From positions 4,672,001-4,736,000 of the forward strand of contig OZ244048.1 of NCBI GenBank assembly GCA_965215265.1: a stretch of 64,000 nucleotides of DNA. Reading direction: 5' to 3'. Below the pieces are notes generated by a model, which was not told the origin of the DNA, did not search any database, and saw only the letters and a program-made list of their open reading frames with translations. Each line of letters begins with the position of its first letter. Position 1 is the first letter of the stretch. Positions 1 to 64,000 of this stretch are shown one piece after another. The DNA comes from Candidatus Poribacteria bacterium. Lineage in GTDB: Bacteria > Poribacteria > WGA-4E > WGA-3G. The position numbers and the translations under genes were made by a program.

Positions 1-573
1 ATGGTAAGCCCTATCCTTTGACAACTTCGGAAACCCTATCGGTGCTTTTTCGCAAGCTCCGGTGGGGTTTCTTTCGCTGGGGGGGGGGGCTCCGTCTCTT
101 ATCATGTCCGACCTACCCTCGCCTTTCACTTTATCCTTTGTGGCAATCCTTCCATTTCCTGATGAGAGCTGCCCCATGCTTGCACAGGAATGTTATGGCC
201 CCCAGTGTCGCGGTACACAAAGCCAGTGACTCAAAGACGTACCACTTGTCAAACCACATCCCAAAGAACTTGAAATGAAAAGCCTCTCGATAACGAGATT
301 GAAACAACATTACGGTTGCAATCTTGAATACAAGATATGTCTCAAGGTTCGGGGGAGAAGGTGTAAGCCTTGCTATTGCGAGCAACTTGCGTTAATCCCA
401 CAATCTCTCTGCACAAGGGAACTTACAAATTCTCTAGCTTCAGTTGGGAGAACATGTCAATTGGCTGTGAGAACCAATATTTTTAGTTTTTCTGGAAACA
501 GGTCATCTCACATTATAGTGAATCCCGTAATTACTTATACATTTTTATCATGTCATCAATAGCCACCTCAGCA

Positions 574-630
574 TTATATTGCCGTCTCAATCGGGTTCAA
601 CTCCGGCGAATACGGCGGCAAAAATAGCAA
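574..630 (-). mobile_element. IS630-family transposase remnant (C-terminal catalytic motif fragment only)
   Basis: Reverse strand translates LLFLPPYSPELNPIETAI*, the hallmark LPxYSPxLNPIE motif of IS630/Tc1-like DDE transposases; no rest of the ORF visible. Confidence 0.75.
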
Positions 631-721
631 ACTCTCTGTTGAATATGCCATAATCGTAAATGATAACATAAGTCTCAGAAAATGTAAACTTATTTTTCGG
701 AGATACTATAATCCAGGTGCG

Positions 722-1152
722 TTGGAATTGGACATTTCTGCGAAAACCTTGCGTGAAAAGGTGCAGGCGGCATTACGGGCCGAGGGTGTGCCGACGGGGC
801 AGTGGCAGTGGCGAGATAGGTATTCTTTGTCTCATGGCAAGATAACCTTTTACTCGCCACCCGCTGGGCGGCTTCCAGTCCCGTCTCAGGAAATTTTCCA
901 TAACCGAATCGGTTACGGCAAAGGATTTGGGTGGGCGGGCGATGTAATCAGTCAACGGTTGAATACAACACGGCAGACTATCCCAAATCGGTTGCGTTTA
1001 TCGATTCGTACTGTTATCTCTTTGATGTGAATCCTCCCAATGACCTGAGTTTGATGAATCTGTATGTTGAAGCGTTCCGTAAAGTGATAGGGCAGCTGGA
1101 TGCCGTGCTTGAAGTGCCTGCCACGACAGATTCTTATTCGGGTTTACTATAA
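722..1152 (+). pseudogene. C-terminal fragment of DegT/DnrJ/EryC1/StrS-type aminotransferase, frameshifted near 937-939
   Basis: ORFs 722-1030 and 931-1152 join into '...KVQAALRAEGVP..WQ..LPVP.QEIF...GYGKG...Y...DYP...PPND..LM.LYVEAFRKV', resembling DegT C-termini; no N-terminal PLP domain. Confidence 0.55.
808..860. repeat. Imperfect palindrome (GTGGCGAG...CTCGCCAC) inside the DegT fragment
   Basis: 8-bp perfect terminal arms plus inner AGGT/ACCT and CTT/AAG pairing seen directly. Confidence 0.65.
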
Positions 1153-1304
1153 CTCGCGGATGTTGTTTAGATACGCCCGCGGCTTTTTCCGCCTGAATCG
1201 CGGATTTTCACAGAGCACACAACTCACACGGATTTTAGCATTCTAACACCCCTCAAAGGCTGATTGCATACAGCAGGTATTCGGGGCTGTCTGTTGGACA
1301 ACCG

Positions 1305-1874
1305 CTAAAGATACCGCTGAATCTTTTGAAAACTTTGTATATCCAACTTTCGGTAATCTGGAATATCGTATCGGTTGCCCCGGACATCAGTCACGAAAAG
1401 CCTAGCCGGTGGTACCTGTTTGACATTCTGATTTAAGCCTCGCACGGAAAATTTCACACGGCCGCGTGCTGTTTTTACCTCCCACTCATGAATTCCGAAC
1501 TGCTCCTTAACCCGGTAAATTTTCTGAATTATAGGAGTGAAGTACCGTTTATCCAATTCTTCTTGGAGAATTGTGAGGCTCTGCGGATCCAGTTGTGCCG
1601 GATTAACGATAATCCCGATTTCGGTATCCTCGTCAGCAGCGAGCGAGATGTACCGTTCTGGGGTGCTCAGCGGTGTGAGTCGACGTGCTATGATTCGTAG
1701 GTAACACACTTGGTCCTGTATTTCAAGACGTGCTGCGCCGACGGGTGAGCGGGTCAAGCGAAGCTTTGCTGGATGGAGGTAGTTGGGCGTAAAATCGTCC
1801 GTATCTTGACTTTCTGTAACAGCCTGGACTGTCTCAATCGCGAGATTTTTTTTTGAGTTTTTTGTCTGTTCCAT
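1305..1874 (-). CDS. DUF1854 domain-containing protein
   Basis: PLSTPERYISL, EELDKRYFTP, WEVKTARG, DVRGNRY motifs; ATG at 1874 behind GGAGG, directly after ABC gene. Confidence 0.85.
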   Translation of the reverse strand: MEQTKNSKKNLAIETVQAVTESQDTDDFTPNYLHPAKLRLTRSPVGAARLEIQDQVCYLRIIARRLTPLSTPERYISLAADEDTEIGIIVNPAQLDPQSLTILQEELDKRYFTPIIQKIYRVKEQFGIHEWEVKTARGRVKFSVRGLNQNVKQVPPARLFVTDVRGNRYDIPDYRKLDIQSFQKIQRYL

Positions 1875-1875
1875 C

Positions 1876-4230
1876 TTAGCCCTCCACGGCTTGTGCTGCT
1901 GCGCGCACATTCGCTGCTTCGCGTTGGGTTTCCACTAACTTGTAGTAGATACCTTTTTTTGCCATGAGTTCTTCATGGGAGCCGGACTCAACTCCTTTTC
2001 CTTTTTCAATAACAAAAAGCCTATCAGCATTTCGGAGTGTGGAGAGTCGATGTGCGATTGCGAAGGTCGTTCGGTTTTTAACGAGTCTGTCAATGGCTTG
2101 TTGAATTTTCTTTTCTGTCTCAACGTCGACGGACGAAGTGGCTTCATCGAGGATGAGAATGCGGGGGTTATGTAAAATTGCGCGGGCTATTGAGATGCGT
2201 TGGCGTTCGCCTCCGGATAAACGACCTCCGCGTTCTCCCACCTCCGTGTCATACCCGTCAGGGAATTTGATAATGAATTCGTGTGCGTTTGCCGCTTTTG
2301 CTGCGGTGACAATTTCTTCCATAGACGCGTCTGGGTGCGCGTAAGCGATGTTTTCCGCGATAGTTCCGCTAAATAGGTACGGCTCTTGGAGAACCACACC
2401 AATTTGCTGACGGAAATCTTTGAGGTTGATTTTGGTGATGTCTATCCCATCAATCTCTAAACGACCTGAATCCGGAGTATAGAATCTACAAATCAGATTA
2501 ATCAGGGTTGATTTCCCTGCACCGGAGTGTCCAACAAGCCCGATCATCTCTCCGGGTTTGACGTGTAGGTTGATATCCTTTAACACCGGCTTATGGGCAT
2601 CGTAACCGAACGTCATATTGTGAAAACGGACTTCTCCCAAAATATCAGGTACCGCTTCAAGCGTCCCGTCGTCTAGCTGCTCTGGGGGTGAGTCAATCAC
2701 CTCAAACAAACGTTCAGCCGCCGTCATTGAACGGGATGCCCAGTTAATCAGTGGACTGATATAACGCAGCGGTTCATAGAACATACTTAAGTAACTTTGA
2801 AATGCAATGAGGGTGCCGAGTGTCATAGTAGTGCCTAGGACGTTCAAGCCTCCAGCGTACCATATAATGAGGGTGCCTAACTGAATGGCAAGCATCAGTG
2901 GTGGATAATAGGTAGCCCAGATGAGTTCTGCGTTCGTTTCGTAGTCCCGTGCATCTATGTTGGATTCATGAAACCTGTCAACCTCGCCACGCTGTTTCCC
3001 GAACGCACGAACAACCCGGATACCGGAGACAGAGTCATTGACTACATCAAAGAGTTTTGACCTGCGTCGCCAGGCGCGGTGCCACAAATTTCGGACTGTT
3101 TTCCAAAACCACCTCGCCCCGAAGATGATGATCGGGATAGGAATTAGAATAAAGCAGGCGAGCTGCCAATTCATCCAAAAGAGTACTGCCCCAATTCCGA
3201 AGAAGAGTAACAATTCCACGGCAAGAAATGAAAGGCCTTCCAACAGGAAATCCTGCAGCCGTTCGCTGTCTTCGGTGATATGGGAGATGACTGTCCCAGT
3301 TTTCCGTTTGTCAAAGAATCGGATGGAGAGATTATGCAGATGCTGGTAAACATGCGCGCGAATGTTTGCTGCAACGCGGAACGTCAACCAGGCTCCCAAC
3401 CGCAAGCGGAGAACGTCAAAAATAACGCGGATGACCATTATTGTTAACAGAGATGCTACGGCAATGCCTAGTGCTATTGCAGGCGTTTGCATCGTGCGGA
3501 ACATGTTCCCCAGCCAAGTCTCCGATGCTGTTTGGGCAGCAGCGGCATCCTGATTCAACACGAGGATATCGTCAATTAAGATACGTGAGAAGTAGGGCGG
3601 TAACAACTGAATGAGCGTTCCTATGATAATGAACCCCATGAAAATGGCTGCCTTGGCGCGATACGGTTTGAGATACGAGAGGATCCGCATCATCACTTTG
3701 TGTTTCTTTGTGCATGCTGGGCACGGGAAAAATTCATCGGGGAGCGGCAATCCGCACGTCTTGCAGCTCTGTTCTTCTACTTTGTAATCCCATATTGGGG
3801 CTTCATCACGCTTTTTGTCTCGATATGCTATTTCGTCTCCGATAAATTGTGCGACGAAACCGAATTTCGCGGCGCAGCCATTTGAATAGCGAATTAGGTC
3901 CGTTGTCCCTTCCCTTGATTCTAATATCAAAACACCGGCATCGACAACGACTTCGGCTCGAATGCCAAGTACACTTTTATACGGAATATAGTGCAGCACC
4001 GTGCCATCGGCGGAGACGGTGAAAATCGCCGCGTCTGTTAGTACAAACCACTCTTCACCGAAAACGCCCGCTGAAGTAATGTCACTTTGGACAGCAAACC
4101 GGATTTGTTCAAAAGCGACATTGATGCTTTTTAGTGTTTCTTCAATTAAAGGTGGCAATTCGTCAACCGTGCCCGTTTTTCTCTCTGTAGTTGGCATTCC
4201 TTCCTGAATCCTCCGTTTGAACAAAGTCAT
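1876..4230 (-). CDS. ABC exporter, fused permease/ATPase (MsbA/MdlB-like) with N-terminal extension and CxxC..CxxC zinc ribbon
   Basis: Walker A GHSGAGKS, signature LSGGERQR, Walker B ILILDEATS, TM domain, CKTC...CPAC. Confidence 0.92.
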   Translation of the reverse strand: MTLFKRRIQEGMPTTERKTGTVDELPPLIEETLKSINVAFEQIRFAVQSDITSAGVFGEEWFVLTDAAIFTVSADGTVLHYIPYKSVLGIRAEVVVDAGVLILESREGTTDLIRYSNGCAAKFGFVAQFIGDEIAYRDKKRDEAPIWDYKVEEQSCKTCGLPLPDEFFPCPACTKKHKVMMRILSYLKPYRAKAAIFMGFIIIGTLIQLLPPYFSRILIDDILVLNQDAAAAQTASETWLGNMFRTMQTPAIALGIAVASLLTIMVIRVIFDVLRLRLGAWLTFRVAANIRAHVYQHLHNLSIRFFDKRKTGTVISHITEDSERLQDFLLEGLSFLAVELLLFFGIGAVLFWMNWQLACFILIPIPIIIFGARWFWKTVRNLWHRAWRRRSKLFDVVNDSVSGIRVVRAFGKQRGEVDRFHESNIDARDYETNAELIWATYYPPLMLAIQLGTLIIWYAGGLNVLGTTMTLGTLIAFQSYLSMFYEPLRYISPLINWASRSMTAAERLFEVIDSPPEQLDDGTLEAVPDILGEVRFHNMTFGYDAHKPVLKDINLHVKPGEMIGLVGHSGAGKSTLINLICRFYTPDSGRLEIDGIDITKINLKDFRQQIGVVLQEPYLFSGTIAENIAYAHPDASMEEIVTAAKAANAHEFIIKFPDGYDTEVGERGGRLSGGERQRISIARAILHNPRILILDEATSSVDVETEKKIQQAIDRLVKNRTTFAIAHRLSTLRNADRLFVIEKGKGVESGSHEELMAKKGIYYKLVETQREAANVRAAAQAVEG

Positions 4231-4329
4231 CTGTTAGATGACTGGTTTTGCTTAATTAACACAGTCCTAAGCTGGATAAAAAATACACAGTTTTAAAGGG
4301 GCCGCGGAAATTAGAGAAGTCGTTGATAC

Positions 4330-4572
4330 TTACTTTGTCGTCCGCGTGCGTTTGTCTGGATACTTCCAAGGAATTTTGTAATCAATAGACTTCCAGCGAG
4401 TTCTGTCTAAGCGTTTTACTGAAAACAACTTCCGGCCGCATCCACACGATATCCCGTGGACATGCCCGCTTGAACAGCGCTGCTTTTGAACAAAGTCTAT
4501 ACTCTCTGGATGTACACGATACCCGTGCCTACATGTGTAACAGACTAAATACATCTTCTCGGCTCTATCCAT
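4330..4572 (-). CDS. Small basic Cys/His-rich protein, possible zinc ribbon
   Basis: CYTCRH, CSSGH and CGCG motifs in about 80 aa; start uncertain. Confidence 0.5.
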   Translation of the reverse strand: MDRAEKMYLVCYTCRHGYRVHPESIDFVQKQRCSSGHVHGISCGCGRKLFSVKRLDRTRWKSIDYKIPWKYPDKRTRTTK

Positions 4573-4829
4573 TTCTGTTTTTGCTTTTCCAAGTGCCAAT
4601 TGAATTTTGAATCAGGGCCGATTCTGCCCGTCCCCGGTTTGAAGGTTAAAAATTTTAGTAGATAGGAGTGCGTCCCTATTCCTTTTTAACCTGTTTTTAT
4701 CGGTTTAATTCAAATTTTTCTATATATCTCCGTACCACCAACGTCTCTGTTTTGATAACTCGTGTGTAAATCTCGTCTGAGCCATTCTAGGTTATGATTC
4801 CTCAATTCGATTGCTTGAAAATTTACGCT

Positions 4830-5948
4830 TTAAATGGCAATCGCGTGCTTTTGAAGAACTGCATCGTTCAATTCAACGCCAAGTCCGGGTTTGGTAGAAG
4901 GTATCATATAACCGTCTTCCCACTGTAAGGGTTCCTTGAGAATGTCAGCATGAAAGCCGTCCCATTTATGGATACCTTCCTGGATTAAAAAATTCGGACT
5001 ACAGACATCCAATTGGATGTTCGCTGCGCCGCCGATGGGTCCGCCGTACAAGTGTGGTGCGATTTGGGCGTAGTGTGCCTCACCGATGGCGGCGATTTTT
5101 TTTGCTTCAAGGATGCCCCCGGTGATTGTCAAGTCCATCTGCAAAATAGAGGCGGCCTGCTGCTCAAGCAGGTCTACGAATTCGTATTTGGTGAGTAACC
5201 GTTCGCCGGTCGCAATGGGAATGCTGGTTGCTTGCGCGACGCGTGCCATCTCTTTGATGTTCTCGGGTGGTACAGGCTCCTCAAACCAGAGGGGATCGTA
5301 GGGTTCCACGCGTTTGGCAAAACGGATAGCACTGTTCGTGTTGAATTGTCCGTGGGTTCCGATGAGAATATCGCATCGATCTCCGACAGCATCACGAATG
5401 GCACGGATGACACTTTCAGCATAATTTAGCGTCTCCAGTCGATCTACGTGACGTGCATCAACCGGGTCTAATTTAACAGCGGTAAACCCTTTTTCGACGT
5501 AGGCGAGCGCGAGTTCAGCGGTTTTTTCTGGGGAATCGCCACGTCGCCATTCCAAGAGATAGGAATAGGCGCGCAGCTTTTCATGAAACATACCACCTAA
5601 CAGATTGTAAATTGGCTGGTTTAACGCTTTGCCTACGATGTCCCAGCAGGCCATCTCTATTGCACTCATGGCAGGAGTACTGAGCGGGCCGGAATGCCGT
5701 ACACTGGGGCCCTCGTACAGGGTGTTCCAAATTTTCTCAATCCGGAACGGATCCGCGCCAATAAGGAAACGTTCACCCCAATCCTTGATTAATTCAACAA
5801 CAACATGATTGAGTTGGGTATGATAGGTACATTCACCGACTCCTTCGATACCGTTATCTGTGCGTAATTTAACGAAAATCCAACGTCTGCCACCCCAATG
5901 CGGTGGTGGTACATCAACCATATAGGTTTTTACCTGTACAATTTTCAT
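4830..5948 (-). CDS. Mandelate racemase/muconate lactonising enzyme family, galactonate dehydratase (DgoD)-like
   Basis: SAIEMACWDIVGK, KxD, WFEEPVPPEN, ATGERL, APHLYGGPI, PGLGVEL. Confidence 0.88.
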   Translation of the reverse strand: MKIVQVKTYMVDVPPPHWGGRRWIFVKLRTDNGIEGVGECTYHTQLNHVVVELIKDWGERFLIGADPFRIEKIWNTLYEGPSVRHSGPLSTPAMSAIEMACWDIVGKALNQPIYNLLGGMFHEKLRAYSYLLEWRRGDSPEKTAELALAYVEKGFTAVKLDPVDARHVDRLETLNYAESVIRAIRDAVGDRCDILIGTHGQFNTNSAIRFAKRVEPYDPLWFEEPVPPENIKEMARVAQATSIPIATGERLLTKYEFVDLLEQQAASILQMDLTITGGILEAKKIAAIGEAHYAQIAPHLYGGPIGGAANIQLDVCSPNFLIQEGIHKWDGFHADILKEPLQWEDGYMIPSTKPGLGVELNDAVLQKHAIAI

Positions 5949-5983
5949 CGCTTTTTCCCTTTAATCTTGCTTGCCATCCGTAG

Positions 5984-8236
5984 TTATGGATTCCACCAAT
6001 AGGTAAACTTTACCACAAGTGTCGTATCTATCAACGCGTTCGTCATGCTTTCTGTTCCATAAGTTTGGTTGAAGACAAAATAGAAATCGCTTCCGGGACG
6101 ATAGATATAATTGACTAAGAAATTCGTTGTCACCAATTCTCTATCACTGCTCCATTGGAGATAGAGTTTAGCGAACAGGTCGGTTGAAAAGGAATAAACT
6201 ATGCGTCCGCCGAAGATGTTTGTGTTGAACGTACCTTGTGGCAGATTGATGCGATTAAATTCGTATCTCGGTTCAAGGCTAAAACGGCCGGTAGGTCGGA
6301 AGTCCATACGGATGTCAAATCCGCGGCGGGTGCCGTCGTAGAAATCACCGAAATTGAGTGATAACCTCCCGGTCAACTTTGTGTTTCCCTCTGAATTCAG
6401 CATAAGGTTGTATTGCGTATAGTGATAGGCCCCAGGCGGAATAATCACGTCTTCTCGTATTTCAAAATCCTCCTCGAGGTTTTCAAATTCTCGTCTAATG
6501 CGAATACCGCCCCAGCCGCCCTTTTCCAATTCAAGCCAGGTACCCCACATGAGCGTTTGCGTCTCCAATTGATTTTCTGAATTGAAAATAATGTCAAACT
6601 CTGGACCAATCCATAGTCTACGGAGTCCATACCGGTGCAGGTAAGGCGTGCCTCGTGCTTCACCACGAATCCATTTCGCCCCGGGGCGTTGTACATAGCC
6701 GACTTCAGGATTGAAATCTTCACCGATATCGGTATAAGAGGCGTTGACCCTTGCAACAGTACTTTGCCAATTTCCGCCTAAGTACCATGCATCGGGTTTT
6801 TGCATAGGCCTTTCTCTGTCAAGATTAGCGGCTTCGTCTTGAGATTCGCTTGCGTCAAACGTTCGTGCCCAAAGTGCCCTGAGATTCATCCGATCCGTGG
6901 GGCGGTATACAAAATCAACACCAGTCGCGCGATTTTGGACATCACTCCCCTGCTTATTGACGGCAATCATCCCGAGGCTGGATCCGGTAAACAGATCGCG
7001 TTTAACGCGCAGGACTGAGTAGTTTGTACGCGGGACATTCACGACATCTGTGCTTTCTGTGGTGTCTGCTGCGTATTTATCCGTGAGAACATTCAGGACC
7101 CCAACGGCGTAGTTGCCTACCTTACCGCTGACTTTTCCGCCTGCAAGAATAGGGATAGCGTGTTCTTCCGCAATGCCGATGCGTCGACTGTAAAAGAGCA
7201 GGAGCGGCGGCGGTGCATTGAAACTTGTGCGTGGGATACCAAAATCAAATACACCGGCACCTTCTAAAAAAAATTGACGTTTCTCAGGAAAAAAGAGGCT
7301 GAACCGCGTTAAATTGGCTTGCTCTTGGTCCGCTTCAACTTGTGCGAAGTCGGTGTTGACGGTTAAATCGGCAGTCAAGTTTGACGTAACACGAACCTTA
7401 GCATCAGCTCCAAGATCCAATACAGCGTCTATATCTTCGTTTTCAGCCTGTTGAACGCCGGGAAGCAGATAGGGGAGAAACTCAATGTTGCGTCCTTGCG
7501 AGATACCAGATAAACCACTCAGGGTGCCAAGGTGCGTTGTGCGATAGCGGGCTAACCAATTATAGGCGGCCGGAACCGGTGCCCATGTTCCCTCCTCCTG
7601 GTTTTTCTGAATCGTGCGTCCGATGTTTAATCCCCATTCCATTGTCTCTTCGTCTTTAAATCGGAGTTGACTGAACGGAATAGCGATTTCAGCTGTCCAA
7701 TGATCTGCGTTAATTTTCGCTTTGCAGTTCCAGACGGCGTTCCAATTTTCGTTTCGACTGTCGCCACTGTCCATTATAGCGACATCTTCGCGCGCACCTA
7801 ATGGGTTAACCCGAAAGAAAAAACCGCTTCGCCTATCGTTATAGGTATCGAGAAGCACAAAGACGTTGTCATTATCCCATAACATCGTATCGCGCCGCAT
7901 CTTATTGGCAATCAGGGTAGCCGGTTTAGGTTCAGTGCAGACAAAACCGAAATAGATATGCTTATCATCGTAAAGCATACGAACTTCCGTAGGTTCTGTC
8001 ATGGGGACACCTTCCTCCGGTTCAAATTGAATCAATTGGCGAATGGGTATCGCTTTCCGCCAATCGGGTTCAGTAAGTTCTCCATCAATTTCAATACTCT
8101 GATAAGTGCGATATGCAGTCGCGTGGTGTTTTTCTGGCTCCGCAGGCGGGACTGTCTCTTCTGATACTGCACTTATACTCGTAAAAAAAAGAAAGAGGAA
8201 AACTTGGAATTTATATAGGTAATCCATAATGTGCAA
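5984..8236 (-). CDS. DUF5916 outer-membrane protein with N-terminal carbohydrate-binding family 9-like domain
   Basis: Signal peptide, IDGELTEPDW, WTAEIAIPFSQLRF, VNTDFAQVEAD, FFPEKRQFFLEG, barrel-type C-terminus. Confidence 0.85.
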   Translation of the reverse strand: MHIMDYLYKFQVFLFLFFTSISAVSEETVPPAEPEKHHATAYRTYQSIEIDGELTEPDWRKAIPIRQLIQFEPEEGVPMTEPTEVRMLYDDKHIYFGFVCTEPKPATLIANKMRRDTMLWDNDNVFVLLDTYNDRRSGFFFRVNPLGAREDVAIMDSGDSRNENWNAVWNCKAKINADHWTAEIAIPFSQLRFKDEETMEWGLNIGRTIQKNQEEGTWAPVPAAYNWLARYRTTHLGTLSGLSGISQGRNIEFLPYLLPGVQQAENEDIDAVLDLGADAKVRVTSNLTADLTVNTDFAQVEADQEQANLTRFSLFFPEKRQFFLEGAGVFDFGIPRTSFNAPPPLLLFYSRRIGIAEEHAIPILAGGKVSGKVGNYAVGVLNVLTDKYAADTTESTDVVNVPRTNYSVLRVKRDLFTGSSLGMIAVNKQGSDVQNRATGVDFVYRPTDRMNLRALWARTFDASESQDEAANLDRERPMQKPDAWYLGGNWQSTVARVNASYTDIGEDFNPEVGYVQRPGAKWIRGEARGTPYLHRYGLRRLWIGPEFDIIFNSENQLETQTLMWGTWLELEKGGWGGIRIRREFENLEEDFEIREDVIIPPGAYHYTQYNLMLNSEGNTKLTGRLSLNFGDFYDGTRRGFDIRMDFRPTGRFSLEPRYEFNRINLPQGTFNTNIFGGRIVYSFSTDLFAKLYLQWSSDRELVTTNFLVNYIYRPGSDFYFVFNQTYGTESMTNALIDTTLVVKFTYWWNP

Positions 8237-8425
8237 ATTAGGTAAAGCGGCCCTCCGTAGATATTTGGTCGGACTGAGTTAGTTACCCGGAAAAAAAATT
8301 AATGCTATTATATCAGATTTGCCAAATTTCTGCACGTTTAATAGATTCGGTTCTGGAGGCATTCTGTTTTAGAGATGTTAGTTTTTTTTTCGGACAGAGA
8401 TAAGCGAAAGTGGACAGTCTCTGGT

Positions 8426-9637
8426 TTATCGGGGGCTGCTTACGGTGTAGGTATCCAACAGTGTTTCCTCTATATCGACACCGAAGCCCGGTTTATCGTC
8501 TAAGGTAAAGTGTCCATCTTGAGGGGTGGGGCGTAAACGCCGGTACAATTCGTTTTCCACTCCCGCTCGGGAGGGACCAAAAGTCTCAGCCATGCATGGC
8601 ATAGGCAGACATGCTGTCAGATGCAAGCCCCACGGCGTGCCGGCTTGATGGGGCCAGGTTGGGATGCCGAGTTCAGCTGCTTCTTGTGCGATGCGCATAC
8701 ATTCGATAAACCCCCCTGCCCAACTGACATCGGGCTGAATCATGTCTGCCGCCTTCCATCGCAATAGTTCACGGAACCCGTATCGTGTAAACTCATGCTC
8801 ACCGGAGACAATCCACGTTGGCTGTACTACTTTTACTAGTTTTGCCATGCCGGCGTAGTCGTCAAGCGGAATGGGTTCCTCAATCCATTTGAGTTGGGCA
8901 TCGCCTGCAGCCTCGGCGAACCGGAGTGTATAGTCTACGTCCCAGCGGAGATAGATGTCTGCCATCAATTGAACCTCTGCGCCGACAGTATTTCGGGCAG
9001 TATATATCATCTCTATGTTTTCGGCGAATCCGTCTTCACCTTCTGCAAGGCCATTCCGGAGCGGTATCTTACACGCGGTGAAGCCTTTTTCAGCATAGTA
9101 CCCGACCTCCGGGCCTGTGGCATAGGCGGGAATCTGGCATCGGGGTGTCTCTGTAATGAGACTATAGACAGGCATGTCTACAATTTTCCCACAGAGATCT
9201 ACGAGGGCGAGTTCTAGTCCGCTTAACGCGTAGATAACCAGACCACGCCGTCCGTAAATTGAGGTAATATGATATAGGTGGGTCCAAATATCTTCGACAT
9301 CAAGTGGGTCGCGCCCGATGACGAAGTGCTGGAGGTGCTTCTCAATAATTAGTGCGGCGGCGGCTCCACCGCCACCGAGTCCATAGCCTTTTAGGCCTTT
9401 ATCTGTTGTAATTTCTACGATGAGGGCCCCGGCTTGCGTAGCAAAGGGACCTCGCCAATCAATATGCTGTACACCGGTGTTGGTGGGAACGTTTTGGTTG
9501 CCAGCTTTAGCAAAACCCATTGTAGGCATAGCACGCGGATTTAGGTTAACGTGCCAGCTACGAATTCCTACGACTTTGTGGCGTGTTCGTGCGTGTGTCT
9601 TCCAATCTGCAGATAAGACAGTTTCCGGGGACTTCAT
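8426..9637 (-). CDS. Enolase-superfamily acid-sugar dehydratase, L-rhamnonate dehydratase-like
   Basis: YGRRGL..ALSG, PAYATG, KxP, WIEEP, SGEHEFTRYGF, QPDVSWAGG. Confidence 0.85.
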   Translation of the reverse strand: MKSPETVLSADWKTHARTRHKVVGIRSWHVNLNPRAMPTMGFAKAGNQNVPTNTGVQHIDWRGPFATQAGALIVEITTDKGLKGYGLGGGGAAAALIIEKHLQHFVIGRDPLDVEDIWTHLYHITSIYGRRGLVIYALSGLELALVDLCGKIVDMPVYSLITETPRCQIPAYATGPEVGYYAEKGFTACKIPLRNGLAEGEDGFAENIEMIYTARNTVGAEVQLMADIYLRWDVDYTLRFAEAAGDAQLKWIEEPIPLDDYAGMAKLVKVVQPTWIVSGEHEFTRYGFRELLRWKAADMIQPDVSWAGGFIECMRIAQEAAELGIPTWPHQAGTPWGLHLTACLPMPCMAETFGPSRAGVENELYRRLRPTPQDGHFTLDDKPGFGVDIEETLLDTYTVSSPR

Positions 9638-9648
9638 CCTTATGTTTC

Positions 9649-10542
9649 CTATAATTTCAAGTTAATGAAAATTAATGCCACGGCTGCCATCAACGCACCA
9701 ATCAGCGATGGACGGCTCAGGCGTTCATGAAGAAAAACCATGCCGACAAACATTGTGAAGAGTACTCCGCCGGAACTGGCTGTGGGAAAGGCAATTAAGG
9801 CGTTTACTTTATCCAGTGCGATGAGCAATGCCCAACTACCACCGACATTACAGATTCCCATTAGCACACCGTAGAACACTTCCCACCAAGTGGGCCATGC
9901 TTTTTCATAAAGGCAGACACCTAAGTAAACAACGGTGGCGATGCCGAAAAGAAAGCACATGTAGAGGGGTTTCTCATCGGCCGGGCACAGCTCATTAAAT
10001 GCCTTCATAGTCAGCCGCGAGGTACCGGTAACGATTAGAATCGTGATAGCAACCACAAAACCGACTCCGTGACTTACTTTTTCACGCGCGCCAGGGCTGT
10101 CTGCATAGGCAGCAGGTCTGAGTCTGTAGACCGGCTTTTTTTCCTTGCGGCTGAGTAAAGGAATCGCGCCGAAGGTCAAAAGCAGCCCTATGATCTGCCA
10201 TAAATTGGGAATCTCTTTCCAAAACAGCATCGCTGCCAGAATCGGGATAAAGATGGAGAGCCTTACTAGTGCAGCGGTAACGACAATTCCACTTAAGCGG
10301 ATGCCGACCGTGAACAACTCAAACCCGATGGCGTACGTCAACCCATTCGTTATCCCCAACGCCGCAGTCAGTTTTGTGAACGCGAAGTCCTGCTCTTGCG
10401 TGAATGCACAGACGCTGATGAAAAACGCGGTGAGGTAGTTGATAAAGCCGATGGCGTTCAGATGTTGTTGGTTCTCTTTGGCATGTTTGAGAATGAGTCC
10501 GAATCCGGACAGCAGGACAATGTTAAGAGCCAAGAAGAGCAT
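9649..10542 (-). CDS. DMT/EamA family membrane transporter
   Basis: About 10 hydrophobic segments in two EamA-like halves. Confidence 0.75.
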   Translation of the reverse strand: MLFLALNIVLLSGFGLILKHAKENQQHLNAIGFINYLTAFFISVCAFTQEQDFAFTKLTAALGITNGLTYAIGFELFTVGIRLSGIVVTAALVRLSIFIPILAAMLFWKEIPNLWQIIGLLLTFGAIPLLSRKEKKPVYRLRPAAYADSPGAREKVSHGVGFVVAITILIVTGTSRLTMKAFNELCPADEKPLYMCFLFGIATVVYLGVCLYEKAWPTWWEVFYGVLMGICNVGGSWALLIALDKVNALIAFPTASSGGVLFTMFVGMVFLHERLSRPSLIGALMAAVALIFINLKL

Positions 10543-10574
10543 AGGTTTTGCTGCCCCGGGGGCAGCACTCGCGC

Positions 10575-11549
10575 CTACATAGGTAGTACGACCTTCGTTT
10601 TATCTTTTGCAGATTGGTAAGTTGCCAAAACTACCTCAACGGCATGTTTACCCCCTCTACCATCAATCATAGGTGTTTTGTTATCATGGATGCATTCCAC
10701 AAAATGCGCGAGCTCTCCGATTACACCGTGTGCACCTGTGCGATCCGGTGTGATTTCGCGCCATTCGGATGAACCCAATTTTTTGAGGTAAGCAATATCG
10801 GTGCTCATATCTAGCCGGAGAGAACCTTCCGATCCGTCCAAGATGGTTTCGTTGGTGCCTCGTGCCCCGAGGAAACCACCCCATCGCAAAATTCCCACTA
10901 CCTGCGAATCATACCGTATGAGAGAAACAGTATAATCTTCCCAATCATCATGCCCTGAAAAACTGCCTGTCTCCGCAGCGACTGTGACAGCAGTCCCACC
11001 AAACCAGTTAATCAGGTCGGATTTGTGGATTCCGTTTTCTAACAACCCACCGACGGTGCCGTACCAACTGTCTGGACGGGTACGTGGGGCATTGTAGGGA
11101 CCTGTGTAATCGGTTTCTATGTAGACCGGCATCCCGATTTCGCCTGCATCAACGAGCTGCTTGCCGAGTTGATGCACAGGATAAAAGCGGAGTACCTGCC
11201 CTACCATCAAATGAGTCCGTGCTTTATCTGATGCTGCAATCATGGTATCTGCATCCTCAAGCGTAAGGGAGAGCGGTTTTTCGCAAAAGGCGTGTACGCC
11301 AGCCTCTGCAGCAGCCACGACAACTTCTGTGTGAGCAATCGGCGGGGTAGCCACTATGACACCATCAACGGTTTTTAAAAGTTCTTGATAGTCACGGAAG
11401 GCACGGATTTTATGCTGTTCAGCGACTTCTTCAGCTGCTTCCAGTCTCAGATCTGCTATTCCCACAAATTCACAATTTTCAACATTTGGGAGGGCGTTGC
11501 AATGAGAACGTCCCATCCCGCCAACTCCGACAACACCTATACGAACCAT
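10575..11549 (-). CDS. Gfo/Idh/MocA oxidoreductase
   Basis: GVVGVGGMG, FCEKPL, GGLLENGIH; start at MVRIG behind AGGAG. Confidence 0.9.
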   Translation of the reverse strand: MVRIGVVGVGGMGRSHCNALPNVENCEFVGIADLRLEAAEEVAEQHKIRAFRDYQELLKTVDGVIVATPPIAHTEVVVAAAEAGVHAFCEKPLSLTLEDADTMIAASDKARTHLMVGQVLRFYPVHQLGKQLVDAGEIGMPVYIETDYTGPYNAPRTRPDSWYGTVGGLLENGIHKSDLINWFGGTAVTVAAETGSFSGHDDWEDYTVSLIRYDSQVVGILRWGGFLGARGTNETILDGSEGSLRLDMSTDIAYLKKLGSSEWREITPDRTGAHGVIGELAHFVECIHDNKTPMIDGRGGKHAVEVVLATYQSAKDKTKVVLPM

Positions 11550-11562
11550 GTCAGATCTCCTT

Positions 11563-12333
11563 TTATTTTCCTGCACTGGTAACCGGAAACGGAGCGGCAA
11601 ACTGATACGCGCCATCTGTATCTACGGAGATGCGCGGCGGCTGCCGATTTCTTTCAAACCAATTATAACCAATTTGCAGATTTTTCCAAAATGTTATCTG
11701 CGGTTCATCCTTTAAGCGTTCCAGCGCGCGGTTATCTAATCTTGTCGGAAAAATATGCACTGGGATGCTCGATTGTCCGTTTGACTTTGCTTGCACTGCC
11801 AACCAATAGAGTGCTTTGATGCCGTCATCGGTAATCGGAACACAGCCGACCGTCACGCATCCGCCGTGGATAAATATATCGCTGCCGGGGTGTTGCGGGT
11901 CTCCTAAAATTCTATCCGATGGGTTTGGATAATTCAGTCCGAGCGACAAATAAAAATTACTGTTTGGATTGAATCTGTCAATTTTATAAAAGCCTTCTGG
12001 AATCTGCAAATCTCCCTCGCGTCGTTTTGGACCTAAGTTTCCTGATGTTTGACAAATTGCGAAATTTTTCACGAATTTGAAAACATCTTCGGTTTTTGCC
12101 GCTGCCCACAACTCCAAAATTTTCTCTTCTTTGAAAACACGGATGAATAGTTTCAACGGTGGATAAGTGATGCCTTTATCAGCAAACAGGCTGCGCAAGT
12201 CGGTGTCTGTTTTTGATATGGCTCTCTGTACGCGAGGGTGTCTTCGCTGTTTGTCCGCAAAAGTCTGTCCGTCTGTTAATTGACAGGAAAATAGCATAGC
12301 AAATGTAAGCAAGGCAGTCGTGTGTAGTTTCAT
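11563..12333 (-). CDS. YafK/DpaA-like L,D-transpeptidase (YkuD) family protein
   Basis: Signal peptide; GPKRREGDLQIPEGFY, LNYPN, IHGGCVTVGC catalytic motif. Confidence 0.85.
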   Translation of the reverse strand: MKLHTTALLTFAMLFSCQLTDGQTFADKQRRHPRVQRAISKTDTDLRSLFADKGITYPPLKLFIRVFKEEKILELWAAAKTEDVFKFVKNFAICQTSGNLGPKRREGDLQIPEGFYKIDRFNPNSNFYLSLGLNYPNPSDRILGDPQHPGSDIFIHGGCVTVGCVPITDDGIKALYWLAVQAKSNGQSSIPVHIFPTRLDNRALERLKDEPQITFWKNLQIGYNWFERNRQPPRISVDTDGAYQFAAPFPVTSAGK

Positions 12334-12405
12334 ATTTTTATTGAAGTCCTCTTTCATTGAGGTTAATATTACATGAGTGGTATATTTAGAGAATTCCGTA
12401 AGATG

Positions 12406-13062
12406 CTATTTTGCGCGTTGTTTCACCACTCCTATTATGATTGAAACCGCAATGACGATTCCGAATCCCCAGAAGAGTAATTTGATACTTCCGGTTGCGC
12501 GTTCACCAAGATAGGAATAGAGCAAGGTAGCCGGGAGCTGACCTATGCCAGTGGCGACGGCGAACGCTATGAACCGTATTCTTGTAAGCCCTGCTCCATA
12601 ACTAATGGCATCAAAAGAGATGATTGGCACCAAACGTGCGATGAGGACTGCATGCTGTCCATATCGGAGGAAAAACAGGTCGGACGCTTCTATCGCGGAT
12701 TCGCTGAGAACTTTGACAACAACAGGTCTACCGAGGACGCGAGCAATGAAAAAGCAGAGCATCGCCCCGAGCATCGCGCTACTCCATGATAGTGCAGCGC
12801 CCCACCATACGCCGAATAGGAGTCCATTGGCGAAGGTAATCAGGAAGGCGGGGAGTGGGGCGATGATGCTTTGCAAAACCATCAACAGGGCAGAGACAAT
12901 TGGTGCCAGCACGCCGTATGAGGCGATATAATCGCGGAGTGTTTCCAAATTCTGAAACTTGGCGAAAATATCGGTTAGCCAGCTGCGAAACGCAGGTTGG
13001 ATTAGAGCGAAGAAGCCAAGTCCCAGCAGCACCAATAGGAGTGCAATTTTAAGGCGATTCAT
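12406..13062 (-). CDS. TVP38/TMEM64 (DedA/VTT) membrane protein
   Basis: PLPAFLITFANG, IARLVPIISFD, GQLPAT motifs. Confidence 0.9.
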   Translation of the reverse strand: MNRLKIALLLVLLGLGFFALIQPAFRSWLTDIFAKFQNLETLRDYIASYGVLAPIVSALLMVLQSIIAPLPAFLITFANGLLFGVWWGAALSWSSAMLGAMLCFFIARVLGRPVVVKVLSESAIEASDLFFLRYGQHAVLIARLVPIISFDAISYGAGLTRIRFIAFAVATGIGQLPATLLYSYLGERATGSIKLLFWGFGIVIAVSIIIGVVKQRAK

Positions 13063-13984
13063 TTTTCAGTAGTCCTATCAATGCGCTGCTCATCCGTGCT
13101 TGTGCTTCCTGAACCTTGTCTTCGTGCCAGTCATAAAAACCTTTTTCGGATTTTACACCGAGCTCTCCAGTTTCAACCATCTTTCTGAGAAGGGGGTTGA
13201 TATCAGGCGAACTGTTCAGATCACGATAGAGCGTTTCAAAAGCGTCAAGGACGAGGTCCCAGCCTGCAAATTCAAACACTTCAAAGGGCCCTGCAACACT
13301 GAGCCGTCTTCCGAAACTATTGCGTACTACCATGTCAACGGTTTCTGCAGTAGCGATGCCTTGTTCGACAATAGAGAATGCTTCGCGGATGAGGGCGGCT
13401 TGCAAGCGCGGTCCAACAAAACCCAGTGCTTCTTTTTCAATAATTGCTGGTTTTTTGCCGAGGGTCGTCAATAAATCGGAGGCCACTGAAACTGTTTCAT
13501 CGGACGTTTCAGGACCGCGAATCAGTTCTACAAGCGGAATCAGGAAGGGTGGATTAAAATAGTGGGTATTGAGCACTTTATCGCGCCGGTTCGTTTTCTC
13601 TGCGAGCTGACTCGGCATCAGTGCTGTTGTATTGCTTGCCAAAATTGTGTGCGGGTGGCAGGTCGCGTCTAGTTGCTCAAAAATCTGTTGTTTCAATGCC
13701 AAATTCTCCGGAACGGCTTCAATCACAAAATCCGCATGTTGGGCTATCTCTGTGAGCATTGTGCTACCCTGAAGTCGGCACATGGTTGGTGCAATCGCGT
13801 CCCTCGCTATGATGGCGTTGTCAGCGAGCATGTTGAGGTTGCTCTCAATTCTTGCAAAAGCTGCCTCAATTTTTTCTTCTGTTACGTCATGAAGATAGAC
13901 AGTGTAGCCGACTGTCGCGAATTCTTGAGCGATGCCGTGGCCCATGAGCCCTGCCCCAATAACTGCTATTGTTCGTGGTTGCAT
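13049..13984 (-). CDS. 3-hydroxyacyl-CoA (3-hydroxybutyryl-CoA) dehydrogenase family
   Basis: GAGLMGHGIA, IEAVPENLALK, HYFNPP, GVKSEKGFY. Confidence 0.9.
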   Translation of the reverse strand: MQPRTIAVIGAGLMGHGIAQEFATVGYTVYLHDVTEEKIEAAFARIESNLNMLADNAIIARDAIAPTMCRLQGSTMLTEIAQHADFVIEAVPENLALKQQIFEQLDATCHPHTILASNTTALMPSQLAEKTNRRDKVLNTHYFNPPFLIPLVELIRGPETSDETVSVASDLLTTLGKKPAIIEKEALGFVGPRLQAALIREAFSIVEQGIATAETVDMVVRNSFGRRLSVAGPFEVFEFAGWDLVLDAFETLYRDLNSSPDINPLLRKMVETGELGVKSEKGFYDWHEDKVQEAQARMSSALIGLLKNESP

Positions 13985-14046
13985 CAGATACCTCCAGCGC
14001 AAATGATAAGAGATGCTGCAGCACTAAGCTGCAGTGGCGTTAACGG

Positions 14047-14772
14047 TTATGTACGTTCGGTTCCCTCCTCCTTAGTAGGAGACGGTTGCGTGCTGCAAGC
14101 GATGACGATGGTGAATTCGCCACGGGGGGCGGTTCTACGGAATTTCTTGAGCGCTTCACTGACGTTACCGCGGAATATCTCTTCAAAACGTTTGGTCAGT
14201 TCGCGCGCAATGACGATGTCACGTTCCCCCATGACTTCAAGTACATCTTCAAGAAAACGGATGAGCCGATGCGGCGACTCAAACAGTATTAACGTTCTTT
14301 TTTCAGCTGCGAGTACAGCTAATTGACGTTTCCGTTTCCCTGTTTTTGGAGAGAGGAAGCCTTCAAAAGTAAAATTGTGCAGCGGCAGTCCAGAAATGGA
14401 GGCGGCTGTAATGACTGCCGAGGGTCCGGGAATCGCCTCGATCGGAATTTCTTCTGCGATGCATCCTCGGAGCAGTGGGTATCCCGGATCTGAAATCGTA
14501 GGGGTGCCGGCATCTGAAACAAGCGCAATGTTTTGTCCGTTCCTTAGCCGTGCGAGGAGTGTTGCACGCTTTGCTTGTTGGTTGCCCTCGAAATAGCTAG
14601 TTATTGGGGTGTGAATGTCGTAATGTGTTAAGAGGCGGCGTGTTTGTCGAGTATCCTCAGCAGCGATGAGCTCAACTTCTTTTAAGATACGGAGGGCTCG
14701 CAGTGTAATATCCTCTAAATTTCCAATAGGTGTGCTAACGAGGTAAAGGGTACCGGTTGTCTTATCGTGCAT
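14047..14772 (-). CDS. rsmI: 16S rRNA (cytidine1402-2'-O)-methyltransferase
   Basis: STPIGNLEDITLRAL, AEDTR, SDAGTPTISDPG, FESPHRL, RELTKRFEE. Confidence 0.95.
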   Translation of the reverse strand: MHDKTTGTLYLVSTPIGNLEDITLRALRILKEVELIAAEDTRQTRRLLTHYDIHTPITSYFEGNQQAKRATLLARLRNGQNIALVSDAGTPTISDPGYPLLRGCIAEEIPIEAIPGPSAVITAASISGLPLHNFTFEGFLSPKTGKRKRQLAVLAAEKRTLILFESPHRLIRFLEDVLEVMGERDIVIARELTKRFEEIFRGNVSEALKKFRRTAPRGEFTIVIACSTQPSPTKEEGTERT

Positions 14773-14825
14773 TTTGTGCTAAATTGACTGTTGTACCTTA
14801 GCATTGCTATTTGATTCAGTGAAAG

Positions 14826-15689
14826 ATGATTGCGAAGGATTTTTATTGTAGGTTTCCAATATTAAGACGTACTCTCGTATCTGCTGCGTTTTTTTTTACG
14901 TTGATGAGTTCTGCTATTGGGCAGAAGGCAACCGTCTATGCTTTTGAATCTGCTCGTCCACTCTACGTTGGTGCACGCGCTTTAGGCATCGGGAACGCTT
15001 TCACGGCAGTTGCTGATGATGCGACAGCCGGCTTTTGGAATCCTGCCGGGTTAATACAGTGGCAAGGCGTAAAACTTTTCGGTGTGAACAAATTCCACGA
15101 TAGGAACGATTACCGTTTCGATCCCAAGGGCATCGGATATAGTTACCGTGGCTATAGTCTGTTTTGGGGAAACAAAATTGCCTTGGGGGTTGAGTCGGGC
15201 GTGCCCGATTTTAACTATTACAGTATCGCGCATCAATTCGGTTCCTATGTGGCTGCTGGATTGAGTCTCAAATTTAAGCGAAGGCATCCGTCCGGAGTAT
15301 ATCAATTTTTCGGCTATCAGATGTCTTATGATGTCGGGTTACTTTTCAAACCGCGTCCTGACCTCAAATTCGGGTGGCTCGCGCAGAATCTTGATGGTTA
15401 CGGGATTCAGTGGATGACGCTTGGCACGGCGTATTGTTATCGCACATGTGAATTCTCAGCTGATGTTGTCCTCTCTACCGAAGGAGCAACGCCTGAACTG
15501 TATCTTGGGGCAGAATGGCACCCTGTTCCGCTCCTTTATCTTCGGGGCGGTAGTTCCAACGGTTTGTTAACTCTTGGCATGGGTGTTGAATGCAAATTCG
15601 CTTGGATTAACACCATAAATCTTAGCTACGCCCGAATTTTCGAACGTGATTTCGTCTCGGACTTCATTTCTGCCGAGTTGTGGTTTTGA
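14826..15689 (+). CDS. PorV/PorQ-like outer-membrane beta-barrel protein
   Basis: Signal peptide, GARALGIGNAFTAVADDATAGFWNPAGL motif, C-terminal aromatic residue. Confidence 0.75.
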   Translation: MIAKDFYCRFPILRRTLVSAAFFFTLMSSAIGQKATVYAFESARPLYVGARALGIGNAFTAVADDATAGFWNPAGLIQWQGVKLFGVNKFHDRNDYRFDPKGIGYSYRGYSLFWGNKIALGVESGVPDFNYYSIAHQFGSYVAAGLSLKFKRRHPSGVYQFFGYQMSYDVGLLFKPRPDLKFGWLAQNLDGYGIQWMTLGTAYCYRTCEFSADVVLSTEGATPELYLGAEWHPVPLLYLRGGSSNGLLTLGMGVECKFAWINTINLSYARIFERDFVSDFISAELWF

Positions 15690-15777
15690 TGCCCGCTGGT
15701 AGGGTGGGTGGCATGCCTCCGTCATGAGGAGGAGCAGAGGCACATCCAAAACAAGACGGATCCGAAATAAATTCCGG

Positions 15778-17187
15778 CTACTCTGATTCTGTGACATTCT
15801 TCCACTCTAATTCGGATTGATTCCATTCAAACTGTTGCAATGGACCGAATTTGAGGTTAACGGTTAAATTTTTCGGCGTTGGTGAACTGTCAAACAGATT
15901 AAAATCGCGGACAACGACGTAGGTGTGCTGTCCATCGGAAATTGTTTCGCAGGCCTCGATGAAGTCGTCTAAATTTCGGATCTGTTTCCCGTTAATATCA
16001 AGGATGACAACTTTGGAATTGCCGTTTCTTTCTTGCACACCAACACGGGAAAAACTACTGCCTGCGACAGCATGCGGCAAATAGACACCGTCTGCTTCCA
16101 AGTAGAGCATGCGTCGGAGTTTAGGCGTAATATCGTGAAAAACCGCCCCGCCGAACCTAACGAATCTCTGAACCTTTTTGTGTTCTAAGTCCTCAACAGG
16201 AACATCAAGCTGCAGGTTTTCACCGTTACGATAGATGTCCAGAGTGACGGTTTTTCCAACCTGCTTGTTCAAGACAGCATCAAACGTATATAAATCGTCC
16301 TTGATGAGTTTTTCATCGATGCGGTAGATGATATCGGATGCCCTCAGCATAGCCTCGCCGGTTGTACGTGGCACTATGGATTCAATCTGAATCACCTTAG
16401 GGGTTCCGGCCTTAGAGGGGCCTATCTCTTTTCGCAGTGCACTCGGAAAATTAAAATGTTTAATCGCTTCACCTATAGAAATCAAATCTAAGTCAACGCC
16501 GATTTCACCCCGCTGAATAGACATGTTATCCCGAATCAACTGCAGGGCATCGATAAGGTAATCAATCGGTAGTTCAAAACTCGAAGTGTCGGTACCTCGC
16601 GCATGGATGGCGATAACCTGGCCGGCGGTATTCCATACAGGACTGCCGCTTGAACCGCCTGTCCGGTCAAACGTGGTGTGGATATAACTAGAGTGCCGGT
16701 CACCTTTGTTGACGTTCAAATTCGCAATCGTTCCGAATTTAATCGAGTACTCCTCTTTTTCGTTATTGCCGATGAGTAACAGCTCATCTCCAAGGGCGAG
16801 TTCATCCCATGCCCCCAATTCAACGGCTTGGAGTTCAAATTCGACTTCGGCCGGGTTAATTTGATAGAATCCGAAGTCGTGCGTCGGATCGTAGTAGAGA
16901 ATTTTGGCTTCGGTAAAACTACCATCATGGAAGTTAATTTTAACGTACGCCGGGCTGCTACCGGTAACATGACGGTTCGTTGCGATGATACCGTGCTCAT
17001 CGTCTATAACAAAGCCTGTGGCGAAACTGGTACCCTTCACCTCGGTTTCAAAAACAATCTCGGAGGCCGTTTCTACATTCACTACCATCGGTTTAAAGGC
17101 AGCAATCTGGTCTGTCCAATTGTGGGCTGCATCCGTGGTTGCTACAGTAATTGTAAGCGTACATAAAAGCAATAGTATCTTCTTCAT
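15778..17187 (-). CDS. Secreted trypsin-like serine protease with PDZ domains (Nma111/DEG7-like HtrA subgroup)
   Basis: ATGFVID, TNRHV (His), DPTHDFG (Asp), GGSSGSP (Ser); signal peptide. Confidence 0.85.
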   Translation of the reverse strand: MKKILLLLCTLTITVATTDAAHNWTDQIAAFKPMVVNVETASEIVFETEVKGTSFATGFVIDDEHGIIATNRHVTGSSPAYVKINFHDGSFTEAKILYYDPTHDFGFYQINPAEVEFELQAVELGAWDELALGDELLLIGNNEKEEYSIKFGTIANLNVNKGDRHSSYIHTTFDRTGGSSGSPVWNTAGQVIAIHARGTDTSSFELPIDYLIDALQLIRDNMSIQRGEIGVDLDLISIGEAIKHFNFPSALRKEIGPSKAGTPKVIQIESIVPRTTGEAMLRASDIIYRIDEKLIKDDLYTFDAVLNKQVGKTVTLDIYRNGENLQLDVPVEDLEHKKVQRFVRFGGAVFHDITPKLRRMLYLEADGVYLPHAVAGSSFSRVGVQERNGNSKVVILDINGKQIRNLDDFIEACETISDGQHTYVVVRDFNLFDSSPTPKNLTVNLKFGPLQQFEWNQSELEWKNVTESE

Positions 17188-17502
17188 AATTTCCTTTTAT
17201 TTTCCACACGCAACCGCCGATCGCGTGTGTTAGATGTAGTACTGTTTTTTTTTACATAAAATCATTTTATCATATAAACTTGGGATAAATCAAGATGTTT
17301 ATAGTAATAAGCAGGGCGTTTTCTAATTCGAGCCAATTGCTAATGGGTACTGATAGGCTTGATTGACTTCATGAGAAAAGCGAACAGGGGCCTAAAATCC
17401 ACTGTGTTTTTTATCCGGACAATATCCATATCTTTGGATTGAGCGGAAGACGGTTTTCCCGTCGGGGCGTTTAGAAAACCGCACTATAAAAAATAGGACA
17501 TG

Positions 17503-17532
17503 TTGACGAGGTTTCCGAAAACATGATATATT
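17503..17532 (+). promoter_or_regulatory. Putative sigma70 promoter of acetamidase gene
   Basis: TTGACG-18 bp-TATATT with TGn extension. Confidence 0.45.
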
Positions 17533-17585
17533 ATCATATAGCCTTGTAGCAAAGATTTATTATACTACAGTGAGAGGAGTTTTCC

Positions 17586-18515
17586 ATGGCAACCCATCAC
17601 TTTCAACCCACAGTTTATCACACGGCGATTGGCGCGCATGAACCGGTGCTACACGTTCAACGCGGCGATACCATTCACACGACCACCGTTGATAATGCGG
17701 GGTACGATGCTACCGATACACAAGTAACCCCCGGTGGCAATCCTCAAACAGGGCCTTTCTATATTGAATCCGCCGAGCCCGGAGATACGCTCGCGATCCA
17801 TTTTGACTGCATCGTCCCAAATCGGAAAATCGGGCGTACCGCTACTGTTGTCGCCCCCAATGTACTTGACCCAAGCTACGTCGTCTCCGAGATGCCGGAA
17901 GGCGGCCGGGCAGAATGGCACGTCGATGTTGAGAGATGGATCGCGACGTTGATATCGCCAGAAACGCAGCTAGCCAATTTGACGCTTCCTCTTGAACCGA
18001 TGGTCGGCTGTTTTGGCGTTGCACCGCCACGCGGGCAGGCAATTTCAACCGCAACCTCATCAACCCATGGTGGGAATATGGACTATCGAGGCTTTAAAGA
18101 GGGCGTTACCGTCTACTTCCCAGTATTTGTGCCCGGTGCGCTTTTCCACCTTGGCGATGGGCATGCTGTGCAAGGGGATGGCGAAATTGTCGGAACGGGG
18201 ATTGAAATCTCTTTTGATGTGCAGTTTACAGTCGATGTGCTCAAGGGCAAAAGTATTAACTGGCCCCGCGCAGAGAATGCCGATTACATCCTTGCAGCTG
18301 GCAATGCACGGCCCTTAGATCAGGCCATACAACACGCGACAACGGAAATCCTGCGGTGGTTAGGTGAACTCGGCTTGGATAAATGCTCAGCACATATCTT
18401 ATTAGGGCAAGTCGTAGAATATGACATCGGCAACGTCTTCGACCCAGCTTATACGATGGTATGTAAAATCAAAAAATCTATATTATCGGACATCGGGCTC
18501 ATGCAGCGTGTTTGA
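17586..18515 (+). CDS. Acetamidase/formamidase family protein
   Basis: NPQTGPFYIE..EPGD, HGGNMD, GDGHAVQGDGEIVGTGIE. Confidence 0.92.
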   Translation: MATHHFQPTVYHTAIGAHEPVLHVQRGDTIHTTTVDNAGYDATDTQVTPGGNPQTGPFYIESAEPGDTLAIHFDCIVPNRKIGRTATVVAPNVLDPSYVVSEMPEGGRAEWHVDVERWIATLISPETQLANLTLPLEPMVGCFGVAPPRGQAISTATSSTHGGNMDYRGFKEGVTVYFPVFVPGALFHLGDGHAVQGDGEIVGTGIEISFDVQFTVDVLKGKSINWPRAENADYILAAGNARPLDQAIQHATTEILRWLGELGLDKCSAHILLGQVVEYDIGNVFDPAYTMVCKIKKSILSDIGLMQRV

Positions 18516-18716
18516 CCGGCGGAGCATGTTTATAGGGCGGAGGTTACAGCAAAATCCGTTTTAATCGATGGCGATTGGATTGAGTTGCGAAAATAGAGAT
18601 TCGAATTTGTTGAAAATTGCGGAAAAGTGTCACAGCAGCGATGCAATTTTCGATGGAATCGAGTCTAGAAAAATTTGCTTTCTGGTATAATTATATCATT
18701 ATACAAAGGAGTTACT

Positions 18717-20720
18717 ATGAAAACCCTATTAGTCAACCGAAAGGTTATCAGGTCAATTCTGACTGTGATGTTGTTGATATGCGTCGCACAGTTCAGCAGT
18801 TATGTTGCTGCGGCACCTACCGTTACCGTATCAACCCCGGTGCCGTTGACGGAGGCAAACTTAGATGGGAGTGTCGTCACATTAGCCCTCAGCGGCGGGA
18901 CGTACGAACGATTTATCTTTGCTATCCGTGATGCGGTGAAAGTCTCAGGCGTTAGAGGGGTAAGTGCTACGACTTTTTTCGGTGTGAAACGTGTGAGCGA
19001 CACAGAAATGACCGTTGAACTTGTCTTCGACGGCAATATAGATAGCGATACCACATTAACCTTCACCATTAGTGCTGGTGCCATAGCCGAATATAATGGT
19101 CCCGCGCTCACCGCACAACTCCCCATCACTGCCGTAGCCGAATCGGTAGTTGCCTCAACCGCCCTTCCGTTGACGGAGGCGAATTTGGATGGGAGTGTTG
19201 TCACTTTAGCCCTCAGTGGCAGGACTTACGAGCGATTTATCTTTGCTATCCGTGATGCGGTGAAAGTCTCAGGCATTAAGGGTGTAAGTGCTACGACTTT
19301 CGGTGTGAAACGTGTGAGCGACACCGAGGTGTCCGTTGAACTTGCCTTCACCGGCAATATAGATAGCGATGCCACGCTAACCTTTACTATCGGTGCTGGT
19401 GCCATAGCCGAATATAATGGTCCCGCGCTCACCGCACAACTCCCCATCACTGCCGTAGCCGAATCGGTAGTTGCCTCAACTGCCCTTCCGTTGACGGAGG
19501 CGAATTTGGATGGGAGTGTTGTCACATTAACCCTCAGCAGCAGGACCTACGAGCGAAATATCCGCGCTATCCTTGATGTGGTGACAGTCTCAGGCATTCC
19601 GGCGGTAGCCGTTAAGACTACCTCGCAGAGTGACGAGGCAGCAACACAAAGTGGAGAAGATATCTGCCAAACTGACGATGTGCTTGCCCCCGGAGAAAGT
19701 TGCACTTACCCCGGCACGGACGGCAAGTTTTCTGTACTCCATGATGGCAGAGGTCAAGTGAAGGTGGGACCACTCAATCTCACTGCCGACAGGATTATTG
19801 ATTCCAGAAATATAACAGTGAATAATGAGATTTTTAACTTCCTTGCCAGGAACCGCGGCGGATCTTGGGTAATAGAAGAAGCTGGACACACCGTCTTTGG
19901 CGTGGCACGTGTGAGCGACACCGAGGTGTCCGTTGAACTTGCCTTCACCGGCAATATCGACACCGATGCTACGCTAATCTTCACCATCGGTGCCGGCGCA
20001 ATAGCAGGTTATGACGGACCTCCGCTCAAAGCAGAAATAACCGTCACCCCGGATGCTGAAGTTCCAGAAATACCAGAACCAGGACAAACTGGAGACAGAC
20101 CCACACAGCTTGCAGCAGATGTTAATAAGGACGGTACCGAAGACTTCCTAGATTTGGTATTTGTTGCATCACGTTACGGGCAAACAGGGCAGAATCCGGC
20201 AGATCTCAACGGGGATAACGTCGTCGATATTTTAGATCTTCTTCTTGTTGTTGCTGCACTAGACACAAGTGCAGCTGCACCTGCACTGCATCCTGATTCG
20301 ATAGAAATGCTCACCGCAGCCGACGTGAGAAAATGGCTCTCTCACGCACACTCCTTAAATCTCACGGATGCTACGTTCCGAAGAGGCGTTCTGGTTTTGG
20401 AACAACTCTTAACCGTGCTAACCCCCAAAGAGACTCTCCTCTTGCCAAATTATCCGAACCCGTTTAATCCGGAGACATGGATACCGTATCGGTTGGCAAA
20501 ACCTGGAGATGTCCAATTGACAATCTACGCTATGGACGGGCATGTAGTTCGGCGGTTGGTTCTCGGACATCAACCTGCAGGCATCTATCAGACGCGCAGC
20601 CGGGCAGCCTATTGGGATGGTAGGAATGCATTCGGTGAACCCGTGGCGAGTGGGATTTACTTCTACACACTCACGGTGGGTGAGTTCACTGCTACGAGGA
20701 AAATGATGATACGGAAGTAA
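18717..20720 (+). CDS. Secreted repeat protein with three ~107-aa Ig-like repeats, dockerin-like EF-hand pair and FlgD/T9SS-like C-terminal domain
   Basis: Signal peptide; PLTEANLDGSVVTL x3; DVNKDGTEDFLDL and DLNGDNVVDILDL; LLPNYPNPFNPETWIPY...WDGRN..GE.VASGIYFY. Confidence 0.85.
   Translation: MKTLLVNRKVIRSILTVMLLICVAQFSSYVAAAPTVTVSTPVPLTEANLDGSVVTLALSGGTYERFIFAIRDAVKVSGVRGVSATTFFGVKRVSDTEMTVELVFDGNIDSDTTLTFTISAGAIAEYNGPALTAQLPITAVAESVVASTALPLTEANLDGSVVTLALSGRTYERFIFAIRDAVKVSGIKGVSATTFGVKRVSDTEVSVELAFTGNIDSDATLTFTIGAGAIAEYNGPALTAQLPITAVAESVVASTALPLTEANLDGSVVTLTLSSRTYERNIRAILDVVTVSGIPAVAVKTTSQSDEAATQSGEDICQTDDVLAPGESCTYPGTDGKFSVLHDGRGQVKVGPLNLTADRIIDSRNITVNNEIFNFLARNRGGSWVIEEAGHTVFGVARVSDTEVSVELAFTGNIDTDATLIFTIGAGAIAGYDGPPLKAEITVTPDAEVPEIPEPGQTGDRPTQLAADVNKDGTEDFLDLVFVASRYGQTGQNPADLNGDNVVDILDLLLVVAALDTSAAAPALHPDSIEMLTAADVRKWLSHAHSLNLTDATFRRGVLVLEQLLTVLTPKETLLLPNYPNPFNPETWIPYRLAKPGDVQLTIYAMDGHVVRRLVLGHQPAGIYQTRSRAAYWDGRNAFGEPVASGIYFYTLTVGEFTATRKMMIRK
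18843..19545 (+). repeat. Intragenic tandem DNA repeats of about 320 bp
   Basis: Units begin CCGTTGACGGAGGC at about 18843, 19167 and 19488, with long identical blocks. Confidence 0.9.
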
Positions 20721-20756
20721 AAGTAGCGTATCCTGCTGAATATCCCAAATGCTTTT

Positions 20757-20793
20757 TTCGTGCTAACTACAAAACTTTTGTAGTTGGCACGAA
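20757..20793. terminator. Near-perfect 37-bp palindrome between convergent genes (bidirectional terminator or REP-like)
   Basis: TTCGTGCTAACTACAAAA-C-TTTTGTAGTTGGCACGAA. Confidence 0.7.
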
Positions 20794-20811
20794 TCTGTGG
20801 CAGGACGAATC

Positions 20812-23016
20812 TCACACCGAAACCTCCACAATCGTCATGGTATCATTGCCGAAAATGTCTACGACTTTGACAGCGAGTTTGTACCGGCCCGGCGGGCATT
20901 CATGGGCCACGCTAGTCAATTCCAACGAGCGATCTTTCTTGGTGCGGAAGCTCTGCCACTCATTTTCAAAGACGTAGTCGCCTGTCCACTGCTCTTCCCA
21001 CTCGCCTGTGTCGGGATGTTGCACTCGGATAATTTCACGTTTGCTCTCGAAGTCAAAATCAACAGACCAGTAATCGATCCAGTCTGTCCAGTGCTTGGTC
21101 AATACTTCGCGGCTATAAACGCCGTCTGCATCTCTGCTGATTTTCACAACTTGTCCCTGCTCTACCACGATGCGACTGCCTTTCTTTCTGAGCTTCTCCT
21201 CAGCATGAGCGATAGAATCCTGCGAGTAAAACACGGAGAAGTCCGTTAGTTCAACGGCTACGGTAGAGCAACCCCTATCTTTTTCTGCTGATGTGATAAT
21301 CGGCTTAGCTTCAATAAACGCCACATCGTGGAACACGACCTGCCCTTGCTCCACTGCACGCTTGTCAAATACCTCGGCAGGGATGTATTTCGGTAGGAGG
21401 TCAATCCCTTTGCTTTTGGCTTCCCCTAAGAGGTTCGGAAAAAGTCCCATTTCAAATTCAAACCCGAGGATGTCCACGCGCGTGATGCGATGCTTACGGC
21501 ATTCAAGGATGATTTCCTCGACGAATAGGCGCGTTACGGGCAGATTGACGGGCCCAACTGCCACAAGCCGCCCCGCTTTTACGCCTTGAAAAGCGATGAA
21601 ACCGTCAGCCTTTTCAGCCGCATACGCGCGCAGGATGAGGTCGATGAACGCCGCCTCTTTTTCCTCTCGTTGACGTTGTGCTAATTTTTCACGAACCCTC
21701 TCTAACTCCCCTTTGTCAGAGGGATAACTTAACTCATGATAAGGGGGGGGGGGTTGGACGGTTGCACCGATGTAGTGCTGCCGTTCATACTTGCCGAGGT
21801 TGAGAATTTCAAAAGCCCGGTAGTCTTTGCCATCCGCCTTCAGTTGCCTCTGCACAGCAATCATCCGCTTGCGCGTCGTATGGATAGCGAACTTACCAAG
21901 ATCCGTTGCAATCCACTTGCGCCCTAACTTTTCAGCAACGGCGGCAGTCGTGCCGGAGCCACAGAAAAAGTCAGCGACAAGGTCGCCGTCGTTGGACGAG
22001 GCTTTGATGATACGCTCGAGGAGGGCTTCCCTTTTTTGAGTGGGATAGTTCAAATATTCTGCAGACCTAGCATCTTGTTGAAAAGAATTAATGTCATGCC
22101 AAGTATCAGGAACCGCTATGCCTTGAAGTTCATCAAGATACTGTTTTTTCCCGCTGCCTCTGTCTCTATATTTTCTGCCATCTGCATCAACCCTTTTGAA
22201 TATTTTTAAATACTTCTCATCATAAGGTAAAAACTGTTTATTGAAAATTTTTCTATCGTGATTTTTTGAATAGAACAGAATTGTCTCGTGGCTTCTTATC
22301 CAATTATTAACTGCGGATTTGTAGCCTGACTTTGTATCAAAGAACCAAATCACCTCCCGTTCAAAATTATTCTTATTTCCAAATATTTCATCTAAGAGCA
22401 GACGAACATGGCTATTCACCCGCCAATCACAATGCACGTAAATACTGCCGTCCTCGCTCAGCAGATCGTACATCAGTGCCAACCGTTCATAAATCATAGC
22501 AAGGAAGGAGTCTGTGCCTTTGCCCCAGGTGTCACGGTAGGCAATCTCTTCAAGGATGTTTGGTGCTTTGGGAAAGGGTTCCTCATCCTCACCAATCTTG
22601 ATATTTATAGAAAAATCCGCACCCACGTCAAACGGTGGGTCGATATAGATGAGTTTGAGTCCGCCTTGTGCTTCAATCTCCTCACGCATCGGTCCGTTCT
22701 TGAGCGATGACAAAACCAATTTGTTATCGCCCCAGGTCAGCTTATTCGTCCATCCTTTAAGTTGGCGGCCGCGCTCGTCGAAAAGGGCGAGTTGCTGCCC
22801 GGTCGTTTCTGGTTTCTCTGTACGTGGTTCATCTACCTGCTCGATGGTCTGGAACGGGAGGACGGTGTTGCCCACTTCGCCGGTCTTGCCGTTCCAGACG
22901 AGTTCTACTTCGCGTTTGTCGTCGAAGAGCAGAAAGCGGTATTTGTCGGGGAGTGGTTTGTCTGCCTCAATAAAGCGGATGATTTCTTGTTGTTCTTGTT
23001 CAGTGAGTCGTGGCAT
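20812..23016 (-). CDS. mod: Type III-like restriction-modification DNA methyltransferase (Mod, beta-class N6A/N4C)
   Basis: GDNKL, IYIDPPF (motif IV), YPTQK, DFFCGSGTT (motif I); AT-rich central TRD. Confidence 0.9.
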   Translation of the reverse strand: MPRLTEQEQQEIIRFIEADKPLPDKYRFLLFDDKREVELVWNGKTGEVGNTVLPFQTIEQVDEPRTEKPETTGQQLALFDERGRQLKGWTNKLTWGDNKLVLSSLKNGPMREEIEAQGGLKLIYIDPPFDVGADFSINIKIGEDEEPFPKAPNILEEIAYRDTWGKGTDSFLAMIYERLALMYDLLSEDGSIYVHCDWRVNSHVRLLLDEIFGNKNNFEREVIWFFDTKSGYKSAVNNWIRSHETILFYSKNHDRKIFNKQFLPYDEKYLKIFKRVDADGRKYRDRGSGKKQYLDELQGIAVPDTWHDINSFQQDARSAEYLNYPTQKREALLERIIKASSNDGDLVADFFCGSGTTAAVAEKLGRKWIATDLGKFAIHTTRKRMIAVQRQLKADGKDYRAFEILNLGKYERQHYIGATVQPPPPYHELSYPSDKGELERVREKLAQRQREEKEAAFIDLILRAYAAEKADGFIAFQGVKAGRLVAVGPVNLPVTRLFVEEIILECRKHRITRVDILGFEFEMGLFPNLLGEAKSKGIDLLPKYIPAEVFDKRAVEQGQVVFHDVAFIEAKPIITSAEKDRGCSTVAVELTDFSVFYSQDSIAHAEEKLRKKGSRIVVEQGQVVKISRDADGVYSREVLTKHWTDWIDYWSVDFDFESKREIIRVQHPDTGEWEEQWTGDYVFENEWQSFRTKKDRSLELTSVAHECPPGRYKLAVKVVDIFGNDTMTIVEVSV
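21694..21755. repeat. Degenerate palindromic element with G11 tract, in frame in mod
   Basis: AACCCTCTCTAACTCCCCTTTGTCAGAGGG...TGATAA-G11-TT; encodes QPPPPYHELSYPSDKGELERV. Confidence 0.6.
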
Positions 23017-23087
23017 GGGTTTCTCTCATTTCATTAGATTCTTCGGGTTGAGAAACAGGGGGTGTCACTTCTGTAAAACAGAGTTAA

Positions 23088-23689
23088 TTACCAAATTCTG
23101 TCAAGCCCGTAAGTTAGTTCAATATGTGCTTTCATACCTCGGTCAGTAACATTGACAAGATTTTTGAAGAACGCCTCAGTCTCTTGAATCGTCTTGCTCG
23201 TTAGTCGGATTCTCCCACTCGATGATTGTGTCCAATTGTAAGCTGGCATATCAAAACCGTGTGCGAAACTATGGCGAACACGTAATATCTCATTCAATCG
23301 CTCCCGAACCTGCAAGCTTACCATTCCCCGTCGAATCCAGACCCAATCGTCAATTGGATCATATCCTGTGTATTGGACAAGAAGGTTGCGTGTATTTTCC
23401 CAGTTTGGCGTATTAATCTTGTCAAAGCATTTTCTGCTGTGCCCTTAGCGAGTGTGTATACAGCATCAAATTTTAGGTTCAAGGGCTCTGCTATCACATT
23501 GTAGAAGTTACGCACCAAGTTGCTTATGTATGCGTTCCAGGCTGCGACGTAAGCTGCAAGTGCTGCGTGATAGTAAACCTGTTTTTCATCACGCGACGTA
23601 GGTCTCAATCGGCTATCTGTTGCTGTTCTGCGAAGTGTCCGTATGTGACCTACTGCGATGCTGTACTTCAATGCTGCTGGCGATGGCAC
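23088..23689 (-). pseudogene. HEPN-domain RNase-like protein (~200 aa), split by one missing base at 23415-23416
   Basis: Adding one T joins ORFs 23318-23689 and 23088-23324 into ...AAWNAYI...RFNTPNWEN...LNEILRVRHSFAHG, with the Rx4H HEPN motif. Confidence 0.75.
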
Positions 23690-23698
23690 AAGAAACCT

Positions 23699-24820
23699 TT
23701 AAAGATAACTTACAAATTCAGTGAGTGCTTCTCGATACCCCTCTAAAGGTCCAGGGTTGATTTGAACCTGTTTACCGTGAACTTTATTTGGTCCGGCACG
23801 AAGGCTATTTAAAGGTATTCCTTTAATTGTCATAACCACACAAGCACTGTGATAGTCGGGTATTTCTATGAACCTTTCGCTTGGTAACGCTTTCGGTGTT
23901 GCATAGATTTGGCGATGCTTCTTGTGAAGATCATCTAACGTTCTTTTAATAGATGCACTCACTGCCTCGAACGCCATGCTTGCTTTGCCGCGATAAAGGG
24001 TTACGCGGTTACTGACGAAGGTGTGAAGTTTGGGAATATCCAAACCTTCTTCCTTCGCTCTGTTGGTAAAGTTGATTCTCGCATAAGTTTCTATCTTCGG
24101 GTCACCCTCACCGATACTGTATCCATAAAGCAGCGCGACGACATTCTCCACAGCCCTACGCGAACTATCATCAGGTGTAAAAGGCACGACAAGATTTTCG
24201 GCAGCAGCGAGTGCCAATTGGGTGTAGATAGCGAAACTCGGATTACAGTCAATAATGAAGAGCGTATCTCTGTCTCCGCTTCGCTTACGCAACGCGATTG
24301 TTAGATCTTTGATCCAGCAGAGTACCTGTTTCCATGCATTTATTGGGATAGCGAGTTGAGATGTCTGGCGAATCGCCTCCGATAGAATTTCCAACAGATA
24401 ATCGCCGCAAACCAAAAGTAAATTGATTGGAAGCTTTGGGTTAAAGTCCCGAGGGCGACACACATAGGGAGATACATCCTTGATAGACTGAAAGGGAGAA
24501 TTCAGCCGTGCTTCTAGATAGCCCGCGACTGTAGCACGAGGTGTTTTCTCTATCAGTTTGTGTATCACATCATAATTTTTGTGAGTGACATTATAATCAA
24601 TTGGAAACATTTCGTCGGAATTAGTTGAAGACAATTGGTTGGGATTAATTAACGCCTCGGAATTCAGTAGTAACATCTCAGAGATATTTGCCTGCGGGCA
24701 GAGGTCTATAACATAAACATCGGTGCCCGGGTTAGCACGGGCATATTCAGTTGCTGCAACAAAAGCTAAGAAACTTTTGCCAACCCCGCCCTTGTTGTTC
24801 CAGAATGCATAAGTTATCAT
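23699..24820 (-). CDS. ParA/Soj-family ATPase (stand-alone, no ParB)
   Basis: Deviant Walker A WNNKGGVGKS, IDLCPQAN, IDCNPSF. Confidence 0.88.
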   Translation of the reverse strand: MITYAFWNNKGGVGKSFLAFVAATEYARANPGTDVYVIDLCPQANISEMLLLNSEALINPNQLSSTNSDEMFPIDYNVTHKNYDVIHKLIEKTPRATVAGYLEARLNSPFQSIKDVSPYVCRPRDFNPKLPINLLLVCGDYLLEILSEAIRQTSQLAIPINAWKQVLCWIKDLTIALRKRSGDRDTLFIIDCNPSFAIYTQLALAAAENLVVPFTPDDSSRRAVENVVALLYGYSIGEGDPKIETYARINFTNRAKEEGLDIPKLHTFVSNRVTLYRGKASMAFEAVSASIKRTLDDLHKKHRQIYATPKALPSERFIEIPDYHSACVVMTIKGIPLNSLRAGPNKVHGKQVQINPGPLEGYREALTEFVSYL

Positions 24821-24897
24821 AATACAATCCTCTTAAAAGGGAAATTTTATCAACCTCAACCTCAAGAATAGCAGGAACATGGTTCGTTATTCACACG

Positions 24898-27582
24898 CTA
24901 TGAGGTTTTGTACTCGTTGAAGCCGTCGAGCAGCTGCTGAAAGGTTTCCGGTCTATATGTCTCAAAGCTCCCTTGATCGACGTAGACGAAATCATAATCA
25001 ACATCTGACGTGGCTCTGTTGACATCCTCACACCATTGTGCCAGTCGGTGCATCTTGCGCGGTACATCCAGATCTTCTCTGCCCTTGGTTTCGACGACAA
25101 TCACGCGTCCGTCCGTCAACTTGACGAGGAAGTCCGGGTAGTAATTGGCGATGTCTCCGTCTGCGGTGACGTAATCGAGTTTAAAATGCACCGCATAGTA
25201 GTTTTTAGCGTAGGCAGTGACATCGGGGCAGTTTTCCAAAAATGCAGCGAATTTTAATTCAAGATTCCTATCCCCGGTAATTTTATTGAACACGGATTTT
25301 TGGGGAATTAAGTATTTCTGCTCTTTCACCATAAAAGGTTGCGTATCTTGCACTCTGACCGTCTCGCTCAATTGTGCATTCCCTTTATCCCGTATCGTGA
25401 GCGCGTTAATGGCACGCTTGAAAGTCTCGATGACGGTTTTCGTAGCCGGGCTTTCCGCCAGATTGCTCAAAGTAAAGGGGTTATCCAACGCCACCGTCTC
25501 GCCAAACAGGTGGTGCTGAACAAACTTCTTCACCTTTGGGTATAGCACCTCATAACCGCTGACGAGTCGTAACTCTTTCATGATCGTCTGTGCGAAATAG
25601 CCGAGTGCACTGCGGTAATCTTCAACCCCGGGGCCCTCCATTACTGTGGTATGGGAAACTTCGCCCGTTGTCATGTATTCAAACCTAATTTCCCGGATCT
25701 CCGTTTCGAGGGACTCCTGATAGGTTATAGGGACAAACTCAAGTTGTGCAAGATCCAAGTCAGCCAGATTTTTGTATTCACGATAGACGCGGCGCGTGAG
25801 TATCGGAATCTCAATATCGAGTGCGTCGATGTGCTTGTTAGGGTTCTCTTTATCGACCTCAATTACGAGCGGGGTTTTGGGTTTCGTGGCTTCACCCATG
25901 GGTTGACGTTCTAATTCGACACCCTCCTCTTGGATTTGCTCAATGAAATCCATGAAGGCCTTGGTTCCGACCACGCTCACAGATTCGTTCACTGCGTTGG
26001 GATACATCCGGCGGAGCCCGCGGCCTAACGTCTGCTCCGGTAAAATGTTGCTTTTGGCGGAATAGGCCCGGAGTCCGACAATGGTTGTAACGTTTTTGAC
26101 ATCCCATCCCTCCTTGAGCATCAACACGGAGACGATCGCCTTGTAGGGGTTATCCGGTGAATCAATCTCATTTGCCTGTTTACGGAGTTTCTCTAATTCT
26201 TCTTTGCTCTTACCGGATGTCGCTTCTGAAATTTCACCATTTTTCTTGGTGTGAATCACCAGAACAGAATTTTTGAGTTGTGGGTAGCGTTTTTCCAGAT
26301 AATCCGCGACTTCATCGCAGTTTTTGGTATCATCAGTCATCACAAACAGGATGGCTTTCTTTCCGAGTTTTTCATGTTCTACGAATGCTTTTTGCCACTC
26401 AATGATGCCGAGTTCAAGGTAATCAGCGTATTTCTCTGTGTATTTCGCGCTTTGCCGCTCAACAAGTTTCGTTCTGCTCTCTGCATCGGGGAGCACCGGG
26501 TGCTTGACCACGTTTTGCGAGATTGCCTCGACGAGGGGATAATCTGCGACCGTCTGTACAAAAATTGCGCCGTCGTTATGCTTAGGTGTGGCGGTTACGT
26601 CCACTTGTAATGCGAGTTCACTGCCTTTTTGCAAGAGACGGTTGTGGATATCCTCAATGGACTTGAACCATGCCATCTGAGGGTTATGGATATGATGTGC
26701 CTCATCGTTGAGCACCATCAGTTCGTCTATGTCCCGTACAATATCTCCGAGGTCTACCTTAGAGTCTGTGGTTGCGCCTGTGGGTTTTTTGCCGAAGAAG
26801 TAGTCCATACTATTGTCATCGTGCGGTGAGGGGTGGGCCTGGTCACTGGGATAGACACGGTGGATATTGGTTAGAAAGATGTTGCTGGTGGGTTGGGTGA
26901 CGCGGGCTTCATCCTGCAGGTGTAACGTCAGTTGAAAATCGTCGCGCCAGTTGTGCCCTTCAAAACCGTTGTTGGGTAACACCGGGTCTTCAGAGAAGAT
27001 ACGCAGCCCCTGAAAATCGTGATAGAGGCGGTCAAGCACAATGATATTAGGGGCGATAACGAGAAAGTTTCGCGAGAGTTGGGAGTCTGGTTCATACAGT
27101 TTGTGAAAGAAACTCCAGGCAATTGCAAGGCTCATCACCTTTGTTTTTCCTGTCCCTGTTGCCATTTTTATGACAAACCGTCGCCAGTTTTCGTCAAATA
27201 GTCCGGTCGAAATAGTGCCGGAACTGTCAAAGCGCATCAGATCAAATTTATTCCTCACTTTGACGACATCATGAAGATAGATGATGGTTTCGAGTGCCTC
27301 GCGTTGTGCGAAGTAATACTGAAACTTGCTCGCTCTGCCATCTGGCTGTTCTCGTGGGTGCGGCGTATTAAACCACCAATTGAGAAGTGCCCGGCTTGTC
27401 TCGGAAGCACCTTTGTAGTTGTCATCGCGCCACGTTTTGACCTGCTTTCGGATTTTTTGGACAAGCGGGGGCAGTAACATGCCATAGGGGGCTTCACGCA
27501 GCAGTGTTTCATCCGGAAGCCAGCGTACTGAAGGATCCATTATTGCGTATGGAGATTCGGGGAAGTCCCTGTGTAGTGCCAT
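24898..27582 (-). CDS. res: Type III-like restriction endonuclease subunit (Res): SF2 helicase/ATPase + PD-(D/E)xK nuclease
   Basis: MATGTGKT, NDEAHH, TATP, EGWDV, EQTLGRGLR, YYPDFLV...VETKG. Confidence 0.9.
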   Translation of the reverse strand: MALHRDFPESPYAIMDPSVRWLPDETLLREAPYGMLLPPLVQKIRKQVKTWRDDNYKGASETSRALLNWWFNTPHPREQPDGRASKFQYYFAQREALETIIYLHDVVKVRNKFDLMRFDSSGTISTGLFDENWRRFVIKMATGTGKTKVMSLAIAWSFFHKLYEPDSQLSRNFLVIAPNIIVLDRLYHDFQGLRIFSEDPVLPNNGFEGHNWRDDFQLTLHLQDEARVTQPTSNIFLTNIHRVYPSDQAHPSPHDDNSMDYFFGKKPTGATTDSKVDLGDIVRDIDELMVLNDEAHHIHNPQMAWFKSIEDIHNRLLQKGSELALQVDVTATPKHNDGAIFVQTVADYPLVEAISQNVVKHPVLPDAESRTKLVERQSAKYTEKYADYLELGIIEWQKAFVEHEKLGKKAILFVMTDDTKNCDEVADYLEKRYPQLKNSVLVIHTKKNGEISEATSGKSKEELEKLRKQANEIDSPDNPYKAIVSVLMLKEGWDVKNVTTIVGLRAYSAKSNILPEQTLGRGLRRMYPNAVNESVSVVGTKAFMDFIEQIQEEGVELERQPMGEATKPKTPLVIEVDKENPNKHIDALDIEIPILTRRVYREYKNLADLDLAQLEFVPITYQESLETEIREIRFEYMTTGEVSHTTVMEGPGVEDYRSALGYFAQTIMKELRLVSGYEVLYPKVKKFVQHHLFGETVALDNPFTLSNLAESPATKTVIETFKRAINALTIRDKGNAQLSETVRVQDTQPFMVKEQKYLIPQKSVFNKITGDRNLELKFAAFLENCPDVTAYAKNYYAVHFKLDYVTADGDIANYYPDFLVKLTDGRVIVVETKGREDLDVPRKMHRLAQWCEDVNRATSDVDYDFVYVDQGSFETYRPETFQQLLDGFNEYKTS

Positions 27583-27638
27583 CTTTCTCTTTTTCCTTAT
27601 TGACTGGAACACCTTAGCTTAATTAACAGATGTATTAA

Positions 27639-27668
27639 AGTTTAGCACAAAGTGGTATTGAATGTCAA
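27639..27668 (-). promoter_or_regulatory. Putative sigma70 promoter of the res-parA-HEPN-mod unit
   Basis: TTGACA-18 bp-TAAACT with TGn on the minus strand. Confidence 0.5.
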
Positions 27669-27714
27669 CCGATATTTTTTGTCGAACACTTGTGAGAAAG
27701 GGGTTGAGCAGATA

Positions 27715-27804
27715 CCGCTTCGGGGATGACTGACACGGTTTCTCACAGAAATACCCCGCCATCGCTCCTACCGTCAACTTATAAAAAAAATGGGCGGAAG
27801 TGAG
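27715..27804 (+). mobile_element. Solo diverged right end of the IS/MITE family found at 35839-36225
   Basis: AAAAAAAATGGGCGGAAGTGAG matches the MITE TIR (2 mismatches vs reverse complement of left TIR); upstream CCG.TTCGGG...CACGG.TTTCTCACA also shared. Confidence 0.65.
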
Positions 27805-27909
27805 AGATCGCATCTATCTTTTTCTTTCAAAGCCTTAACGAACTGCAGACAACGCTGCTATAATTGAAAATGTGTATAACATTAAGAAAGTATGGAGAGG
27901 CTAACGGGT

Positions 27910-28630
27910 ATGCCCCAAGAACGCGATAGCGCCGTGAAATATTTGATGCACCTCAACACGCTACCGTTCGTCAAATTTATACTTGGCGAACTTGCCGGAG
28001 GAAAGATGGAGATAGTGGAAATCGTTGACACGCAACAGCCGAAGTTCGTCTCCCATGAAGGCAACAGCACTGTGAAAGTGAAGATCGATGGCAAACCAAT
28101 GATTGTGCATATCGAATTTCAAGTCACCGACAGCGCGCAGCCGATGTGGGCAAGGCTTGCGACTTACTCTGGCTATCTCATCGGCATACACCAATACCCC
28201 GTCTACTGTACAGTGGTCTATCTCCGTCCAACGGCAGGACGCAAAGACCCCGGAGGCTACGCTTATGACGTAGGCCACTTCAAATACCTCTTGCAATATA
28301 AGGTTCTCCGGCTCAGTGAAGTCGATGGAGAATCCGTCTTACAACAACAAGTACCGGAGTTACTACCGTTCACGGGACTCATGAAACGCCCGGCAGGGAT
28401 GGGCTAAAGGCGTGGCTAGAAAGGTGCGTTGCCAGTGCAACCTCACCGGACCTGCTGATTGACGACACCACCCGCGCAGATCTGATAGCACTCTTCAAGG
28501 GACTTACCGAAACCGTTTGCGGTATAGAGATAATCAAGCAGCTTATAGAGGAGAAACTCATGGAAAAATCCAGTTTCCTTCAGGAATATATTCAACGCGG
28601 CCTCCAACAAGGGCGCGAAGAAGGGGTGAG
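27910..28630 (+). pseudogene. Rpn-family (recombination-promoting nuclease/putative transposase-like) protein, frameshifted at 28401-28403, probably 3'-truncated
   Basis: VHIEFQ, PVYCTVVYLRP, LLPFTGLMK; shifted frame continues WLERCV...LMEKSSFLQEYIQRGLQQGREEG. Confidence 0.75.
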
Positions 28631-28653
28631 TAATTGGAAATCGGGATGTTATA

Positions 28654-29484
28654 CTATGATGACTTGTTCATATCAAGCTCCGCCATCGTTCTGAGGTTTA
28701 ACAAAGGTGTCATGACACCGCCGGCGGCCGGGAGGACAACGCCGGTGTCGTAAAGTTTCATGGCTGCGACGGTGGCGTGTGCCACATCCTCCGGTGTGCC
28801 GGGGCGTACCATGAAAATGTAGCCTTTTTCGGCTGCTTCTTCGTAATCTGGGACACGGACGCGTGAGAGATCGGTATCAATCACGCCTGCAGCAATCCCG
28901 TTCACCTTGATTCCGTGTGCTGCTAATCTTCCGGCATACGCACGCATGCTCATTTCTAATCCGGCTTTTGAGATGCAGTAAGCTGTCCGATTATCTGATG
29001 CCATTGTATCGGAGATTGAGAGCGTATAGATGATGCACCCACGAATGTCGTTGTCTATCATGTAGTTTGCGACACGTTGGGTGAGAAAATGTGGTGCCTT
29101 GAGGTTCGTATTGATCAGTAAGTCAAACTGTTCCGGGCTCTCTTCAAGGATATCCGCAATTCGGGTGATACCGGCGTTATTAATGAGGATATCTACCTTT
29201 CCGAAGGCATCGTGGGCGGTGTCAAGTAGTTTTGGGTGCCCATCTATGTCACTGATATCCGCTTTCAAAATAACTGCTTTTCTCCCAAGCGTTTCGACGG
29301 CCTGTTGAACCTCTAGGGCAGCATCGCGATTTTGGTTGTAGTTTATTAGGACGTTTGCCCCTTGGCGTGCTAATTCAATAGCAATTGCACGGCCGATGCC
29401 GCGACTGGAGCCTGTGACGATGGCAGCTTTGTCGGTGAGTGAAACGTCTGTTGCAAAAAAACCGATGTCTGTATGTCTGTTCAT
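28654..29484 (-). CDS. SDR family oxidoreductase
   Basis: TGSSRGIG, NNAG, YCISK. Confidence 0.92.
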   Translation of the reverse strand: MNRHTDIGFFATDVSLTDKAAIVTGSSRGIGRAIAIELARQGANVLINYNQNRDAALEVQQAVETLGRKAVILKADISDIDGHPKLLDTAHDAFGKVDILINNAGITRIADILEESPEQFDLLINTNLKAPHFLTQRVANYMIDNDIRGCIIYTLSISDTMASDNRTAYCISKAGLEMSMRAYAGRLAAHGIKVNGIAAGVIDTDLSRVRVPDYEEAAEKGYIFMVRPGTPEDVAHATVAAMKLYDTGVVLPAAGGVMTPLLNLRTMAELDMNKSS

Positions 29485-29529
29485 AACTTTGTCCTTTTTT
29501 TAAGCACGTAAAACTGACAGTTTACGGTA

Positions 29530-30609
29530 CTAATCCGAATATGGATCTGCGGCATCGCGAAGTGCGTCTCCGAGGAAGTTAAAAGCGATGACGACAACTA
29601 GCACCGGGACAGCTGGGAAGATTAACCATGGATAGTGGAGTAGGACGGTGACGCGCTGTGCCTCCTCTAATAGAACGCCCCAGCTCGTCATTGGCGGACG
29701 GATGCCTAACCCTAAGAAACTGAGGGCTGTTTCGCCTAAAATCATACCAGGGATGGCGAGTGTCGCAATCACAATAATATGGCTATAACACCCCGGCAAA
29801 AGGTGCCGCGTGATAATGTGCCAATGCCCGGCTCCTGCAGCAAGTGCTGCCATGACAAAATCGCTCTCGCGGTATGCCAACACTTTGCCACGTACCTGCC
29901 GGGCTAATCCACCCCAACCGATGATTGACAAAATGATTGTAATGCCGAAATAGGTCTGAATGCTGGACCAACCAGGCGGCAACGCCGCACCTAGTGCCAT
30001 CCACAGCGGGATATTCGGAAAAGCGGAGAGAATTTCGATAATGCGTTGGATGAGATTGTCTACCCACCCACCCCAATATCCAGAGATCGTTCCAAGAATA
30101 GAACCGAGGATGATGCTTAAAAAAACCCCGACTAAGCCGAGTGTCATAGAAACGCGGCCACCGTATATCATTCTTGAGAGCAAGTCGCGGCCCATCCGGT
30201 CGGTGCCAAATAAGAACATGGGCCCAGCAGAACTAAAAAAGTGTCGCCTGCCACCTGCATCTTTGAAAAGAAATTTAACCGGATGCCGTTGTGTCGTATC
30301 TCGCGTGAATTCTAATTCGAGGGTTTCAGGGTTACGCGTAGATTTTAGTCCGTAGACATAGATGCCATCGGTTGTTGAAAAATGGAGCGGTTGCGGAGGC
30401 ACGTGCCGGAAGCGCATGTTGATCTCGTTATAGTGATACGGCGCGAAGAAGTCTGCACCTATTGCAACGATGTAAAAGAAAAGCAAAAGCCCGCTCGCAA
30501 TAAGGCCCATCCGGTTTTTCCGGAAACGCCGCCATATTAGTTGACGGTAACTTAATTGTCCTATTTCGACGGAACTAGCATCTATATCATTGACTTGTGG
30601 ATTATTCAT
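29530..30609 (-). CDS. Opp/Dpp-type ABC transporter permease (OppC/DppC-like)
   Basis: FGTDRMGRDLLSR, ETALSFLGLG, FNFLGDALRDAADP. Confidence 0.93.
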   Translation of the reverse strand: MNNPQVNDIDASSVEIGQLSYRQLIWRRFRKNRMGLIASGLLLFFYIVAIGADFFAPYHYNEINMRFRHVPPQPLHFSTTDGIYVYGLKSTRNPETLELEFTRDTTQRHPVKFLFKDAGGRRHFFSSAGPMFLFGTDRMGRDLLSRMIYGGRVSMTLGLVGVFLSIILGSILGTISGYWGGWVDNLIQRIIEILSAFPNIPLWMALGAALPPGWSSIQTYFGITIILSIIGWGGLARQVRGKVLAYRESDFVMAALAAGAGHWHIITRHLLPGCYSHIIVIATLAIPGMILGETALSFLGLGIRPPMTSWGVLLEEAQRVTVLLHYPWLIFPAVPVLVVVIAFNFLGDALRDAADPYSD

Positions 30610-30653
30610 AGAGAATCCTCACATCTACTGAGGCAAGCGAAAGAGGCACTAAA

Positions 30654-31640
30654 TTATTCATACCGAATTCTCGGATCAACCCACGCAAGTGCTATGTCTG
30701 CTAACAGGTTACCGATAACTAAAAGGAGACTGAGCATCATCAACAAAGTGCCGGCGAGATAGATATCCTCATTCAGAAGGCTCCGTAAAAGAATAGGGCC
30801 GACTGTCGGTAAACCTAGCACGATGGAGACGATAGCCGAGCCAGAGAGGATGCCGGGCAAGCTCATTCCTAAGATGCTGATGAGGGGGTTAATCGCGATA
30901 CGGACGGCGTGCTTTCCAACGACAACCACCTCTCTAAGCCCTTTTGCACGTGCTGTTTGCACGAAGGGTTGTCCGAGCACGTCTAGCAGATTGCCGCGCA
31001 TAATCCGCATCAAGCTAGCAGTCCCGTTGACACCCACAACAATCACCGGAATCCAGAGATGTTTGAGAAGATCCGTCAGTTTTCCCCATGTCCACGGCGC
31101 GCCTTCGTAGTAAGCCGAAAAAAGCCCAAATAGCGGCACGCCGAAAATATCAAACATGAAAACCATTAGCGATAAGGCGACGAGAAATGCAGGTAACGAC
31201 ATGCCGACGAAGCTCAGGAAGGTGAGAAAATGATCTGACCATTTATACTGATGCGTTGCAGAATAGATGCCGAGCGGGATGGCGACAACATAGGTGAAGA
31301 TTAGCGAGCCGGTCGAGATGAGGAGCGTGAACGCAATTCTATCCCAGATAAGTTCGTGCACCTCACGTTTGTACTCAAAAGACTCCCCAAAGTTCCCACG
31401 AACGAAGCCGCTCATCCAGATAAGATAACGTTTCCACAGAGGTTCGTTTAGTCCGTAACGTTGTCGCAATTCCTCAACTTGTGTTAATGAGCTGCTATCC
31501 CCAAATTCTTCTTCTAATCGTTGAATCTCCCGGTCAAGGTAATCGCCTTGCGGGAGTTGGATAATGATGAAAGAGATAATAGAAATCGCCAGCAGTGTCG
31601 GTATGGCAAGCAGACAGCGCCGCAGTATGTATGTGCCCAT
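30654..31640 (-). CDS. Opp/Dpp-type ABC transporter permease (OppB/DppB-like)
   Basis: GNFGESF, TARAKGL, NLLADIALAWVDPRIR. Confidence 0.93.
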   Translation of the reverse strand: MGTYILRRCLLAIPTLLAISIISFIIIQLPQGDYLDREIQRLEEEFGDSSSLTQVEELRQRYGLNEPLWKRYLIWMSGFVRGNFGESFEYKREVHELIWDRIAFTLLISTGSLIFTYVVAIPLGIYSATHQYKWSDHFLTFLSFVGMSLPAFLVALSLMVFMFDIFGVPLFGLFSAYYEGAPWTWGKLTDLLKHLWIPVIVVGVNGTASLMRIMRGNLLDVLGQPFVQTARAKGLREVVVVGKHAVRIAINPLISILGMSLPGILSGSAIVSIVLGLPTVGPILLRSLLNEDIYLAGTLLMMLSLLLVIGNLLADIALAWVDPRIRYE

Positions 31641-31712
31641 AATTAAAGTGTAAGGTTCTCGGATAGCTCACAGATGCCCAAGAAGATACGTTTGAGCTGC
31701 TTTCTTAAGAAT

Positions 31713-33656
31713 CTAGTGTTTTTCCACATCTATCCAGCACTGTTCGGGGTAGCTCGTTGCGGGTGTCACAATCGCCCAGGGTCCTAAAATACCGTCATTT
31801 GGGACATTGTGAAAATGGTTCGCGACAACAAGCAGTGACGGTGAACGTGCCGCCGATCCGAGGTGAAACGGGCCTTCGTCAATGTGAATCTGGACAGCGT
31901 CTCGGACATATTGATGTCGTCGCTTTTCATCGGGTTCGCGTTTAATCGCGTCGTATAAATCGAGCAGACGCTTGAGGGGGCCCGTGGGCGGCTCGCCTTT
32001 TTCACCGCCGGTTTCGTACCACTTGCCCACCTTCGGGTGCCAATATTTCGGTAAAGTCGGAAACACCCAATCCGGATAAGTAAATAGATCCATTTCTGCT
32101 TCACCGTGCATGCTAATTGTGAATTTGCCCAATGTCCGGCGCAGACTCAATTCTGCCCCAGGGGGTGTATAAAGCAGGGTACGTAAACCGAGTTGTTCCC
32201 AGCCTTCCTGAATGATAAGCCCGATGTCATTTTCCTGACTGTTTAGATTAGAACTAGGCACGTCCATAAGCATCTCAATTCGTTTCCCATCTGGCCGTAA
32301 CCGATATCCCTCCTTATCGCGTTCGGTTAATCCCATGTCATCAAGGAGAGCGTTCCCTTTAGCAATATTAAAATCGGCATCGGCTCTTTTCCATTCTTCA
32401 AACAAGGCTTGTCCCGCATCATCCGCGAAGTGCCAGCCTTCCTGGCTCACCGTTGCAGCTTGTGGCTGCAGTAAACCGCGCCAGGCAATTTCGTTACATT
32501 TTACTCTGTCAATACCGTAGGCGAGTGCCTTCCGAAACCGCTGGTCGCGGATGAGTTGCCGTAAAACCGGGTCGGGCGCGGTCCAATTAATCAGAATAGC
32601 CGGTTGTGCCCCTGCGGTGCTTTTCCATTGTCGTACCTGATAGTTCCCCTTTTCTTGGCCTTTGAGGTAGAGTGCCAGGTCGCGGAGTTCCATGCCGCGA
32701 TACTGACAATCTATTTCACCTGCCAAGATTTTGAGCACGCGCACCTGCGGTTCCGGCACAAGGCTGGTTTTTACCTTGTCAATATACGGGAGTTGCCGTC
32801 CCAGTTTGTCCACAACGTAGTAATACGGATTCCGTTCCAGTTCAACCCGAAATCCGCCTTTTTCGTATTTTGTGAGCCGCCATGGCCACAGTGTCGGACG
32901 TTGTGGGTTTTGGTACGGTCTGTCTTGTCGTTCAAATTCAATAAAGTCGGTATATTCGGGGTTGTAATCTGGGTGAAACCGGGTCATGTAGTGTTTGGGG
33001 ATGTTATATTGGTTGCACCACCAAAAGCCTGTTGCTAACCAGAGTGGGACCAACCAGTTCGGGCCAGCGAATTTCATCACGATGGTATAATCGTCTGGCG
33101 TTTCAACGCGCATAGGAATCCCGTTTACCTTACACCAGACCGGTTCTCCGTATTTGTGTCTTTTATCTTGGCAGAGCTGATAGTAGAACGCGAAAGATTG
33201 AGAGGTATAAGGATGCCCATCTGACCATTTCACCCCTTTGCGGAGACGGAGGGTTAGCACGCTGCCATCTCCGTTAAATTCCCAAGATTCTGCTAGGCCC
33301 GGTTCCAACCCGGATGCGTCAAATTTCCAGCGTATCAGAGGGGCGTAACCGGCGGTCATTTTGTAGGTTCCTAATTCGGGATGGGTATGGAATCGGTGCC
33401 ATGTCCCACCATAAGGGCCAGGGGCTTCATAGCCGTCAAAATTAGTTTTGGCGACCAATGGGTTTTGGGGGAGTCGCTCTTCAACCGGTGGCAGTTTTCC
33501 GGCATCCACCCATTTTGCCAAGATGGGTGCCTCTTTGGCATTTAGTCCGTTAGGGTATTCAGCTACATTTTCTATCCGGTTGTCTGAGCATCCGGCAATC
33601 AGTATGATGAGTATTAAAGATAGTATCTGTTTTACGTTTTTCATATATTCTGACAC
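31713..33656 (-). CDS. ABC transporter substrate-binding lipoprotein, family 5
   Basis: Lipobox IAGC, GKLPPVEERLP, LRKGVKWSDG, QLPYIDKV. Confidence 0.92.
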   Translation of the reverse strand: MSEYMKNVKQILSLILIILIAGCSDNRIENVAEYPNGLNAKEAPILAKWVDAGKLPPVEERLPQNPLVAKTNFDGYEAPGPYGGTWHRFHTHPELGTYKMTAGYAPLIRWKFDASGLEPGLAESWEFNGDGSVLTLRLRKGVKWSDGHPYTSQSFAFYYQLCQDKRHKYGEPVWCKVNGIPMRVETPDDYTIVMKFAGPNWLVPLWLATGFWWCNQYNIPKHYMTRFHPDYNPEYTDFIEFERQDRPYQNPQRPTLWPWRLTKYEKGGFRVELERNPYYYVVDKLGRQLPYIDKVKTSLVPEPQVRVLKILAGEIDCQYRGMELRDLALYLKGQEKGNYQVRQWKSTAGAQPAILINWTAPDPVLRQLIRDQRFRKALAYGIDRVKCNEIAWRGLLQPQAATVSQEGWHFADDAGQALFEEWKRADADFNIAKGNALLDDMGLTERDKEGYRLRPDGKRIEMLMDVPSSNLNSQENDIGLIIQEGWEQLGLRTLLYTPPGAELSLRRTLGKFTISMHGEAEMDLFTYPDWVFPTLPKYWHPKVGKWYETGGEKGEPPTGPLKRLLDLYDAIKREPDEKRRHQYVRDAVQIHIDEGPFHLGSAARSPSLLVVANHFHNVPNDGILGPWAIVTPATSYPEQCWIDVEKH

Positions 33657-33665
33657 GTGTTTGTA

Positions 33666-34664
33666 TTAAACGCCTTGTAACTCTATTGTCTCACTCAGAT
33701 GGCAAGCCACCTGAACCCCCGGTGCTACCTCTTGGAGTTGTGGCGTTTGCTGTTTGCAGAGATCGGTTGCGTAACGGCAGCGGGGGTGGAAATGGCATCC
33801 TGTCGGGGGTTGAGACGGATCTGGTACATCACCTTCAAGCCGGATCCGTTCACGTTTCCGTTGGACACTCGGATCTGGAAGGGGCACTGCAGAGATTAAC
33901 GCTTCCGTGTAAGGGTGCCTCGGCGATTGATAGAGCGTTTCAGCGTCGCTAATTTCTACAATTTTGCCGAGATACATCACCGCGACCCGGTCGCTGATAT
34001 GCTCAACAACACTTAGATCGTGTGCAATAAAGATATATGAAAGTTGAAAGGTTTCCCGCAGCTCGGCCAGCAAGTTGAGAATTTGGGCTTGAACAGAGAC
34101 ATCGAGCGCTGACACGGGCTCATCAGCGACGATAAGTTCCGGTTTCAGTGCTAATGCCCGCGCAATCCCGATACGTTGACGCTGCCCACCGCTGAATGCG
34201 TGCGGGTAACGGCGCATATCCTGTGGTTTCAGACCGACAGATTCCAGTAACTCAGCGATCTGTTCTTGAAGTAGGTGCCCTTTCGCTATGCGATTGACGC
34301 GCAACGGTTCGCCGACAATATCTGCGACAGTCATGCGTGGATTGAGTGATGCGTGCGGATCTTGGAAAATCATTTGGATGCGCCGGCGGAACGGACGCAT
34401 CTCGTTTGCTGTGAGTTGCGCGAGATCTATCTGCTCTTCACCGAAGGTGAAACTCCCTTCAGTAGGCGGAATTAATCTGAGCAAGCACCGTCCTGCTGTG
34501 GTTTTGCCACAGCCGCTTTCTCCTACGAGTCCGAGCGTCTCGCCGCGTTCAACATCAAAACTGATACCGTCCACGGCTTTAACATAGCCAACCGTACGTT
34601 GCAGGATTCCTTTTTGTATGGGGAAATATTTCCGGAGGTTTCGCACCTCAAGGAGTCTGTTCAT
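33666..34664 (-). CDS. ABC transporter ATPase (OppF/DppF-like)
   Basis: [31 protein letters not shown]. Confidence 0.95.
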
Positions 34665-35724
34665 GGGTTCCTTTATCGTGCAACCAGCACCTGACGGCAT
34701 GCCTTTCATTTTGTTTAGTCTGTTTCCTTGTATTTTCAGCATGAATTTCAATGAGTGCTGGCATCTGTTCGCATTCTGGCATCCGCTCGGCGCATCTGGG
34801 TGCGAAGGAGCATCCTTTGGGAAGTGCTAACGGATGGGGTACTGTTCCGGGAATAGAAGGCAAATTTTCTTGTGCTGTTCCACCGAGCACAGGGATGGAC
34901 TTGAGTAAGCCGCGGGTATACGGATGCAACGGATGATAAAAAATATCATCAACGTTTCCCTTTTCAACCACGCGCCCGGAATACATGACGACCACCTCAT
35001 CTGCAAGCTCTGCGATAACCCCGAGATCGTGCGTGATCAGCATAATCGCCATGCCCAGCTCTGCTTGAAGTTCTTGCATGAGGGCGAGGACTTGTGCTTG
35101 AATTGTAACATCCAACGCAGTTGTGGGTTCATCTGCAATGAGTAATGCCGGGGAGCAACAGAGAGCCATGGCAATCATAACGCGTTGACGCATTCCCCCG
35201 GACAGTTGGTGGGGATACTCATCAACCCGTTGCGCTGGGGCAGGGATTCCGACACGGACGAGCATCTCGATCGCGCGTTTGCGCGCCGTCGTTTTGTTAA
35301 CGCCCTCGTGTAAAATAATCGCCTCGGCAATCTGATTTCCAACCGTATACACAGGATTGAGCGAGGTCATCGGTTCTTGAAAGATGATGGCGATCTCATT
35401 ACCACGGATTTGACGCATCAATTCGCTTCTGGGGGACACTTGGGCAATATCGATTGCGCTGTTGCTCACGTCACGGTAAAATTTAATTTCACCGGCTTCA
35501 ATACGCCCCGGCGATGGGATGAGCTGGAGTAACGAGAGCCCTGTAATACTCTTTCCACAGCCGCTTTCGCCAACAACCCCAACGGTTTGTCCACGTGCAA
35601 TTGTGAAACTGACATCATTAACGGCATTTACAGTGCCATCATCTGTCGGGAAGACCGTCTTTAAACCAGATATCTCCAGCAGCGGTGTTTCATTTTGTTT
35701 GTTGTTATGTTCTGTGGTTTTCAT
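34648..35724 (-). CDS. ABC transporter ATPase (OppD/DppD-like)
   Basis: [33 protein letters not shown]. Confidence 0.95.
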
Positions 35725-35838
35725 CTATACCGTTTAACAGACCCAATCCTGTTCATCCAAAATTGAGGTAATTCTACACGAAAAACAGTTTTTCGTCAAT
35801 TTTTTTATTTTTTACGGATTTATGATGTATCAGATGGT

Positions 35839-36225
35839 CTCACTTACCCCCATTTTTTTTGAGAATCGTCTGTGTGTGATATTGTTAGGTTTGTGTGTGA
35901 GAAAAGTGGCAAGAATACCGAACTTGCCAACACACTGGGCGGAGCAACCTTTTCTGTTTCAACTTCTCTCATTTTACCGAAAGCGGCAAACGCAACGCGA
36001 GCGCATTGACCCCAAACGTTTGCGACACACTCACCGCTATCAGCACAAAGAGCAAGTGACGCAACGCAGGTTTTTTAGAGCAATAGACTTGAAGATGTCT
36101 TGAAAACGGGTTATCAGAGATGTGGGATTTACCCGGTTCGGGTATCTCTAACCCACGGCTTTTCTCACATGTTTCTAAACAAAAACCCTTCACCACAAAC
36201 CTTCAAAAAAATGGGGGTAAATGAG
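35839..36225. mobile_element. 387-bp MITE or internally deleted IS with ~24-bp terminal inverted repeats
   Basis: Left CTCACTTACCCCCATTTTTTTTGA; right TCAAAAAAATGGGGGTAAATGAG; only broken ORFs inside; no clear TSD. Confidence 0.75.
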
Positions 36226-36238
36226 CACGCAAATTCTA

Positions 36239-36267
36239 TTGACAATTTCGCAATTCCCTGATATGCT
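36239..36267 (+). promoter_or_regulatory. Putative sigma70 promoter of SDR gene
   Basis: TTGACA-17 bp-TATGCT with TGn. Confidence 0.6.
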
Positions 36268-36323
36268 ATCAGAAAAACACGGATTATCCGATAACTTCAA
36301 AGTGGACAACTGACTACCCTCTC

Positions 36324-37133
36324 ATGATTGAAAAAGGAAATATTGCTGTCATCACAGGTGCAGCAAGCGGGCTCGGACGAGCCATAGCTGAACGGTTCGC
36401 AGCGGAAGGCATGAAAATTGTACTTGCCGATATTGAAGAAAAAGCCTTGGCAGATACTGAGTCTGGACTGACATCCGCAGGTGCCACAGCGATCTCTGTC
36501 AGAACAGATGTCTCGGATGCCTCGGATGTGGAAACCCTTGCTAATCGGACACTGACTGCCTTCGGCGCAGTGCACATTCTGTGCAACAATGCCGGTGTCG
36601 TCTGCAGCCGTCACATTTGGGAACATAGCATTGCCGATTGGGAATGGATGTTAGGCGTTAACTTGTGGGGTGTCATTCACGGCATCCGGACATTTGTACC
36701 GCTCATGCTTGCACAAGAAACGGAATGTCATATCGTCAACACGGCATCTATTTTAGGCTTGGTAGGCGGGGCAGGGACAGGCATCTATAAGGTCAGCAAG
36801 CACGGCGTGGTGGTTCTCTCTGAAACCCTGGCCGATGAATTGAAACAGAGCGGAGCTCAAATTCAGGTGCATGTCCTTTGTCCGGGTTGGGTGCGCACAC
36901 GCCTTTTGGACGCAGATCGAAACCGGCCAGCCCACTTGCAGGAGCAGCCGAAGCCGCACGAAATAGAAAATTCGCAACGTGCCAGAACGGAGATGGCGAA
37001 CGGTATCCACCCATCTGAGGTCGCAGAACACGTCTACAACGCTATTCAGAACGGTACGTTCTATATTCTTACGCATCCTGAACTGAAAACCCAAGTTCGG
37101 GCCCGCCTGGAGCACATTTTAGCATCATCATAA
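36324..37133 (+). CDS. SDR family oxidoreductase
   Basis: TGAASGLG, CNNAGV, VNTAS, YKVSK, LCPGWV. Confidence 0.92.
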   Translation: MIEKGNIAVITGAASGLGRAIAERFAAEGMKIVLADIEEKALADTESGLTSAGATAISVRTDVSDASDVETLANRTLTAFGAVHILCNNAGVVCSRHIWEHSIADWEWMLGVNLWGVIHGIRTFVPLMLAQETECHIVNTASILGLVGGAGTGIYKVSKHGVVVLSETLADELKQSGAQIQVHVLCPGWVRTRLLDADRNRPAHLQEQPKPHEIENSQRARTEMANGIHPSEVAEHVYNAIQNGTFYILTHPELKTQVRARLEHILASS

Positions 37134-37144
37134 TATGAGGCTGC

Positions 37145-38506
37145 CTAACCAGACAGACGTTGTAGCACATTGTGCGTAATCCGTTCCACAACAGCATCGC
37201 CGCCCCCTAATCCATGCGACCAGTCGGTTGTCGCAGCAGTGAACACGGTGCCACCGCGCGTATAGAGGCCCATCGTTGCAGCACAGGTCCGTCCTTTCTC
37301 CCAACCGCCATACCACTCCGAATCGTCCGGATGCCATCGGACAGGGGCAGTCGCGAGGACGGTGAAACCTTCCGGCGTGCCGTCGCGATGCGTCGGCACA
37401 GGCAGCCCCGCCTCAAAAATTAACTCGCAGCCATCACATTCATAGCCGACAACTGTATGTTCACCACCGAAAGCATCTGCTTTCACGAGGTTTGTGCCTT
37501 CAAATACCCAATGCTCAGGCCGATGCACGGTATAGGCCCCAGAACCGTCCATGAATTGCCCATGGCTGCGGTGATACCCCCCGTAGAGGAACCCGACACC
37601 GGTCAACTGGTTCTCCGGACGATCGACGAGGTGGTGGCTCCACAAGGTACTCAGCGTGCGATAATCGCCTGTTTTGTAAACCGGATCTTGATGGTAATTC
37701 TGCTTCCAACAGACGAGCGCCCTGCCCTTATCTTCAGAACGGACTTGCCAGCAGACAGAATTCCCACTAAAGAACGCCGCGTTCCCCCCATTAGCGATAA
37801 ATGCCTCAAGATTATCGCGCATCGGGGCAGACCAGTACTCGTCGTGTCCAACGCTCAACACAAGTTGGTAACGCTCCAAGAGTTCCGGATGGAATTCCAG
37901 ATCAGAATTCACGGCATAATCAAGCGTATACCCGTTCTGCTCTGCCCACACAATAAATGGCAGCTCCCACTGTTTGAAAATGCCCACTGTCGGCCGATCG
38001 AAGGAGACGCGACTCCCTTGTAATCCGCTTTGTCCATGAAATCCGTAGAGACTAAAGCCGCCCCAATTGTTATACGCGTTGTAAGTATTGGTCGAGAGTT
38101 GAAGCAAAATAGACGTGTTAGTCCCCGGTTCCGCAGGACGTACAATAAAGAATAGGGTGCTTTCAGCGGTGCGGCGGTTCCTGTAGACGTAGCGTCCGCC
38201 GCTATCTGTCACGCGGAGCGTGCCTTCATAATACCCGCTCTGCCACGTCTCCGGTACATTGAGCGTGAAGGAAGGCACCCAGCCGCAACCGTGCGATGAG
38301 GCATTTTCCGGGATCGGATATGTCTTACCGGGGAGCTCTTTTTCACAGAATACCACCTCACGCGTTGCACCCAGACGAGCAATCTCGAGGGAGTAGTGCA
38401 GCGCACTCGTTGAGATATGGAATTCAACAGTCTCACCGGGGGCGTAACTGAGTTGGTGCGTGTACCCATCGATATAGAGCGGTCTGACCGGCCTTAAGAT
38501 TTCCAT
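37145..38506 (-). CDS. N,N-dimethylformamidase beta-subunit-like (DUF6605) protein
   Basis: TYNAYNNWGG.SLY, VSFDRP, VGHDEYWS, GYECDG, VFTAATTDW. Confidence 0.8.
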   Translation of the reverse strand: MEILRPVRPLYIDGYTHQLSYAPGETVEFHISTSALHYSLEIARLGATREVVFCEKELPGKTYPIPENASSHGCGWVPSFTLNVPETWQSGYYEGTLRVTDSGGRYVYRNRRTAESTLFFIVRPAEPGTNTSILLQLSTNTYNAYNNWGGFSLYGFHGQSGLQGSRVSFDRPTVGIFKQWELPFIVWAEQNGYTLDYAVNSDLEFHPELLERYQLVLSVGHDEYWSAPMRDNLEAFIANGGNAAFFSGNSVCWQVRSEDKGRALVCWKQNYHQDPVYKTGDYRTLSTLWSHHLVDRPENQLTGVGFLYGGYHRSHGQFMDGSGAYTVHRPEHWVFEGTNLVKADAFGGEHTVVGYECDGCELIFEAGLPVPTHRDGTPEGFTVLATAPVRWHPDDSEWYGGWEKGRTCAATMGLYTRGGTVFTAATTDWSHGLGGGDAVVERITHNVLQRLSG

Positions 38507-38840
38507 GCGTGTTTCCTTTCCAGTTACAGTGGCTCTGATAAATGCAAATTGTCATAATTTCACACCAAAGAGCCATCTCTAAGCCGGATACAAAACTTTG
38601 ATGGATAGCGTATCATTTTGTGACTAAGATGTCAAGTCTAACGAAATATCTTGCATTTTTCTCAGAAATCATGCATAATGATATGTGTCTTTTGTATCCA
38701 GATTTGATTAAATATGTATCGCTTGGCTACGCTATGGCGTTACACGGCAATGTCTTTTTTAGAAAAAATCAGAGTTGGCTGAGCAGTCTCTGTGGACAGT
38801 TCAAACCAACACAAAAGCGTTTGAGAATAGATGGAAAAAT

Positions 38841-39866
38841 ATGAAACGGGTACCTTTCCAAACTTTGCATGATGAATTTTATCGCGTACTGACCACGGTC
38901 GGGTTTACCGATGAACGCGCTGTGTTATGTGCGCGGCTATTCGCAGAGAACCAACGAGACGGGGTATACTCGCACGGCTTAAATAGATTCATTGGGTTCG
39001 TTGAGGGGCTGCGGAGCAAACAGATCGATTTTCACGCGCGGCCTGAGAAGATTGCGAGTTTTGGCGCGTTGGAACGGTGGGATGGCAAACTGGGGGTCGG
39101 CCTCGTTAACGCGCATCTCTCCATGAAACGGGCAATGGAACTTGCAGAAAGCCATGCCATAGGCTGCGTCGGACTGTCAAACACCAACCATTGGATGCGC
39201 GGCGGTGCTTATGCCCTACAAGCAGCAGAAGCCGGATACATCGGAATCTGCTGGACGAATACAACTGCGCTGATGCCGCCGTGGGGCTCAGCAGAAAAAA
39301 AGATTGGGAATAACCCGATGGCGATTGCTGTCCCGCGGTCAGATGGACATATTCTACTCGATATCGCGATGAGCCAATATTCAAACGGAAAATTAGAGGT
39401 GCTGAAACGACAAGGCAAACAGTTACCCCTACCCGGTGGATATGATGACACAGGAAACCTAACCGTCGAACCGGGCGAGATTCTTGATTCCCAAAGAGCA
39501 CTGCCGATCGGCTACTGGAAAGGATCCGGGCTTGCACTGGTACTGGATGTGATGGCCACCGTCGTCACAGGCGGGCAAGCCACGCATAACATCGTGCAGC
39601 AAGGTTCAGAATACGCTGTTTCTCAAGTTTACATTGCGATTAACGCCACAGAATTGATGGGGCAGATGGAATTGAATGAGACTGTAGATGCGATTATTGA
39701 GGATTTCCATAGGGCCATCCCCTTAGATGCAAATGAAGCTGTGAGGTATCCAGGGGAAGGAATGTTACGTACACGGCAAGAGAGCCTTGAAAAAGGTGTC
39801 TTGGTAGATGAAGGACAATGGAAGGAATTGCTTTCAGTTCCACGTCGTATCGGAGAGGAATTATGA
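38841..39866 (+). CDS. dlgD: 3-dehydro-L-gulonate 2-dehydrogenase / 2,3-diketo-L-gulonate reductase (Ldh_2 family)
   Basis: GVYSHGLNRF, NTNHWMRGG, ICWTNT, MSQYS, PIGYWKGSGL as in YiaK/DlgD. Confidence 0.88.
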   Translation: MKRVPFQTLHDEFYRVLTTVGFTDERAVLCARLFAENQRDGVYSHGLNRFIGFVEGLRSKQIDFHARPEKIASFGALERWDGKLGVGLVNAHLSMKRAMELAESHAIGCVGLSNTNHWMRGGAYALQAAEAGYIGICWTNTTALMPPWGSAEKKIGNNPMAIAVPRSDGHILLDIAMSQYSNGKLEVLKRQGKQLPLPGGYDDTGNLTVEPGEILDSQRALPIGYWKGSGLALVLDVMATVVTGGQATHNIVQQGSEYAVSQVYIAINATELMGQMELNETVDAIIEDFHRAIPLDANEAVRYPGEGMLRTRQESLEKGVLVDEGQWKELLSVPRRIGEEL

Positions 39867-40981
39867 CATTACGTGCCGGAATTGTCGGGTGCGGTGGAAT
39901 TAGCCGGAGCCATGCGGCCGCACACGCGAATTTGGAAGAGGTCCAGCTCGTTGCTCTTTGCGACATTAATCGTGAAGCACTTAAGGCTCGTGCAGATGAG
40001 CACGGTGTGGCAAAACGATATATAGACTACGAGGAGATGTTCGCTCTAGAAGATTTAGATGTGGTAAGCATCTGTACACATGCCCCACTGCATGCGCCGA
40101 TTGCAATTGCTGCCGCAAACGCCGGCATCCATGTGCTCTGCGAAAAGCCATTGTCGGTTGACTTAGAGACTGCAGACCGGATGCTGGCGGCGAGTCGCGA
40201 AGCCGGGACTCATCTGGTCGTCAGCCATCAATTCCGCTTCACCCCGCTATTTCGGCACGCAAAAACGTGGATTGATGAAGGTAGAATCGGCGAACTCCGT
40301 TCTATTCGCGAGGTAGGCAAAGGGCGCGAGGCCGGATTTGAATTGATGGAGATGGGCGTTCACTACTTCGACGAAATGGATTTCTTCTTGGATGGGATCC
40401 AGTGGATTCAGGCACATATTACCTACCAAGGCCATGATGTGACAGCAGCAGATATTATGCACAGCAGCGAACTCTGCAAAACCGACCGTCGCGACAACGG
40501 CATGGTTGCTGGAGATACAATGCTCGTGCATATCGGAGGCACCTACGGAACTTACGGGATTATGGAACTCTACTGCCGCCAACGTAGACACAATTGGATG
40601 ATGGGTCCCCATATCCTTGGTTCGGAAGGACAACTGAGCATAAAACCGCATCCCGAAACCGGAATCGATGAAATGTGGTACTGCCCGTTTGATGTGTCGT
40701 TTGCAGCACATACCCCGGCTTGGGAACAGATAGCATTGGAACCAGAGCAATTTATTATCGCCGGAAAAACCTGGCCGACGCGCCACACTATCTGGAGTGC
40801 TAAAAATATACGAGACGCAATTCTCACGGGCAATCAACCGGAACTCGGAGGACAGAACGCGCTTGTATCCCTTGAATGTGTGAGCGCTACCTACGTCTCG
40901 CACTTCAGCGGCACAAAGGTGCAGCTCCCAGTTACCGAACGGAAACATCCACTCGTCTCTTTTGGTAAAGAGAACAAGTAA
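39863..40981 (+). CDS. Gfo/Idh/MocA oxidoreductase
   Basis: GIVGCGGIS, LCEKPL; ATGA overlap with dlgD. Confidence 0.88.
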   Translation: MTLRAGIVGCGGISRSHAAAHANLEEVQLVALCDINREALKARADEHGVAKRYIDYEEMFALEDLDVVSICTHAPLHAPIAIAAANAGIHVLCEKPLSVDLETADRMLAASREAGTHLVVSHQFRFTPLFRHAKTWIDEGRIGELRSIREVGKGREAGFELMEMGVHYFDEMDFFLDGIQWIQAHITYQGHDVTAADIMHSSELCKTDRRDNGMVAGDTMLVHIGGTYGTYGIMELYCRQRRHNWMMGPHILGSEGQLSIKPHPETGIDEMWYCPFDVSFAAHTPAWEQIALEPEQFIIAGKTWPTRHTIWSAKNIRDAILTGNQPELGGQNALVSLECVSATYVSHFSGTKVQLPVTERKHPLVSFGKENK

Positions 40982-41072
40982 AATCCTTTTTCGGTATAGG
41001 GAGACGATAAAGTGGTACGCTCTCATGAACACGGAGCCTTTTTAGCCTTTTTTTATATAAAGGAGGAAACGC

Positions 41073-41921
41073 ATGAAACTTACTTTCTTTAATGATTACC
41101 AACTCGGCGTAATAAAAGAAAACCACGTTGTTGACATTGCCGAGGCACTCAGCGAAATTTCCTATCACACACCGCAAGAACTGATTAAAACGGTAATTGA
41201 AAAATTTGATGAGCTGCATCCAGCAATCGTTGATGCTGCCGAAAATGGTAACGCAATTGCACTTGACGATGTCTTGCTGAGATCTCCGCTGCCGCGTCCC
41301 GGGCAGCTCGTCTGTTTGGCAGGTAATTACATTGAGCCGGACAGTCCATCACGTGGTGACTTCAACGCCTTTCTCAAATCGCCAACCGGTATCATTGCTA
41401 CAAAGGAAACGGTTGAATTGCCGGAGGCAGATGTCACCGTTTTCCACTTCGAGCCGGAATTAGCGATTGTGATTGGTAAAACGGCGAAAAATTTATCTGA
41501 ATCGGATGCGCTGGACTGTGTGTTCGGTTACACGCAATTTATTGATGTCTCTGCGCGCGGCCTGCCCGGTGGCTTCTTTTTAGGCAAAAGTTGGCATACC
41601 TTTGCCCCAATGGGGCCGGCTGTCGTCACCGCAGACGAAGTGGCTGATGGCAACGCGCTCGGGGTAAAACTCTGGATTAACGATAATTTGCAACACGATT
41701 TTTCAACGAATTCCATGGCACGTTTCATTCCGGAATTGCTAGTAGAAGTAACCAACGTCCTCACGCTGGAACCGGGCGATGTTGTGTCTACTGGTACACA
41801 CCATGAAGCACTTACCGCTATCAAAGATGGCGATACGGTAACTTTGTCCATAAACGGTTTCGGGCCGGAACTGACAGTTGCCGTACGCGATCCGCTGAAA
41901 CGAACAACCTGGCGCGGTTAG
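41073..41921 (+). CDS. Fumarylacetoacetate hydrolase family protein
   Basis: FLKSP, EPELAIVIGK, DVSAR, KSWHTFAPMGP, GDVVSTGT. Confidence 0.9.
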   Translation: MKLTFFNDYQLGVIKENHVVDIAEALSEISYHTPQELIKTVIEKFDELHPAIVDAAENGNAIALDDVLLRSPLPRPGQLVCLAGNYIEPDSPSRGDFNAFLKSPTGIIATKETVELPEADVTVFHFEPELAIVIGKTAKNLSESDALDCVFGYTQFIDVSARGLPGGFFLGKSWHTFAPMGPAVVTADEVADGNALGVKLWINDNLQHDFSTNSMARFIPELLVEVTNVLTLEPGDVVSTGTHHEALTAIKDGDTVTLSINGFGPELTVAVRDPLKRTTWRG

Positions 41922-41928
41922 AAAAACG

Positions 41929-41958
41929 TTGACAATCATATCCGTTTGCGTGTATAAT
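41929..41958 (+). promoter_or_regulatory. Consensus sigma70 promoter of IPT/LysM lipoprotein gene
   Basis: TTGACA-18 bp-TATAAT, both hexamers perfect. Confidence 0.75.
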
Positions 41959-42090
41959 AATTGAAAAATCTCAGACGTTTTTAGGTATCAATATGGGTAC
42001 TACACATCTGATGCCCTTGAGAGAACGAATCATTTTCTTTTAAAATTGGATAAGAACAAGCCTATTCCTGACGATAAGGAGAATTAATTA

Positions 42091-43017
42091 ATGAAGAACC
42101 CCAAAAGTATAGCTAGCTTTGCTGTCCTCACAATTGTTTGTGCGTGGATGGTAGGATGCGGCGGCTGTAATCCTGAACCCATCCCCAGCGGGATAACTCC
42201 GACTGAAGGTCCCGAGACCGGTGGGACGACTGTGCGAATTACCGGCGAGAAATTTGATATGAAAAATGGCGTTACCGTGACATTTGGCGGGCAAAATGCA
42301 CAAAGCGTGACAGTGCCGAGCAAAATGGAAATTACTGCTGTAACCCCCTCTGGCATGGCAGGACAATCCGTCCCGGTCGTCGTCACAAACAAAGGGAAAC
42401 CTGAAGTACCTGTCACACTGTCACAACAGTTTACTTACACAGATGCAACACCACCAACTGTCACAATGACAGAACCTACTGATGGCACAGTATTCTCTGA
42501 TTATCAGAACTCATTGGATGTCCGGAATAGTTTAAGTGTTACCTTCAGCGAACCTGTTGACAGCGCTAGCATCTCAATTAACGTCGATGTTGCGAAAACT
42601 GAGGATTCAATGAGCGAACCGATGAACGCGACGCTGCAAGGGACAGTCAGTGGAAGTGGAGATACTGTGACTTTCACCTCGGATATGCCGATGCGGGCAG
42701 GACGGATGTATACCGTCACCGTTTCTGGAGCTACCGATATGGCTGGCAATTCTCTTGCAGCAGCTCATACATTCAGCTTTAGCGTGACGAGCCCCGAAAC
42801 TGTCTCTAAATATTACGTGCAAGAAGAGGATATTCAGGAACAGAATGGTGAAGCTGCACTCAAACGTATCGCAGCCCGCCCTGAGATATTCGACAATCCG
42901 GATATGTGGGAACGGTTGGTTGCTGCCAATCAAGATTATTATATCTTTAATCGGACAAAACTGAACGTCGGGCAATTACTATTGATTCCACGGGGACGCG
43001 TTTGGGGCGATAAGTAA
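42091..43017 (+). CDS. Lipoprotein with IPT/TIG, Ig-like (Big_5) and C-terminal LysM-like domains
   Basis: Lipobox MVGC; ITPTEGPETGGTTVRITG; VTFSEPVD..TDMAGN; YYVQ..LKRIA...WERLVAAN...GQLLLIP. Confidence 0.8.
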   Translation: MKNPKSIASFAVLTIVCAWMVGCGGCNPEPIPSGITPTEGPETGGTTVRITGEKFDMKNGVTVTFGGQNAQSVTVPSKMEITAVTPSGMAGQSVPVVVTNKGKPEVPVTLSQQFTYTDATPPTVTMTEPTDGTVFSDYQNSLDVRNSLSVTFSEPVDSASISINVDVAKTEDSMSEPMNATLQGTVSGSGDTVTFTSDMPMRAGRMYTVTVSGATDMAGNSLAAAHTFSFSVTSPETVSKYYVQEEDIQEQNGEAALKRIAARPEIFDNPDMWERLVAANQDYYIFNRTKLNVGQLLLIPRGRVWGDK

Positions 43018-43036
43018 CCAAATTCATAGAAAACCT

Positions 43037-43073
43037 AAAAAAAGCCGTGTATCATCTGTTATACGGCTTTTTT
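43037..43073 (+). terminator. Rho-independent terminator
   Basis: AAAAAAGCCGTGTA...TATACGGCTTTTTT. Confidence 0.8.
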
Positions 43074-43096
43074 ATTTTACGAGAGACCCAAAAAAC

Positions 43097-44839
43097 ATGT
43101 TTGGCACACAAAGAGAACCCCATAAACGTCTTGATGAATACCGCGGCAATTTGGTAGGTATCAAACACCTCCACCGATTAACACCGAGGCGGCCCGTCCC
43201 AAATCAACCGTTTACGTTGCATGTAACAACGTCTGGTGGGCTCCCTTACGATACCGTCCGATGTTGGGTCCATTCAGGTGAACGGAGTTCAGAAACTGAA
43301 TTTGACTTGGCACCGTGTCAGTCTCCAATGTGGAATACTTTGGAATGGCGGTATGTTTGCGAGTGGCAAGGGGACATCCCACCCCATCCCAGCGGCACAA
43401 TCCTCCATTATCAGATTGGGGGGCGCGTCACTGGCTCAGATACCTGGGTCTTTGCGGATAATCAAGCCCGAACCCAATCCAATGCAACTGAATTCGCTCT
43501 CACAATAGACAATTACGAAACGCCAGAATGGGCGCGGACTGCAGTTATTTACCACATCTTTTTAGATAGATTTTATCCAGGGGATGGAGTGCCGTGGAAA
43601 AAACCGGCTAACCTCTCGGGGTTTTTCGGTGGGACATTGCGCGGCGCAATCCAAAAGTTAGACTACATTCAATCGCTTGGATGCAACACCTTGTGGCTCT
43701 CACCAGTCTTTAAAAGCCCGACACACCACGGGTATGATGCAACAGATTACTATACAGTTGAACAACGTCTCGGAACGAATGAAGAACTACAAGAATTGAT
43801 TGACGAGTCACATAGACGTGGACTGCGCGTTATTATGGATTTCGTCGCCAATCACTGTTCCAATCACCATCCGACCTTCCAAGAAGCCCAACGTGAAGCA
43901 GATAGCGAGTATCGTAACTGGTACACCTGGCATAGATGGCCGAACGAATATGCCAGTTTCTTTGGAGTGAAGGGGATGCCGCAATTCAACTTCAAACATA
44001 AACCTGCCTGCGATGAACTACTTGCGTGTGCCCAGCATTGGCTACGGCGAGGCATTGATGGATACCGGCTTGATTATGCCCCAGGCCCCCCACACGCTTT
44101 TTGGGCAGCATTCCGAAACACCTGCAAAGCCGTGAACCCTGACGTTTTTCTGTTCGGTGAGGTCGTCCGCCATTCAGCAGGAATAGCCTCATATATCCCG
44201 CATTTTGATGGATGTCTTGATTTCATCCTCGCTGATACACTCAGGCGAACTTTCGCTCTTGAAACCTCGACACTCCGTGAATTCGAATCTTTTCTGACTG
44301 CACATGAAAACTACTTTCCGACTGACTTTTTGCTGCCTGCCTTTTTGGACAATCACGATATGACGCGTATTCTCTACTTAGCAGGAGAAGACAAGGCGAA
44401 GGTTAAATTGGCAGCCTTAGTCCTTTTTACACTCCCCGGCCCACCGGTCATTTATAACGGCACCGAAGGCGGACTCTCACAACAGAACCCTCTCGGCCGT
44501 TTCGAGGAAGCAAGACTCCCGACTCCATGGGGAGATGAACAAGATAAAGACTTGTTAGATTATTTTCGACGGTTGGGAACCTTACGTATGCAATTCCCGG
44601 GGCTCCTTTCTGAAAAACGGAGAACTGTGCATCTCAACATGAGTACCCGAACTTATGCTTACCTTCTAGGACATCAACTCATCGTACTGAACACCAGCCG
44701 CGTTCCTTGTACAATTAACCTGGCGATTTCAAAGTTTTCCCACGATGCGAAAGACCTGCTCAATGGACAGCCAGTGAAAGTGACAAAAGATGCAGTGCAA
44801 ATTTCACTCCAAGCACAGAGCGGTGCATTTATCTCTTAG
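43097..44839 (+). CDS. GH13 alpha-amylase / neopullulanase-cyclomaltodextrinase-like glycosidase
   Basis: HGYDATDY, DFVANH, DGYRLD, GEV, FLDNHD. Confidence 0.92.
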   Translation: MFGTQREPHKRLDEYRGNLVGIKHLHRLTPRRPVPNQPFTLHVTTSGGLPYDTVRCWVHSGERSSETEFDLAPCQSPMWNTLEWRYVCEWQGDIPPHPSGTILHYQIGGRVTGSDTWVFADNQARTQSNATEFALTIDNYETPEWARTAVIYHIFLDRFYPGDGVPWKKPANLSGFFGGTLRGAIQKLDYIQSLGCNTLWLSPVFKSPTHHGYDATDYYTVEQRLGTNEELQELIDESHRRGLRVIMDFVANHCSNHHPTFQEAQREADSEYRNWYTWHRWPNEYASFFGVKGMPQFNFKHKPACDELLACAQHWLRRGIDGYRLDYAPGPPHAFWAAFRNTCKAVNPDVFLFGEVVRHSAGIASYIPHFDGCLDFILADTLRRTFALETSTLREFESFLTAHENYFPTDFLLPAFLDNHDMTRILYLAGEDKAKVKLAALVLFTLPGPPVIYNGTEGGLSQQNPLGRFEEARLPTPWGDEQDKDLLDYFRRLGTLRMQFPGLLSEKRRTVHLNMSTRTYAYLLGHQLIVLNTSRVPCTINLAISKFSHDAKDLLNGQPVKVTKDAVQISLQAQSGAFIS

Positions 44840-44866
44840 CAGACAGAAGATTACAATATAGACGCG

Positions 44867-44909
44867 AGAAGGGCTGCATAACGACAGAATGTTGTTATGC
44901 AGCCCTTCT
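44867..44909. terminator. Bidirectional terminator hairpin
   Basis: AGAAGGGCTGCATAACGACA...TGTTGTTATGCAGCCCTTCT between convergent genes. Confidence 0.8.
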
Positions 44910-44964
44910 GATTAATCGTAAGCTTTATGCGAACGATCGTTGGAAATGTTTATTGGCCATCAGC

Positions 44965-45354
44965 CTATTCAACGACAGCGTTGTCAGTGGTTGCTGTGTC
45001 AGCGGCGGCTGTGTCAGCGGCGGCTGTGTCAGCGGCGGCTGTGTCAGCGGCGGCTGTGTCAGCGGCGGCTGTGTCAGCGGCGGCTGTGTCAGCGGCGGCT
45101 GTGTCAGCGGCGGCTGTATCAGCGGCGGCTGTGTCAGCAGTTGTTGTGTCAGCGGTTGCTGTGTCAGCAGTTGCTGTGTCAGCAGTTGCTGTGTCGACAG
45201 TTGCTGTGTCGGCGGTTGCTGTGTCAGCAGCTTCAGCCATAGCATCTTCAGCAGGCGTAACAGGTTCCAATACCTTCTGCGCGCGTTCGCAGGACACGAA
45301 AGAAACCACACATCCGATCAAAATTGCAATTAGGACAATTCGTAGTGTTAACAT
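44965..45354 (-). CDS. Small lipoprotein with Asp-Thr-Ala pentapeptide repeats
   Basis: AGGAG RBS, hydrophobic signal ending FVSC, 16 DTxxx units. Confidence 0.75.
   Translation of the reverse strand: MLTLRIVLIAILIGCVVSFVSCERAQKVLEPVTPAEDAMAEAADTATADTATVDTATADTATADTATADTTTADTAAADTAAADTAAADTAAADTAAADTAAADTAAADTAAADTAAADTATTDNAVVE
44986..45225. repeat. 15-bp VNTR, 16 units (e.g. GTCAGCGGCGGCTGT)
   Basis: Directly visible tandem array. Confidence 0.95.
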
Positions 45355-45922
45355 AACGACTCATACTCCTTCTTATTAATGAGCAGTTTACTTGAAAACT
45401 TTGGTGTTGTTAATAGATCCTTGAGATTCTGGGCACTTCTCCGTTCGTCTCTCGGATTAACCTTACTTTACACTTTACTAATACGATGAAGAAACCGTCA
45501 AATATAACATCTTTCTCCAAACGGACTTATTAATATGATAATATAATTTGTATTAAATGTCAAATTTTTCGCATATATTCCACGTCAGAGCAAATATACT
45601 TGATAGTCCATAGTGACAAAATTTATTTTTCGCCAATTTAAAACTCATCAATTACCATCAATAGGCTCGCTAAGCTCTTTATCAAGATTCGTCCACTGTC
45701 CGTAGCGGATTCACTAAGTTTCGAACTGAACCTATCATCCAACGGTAAAGTAGACTTTCGTGTTTATGTATTGACAACTTCATCATACACGTCTGTGTAT
45801 TTCACGACTTCATAATAAATGATACTACACTTTATTTAAATTGTCAACAAAAAATCGTAGGCGGCATCTTCAAGCAAACCAATATCTTATACACTTTGCA
45901 GTCAAATGTGGCTGTCCAAAAA

Positions 45923-47524
45923 TCATTTTTGATTGATTTTTAGAATTTCCGAATGAATTTTTAAGATATGTGGATGCTCTGGAGCTTGCATAAAAGCGGC
46001 TTCAATTTCTCGCTGTGCATCAGAGACGCGAGCAAGACGATAATAGACGAAGGCGAGCGTCGCCCGGTGTGCTGGATGTCCATCCTGTTTGACAGCCGCC
46101 TCGGCAAGTCTAAGCGCCTCCCCAAGGTTCCTGCCGGCATCTGCTAGTAAAAACGCAAGCGCATGTTTCGGAAATGGAATCTCTGGAGCAAGTTCAATTG
46201 CACGGCGGAAATCCTTTTCTGCTGCTGCGGCATCCCCCTGTTTCTGGCGGATTTGTCCACGCCACCAATACCCCGGTGCCCATGTCGGTTCGTGTTGAAT
46301 GCCCCATGTAAACGCATCCGCCGCACCATCCAGTTCACCTACGAATTCACGGAGTTGTGCAAGCCGAACGTAAGTCTCCATGAAGTCTGGTTCATGCTGT
46401 AGAAGTGTGAGGAAGTGCCGCTCTGCCTTACGGTTGTTCCCTAATTTTGCCTCTATGATGCCGAGATGCAGCAGTGCTTGCCGCGAGCTAGATTCTATAG
46501 CCAGGACGTGTTGATATGTCTGCTTCGCAGCTATCAATTTCCCTAATTGCATTTGAATGTAAGCGTAATCCTTCAAAGCAGGTGTAAACATTTCATCTGC
46601 GTCAATAGCTTTTTGAAGTAGGCGTAAGGCTTGCCGCGTCTGCTCTCGTGTGCTGATTTCAGTCGTGTCTTCCGAGGTTTTAAGCAGTTGATGCGCTTGT
46701 CGGAGATAGCTTTTTGCAAGCGTTCGACGGTATCGCGTGTGCGCTGCTTCGGCACCGGTAGTGTCACCAAGTTCGGAGAGGACATCCGCGAGTGCTTTAT
46801 GGAGTGCCGGTGTAGACGGTGCGTGTTGAATAGCGCGTTGATAAAAACTGCGTGCAGCTGCTAGTTGCCCACGTTTGACGGCTATCTTACCGCGCCCGAA
46901 GGCAGCACTGGCAAGCGTGCTCTCTTGCGCGAGTGCCTCTCGAAAAACGGCATCAGATTCGTCAAGGCGGTTCAGTTTGAGGAGGACGTGCCCAAGGTTA
47001 TTATAAGCTGCAGTTGCATCCGGATACAACTGCACCGCGACGAGATAGTATCTGCGGGCACGCTCAAAATTATTACGCTCCGTTTCAATCTGTCCTAAGG
47101 CAATGTACCATTGTACCGGTGCCCGTTCTGCTGCGGTTTTGATAGCTTTTTGGAAGCATGTATCTGCTTTGTCAAGTTGCTTATTGCGATGGTAGGCCGC
47201 CCCCAATTTCGCTTGCAAGGTAGGCTCATAAGTAGAACGTTCGGCTTGTGGCGTGCCTGGTAGCAAGTTTAATGCACGTTGAAAAGCGGTAATCGCACGC
47301 GGATAATTCCGTAGTTTCACGGCAGCGTCACCTATACGAACATGTGCAAGCAGCATCTCTGGGTTCTCTTTAGCGACGGATTCGTACAATTGGAGCGCCT
47401 CGTTCCACTTTTCTGCTTGGAAGGCACGGTGGGCAGCTGCTAATTGCTCCTGCAAGACATCCCCGGATGCTGAGAAGAGGACTCCGAGAAAAAAAAGAAA
47501 ACATGCAGCTCTTAGGTTTAACAC
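45923..47524 (-). CDS. Secreted tetratricopeptide-repeat protein
   Basis: Signal peptide; repeated TPR consensus (AYNNLG..L, A...Y..A...P). Confidence 0.88.
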   Translation of the reverse strand: MLNLRAACFLFFLGVLFSASGDVLQEQLAAAHRAFQAEKWNEALQLYESVAKENPEMLLAHVRIGDAAVKLRNYPRAITAFQRALNLLPGTPQAERSTYEPTLQAKLGAAYHRNKQLDKADTCFQKAIKTAAERAPVQWYIALGQIETERNNFERARRYYLVAVQLYPDATAAYNNLGHVLLKLNRLDESDAVFREALAQESTLASAAFGRGKIAVKRGQLAAARSFYQRAIQHAPSTPALHKALADVLSELGDTTGAEAAHTRYRRTLAKSYLRQAHQLLKTSEDTTEISTREQTRQALRLLQKAIDADEMFTPALKDYAYIQMQLGKLIAAKQTYQHVLAIESSSRQALLHLGIIEAKLGNNRKAERHFLTLLQHEPDFMETYVRLAQLREFVGELDGAADAFTWGIQHEPTWAPGYWWRGQIRQKQGDAAAAEKDFRRAIELAPEIPFPKHALAFLLADAGRNLGEALRLAEAAVKQDGHPAHRATLAFVYYRLARVSDAQREIEAAFMQAPEHPHILKIHSEILKINQK

Positions 47525-47560
47525 TGTAATTTCCTTACGAATTCAGACGTTCTACACGCT

Positions 47561-48328
47561 TTAAAACTTGTTTACCGTTGTCTTCTCTATTGACGGATTT
47601 AAGCGCAGCTCAGCGAACTCAGGGTCTAAAATGTACCAATCCCCGCCGGCTTTTTGTTGAGCGAGCCAGGCATCAAACTCCGATTTTGCTATCTGTTGGC
47701 GGAACCGGCCGCTAAGTTCTTCACTAACCTCTGCGTACGTTTTTTGACGACCGGCGGCACCCTTAAATTCAGAACGGTGTTCTTCAAAGTATTCCCGGGC
47801 TGACTTTGAGCTCTCTTCAGGCGTAACACGGTTGTGGAATTTGCGACGAAAGAAATCCTCATAAATTAGCGACGCGTGTATCCATTCCTTGACTATTTCA
47901 ATTTCTAATCCATGCTGCTGTAAAGCGCGGTGAAATTCGATTTCTGTCGAATATTTTGAGATGAGCTCGCCCATCCGTGCTGCAAGTTGTGGGGCATCAT
48001 CAGGCAGGGTAATGCCGAATGCCTCCGCCTCCAGCAATACAAATTTACGGGCGATAATCGCATCCAAAATCCCCTGTTTTTCTATTTTTTTATCCAACGT
48101 AGCAGGAAGAACCTCTTCTCCTCTCTCTGCAGGTTCTACAATAGTTGGCTCCCGCGAATTTAAAAGGGGAAACGGGCCGTCAATAAGTACCTTGATGCGG
48201 AGTTCATTTTCTAATTCACTTCGGGTAATAGCGTGCCCTTTGACATCAGCAATCACTGAATCAATTAAAGTTTGGGAGACTGCTGTTCCGAGAGAGAGCA
48301 AAATCAAAAAAGCAATAACGTATTTCAT
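47561..48328 (-). CDS. SurA N-terminal domain-like periplasmic chaperone
   Basis: Signal peptide; IDSVIADVKGHAITRSEL; helical SurA_N pattern, no clear PPIase domain. Confidence 0.6.
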   Translation of the reverse strand: MKYVIAFLILLSLGTAVSQTLIDSVIADVKGHAITRSELENELRIKVLIDGPFPLLNSREPTIVEPAERGEEVLPATLDKKIEKQGILDAIIARKFVLLEAEAFGITLPDDAPQLAARMGELISKYSTEIEFHRALQQHGLEIEIVKEWIHASLIYEDFFRRKFHNRVTPEESSKSAREYFEEHRSEFKGAAGRQKTYAEVSEELSGRFRQQIAKSEFDAWLAQQKAGGDWYILDPEFAELRLNPSIEKTTVNKF

Positions 48329-48385
48329 ATTTATCCTGAAGTTTAGATTAAGAAAAATACGGATGCCTTGCCTCTGATGCTAAAT

Positions 48386-49555
48386 CTACCGTGGGTTCCG
48401 TGGGGTGAGCCACTCTTCTTCAATTTTCAGACCCAGCCCGGGACCGTTATTTGGTGCGATATAACTCTCTTTGGGCACGGATTCTCCATCAAACCTTTTC
48501 GTCTCTTCCAAAGGCACGCCCGGGGGAGTAGCGAGATAGTATTCAACCCACGGCGTATTCGGCATAGCGGCAGAGAGATGCAACCCGGATTGCCGGACCC
48601 CACCCCCATGAAAGATGACCGTGAGTCCTGCAGCATCTGCTAGGTGGCAGATTTTGACGCATTCGGTGATGCCACCAACCCAAAATGTATCCGGCTGAAG
48701 GATATCCAAACACCGTTTTTCGATAATTTGCTGGAATGGGAATCGGGTGTAGTGATGCTCACCGCTGGCTAAGCTAACCCAATCCACAGCTTCCCTCACT
48801 TTCACCAGTCCATCAACATCTTCAGGGATAAGGAATTCCTCGATCCATTTGAGGCGGTAGGGACGCAGCCTTTGTGCTAAACGAATGGTGTAATCCACAT
48901 CAAACGCCATATAGCAATCTAGCATGATTTCCACATCGTCGCCGACTGTTTCTCTCGTTTTCGCGACAAGTTTTTCGTTCTCTTTTAAACCCCATGCGCC
49001 ATCTACGGGTCCGTAAGGACATGCCAATTTAACTGCTTTGAAGCCGAGTTCCAATTGCCAATCTGTATCGTTACCCGTTGCATAAGCAAATAGCTTGTCC
49101 CGCACCGGCCCTCCGAGCAGTTCATAAACAGGCTGATTTTTGATTCTCCCATTCAGATCCCACAAAGCGATATCAATTCCGCTCATGGCACAACTTGTCA
49201 ACCCTTGTGAACCGTAAGGTTTAGACATACGAAACATCATGTCCCAAATTTTTTCGACAGCGAAGCAGTTTTCGCCTATCAGCATGGGACCGAAATGTTC
49301 GTCAATAATGGCGGAGACCGGTGTACCGAAGGCTGTCTCACCTATGCCCCAGGTGCCGTCTTCTGCTGTAACCTTCACGTACACTGTATCCCATTTCGGC
49401 ATCCAGCTAGCGCGATGCCTTTTGTATTTCGGGTATCTTGACATCGGGTTAGCGACTTCGGCGTGGACGTTCCACGGCTCGCGCCGAGGCGGTGTGTGCT
49501 GTATGTCGCGAGTCGGAACGTTAATTCGGACTGTCTGTATGTCTCTAATTTTCAT
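48386..49555 (-). CDS. rhmD: L-rhamnonate dehydratase family (enolase superfamily)
   Basis: VANPMSRYP, YELLGGPVR, KLACPYGP, MLDCYMA, WIEEFL, SGEHHYT. Confidence 0.8.
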   Translation of the reverse strand: MKIRDIQTVRINVPTRDIQHTPPRREPWNVHAEVANPMSRYPKYKRHRASWMPKWDTVYVKVTAEDGTWGIGETAFGTPVSAIIDEHFGPMLIGENCFAVEKIWDMMFRMSKPYGSQGLTSCAMSGIDIALWDLNGRIKNQPVYELLGGPVRDKLFAYATGNDTDWQLELGFKAVKLACPYGPVDGAWGLKENEKLVAKTRETVGDDVEIMLDCYMAFDVDYTIRLAQRLRPYRLKWIEEFLIPEDVDGLVKVREAVDWVSLASGEHHYTRFPFQQIIEKRCLDILQPDTFWVGGITECVKICHLADAAGLTVIFHGGGVRQSGLHLSAAMPNTPWVEYYLATPPGVPLEETKRFDGESVPKESYIAPNNGPGLGLKIEEEWLTPRNPR

Positions 49556-49768
49556 TGCCTACTCTCCGATGGTGTGTCTCTGTTATTACGTCAAACTTAT
49601 AGTTCGCCTTTGAATATGAGCTACGATTTCCCTTCTGCGAAAATCGGTACCTGGAGTAACTTCTTCAGTTATTCTTCAGTTTCCATCTCAAGCCATCCTA
49701 AATTCAGACCCGGACGCAGAGCTTCGGGGCAAAGCATTATCGGAATGTCTATACTTAGATTGAGTGAA

Positions 49769-50491
49769 TTATTCTACCAATTCTATTAACCCACACCCGA
49801 TTTTCGCGCCGCCTCCCGGCTGCTTATCCGGCATCTCCATGCCTTGTGCAGATAAAGGCATCTCATCATGTGAGTGCGGCGGTGTCCCCGCATCGTGATG
49901 ATGATGTTCGGTTGCCCCCATTTCCACCATGGATGTATTATCTGGCAGGTGTTGCCCATGGGGCATAGTTTCAAAGGTATCACCCGCTTCGTGGACAAGA
50001 ATCAATTTGCCGAGAATATCGGTATCCGGACTGCCTCCAAGGGACCAGAGCGGCGTTGTGAATTCCAATCTACCAGTACCAGTTTCACCTACCAGAACAT
50101 TTCCTATTTCTCCCCGGCCGATAGGAGGGTTGGCTTGTGTAGCCTCTGCAACAGGGACACCGACTGTCCCGGCTGGAATACCCACAGGATGCCAATGCAA
50201 TCCTACATCGAGGCAACTTGTACCTGTATGAAGATGCATCGCGTGCAAGCCCGGACTGGCATTCTGAACCTCAATCACCGCATGAATTGCTCCCTCCATT
50301 TCCATAAAGGTTGCTGTTCCGGTGATACTGTTTTCATCTAAACCAGAGATAGTGGCGACAGCTGTTTTGACTGAGACACCGTCCATAGGTAAGGTCGTTT
50401 GAATCATTTCACAACCATAGGTAAAGGTTGTTCCAATCAGTAGAAGCATGAAAGCCCAATATGTTTGATATTTTTTTCCTTTTGCTAACAT
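49769..50491 (-). CDS. Cu/Zn superoxide dismutase family lipoprotein with His/Met-rich insertion
   Basis: Lipobox TYGC; HAMHLH, LHWHP, GEIGN, LVHE.GD, GGGAKIGCG. Confidence 0.8.
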   Translation of the reverse strand: MLAKGKKYQTYWAFMLLLIGTTFTYGCEMIQTTLPMDGVSVKTAVATISGLDENSITGTATFMEMEGAIHAVIEVQNASPGLHAMHLHTGTSCLDVGLHWHPVGIPAGTVGVPVAEATQANPPIGRGEIGNVLVGETGTGRLEFTTPLWSLGGSPDTDILGKLILVHEAGDTFETMPHGQHLPDNTSMVEMGATEHHHHDAGTPPHSHDEMPLSAQGMEMPDKQPGGGAKIGCGLIELVE

Positions 50492-50521
50492 TTTTTAGAA
50501 ACTCCTTTTAAAATTTTGTCT

Positions 50522-51469
50522 TTAAATGAGTTTATCAGCGAGTATGAAGTTTAGTCCTACCAATAAACTGCCGCGCGCACCTCCTTGAAGGTTTGCATCC
50601 ATCGTGGGGGCGAGGTAACTGGGAGCAGTTACTAATTCTGCTGTATCCAACGGTGCAGCGTGCTCGTTGTGCGTAGCTGATTCATGAGCATGTTCTTGCA
50701 AACTTTCTGTTGCGCCGTTTGCCGGTTCAAAAGCCGCCTCGCGACCAGCAATGTTGCCCCGATTCTCAAACAAGCCTCGCGCCGAAACGCTCAGCCAATG
50801 GTTGAATCTGTGTGCAACCCAGAACGTTGAACTCGTAGCAGGTCCCGGACGATAGCCCCGATTATTTTCGTTGAGGCGAATTGCGACACGTGTCTGTCCG
50901 CCAAACGACCAGCTGCCTCGTGTTGTGAAAAAGGTCAACCCAGGCATAAATTCCAAAGAACCCGAGCCTAATTGCATAGGATCGGGTAGGATAGTTTCAG
51001 TACTGCCACCATGTATACCTTCTACCGCAATTGAACCGGTGGGAACGGAAATCCCAGCATTGAGGATGAAGTCTGCATTTTGTGTATTCAGCAGGGCATC
51101 AGCGCGGACAGTTTGAGGTCGCCGAGTCCAGCACTTTCCATTTCATGATGTCCTACCGGATGGTCGTGAGCACCGGTATGCAGGTGTGCTCCTTCCATTT
51201 CCATAAAATTTCTTCTGTAACTCATCATTGCCATGAGAGTGATGCTGTCGTAGAGGGCGAACATCACACCTAACATGTGCATCTGCATCTGCATCGTGGT
51301 AGGCACCATCGCAAACTCATGAAGTGCTTCTTCAGTTGAAACAGACTCGGTACCATCTCCCAACGATGTCTCCATTTGCCAAAACTGGTGACACATTCAC
51401 TAAGATGAGTAGTGCAAGAATGCAGGCAAAAGTGTTCACCTGCGAGACTTCAGACGGTAATTGGTTCAT
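50522..51469 (-). pseudogene. Degraded His/Met-rich outer-membrane beta-barrel ('transporter', phenol-MetA-like family)
   Basis: Three frames: signal peptide; DGT..VS..E.L..F.MVPT.M.M.MHMLG...GLGDLKL; NAGISVPTGS...MQLGSGS; truncated C-terminus. Confidence 0.65.
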
Positions 51470-51644
51470 TAAGTTTAACCTCTCAAACAATTTAACGCTT
51501 GCTCTAATTATACTATAAGTCAAGCGCAAAATCAAAACAAAATCAGAGGAGAGGCACGAATGCCCGTTGGACAGAGACGCACAAACCAATTCATAAAATA
51601 ATCGTAGTCGTGCTGAAATCTAAAACCGGAATTCTCCTTTTATA

Positions 51645-51672
51645 TTGACATATCTTGAGTGAGTTGTATAAT
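51645..51672 (+). promoter_or_regulatory. Consensus sigma70 promoter, probably yielding a leaderless sulfatase mRNA
   Basis: TTGACA-16 bp-TATAAT; ATG 7 nt downstream, no RBS. Confidence 0.7.
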
Positions 51673-51679
51673 GTTACGT

Positions 51680-53128
51680 ATGAATAAAACGCAACCTAAT
51701 ATTCTCTGGATATGCACCGACCAGCAGCGTTTTGATACGCTCAACTGCTATGGCAATCCGTTTGTGCAAACGCCAAATTTGGATAAATTGGCGCAGACAG
51801 GCGTGCTTTTTGAACACGCTTACTCGCAGAGCCCAGTATGCACGCCAAGCCGGGCGAGTTTCCTAACCGGAAGATACCCGCGGACAACGCGATGCAGACA
51901 GAACGGACAGGCTATCCCCCCAGATGAAATCCTCGTAACCAAAATCCTTCACGATGCAGGATATGTGTGTGGTTTAGCTGGCAAACTCCACCTCGCCCCT
52001 TGCAACCCAGATGTCTGGAAGGGGACAGAACAACGGATTGATGACGGTTATGACCAGTTCTTTTGGTCGCACGACCCGAATGATGGATGGTTTGCACACG
52101 GATATACGCAGTGGCTGCAGGATAGAGGCCTGAATCGCAGCACAAAACCTTTTCCTGACTCACAGTACGTTCAAGTTATTCCGTCAGAGGAACACAGCCA
52201 AACGACGTGGGGTGTCGAAAAGGCGATGTCGTTCATCAGAAGCGCTGAACGTTTCGAGCAACCCTGGCTCTTCTCGTTAAATCTGTTTGACCCGCACCAC
52301 GCCTTCGATCCCCCTATAGCAGCCCTTGAAAGATACCGCGACATCCTTGACGAGATACCCTTACCAAATTATGCTGAAGGAGAATTAGAAGATAAACCGG
52401 TTTGGCAAAAAATTGACCACGGTGGGGCCTATGGCAAACAGTCCGGATATCCTTACCGTGAGATGACAGATACAGACCATCGGTGGATACGCGCCGCATA
52501 TTGGGCAATGATTGACGTAATTGACGCGCAAGTTGGACGGTTATTCGATTTCTTGGAAGAGACTGGGCAGTGCGAGAAGACGATCGTTATTTTCACTTCC
52601 GACCACGGGGAGATGCTCGGAGACCACGGAATCTACTTGAAGGGACCTTATTTCTATGAGCCAGCGATCCGCGTACCGCTGATTATTTCAGGACCTGGAA
52701 TCTTGAATAACGGGGCACGTTCCAACGCACTCGTGGAATTAGTGGATATAGCACCCACGCTGCTGCAAGTATCAGGTACGGAACAACAGCCCGGTATGCA
52801 GGGGCAGAGCCTCTTACCCCTCCTCACAGGTGATGGCCCGTTGGATACGCACCGCCAGGATGTCTATTGTGAGTATTATAACGCCATGCCGTGGCATCAA
52901 CAACCGCAAGCACACGCGACCATGGTGCGCAGCAAAAAGTATAAGATTGTTGCAGTGCACGGGGCAAATGGCGGTGAGCTCTACGATTTAGAGAGAGAGC
53001 CGGATGAAACCAACAATCTCTGGAATCATCCGGAGGCAAGAGAGGTTCAACTTCAGATGATGGAGCGGCTCATCAACCGGATGGCCTGGACGGTGGATCC
53101 GCTGCCCGAACGCCAGGCACCGTGGTAA
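51680..53128 (+). CDS. Sulfatase (formylglycine-dependent, choline/arylsulfatase-like)
   Basis: PNILWICTDQQR, CTPSRASFLTGRY, GKLH, SDHGEMLGDHG. Confidence 0.93.
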   Translation: MNKTQPNILWICTDQQRFDTLNCYGNPFVQTPNLDKLAQTGVLFEHAYSQSPVCTPSRASFLTGRYPRTTRCRQNGQAIPPDEILVTKILHDAGYVCGLAGKLHLAPCNPDVWKGTEQRIDDGYDQFFWSHDPNDGWFAHGYTQWLQDRGLNRSTKPFPDSQYVQVIPSEEHSQTTWGVEKAMSFIRSAERFEQPWLFSLNLFDPHHAFDPPIAALERYRDILDEIPLPNYAEGELEDKPVWQKIDHGGAYGKQSGYPYREMTDTDHRWIRAAYWAMIDVIDAQVGRLFDFLEETGQCEKTIVIFTSDHGEMLGDHGIYLKGPYFYEPAIRVPLIISGPGILNNGARSNALVELVDIAPTLLQVSGTEQQPGMQGQSLLPLLTGDGPLDTHRQDVYCEYYNAMPWHQQPQAHATMVRSKKYKIVAVHGANGGELYDLEREPDETNNLWNHPEAREVQLQMMERLINRMAWTVDPLPERQAPW

Positions 53129-53348
53129 CTTCAGCAGGCAGAGAGGCATCGAGGTAGCCTTTTTGCGTAAGTAACTCCTGATTCGTCCGGAGACTTGCCT
53201 CATGAAACTGATAATTGTTTTTACCGAGCCGGTAGTAACACCGGAGATGTCCTGTGTCAACTGCCCGCTTGAGCACAACCGAGGAGAGGCCAAGCATGCG
53301 CGCGGCCTCAACGAGGTTATATTCAACAGTATATCCACGTATACGCAT
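53073..53348 (-). CDS. Small excisionase/MerR-like helix-turn-helix protein
   Basis: AAGGAG RBS; YNLVEAARMLGLSSVVLKRAVDTGHL matches the HTH_17 pattern. Confidence 0.65.
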   Translation of the reverse strand: MRIRGYTVEYNLVEAARMLGLSSVVLKRAVDTGHLRCYYRLGKNNYQFHEASLRTNQELLTQKGYLDASLPAEVTTVPGVRAADPPSRPSG

Positions 53349-53426
53349 TCGTGTCTCCTTTTAGAGTTCGCCTAAATTAATTTCCCATGACTTGTCTTAT
53401 ACTAAAAACGCAAAAAGGAGAGGAGG

Positions 53427-53522
53427 GTTTCAAATTAACCATCTACGATTCGCAATGAGTGTCTCTGAAATGCTGATTATGCGGGGGCATGCGTTTCAAA
53501 TTAACCATCTACGATTCGCAAT
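53427..53522 (-). CRISPR. Orphan CRISPR-like mini-array: two identical 30-bp repeats and one 36-bp spacer
   Basis: GTTTCAAATTAACCATCTACGATTCGCAAT at 53427-53456 and 53493-53522; reverse complement ends TTTGAAAC like 30-nt type I-B/III repeats; no cas genes in window. Confidence 0.5.
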
Positions 53523-54078
53523 TTTCATGCTCTGCTGTCTGCCAATCTCCCTTAACGCAGAGGCTGAAAATGTTTTTACGCGATGGGATCAAGCTATCTT
53601 TAAAAACGTCTACGATGCCCCGCCGCATCAAGAACCGATCTGGACAATCATGGAGACGGTTACGGAGTTCGGGCATTACCGTGCTGTGATGGGGCTCTCC
53701 ATCCTCCTTATGGCGTACGGTGATGAATCGCACCGTGAAACCGGACAACTTTTATCCAGTGCGTTTTTGGGGACGGGAGTCGTTACGTACGGAATGAAGC
53801 GGCTCATTGGACGAAAGCGGCCGCTTGATGAGACGTTGGGGAATCCCGCTTTCCCGTCGGGGCACACGTCTCTGGCATTTAGTTCCGCAACAATTTTAGG
53901 CTATCGGTATCCGAAGTGGCGAATACCGCTCTATATTGGCGCGGGGCTTGTCGGATTCTCGCGCATCTATTTAGGACGGCATTACGCCTCAGATGTGGTA
54001 GCCGGTGCCGCACTCGGCACCGCGATGGGAATGCTCGTTTGGCATAAGCGCGCAACAGTGTTGCACTGGGAATTTTAG
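53479..54078 (+). CDS. PAP2 family phosphatase
   Basis: KRLIGRKRP, FPSGH, SRIYLGRHYASDV; start uncertain (53455, 53470, 53479 or 53527). Confidence 0.85.
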   Translation: MRGHAFQINHLRFAIFMLCCLPISLNAEAENVFTRWDQAIFKNVYDAPPHQEPIWTIMETVTEFGHYRAVMGLSILLMAYGDESHRETGQLLSSAFLGTGVVTYGMKRLIGRKRPLDETLGNPAFPSGHTSLAFSSATILGYRYPKWRIPLYIGAGLVGFSRIYLGRHYASDVVAGAALGTAMGMLVWHKRATVLHWEF

Positions 54079-54127
54079 GGATGGATGTAGCGTAGAAACA
54101 GAGAGAAGAGAAGAACGATACGGAAAA

Positions 54128-55612
54128 TTACTGAACAAAGGATAGAATTTTTTTCATCTTGCCCGGCTGTGCCCAATTGCATTTTCCTGCACCATTGAGC
54201 TGCCGCAATAAGACTTGAATTTCTGGATCTTCAAGGGCAGTTTTAAGCCGCTGCGCATCCTGTTTGCTCCAGCACGGAATAAAGGCGTGCATTGACTGAT
54301 TGCCTTGCCAAACTTGTCCATCTATATCAGTGAGCACAATCGGACTGAATTCGCTTCTGCCATACGCCTCCCAGATAACTTTGAAAGGCGCAAATGAATA
54401 GGGACCAACCCCGAGCAATGCCCACCAATGCCCCCTATTAATAGCTGCACGGAGGAGTGTTCCTTTCCTTTCTTGAAGCACATCTCGGGTGTTCAAGAGG
54501 TAGTTTTTTAGGTGTTCTTGCATCTGATACCACTCGAGCGGCTTTCCGCTTTCTCGGTGATACGGAAGTAGTACCCACTTGAGCGGTGTTGACACGCTTT
54601 GACGCCAGAGTTCCTTTGTCGCCAACGGGTACAGGAATTCTTCGGGTAGATGCAGCGGTTTCCGCTCAAAAACGAAGACCTTCTTCGCACCACACGGATT
54701 TACCCCTTGCCGCGGTGTTTGCGTTGGTGAAAGTCTAATGTTAATTGCTGCATCTGTCTGCATCTCATCGAGGGTGTCTACTATCCGCCACGGGTCGTCC
54801 TGCGCTTTGAAGGGCAGTGCTTTGTGTTCAAGCCATTTTCCGTGCTGCTCCCGAAAATAACGGACAGGGAAACTCTGGTGCGTATCTAGATGAAACCTTG
54901 CACAGCCATAAGAGGTGCTGACACCTTCAAAAACCCTTGTCTCTGTCCATTCATAGACAGTATCTATAACAAAATTGCGATGATTCGCACGATAATTTCT
55001 AAACCCACGATGTGCACCGTCACCGAAAAAGAGAGACAACGGTAGATAGAAACAGCCAAAACCGTTCTTTTTGAGCAATTTTCCCAGTACAACCTTTAAC
55101 ACAAGTGCGGCGACATCAACACGGGAAGAACCCAAAAGCATCTTCTGTCTATCAGGCACAAGTCCTTCGGCAACAAAAAGCGGTTTAACGCGAGTTTTGT
55201 AATCCGCTGGCAGATCTGTGAAATTTGCCCACGGCGGGTTTCCAATCAGAATATCATAGTGTCTCTCGTGAGTTTCCATGAGTACATCTTGGCAAAACAT
55301 TTGAGAGGTAGGAAAATCTATCCGGAATTCTGTTTTGAGCTGCTCTCGAAACCGCTTAAGATGCGTAGGAACGAGCTCAATGAGAGTCAGACGTGAAAGC
55401 CGTTCGGAAGTGATAGGGATGCCTCTGCTCCGCGCGAGTTGAAGTATCGCGAGGATGAACGCGCCTTGTCCTGCCGTCGGATCGCAGATATACGCGCCAT
55501 CAACCCATGCTTCAAAAACGCGCCATCTATTAATGAGCCATTCTGCCCACTTTAGTGGTGTGAAGACCTGACCGATGGGAAAATCTACTAAATGAGAGAG
55601 TCTGACATTCAT
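54128..55612 (-). CDS. Orphan gamma-class N6-adenine DNA methyltransferase (TaqI/Eco57I-like)
   Basis: GQVFTP, DPTAGQGAF (motif I), IGNPPW (motif IV); no adjacent endonuclease. Confidence 0.85.
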   Translation of the reverse strand: MNVRLSHLVDFPIGQVFTPLKWAEWLINRWRVFEAWVDGAYICDPTAGQGAFILAILQLARSRGIPITSERLSRLTLIELVPTHLKRFREQLKTEFRIDFPTSQMFCQDVLMETHERHYDILIGNPPWANFTDLPADYKTRVKPLFVAEGLVPDRQKMLLGSSRVDVAALVLKVVLGKLLKKNGFGCFYLPLSLFFGDGAHRGFRNYRANHRNFVIDTVYEWTETRVFEGVSTSYGCARFHLDTHQSFPVRYFREQHGKWLEHKALPFKAQDDPWRIVDTLDEMQTDAAINIRLSPTQTPRQGVNPCGAKKVFVFERKPLHLPEEFLYPLATKELWRQSVSTPLKWVLLPYHRESGKPLEWYQMQEHLKNYLLNTRDVLQERKGTLLRAAINRGHWWALLGVGPYSFAPFKVIWEAYGRSEFSPIVLTDIDGQVWQGNQSMHAFIPCWSKQDAQRLKTALEDPEIQVLLRQLNGAGKCNWAQPGKMKKILSFVQ

Positions 55613-55660
55613 AGCAAAGAGACTATTGAAATCACAAATCTAAAAAACCTATCCACTGCA

Positions 55661-56644
55661 TTAAATTTCATAATGCACCAATTTTCGTGCCGCCTCAGTA
55701 ATCTGTTCTGGGCCGGGAATAACAAAATTTTCCATAACCGGTGCAAATGGCACCGGCACAGGTGCAGCAGCGACGCGCTCAATCGGGGCATCAAGGTAAT
55801 CAAACACTTCGCGTACGACCAGGGCGGCGATCTCGGCACCGAAGCCGGCTCTCCCGACAGCTTCGTGTGCAATGAGCAGCCGGTTGGTTTTCTTCACTGA
55901 ATTGAAAATCGTCTCTTTGTCCAGCGGCATTAACGTCCTTGGGTCAACCACTTCTGCAGAGATGCCCGCTCCGGCCAGTTCATCTGCCGCGGTGAGCGCG
56001 TTCAGAACCATGCGGGAGGTGGCTAGGATTGTGACATCTTCGCCCTCTCGTTTCACATCTGCCACACCGAACGGAATTGTGTATTCTTCTTCCGGAATCT
56101 CTCCTTGTTCGGTGTAGAGCAGTTTGTGTTCAATAAACATAATCGGATTATCGTCGCGAATTGCAGTCTTCAATAATCCTTTTGCATCATAGGGCGTTGA
56201 AGGCATCACAACGAGCAGACCGGGAATATGCACAAACCATGCCTCCAGGCTCTGGGCATGCTGTGCAGCAGAGGAGCGCCCAGCCCCGCCTTGGGTGCGA
56301 ATCACGAGTGGTACATCCAGCTGCCCGCCTACCATATAGCGAATTTTGGCGACCTGGTTAACAATCTGATCCATGCCGACAGCGGTAAAGTCAATATACA
56401 TTAACTCTGCGACCGGGCGCATCCCTGTGACAGCAGCCCCTAATGCAGTCCCTATGATCGCCGCCTCTGAGATTGGCGTGTTTCGGATGCGTTCCTTACT
56501 GAACTCTTGGAGGAGCCCATCAGTGACTTTATAGGCACCGCCATACTCAGCGATATCTTCACCCATGATAAACACAGTCTCGTCACGTTGCATTTCCTCT
56601 CGCAATGCTTCTTTCAACGCATCGCGATAGGTAATTGTTTTCAT
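55661..56644 (-). CDS. Alpha-ketoacid/acetoin dehydrogenase E1 beta subunit
   Basis: GEDIAEYGG, NTPISE, AAQHAQSLE, DPRTLMPLD, YLDAPIERV. Confidence 0.93.
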   Translation of the reverse strand: MKTITYRDALKEALREEMQRDETVFIMGEDIAEYGGAYKVTDGLLQEFSKERIRNTPISEAAIIGTALGAAVTGMRPVAELMYIDFTAVGMDQIVNQVAKIRYMVGGQLDVPLVIRTQGGAGRSSAAQHAQSLEAWFVHIPGLLVVMPSTPYDAKGLLKTAIRDDNPIMFIEHKLLYTEQGEIPEEEYTIPFGVADVKREGEDVTILATSRMVLNALTAADELAGAGISAEVVDPRTLMPLDKETIFNSVKKTNRLLIAHEAVGRAGFGAEIAALVVREVFDYLDAPIERVAAAPVPVPFAPVMENFVIPGPEQITEAARKLVHYEI

Positions 56645-56772
56645 ATTTCGCCTCCTAATTTAATCGGTTTTTAGCCTTTCGTTTGTCTTAGCTCTTTTAG
56701 TCGCTTAAAGCGCTCAACCGAGCGTCGCGTGAAGGTACTTGTAGATTTCGCCAGAGTCTCCTTGGCTATTTC

Positions 56773-58059
56773 CTACCTAACGCTACGGCAGACGTTATCT
56801 GTAAAGCGCACATTTGTAGATGATTCGCCACGGACCAGCGGACACTCACCATGAGCCACGAAGAGATTGTTGCAGAAACTAATATTACAAATCCCGGCAC
56901 TCCGACAGTCCACAGCGGTAGGGTTTCCTATAGTAGATTCTACGATTACCACTTTATTATTATGGAAAACTGTGTCTCTGATACCGCCATTAGCACCACA
57001 GGACCACAAGTGGATGCCCCCGTAACTATTTTTTCTTGCATCGTTGACGCTGAGGTTATAGCGGAGGACGTTATCGTGGAACGTTCGCGCCCCCTCAAAT
57101 TGTGCCAACTGATACCCCGGCCCGTCGTTGTCATGTGAATAGTTATACTGCACAATTGAATTCCGCACACCGCCATCCAGATCGAACCCACCCCCGTCTT
57201 TACTACTTCCGGTGCGGTTGTGATGAGACTCATTCAATTGAATTACAACTTGATTCGCATCCCATGCCCAAATTCCAACGGGGCCACCGCCTTCGTAATC
57301 ATTTAAGCCGCCATTTTCATAGGCATGGCAATGCTCAATCATCGCATCCTCTACTTGTGACAGAACAATACCATTTCCTGAATGGCTCCCCTTGCCTGGG
57401 ATACCCGTATTCCGGTAAACCTCGCAGTGGGCGACATAAACCTTAGTATGCGCATATCCAAGTCGTTCAGGGTTCCAAGCACCGAAGCAGCAGATGCCTG
57501 CATCGCCATTGTCATGGACATTAGCGTGTGTAATCCGGACATCCTCAAATCCACTCCAACTCCCATCTATCGGTTGTGCCATGATGCAAATTCCGGACTG
57601 CTTGAAACCGCACACACTAACTTGATGAACTCGGATATGTGCGAGTTTGATACCTCCGGGCAAGTCAGTGACGAACGAAATGCCAGAACTCGTATTGCTT
57701 GCTTCGCCGGCTCCGACAAAATTGAGTCCTTGGACGTTTATGCCACCGATGTTTTTGGCAAGCAACCCCGGCCCTATACCCGCTTTGAGTGTTGCTCGTC
57801 CATTCCCATAGGAACCAATAGTTATCGGTTTACAGCCACCGGTCGTGTCGGTTTCTGAAAGGATCAGATTTCCGGTGAATGTTTGGTTCGCGTGAAACCG
57901 GACCGAATCACCGGGACGCAACTGGGCAGCATTAACCCGCGCGATGCTTCGCCAGGGATGCGTTTTAGACGAGCCTACGTATGAATCATCTCCAAATTGA
58001 TTGATGTAGTAATCCATATTTTCGTAGGCAGAAACGGTAATACCGCCCTGGTCTGACAC
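56773..58059 (-). CDS. Right-handed parallel beta-helix (pectin lyase-like) protein
   Basis: GDDS..G.S..HPWRSI, SGNGIVL, DGGGFDLDGG, NYSHDNDGPG. Confidence 0.82.
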   Translation of the reverse strand: MSDQGGITVSAYENMDYYINQFGDDSYVGSSKTHPWRSIARVNAAQLRPGDSVRFHANQTFTGNLILSETDTTGGCKPITIGSYGNGRATLKAGIGPGLLAKNIGGINVQGLNFVGAGEASNTSSGISFVTDLPGGIKLAHIRVHQVSVCGFKQSGICIMAQPIDGSWSGFEDVRITHANVHDNGDAGICCFGAWNPERLGYAHTKVYVAHCEVYRNTGIPGKGSHSGNGIVLSQVEDAMIEHCHAYENGGLNDYEGGGPVGIWAWDANQVVIQLNESHHNRTGSSKDGGGFDLDGGVRNSIVQYNYSHDNDGPGYQLAQFEGARTFHDNVLRYNLSVNDARKNSYGGIHLWSCGANGGIRDTVFHNNKVVIVESTIGNPTAVDCRSAGICNISFCNNLFVAHGECPLVRGESSTNVRFTDNVCRSVR

Positions 58060-58172
58060 TGTATGCCTATCTCGTCATCCAAATATTGAAAATTGGGTTA
58101 GGCAGATTCAATCACTAAATCGCGATGAGATGCTTGAATCCACAAAGATTTTTAGCCAATCCGTTTTTTCTG

Positions 58173-59531
58173 CTAATTTGATGTAACGATTAACCCTTCT
58201 GTTTTCATCCATTCAATTGTCTGTGCAAAGGCTTGTACGGTATGTTCTACATCCGCTTCAGTATGCGCTGCGGTTGTCATGCCGCCGTTGCTGGCAAGAT
58301 CGACTCCGTTAAGCAGTAAGCCACATCGAAGCGGTGTCAGGAGCCGTTCATCGTTGCCACCTTTGAGTTTCCGATAATCCCAATCGTAGGCGTTAAAATC
58401 ACGTGCACGGACATCTTTTTCCCCATGCCCGATAAGCAGTTTGATGCCTGAAAATTCCCCGTAAACTGTCCAATCCAAAAGGTAGGAATCAATCAAAGCG
58501 TTAAGCGCATCCCGTAGTTGCTGTGCAATGCGGTTTGCCTGTTTGTGCGGTTCACCGGTTTTAACAGTGTTGAGCATAGCGATTCCAGCAGCTGCAGAGA
58601 GCGGATTCGCGTTAAAAGTACCCGGGTGAGGCATTTTTAACCCACGTTCCTCTGCTTTCATTGAAATCAATTCCATAACAGCTTTTTTTCCGACGAGTGC
58701 ACCGCCGGGGAGTCCACCCGCTAAAATCTTAGCGAGTGTTGTCATATCAGGGGTGACACCGTAATAAGCTTGGGCACCCCCCGGCGAGACGCGAAATCCT
58801 GTAATCACTTCATCGAAAATCAGGAGAACACCGTAGTCCTGCGTCAGTTCGCGCAGCCGCCGTAAAAACGTACCATCGGTCGGAACAATTCCGAAAGATG
58901 CACCGGTCGGTTCAAGGATTGCACAAGCGACATCGCTGTCATTTTCCAATAGCTGTTCGAGCGCATCAATATCGTTTGGTGGACAAAGGAGTGTTGTATC
59001 CCTTACTTCTTGCGGGATGCCCGGCACTGGCATATCAAAAGGTGGATAGGCACCTAGAATAAGACTATCGTGCCAACCGTGAAAGTGCCCGATAAATTTC
59101 AACACCTTTTTTTTTCCAGTGTAGGTGCGCGCGAGGCGCATCGCCATCAGTGTTGCCTCGGTGCCCGAACTCACAAACCGAATGCGTTCAGCCGACGGGA
59201 TGAGGTGCTTTATCAATTGGCCCCATTCCAATTCCAACGCATGGCACGCGCCATAGTGCGTACCGCGCTCCATTTGTTCCGCCACGGCTCCAACGACTTC
59301 AGATGGACCGTGCCCGAGCAGCAAGGCACCATGGCCAGCCCAATAGTCAATGAATTCTTTTCCATTAATTCCCCACTTCTTCGCACCAGATGCTCTTGAG
59401 ACATAGATGGGAAAGGGATCCATATAACGGCTGTCGTGTGTCACACCATCCGGAAAAAGTTGATTCGCTGCTTGTGAGAGTTCACTGTCTTTTGAAAAGG
59501 TTTTTTGATACCGCTCCACAATTGTTTTCAT
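58173..59531 (-). CDS. Class III aminotransferase, glutamate-1-semialdehyde aminomutase-like
   Basis: SGTEAT, FHGWHD, LIFDEVITGFR, LAKILAGG, GTFNANP. Confidence 0.88.
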   Translation of the reverse strand: MKTIVERYQKTFSKDSELSQAANQLFPDGVTHDSRYMDPFPIYVSRASGAKKWGINGKEFIDYWAGHGALLLGHGPSEVVGAVAEQMERGTHYGACHALELEWGQLIKHLIPSAERIRFVSSGTEATLMAMRLARTYTGKKKVLKFIGHFHGWHDSLILGAYPPFDMPVPGIPQEVRDTTLLCPPNDIDALEQLLENDSDVACAILEPTGASFGIVPTDGTFLRRLRELTQDYGVLLIFDEVITGFRVSPGGAQAYYGVTPDMTTLAKILAGGLPGGALVGKKAVMELISMKAEERGLKMPHPGTFNANPLSAAAGIAMLNTVKTGEPHKQANRIAQQLRDALNALIDSYLLDWTVYGEFSGIKLLIGHGEKDVRARDFNAYDWDYRKLKGGNDERLLTPLRCGLLLNGVDLASNGGMTTAAHTEADVEHTVQAFAQTIEWMKTEGLIVTSN

Positions 59532-60127
59532 GGTTTTTCCTCAATCGATTTCTTCTGATTCCCATCTGTTTCAGCAGTTTGACGTTGTTTCAGACGTGCT
59601 GCAAGCCGTTGTGCTCGCGTGAGTTTCGGCTCGGCAGGTGTTAATGAATAGTAGTCACACACAATGTCGTAATCGTGTTTAAAGGCAAACGGTGGGAATT
59701 CTTCCTTCGCAAAGAGGCACGCGTCTAAAGCCTCTGCCCCAGCCCTCGGAACACCAGCCACAATGTTGCCGACATACATGATGAGGACAACCGTCCGATC
59801 TGTATTCGGATAAACTCCCAATAATCGTTCTAAGGCAACCTCCACATTGGCTTCCTCTTGGACTTCGCGAACAGCAGCCTCTTCAGGGGTATCACCTATG
59901 TCAATATAGCCCGTTGGGAAACTCCAGAAGCCATGCCGCGGGCTATTTCCACGGCGAATTAGTAGCAGTTTTTCTCCTTGGAATGCAAGTACACCGGCAA
60001 CAGGTTTCGGGTCGCGGTAGAATACGAACCCGCAGCTTGTACAGCCTTGGCGGAGCCTGCCTTCAATATGTTGTTCTATTAGAATCGCTTTACATTTTGG
60101 GCAAAACTTAAATTCTTGATGCCCCAT
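59528..60127 (-). CDS. NUDIX hydrolase with N-terminal zinc ribbon
   Basis: FCPKC...CTSC; Nudix box GYIDIGDTPEEAAVREVQEEAN. Confidence 0.9.
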   Translation of the reverse strand: MGHQEFKFCPKCKAILIEQHIEGRLRQGCTSCGFVFYRDPKPVAGVLAFQGEKLLLIRRGNSPRHGFWSFPTGYIDIGDTPEEAAVREVQEEANVEVALERLLGVYPNTDRTVVLIMYVGNIVAGVPRAGAEALDACLFAKEEFPPFAFKHDYDIVCDYYSLTPAEPKLTRAQRLAARLKQRQTAETDGNQKKSIEEKP

Positions 60128-60157
60128 GGGATGCCTCACCCCAAAATATTTGATAGT

Positions 60158-60186
60158 ATCATACACAAAAAATCGAAGAAAGTCAA
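60158..60186 (-). promoter_or_regulatory. Putative sigma70 promoter of NUDIX operon
   Basis: TTGACT-17 bp-TATGAT. Confidence 0.55.
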
Positions 60187-60333
60187 TAGATTTTATTGCA
60201 GACGCGCCGTTTTCTACCGAAAATCGAGGCAGTGAAAGTAGACAAAATCTAGGAGCTTGAAACTGAAACCGAAACCGATACGGTTTTATCTCGACTTTCA
60301 ATACTCAGAACGGCCGGTTACGTGCGTGCAAAA

Positions 60334-60363
60334 GTAAAGGCAGATATAGAAATCTGCCCTTAC
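60334..60363 (-). terminator. Terminator-like hairpin
   Basis: GTAAAGGCAGAT...ATCTGCCCTTAC, followed by T run on the minus strand. Confidence 0.55.
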
Positions 60364-60418
60364 ATAAAAAAAGTGGTGTTAAAATGTTATCGGGTTTTAC
60401 AGTCCCGCTTGAGTCTAG

Positions 60419-60512
60419 TGTCGTGCATGCGCGTTCCATCATATCAAATTAACACTTCCGTGCTGTGACATCAATGTCGTGCATGCACGTTCCATCATAT
60501 CAAATTAACACT
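60419..60512. repeat. Two 38-bp direct repeats (1 mismatch) separated by 18 bp
   Basis: TGTCGTGCATGC(G/A)CGTTCCATCATATCAAATTAACACT at 60419-60456 and 60475-60512. Confidence 0.9.
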
Positions 60513-60640
60513 CAGTTATGTTTTTGTTAAATGCTGACTTAAGTCCTCTCGTAAAAGAGAAATTTATTCACGCCATTTAGGATAAGCTCTGTTTTATTTT
60601 TTTTGTGATATGCCAAGTTTTTTGGTGTCAATTTGTCGAG

Positions 60641-60668
60641 GCAGAGGCATATTTAAACATGCCTCTGC
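60641..60668 (-). terminator. Hairpin directly downstream of LamG gene
   Basis: GCAGAGGCAT-ATTTAAAC-ATGCCTCTGC. Confidence 0.6.
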
Positions 60669-60674
60669 ATAAAA

Positions 60675-61469
60675 TTACTGTTGGGAACTCTTAAGCCGTC
60701 CCCATGTGATTGCCAATTTATCGCGTGCTTCGACGCTTAAGAAAGTCCTCATACCATGTTCCATGATGATGTTGACCTCTTCTTCGGATAAGCCGCGCTT
60801 CCAGATGTTTAAATCATCCATCAAGCCGGCGAAGGGGCGATTATTATCTATGTTATATCCCACGCGTGCCCCGTTGTCCCAATCTGGAGCAATAGGGGTT
60901 CCGACGCGTGCCTTCTCTTCACCTGCAGCAACTCCGTTAATGTAGAGGACTGCCAACCCTTCAGCACGGCTGAACGTTCCTGCGTAATGGATCCATTCAT
61001 TGGCTTTATTCTTTCCTGCGCGGATATCGAAAATGGTGGCCCCGCCAGGGCTCCGGTTTAGCCAACGGTAATTGCCATCTCCGCGAGCCTCCGGATGTAC
61101 CAGCCACGTATTATCGCCAGCACGCGCATTGAAAATCGCCATATCCGTAACTGCCTCAACGTGAATCCACGCGACTACGCTCATCCCTTCTGTTGGTATG
61201 TCATCCGGGTTAATATTGGGGCCGTCCAAGTCGAGGAAACTGCCCGAAGCAAAATGGGCGGCTTTCCCAAATTTTCCATCGTTAGACTGCGTTACCTTTC
61301 CATTAATCGCCCCATCATAACCGCGTCCAGATTTTTCAACCACGGTATCCCCATCAAAGTCCTCATAATCAAAGTACAGCACCAAATCTGGATCTAATAC
61401 ATCGGCAGACAAGCTGCCAATGCCAAATACCAAGAAGAGGTACGTTAAAATTACCAAGCTGCATTTCAT
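60675..61469 (-). CDS. Secreted LamG-like jellyroll protein
   Basis: Signal peptide, LVLYFDYE, GKFGKA, WIHYAGTF, LYING, FAGLMDDL, C-terminal VEARDKLAITWGRLK. Confidence 0.88.
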   Translation of the reverse strand: MKCSLVILTYLFLVFGIGSLSADVLDPDLVLYFDYEDFDGDTVVEKSGRGYDGAINGKVTQSNDGKFGKAAHFASGSFLDLDGPNINPDDIPTEGMSVVAWIHVEAVTDMAIFNARAGDNTWLVHPEARGDGNYRWLNRSPGGATIFDIRAGKNKANEWIHYAGTFSRAEGLAVLYINGVAAGEEKARVGTPIAPDWDNGARVGYNIDNNRPFAGLMDDLNIWKRGLSEEEVNIIMEHGMRTFLSVEARDKLAITWGRLKSSQQ

Positions 61470-61975
61470 TGTGAAAATCTCCTTTACAAAAATCGTTATC
61501 CTAAATTAAGTTAGTCGATTTCTCTTTATAAGACTGAATGCCTGAGATTCAGGCTTCTGTCAGTCGAGTCCTTGAGAGCGAGCTTGCTTCTCAAAAACAA
61601 CACCAATTTAGTTCATTTGATACTGTCTGTTTAATTTTAACGTATTAAGAATTGAGTTTGCAACCATATATTTCATTTTTTTTGAATCGTCCTTCAGATT
61701 TTTATTCGGTATATTGATATGGCCGGGTCTATGTAATTGTTTTCTGTACGTGCTGTCACAGCCTACTGAGTCTGTCCTATTACACTGTATGTTCCGGAGT
61801 TTTCTCTTGATTTTAATTTTCCTATCTGGTAAATTAACTAATATATCAAATCGGTTAAATTTCGCCTTTATGTCAGTTAAACATGATTAAATTTTTTAGT
61901 ACAAACTAAAATGATTGTGGCAACAAGATTTATGCCAATCTCGCTAACTGAATCAGTAGACAAAACAGTGGTGGT

Positions 61976-63775
61976 ATGAACATTTCACCCATTGATTGGG
62001 CAATTATCATCGGCTATATCTGTTTCGCTTTAGGGCTTGGCATTTATTTTTCTAAGCGCGCTGGGCGAAGTATCACCGAATTTTTCGTCTCCGGACGCAA
62101 TTTACCGTGGTGGTTGGCAGGCACGTCTATGGTAGCGACAACGTTCGCTGCGGATACGCCATTAGCGGTTACCGGACTCGTTGTCAATGATGGTATTGCC
62201 GGCAATTGGCTCTGGTGGAACGCTGTATTGAGCGGGATGTTAGCAACGTTTCTATTCTCCCAACTCTGGCGCCGCGCCGACATCATAACAGACGTTGAGT
62301 TAACCGAACTCCGTTATTCAGGACCTTCCGCAAGCTTTCTTCGGGGTTTCCGGGCACTTTACATCGGCCTCCCTATTAACTGCATCACGATGGGTTGGGT
62401 CATCCTTGCCATGCAGAAAATAGTTGTACTCACCTTTGGGCTACCGGATACCGCCAACACAAAGTCGTTAGTGGTATTAGGCTGTCTATTGATTGCTGGC
62501 ATCTACTGTGCGCTCTCCGGCTTCTGGGGCGTTGTCATGACAGATCTTGTCCAGTTTGCGATGGCAATGGTGGGCTCGGTTGCTTTAGCAGGCATCGCTG
62601 TTAATAAGATTGGCGGGATTGGTGCACTAAAGGAGAAGCTGAGCGGTCTTTACGGTGCGGAGCATACTATCCTCAACTTCACGCCTAACTTCAACGCTGG
62701 TGAAATGGCAATTTTAACGTTTGGTGTCTATCTCGGTGTGCAGTGGTGGGCATCAAACGGTGTGGATGGAAGCGGCTATATTGCACAACGGATGTTCGCA
62801 GCAAAAAATGAACGACACACACTCCTCGCGACTTTATGGTTCAACATTGCCCATTATACGCTCCGTCCATGGCCGTGGATACTTGTCGCGTTAGTCGCAA
62901 TGGTTGTTTACCCTGGGCTTGGTAACCCTGAACACCTGAACCCTGCCTTGCGCGATGCTGAAGCCGGTTATCCGATGTTGATGCTTGCCTATCTTCCGAC
63001 AGGCCTGCTCGGCTTAATGCTAACAGCATTCTTGGCGGCGTTCATGTCAACAATTGACACGCATCTAAACTGGGGTGCATCTTACCTCGTCAATGACTTC
63101 TACAAACGCTTTTTCAAGCCAGCGGCACCAGCGAAGCATTATGTCGTGGCCTCGCGAATTGCTGTCGTACTCATCATGGTAGCAGCAGGCGGTGCCAGCC
63201 TGCTAATGGATTCTATCGCGGCCGCATGGAAATTCCTCATCGCTCTTAATGCTGGGATCGGGCTCGTGCAAATTCTACGGTGGTACTGGTGGCGTATTAA
63301 CGCCTGGTCTGAAATTTCAGCGATGGTGGCAGCCTTAGTCATTTCTATCGTTGTGTTTACGCTGCCCGCGACGAAAGGCGACGATAAATTCGCTATCCAG
63401 ATGCTAATTATCGTGCCTTCTTCCACAGTGACGTGGATAGTCGTGACGTTCTTGACTGCACCCGTTTCAAAAGAAACGTTGATCGGCTTCTACAAGCGAG
63501 TCAGACCCCGCTCTGGGCTCGCAATAGATGGATGGAAGCCGATTGTTAATGCGATAACGGCATCGACTGATAATACACACTTGCAACCTCCTATCAAACA
63601 AGGGGCACCGCCGTTACTCAATTGGGTTATCGGGGTGTTCTTTATCTATTCAACTCTATTCGGGTTTGGCAAACTTCTTTTAGGCTTTATTAGCACTGGA
63701 CTTATTTTTCTCACTATCGCAATCGTAACTGGAGCCATCATGTATAAAAATTTACCGAACCGGCAGGAGGGTTAA
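61976..63775 (+). CDS. Sodium:solute symporter (SSS) family
   Basis: FFVSGRNLPWW, SMVATTFAADTP, TDLVQF, AAFMSTIDT. Confidence 0.93.
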   Translation: MNISPIDWAIIIGYICFALGLGIYFSKRAGRSITEFFVSGRNLPWWLAGTSMVATTFAADTPLAVTGLVVNDGIAGNWLWWNAVLSGMLATFLFSQLWRRADIITDVELTELRYSGPSASFLRGFRALYIGLPINCITMGWVILAMQKIVVLTFGLPDTANTKSLVVLGCLLIAGIYCALSGFWGVVMTDLVQFAMAMVGSVALAGIAVNKIGGIGALKEKLSGLYGAEHTILNFTPNFNAGEMAILTFGVYLGVQWWASNGVDGSGYIAQRMFAAKNERHTLLATLWFNIAHYTLRPWPWILVALVAMVVYPGLGNPEHLNPALRDAEAGYPMLMLAYLPTGLLGLMLTAFLAAFMSTIDTHLNWGASYLVNDFYKRFFKPAAPAKHYVVASRIAVVLIMVAAGGASLLMDSIAAAWKFLIALNAGIGLVQILRWYWWRINAWSEISAMVAALVISIVVFTLPATKGDDKFAIQMLIIVPSSTVTWIVVTFLTAPVSKETLIGFYKRVRPRSGLAIDGWKPIVNAITASTDNTHLQPPIKQGAPPLLNWVIGVFFIYSTLFGFGKLLLGFISTGLIFLTIAIVTGAIMYKNLPNRQEG

Positions 63776-63796
63776 GAATTGCACAATGATCCTTGC

Positions 63797-64000
63797 TTGC
63801 CAAGAACAAGTTTTCACGCTGTAGGGATTATTCCAGCCCGCTATGCCTCAAGTCGATTTGAAGGAAAACCTTTGGTCGAGCTCCTTGGGAAACCGATGGT
63901 TCAACATGTCTATGAACGTGCAGCACAGGCGAAAATGCTTGGCCGTGTCATCATTGCTACCGATGACCGTCGCATTTACGATGCTGTTAACGAATTCGGT
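63797..64000 (+). CDS. kdsB: 3-deoxy-manno-octulosonate cytidylyltransferase (5' part, runs off window)
   Basis: Manual translation: [32 protein letters not shown]...[10 protein letters not shown]; start codon uncertain. Confidence 0.9.

Follow-up and report, generated by a model that had tools for sequence, protein, structure and literature searches.

Organization of the res–parA–HEPN–mod locus

The window, a 64,000-nucleotide stretch of the genome of a sponge-associated poribacterium, contains four co-oriented genes that were delineated by open reading frame (ORF) analysis and all lie on the minus strand: res (24898..27582), parA (23699..24820), a HEPN gene (23088..23689) and mod (20812..23016), with intergenic gaps of 77 bp (res–parA), 9 bp (parA–HEPN) and 71 bp (HEPN–mod). 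The initial annotation had described the same order and orientation, with which the ORFs and their Pfam and PADLOC identities agree; its parA–HEPN spacing of 9 bp was recovered on remeasuring, and, as it had stated, no ParB gene was found among the four by Pfam. Its impression that the parA–HEPN cassette is more AT-rich than res is borne out by GC contents of 0.444 and 0.485, respectively (mod, 0.487; window, 0.483). The promoter-like element that it had placed upstream of res is indeed present on the minus strand (27668..27639; TTGACA-18-TAAACT, extended TG, 10/12 positions matching), but this sigma-70-like match is weak evidence, as the region holds 10 such sites against 8.6 ± 2.4 in shuffled sequences, which is not a significant excess. 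A scan of positions 20000–28600 against Rfam at E ≤ 0.1 gave zero matches, and a 171-amino-acid (aa) ORF at 27892–28407 matched nothing convincing in Pfam at E ≤ 0.5.

The longest ORF of res spans 24898–27612, starting from a GTG at 27612. The ATG at 27582, which gives a protein of 894 aa, is probably the true start, because relatives (893–895 aa) are alignable from residue 11 of the window protein. Res has the features of a Type III-like restriction subunit: a helicase at the N terminus (Pfam ResIII, 1.6e-17) and a PD-(D/E)xK-like endonuclease region at the C terminus, in which residues 771–857 give weak matches to Tn7_TnsA-like_N and RE_endonuc. It also matches PADLOC REase_III (6.3e-19) and the NCBIfam BPTD_3080-family restriction endonuclease (1e-83), the latter at 282 bits and so under the cut-off of 800. 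The 734-aa product of mod is a Type III-like N6/N4 DNA methyltransferase (Pfam N6_N4_Mtase, 1.1e-42; PADLOC MTase_III, 6.3e-110), whose orthologues (65–75% identity) occupy the matching position in other Poribacteria. The locus thus combines a Res helicase–endonuclease with a separate N6/N4 Mod methyltransferase, as in Type III restriction–modification (RM) systems. The classical Type III order is mod then res; the order here, res then mod with a gap between them, is atypical.

The intact parA encodes a 373-aa ParA/Soj-type SIMIBI ATPase with a deviant Walker A motif (KGGVGKS) and a Walker B motif (IIDCNPS); K10, G11, G12, G14, K15 and D184 do not vary among 62 sequences. The protein matches Pfam AAA_31 (6e-12) and also CbiA. 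An AlphaFold model of the ParA of a relative (L013; pLDDT 77) has the ParA/Soj/MinD fold, with DIP2308 (3pg5), McdA (6nop), ParA–ATP (8ray) and Soj (6iub) as its top Foldseek matches in the PDB (E about 7e-9, probability 1.0). The features of a partition ATPase (ParABS) were not found: the NCBIfam ParA_partition model gives 41.6 bits, where its cut-off is 180, and a ParB_N neighbour occurs in only two of 32 surveyed contexts (L094 and L095). PADLOC-DB v2, including its PDC candidates, yielded no family at E ≤ 0.01 for the window ParA or for two ParA relatives.

The HEPN gene is split by a single-nucleotide deletion

The HEPN gene is not a single ORF. Its two parts, frame A (23318–23689; 123 aa) and frame B (open over 23088–23444), are offset by −1, and frame B carries the NTPN and RHSFAH motifs. 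The missing base is the third of the Phe codon of RFNTPN, in the context AGATT-AATAC (between 23414 and 23415, minus strand), and a nucleotide alignment to five relatives (L004, L045, L014, L025 and L013) contains one gap column, in the window only. Contigs from the runs of two studies (X1 and X4), one of which is possibly the source of the assembly, match the window exactly across the break, and the contig of a near-identical strain (X6) carries one more base behind position 23414. The X6 contig, a single contig of depth 6, is also 2 nt short at 23642, a difference to which we attach no weight. Programmed frameshifting can be rejected, because 49 of the 55 genome loci in which HEPN follows ParA encode HEPN as one ORF of at least 190 aa and the near-identical strain has the missing base. 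A sequencing artefact is judged unlikely, because the identical break is carried by accurate long contigs from both studies, with the proviso on the source of one of them given above. As read from its coding frames, the HEPN gene of this genome has been inactivated by a 1-nt deletion, with parA, res and mod intact.

The split gene belongs to the RiboL-PSP family (PF18735). Intact relatives of 200 aa score 41–43 bits against the Pfam gathering cut-off of 28.4, and 50 of 51 HEPN alignment rows match the family (best E 1.4e-12). Owing to the split, the C-terminal fragment in the window stays short of this cut-off, with 25.2 bits (1.8e-5). Across the 51 rows, conservation of the Rx4H residues R139 and H144 is 90% or higher, and NTPN (N93–N96) is nearly invariant. 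The model of the L013 HEPN protein (pLDDT 92.4) displays the all-helical HEPN fold; a Foldseek search of the PDB gave zero matches at E ≤ 1e-3, and a wide VIA-align search placed HEPN toxins at the head of its ranking (Z 9.1–7.5), with SO_3166 (5yep_B, Z 9.1) as the best match. Nine of its top ten entries are HEPN proteins, with Z scores (9.1–7.3) that are middling for helical bundles. With relatives above the family cut-off, the Rx4H motif in place and a fold search led by HEPN toxins, the HEPN assignment of the initial annotation stands. No family in PADLOC-DB v2, PDC candidates included, matched either HEPN fragment or two intact HEPN relatives at E ≤ 0.01.

ParA and HEPN form a conserved pair that does not need the restriction genes

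A ParA-seeded scan returned 68 loci, of which 62 were informative after removal of five Streptomyces loci (36% identity) and one contig end; HEPN directly follows ParA in 55 of these 62. Conversely, in HEPN-seeded scans of viral and metagenome contigs, ParA lies directly upstream in 56 of the 60 loci with room for it, and the four exceptions are HEPN remnants. The homologues of this ParA are therefore tightly linked to HEPN in the kind of neighbourhood survey that the initial annotation had proposed. The two genes are 2–25 nt apart in most loci and are found in Poribacteria, Chloroflexota, Cyanobacteria, Actinomycetota, Verrucomicrobiota and three viral contigs. ParA–HEPN is thus a conserved, co-transcribed-looking pair present in at least five phyla as well as in viral contigs. 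HEPN comprises about 416 sequence clusters in public data, and among the 120 clusters listed, the only name is 'hypothetical protein'. There is also a second HEPN subfamily, of 259 aa, which has a distant ParA of its own.

The pair is independent of this restriction system: it occurs without this res/mod in 35 of the 62 informative genome loci and in 82 of 83 metagenome and viral loci (the exception being L074). Outside Poribacteria, its neighbours include TldD, CysRS, Dus, NRPS, ribonucleotide reductase, phage tail or GTA genes, integrase and transposase, among others.

The res–mod gap is a variable cargo slot in Poribacteria

Placement of ParA–HEPN between this res and mod is seen only in Poribacteria, an uncultured group, where the window and a further 18 genome loci have all four genes. 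A res-seeded search of 29 loci, four of them uninformative, found ParA after res in 17 and other content in eight, namely an Mrr-like nuclease, a two-gene pair (c7–c4), a further gene (c28), or mod itself after about 480 nt, the last in one relative whose res and mod are separated by merely this distance. For the cargo proteins c7, c4 and c28, a Pfam search at E ≤ 0.5 gave nothing convincing. The gap between res and mod is therefore a variable cargo slot that holds other cargo in relatives. Conversely, res and mod are missing or in fragments in two loci that share the flanks of the window (L004 and L031), both of which retain an intact ParA–HEPN. In a quick IQ-TREE phylogeny of ParA, copies residing in the restriction locus are interspersed with those found elsewhere. 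Only about a third of the examined ParA–HEPN contexts look defence-related or mobile.

HEPN and ParA decay unequally

HEPN is absent from seven loci and shortened or broken in six more, in addition to the window, whereas ParA is broken in a single genome locus (L066), in which HEPN is broken too. Loss of HEPN corresponds to at least four independent events on the ParA tree, and all seven HEPN-less ParA genes lie in a res–mod context, against none of 35 outside it. In these loci, ParA is full-length and under purifying selection (dN/dS (omega) 0.09–0.18), including the HEPN-less sister pair L029/L035, in which selection is still purifying at a dS of 0.50. The reverse situation is represented by one metagenome contig (L093), with an intact 202-aa HEPN ORF beside a ParA that lacks its N-terminal half.

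Relation to known systems

The closest described arrangement is the dyad of ParA/Soj and HEPN (MAE_18760 family) predicted by Anantharaman et al. in 2013 (PMC3710099) to be a toxin–antitoxin system, with ParA as the antitoxin and HEPN as the RNase toxin. As in that dyad, a ParA/Soj SIMIBI ATPase gene lies directly upstream of a small Rx4-6H HEPN gene; the 2013 dyad was prominent in cyanobacteria and was a purely computational prediction, as is the pair described here. The present HEPN, which probably differs in family from that of the 2013 dyad, matches RiboL-PSP (PF18735) in 50 of 51 rows, and PF18737 (MAE_28990/MAE_18760-like) is touched by only 10 of the 51, at E 0.002 or worse; the table of the 2013 paper gives the RiboL-PSP family as 'operon with ParB', not ParA. 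The statement in the initial annotation that such pairs had been noted bioinformatically, with no characterised RM-embedded example known, holds, and a literature search found no experimental paper on toxicity, RNase activity, ParA–HEPN binding or phage protection in this family. 'ParA' as a whole word is absent from a study of BREX diversity (PMC12839542) and from the DefensePredictor preprint (bioRxiv 10.1101/2025.01.08.631726).

Three other systems share parts of this design. Like PrrC in the type Ic restriction locus EcoprrI, the window has a putatively ATPase-regulated type of HEPN RNase inside an RM operon; however, PrrC joins an ABC-type ATPase and the nuclease in one polypeptide and is dependent on its restriction partner (partly after PMC3710099), whereas here a ParA-type protein forms the ATPase on its own and most copies of the pair occur without any restriction system. 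Obligate residence in an RM locus, as for PrrC, was accordingly not found in the genome, metagenome or viral loci counted above. As in MNT–HEPN (MntA–HepT), a small HEPN toxin gene follows the gene of a nucleotide-using partner, and SO_3166 and other MNT-associated HEPN toxins are the best structural matches of the HEPN model; the partner here is a P-loop ATPase rather than a nucleotidyltransferase, and an AMPylation-type mechanism cannot be assumed. Finally, the 'guilt by embedding' survey of Payne et al. (2024; bioRxiv 10.1101/2024.01.29.577857), which covered Hma, BREX, DISARM and Type I systems, described variable cargo slots in restriction-type operons that hold nucleases and ATPases, much as seen here. 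By contrast, the present operon is Type III-like and so falls outside the scope given for that survey, and neither ParA nor HEPN matches its candidates, which are contained in PADLOC-DB v2.

Interpretation of the ParA–HEPN module

The best reading of these data, to which we assign a probability of roughly 0.6, is that a Type III-like res–mod operon has a slot occupied by a horizontally mobile ParA–HEPN module, an optional cargo that works as a toxin–antitoxin or abortive-infection-like pair. In this scheme, the HEPN protein would act in dimeric form as an RNase toxin of the Rx4H type, which an ATP-dependent ParA dimer would keep inactive; infection, nucleotide or DNA stress or a similar trigger would make ParA release HEPN, halting growth. 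Of the copy in the window, ParA alone, as the presumed antidote or regulator, would remain functional. Loss or breakage affects HEPN far more frequently than ParA, which fits optional cargo of this kind. Linkage, autonomy, the cargo slot, independent decay of module and restriction genes, the asymmetry of HEPN loss, the conserved motifs and folds, the HEPN break in the window and the 2013 precedent were counted in favour of this reading, and the PADLOC nulls, the retention of ParA without HEPN, L093 and the modest share of defence-related or mobile contexts against it.

The initial annotation had instead proposed a PrrC-like backup for the Type III system. In such a reading, ParA–HEPN would bind Res/Mod and unleash its RNase once the Type III-like enzyme has been disabled by a phage anti-restriction factor. 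The co-oriented position of the pair inside the operon in the window and the 18 further loci, and its occurrence after res in 17 of 29 res-seeded loci, speak for such a guard, as do the established precedents of PrrC and other restriction-locus RNases (PMC3710099) and the embedding principle (bioRxiv 10.1101/2024.01.29.577857). Nevertheless, as a general account it is very unlikely and lacks support, because only Poribacteria have the res–mod placement, the slot is variable (eight of 25 informative res–mod operons lack the pair) and the pair outlives res and mod, as in L004 and L031. Its predominance in loci without this res/mod, the mixing of copies from inside and outside the restriction locus in the ParA tree, and the broken effector beside intact res and mod in the window likewise argue against it. 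A lineage-specific coupling to the restriction system in Poribacteria is possible. A purely selfish addiction module that stabilises its host DNA segment and has no antiviral role would account for the patchy distribution, the GC content below that of the surroundings, the insertion among housekeeping and NRPS genes and the frequent decay of the toxin. This appears unlikely, given that the pair also occurs on viral contigs, beside a tail gene and an integrase, that some loci adjoin Schlafen, ABC-3C, AAA_15, caspase-like or methylase genes, and that the poribacterial copy sits in a defence island with PD-T4-4-like and AriA/PtuA-like genes.

The persistence of ParA deserves separate consideration, since a mere antidote would be expected to decay, yet ParA stays intact without HEPN and may therefore have another role. 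One version makes ParA the primary player in Poribacteria, serving the restriction operon or other slot cargo, for instance as a DNA-bound ATPase that regulates or positions either of them, with HEPN as a dispensable add-on. The confinement of HEPN-less ParA to res–mod contexts (seven of seven, versus none of 35 outside), its repeated origin and its sustained purifying selection, even in L029/L035, point in this direction, although the HEPN-less counts come from related genomes and are non-independent. Such a role is nonetheless quite improbable: outside Poribacteria, this same ParA always accompanies HEPN and never this restriction system, some res–mod loci have no ParA, and orphan antitoxins can persist for other reasons. 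A more speculative version, which we regard as a long shot, holds that the poribacterial ParA was co-opted into the Type III-like operon as a DNA-bound sensor of Res/Mod state or incoming DNA, and that HEPN serves it as a suicide effector that can be exchanged. It would then be understandable that ParA, solely within res–mod loci, persists as an intact gene under purifying selection where HEPN has repeatedly been lost; if true, the locus would constitute a two-layer system analogous to EcoprrI–PrrC, assembled from unrelated parts.

The established tasks of ParA-type ATPases are the positioning of DNA and of organelles; toxin control is not known to be among them. Evidence that a ParA dimer gates a HEPN RNase, as the preferred reading of a mobile toxin–antitoxin or abortive-infection-like module entails, would thus bring a new regulatory logic to toxin–antitoxin and abortive-infection biology. 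For this window the finding is modest, because the HEPN effector is a pseudogene; its wider interest lies in the tight conservation of the pair across well over 100 loci of several phyla and of viral contigs, for a combination that is not catalogued in PADLOC-DB v2 and for which the literature search found no experiments. The Type III-like res–mod operons also have a cargo slot of the kind described for Type I, BREX, DISARM and Hma systems (bioRxiv 10.1101/2024.01.29.577857), and in sponge symbionts this slot carries further unstudied genes.

The res–parA–HEPN–mod locus

The four co-oriented genes of the initial annotation, all on the minus strand, were confirmed: res (longest ORF 24898–27612, with a probable start at 27582 giving 894 aa, as relatives align only from residue 11), parA (23699–24820; 373 aa), HEPN (23088–23689; split over two frames) and mod (20812–23016; 734 aa), separated by gaps of 77, 9 and 71 bp, with the 9-bp parA–HEPN spacing as described. 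Matches of Res to ResIII (1.6e-17) and, weakly, to C-terminal endonuclease families in Pfam, to REase_III in PADLOC (6e-19) and to the BPTD_3080 family in NCBIfam (1e-83, score under the family cut-off), together with those of Mod to N6_N4_Mtase (Pfam, 1e-42) and MTase_III (PADLOC, 6e-110), support the assignment of a Type III-like system. The cassette is indeed AT-rich, with a GC content of 0.444 versus 0.485 (res), 0.487 (mod) and 0.483 (whole window), and the ParA has no ParB gene beside it, again as proposed. The promoter-like element upstream of res is present at 27668..27639 (minus strand), but such matches are not significantly more frequent in this region than in shuffled sequence; Rfam gave zero matches in the operon region. 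A 171-aa ORF without a Pfam match (27892–28407, plus strand) and, on the opposite side, a 681-aa protein with internal repeats (18675–20720, plus strand), whose C-terminal tail looks like a putative secretion-sorting signal, flank the operon; syntenic L004, L031 and L045 have neither at the equivalent position. The window's genome holds a single copy of the cassette ParA and, outside the window, a second res paralogue (G000:C1:3531241-3533736; 38% identity, 915-aa open frame).

Frame A of HEPN (23318–23689) codes for the first 92 residues common to relatives, and frame B, open over 23088–23444, for ...NTPNWENTRNLL...VRHSFAHGF.... In an alignment with five relatives, one base is missing in the window only, at the third position of the Phe codon within R-F-N-T-P-N. 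Assembly error is argued against by contigs from sequencing runs X1 (depth 43.6, 13-kb piece) and X4 (depth 14.3, 3-kb piece), which belong to two studies: they are identical to the window over 22900–24000 and carry the same break, although one of the two runs may be the source of the assembly itself. A contig from a third study (X6, depth 6) has the extra base behind 23414 and also lacks 2 nt at 23642, and run X7 has a diverged version with 71 nt in place of 70 nt. Programmed frameshifting is disfavored by relatives, in which HEPN is a single ORF of 190–202 aa in 49 of 55 genome loci having HEPN after ParA. In the window's strain the break is thus most likely genuine, and the HEPN gene here is a pseudogene with a 1-nt deletion.

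The HEPN and ParA families

Intact relatives of the HEPN protein match PF18735 (RiboL-PSP-HEPN) at 41–43 bits, over a gathering score of 28.4. This family is matched by 50 of 51 alignment rows, and PF18737 (MAE_28990/MAE_18760-like) is weakly touched by 10 of the 51 (best E 0.002). R139 and H144 (Rx4H), NTPN and the YYH motif are each at least 90% conserved in the alignment. With the confident AlphaFold model (pLDDT 92.4), Foldseek returned nothing at E ≤ 1e-3. Of the ten best entries in an all-against-representatives structural search, nine are HEPN proteins, by title or by probable identity; matches include SO_3166 (Z 9.1), 4nqf (Z 8.9), HI0074, TT1696, MNT-associated HEPN toxins and HepS (Z 7.5), values that are middling for helical bundles and weigh only jointly with the PF18735 profile match. 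The anticipated HEPN fold is supported by profile and structural search, though not by Foldseek.

In ParA, the deviant Walker A residues (K10, G11, G12, G14 and K15) and Walker B D184 are invariant. Structural matches of its model (pLDDT 77), with E about 1e-8, are DIP2308, McdA, ParA-ATP, Soj and the pSM19035 delta protein; ParA is no partition equivalog (41.6 bits versus a cut-off of 180). ParA is better conserved than HEPN among relatives (57–83% versus 35–76% identity), with ω of 0.09–0.18 in every tested pair, including HEPN-less ones (L029/L035: dS 0.50, ω 0.11).

Linkage and distribution of the pair

Seeding a scan of one genome per species with ParA yielded 68 loci, which belong to Poribacteria, Caldilineaceae, many cyanobacteria, Frankia, Luteolibacter and, in five cases, Streptomyces. 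After removal of the five Streptomyces cases and one locus at a contig end, 62 loci are informative, and HEPN directly follows ParA in 55 of them. In scans seeded with HEPN (3 viral and 80 metagenome loci), ParA lies directly upstream in 56 of 60 loci with at least 1150 nt of upstream room (55 by the set criterion plus L146, in which the genes adjoin without a gap); the remaining four loci hold only a HEPN remnant, 100–137 aa long. ParA–HEPN is a conserved, autonomous module. A single contig (L093) carries an intact 202-aa HEPN ORF beside a ParA lacking its N-terminal half. The Streptomyces ParA proteins (36% identity; L062–L065 and L068) are without HEPN and adjoin TnsA-like, Mu-type transposase and TniB genes of a Tn7-like element; a conserved 489-aa protein without a family match precedes them.

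Outside Poribacteria, neighbors are mainly housekeeping or unrelated genes (TldD/PmbA, CysRS, Dus, ribonucleotide reductase, radical SAM, NRPS). In five cyanobacterial and metagenome loci (L040, L042, L054, L079 and L080), the pair sits between two large non-ribosomal peptide synthetase genes and has their orientation. Across 32 metagenome and viral contexts (two neighbors each side, 120 proteins), four touch DNA methylase or restriction genes: L073 (Eco57I), L132 (N6_N4), L133 (Vsr and C5 methylase) and L074 (res, assigned by tblastn to an ORF without a Pfam match). A further eight or so have a defence-like or mobile character, with GTA/phage tail, Schlafen and integrase, AAA_15/AAA_21, ABC-3C MC5, transposase, caspase and dCTP-deaminase-like, HTH and antidote protein genes; ParB_N neighbors occur in two of the 32. 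On a viral contig (L070:86-6600), the pair adjoins a GTA/phage tail gene (GTA_TIM, Phage-tail_3), a typical place for accessory defence cargo. The proposed linkage of ParA to HEPN is strong but that to restriction loci is not, and the module is mobile, at times among defence genes, without a tie to restriction systems.

Cargo of the res–mod gap

In the ParA-seeded set, 18 loci have the order res–ParA–HEPN–(other genes)–mod and six have ParA without HEPN between res and mod, with one further ParA and one ParA–HEPN pair each beside a res remnant. The gap also accommodates genes for an Mrr_cat nuclease of ~300 aa (cluster c14), a recurrent pair of ~150 aa each (c7–c4) and c28. With res as the seed, a match was obtained in 65 of 151 genomes from the phylum. 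Among the best 29 non-own loci, ParA lies within 1.5 kb after res in 17, eight have only other cargo or, in L178, mod after ~480 nt, and four are uninformative (two at contig ends, two matching none of the queries); because there is overlap with the genomes of the ParA-seeded set, and the loci are related by descent, the counts describe the sample rather than independent trials. The res–mod gap is a cargo slot in Poribacteria.

The Mrr_cat protein (Pfam 3.5e-18), a third kind of cargo, lies between HEPN and mod at L060:9746-10654, L045:9978-10889 and L004:9878-10783, and stays with ParA–HEPN where res and mod are lost. The c7–c4 pair, absent from the window, occupies the slot with or without ParA–HEPN (L003:9738-10618, L022:9748-10682, L028:9059-10145 and L010:6914-7800); neither protein has a Pfam match of note, nothing convincing was found for the pair in Pfam, PADLOC or NCBIfam, and c4 shows a weak resemblance to FlgT_C (E 3e-4). 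On the downstream side of mod, relatives encode a PD-T4-4-like (PDC-M47) pair (L021:7926-9314 with L026:4563-5147; PADLOC 3.5e-198 and 1.8e-53), an AriA/PtuA-like ABC ATPase with a DUF4325 STAS-like protein after it (L060:14298-15851 with L014:12090-12455), and a PIN protein. The first two sets are absent from the window, where, unlike in relatives, the region does not form a defence island.

The initial annotation read the pair as a PrrC-like guard of the Type III system. That reading is partly supported: a ParA–HEPN module, as yet uncharacterised, is indeed embedded in a Type III-like operon. In the window, L004, L031 and L045 alike, genes for a solute-binding protein, a short-chain dehydrogenase and two permeases border one end of the locus, and an acetamidase-like gene borders the opposite end. 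Within these shared flanks, res (N-terminally short), ParA, HEPN, Mrr and mod are all present in L045; L004 retains ParA–HEPN–Mrr, lacks res and keeps only a 40-residue trace of mod; L031 has res and mod fragments around an intact ParA–HEPN; and in the window res and mod are intact and HEPN is broken. These decay patterns indicate that the pair and the restriction system are dispensable for each other. On a quick maximum-likelihood ParA tree, copies within and outside the restriction locus are intermixed. The evidence thus favors mobile cargo that is optional, in a slot prone to swaps, over a dedicated guard.

HEPN is missing in seven loci and short or broken in six (L018, L030, L044, L046, L055 and L066) plus the window, and ParA is broken in L066 alone, jointly with HEPN. 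The HEPN-less state requires five changes on the ParA tree, at least four forced by supported branches. Frequent loss of the toxin with the antidote kept fits toxin–antitoxin logic. All seven HEPN-less ParA genes lie in res–mod context, against none of 35 outside, so that in Poribacteria ParA may have a second role.

Working model and relation to known systems

HEPN RNases work as dimers with a composite Rx4-6H site, and ParA/Soj proteins form ATP-sandwich dimers via a signature lysine; the corresponding residues are conserved in both partners. The most likely working model is a ParA-gated toxin: ParA, in one nucleotide state, would sequester or occlude HEPN; a trigger would alter that state and free HEPN; and freed HEPN would cut RNA, arresting growth. 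A 2013 paper (PMC3710099) puts forward essentially the same model for ParA/Soj–HEPN dyads that differ from the window pair in HEPN family; it was the only paper found in a full-text search for ParA/Soj with HEPN. The embedding survey of Payne et al. deals with Hma, BREX, DISARM and Type I systems. Neither protein matches any PADLOC-DB v2 model, embedded-gene candidates included. The pair can be classed with predicted ATPase–HEPN pairs of the toxin–antitoxin or abortive-infection type, and with defence genes that lie inside restriction operons. HEPN falls into 416 sequence clusters in public data; among the 120 listed, the sole name, on two, is 'hypothetical protein'.

PF18735 is diverse in cyanobacteria, exceeding the cut-off in 33 of 151 genomes. 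Of 37 loci examined there, four carry the same ParA as the window, 28 are without ParA, and five (L185, L209, L213, L214 and L215) encode HEPN proteins of a 259-aa subfamily and have a distant ParA-like gene immediately upstream (20–24% identity over ~360 aa in four; 167 aa in L214). At least two branches of the family are therefore associated with ParA, and the subfamily's own ParA-like gene suggests that ParA–HEPN pairs form a wider class.
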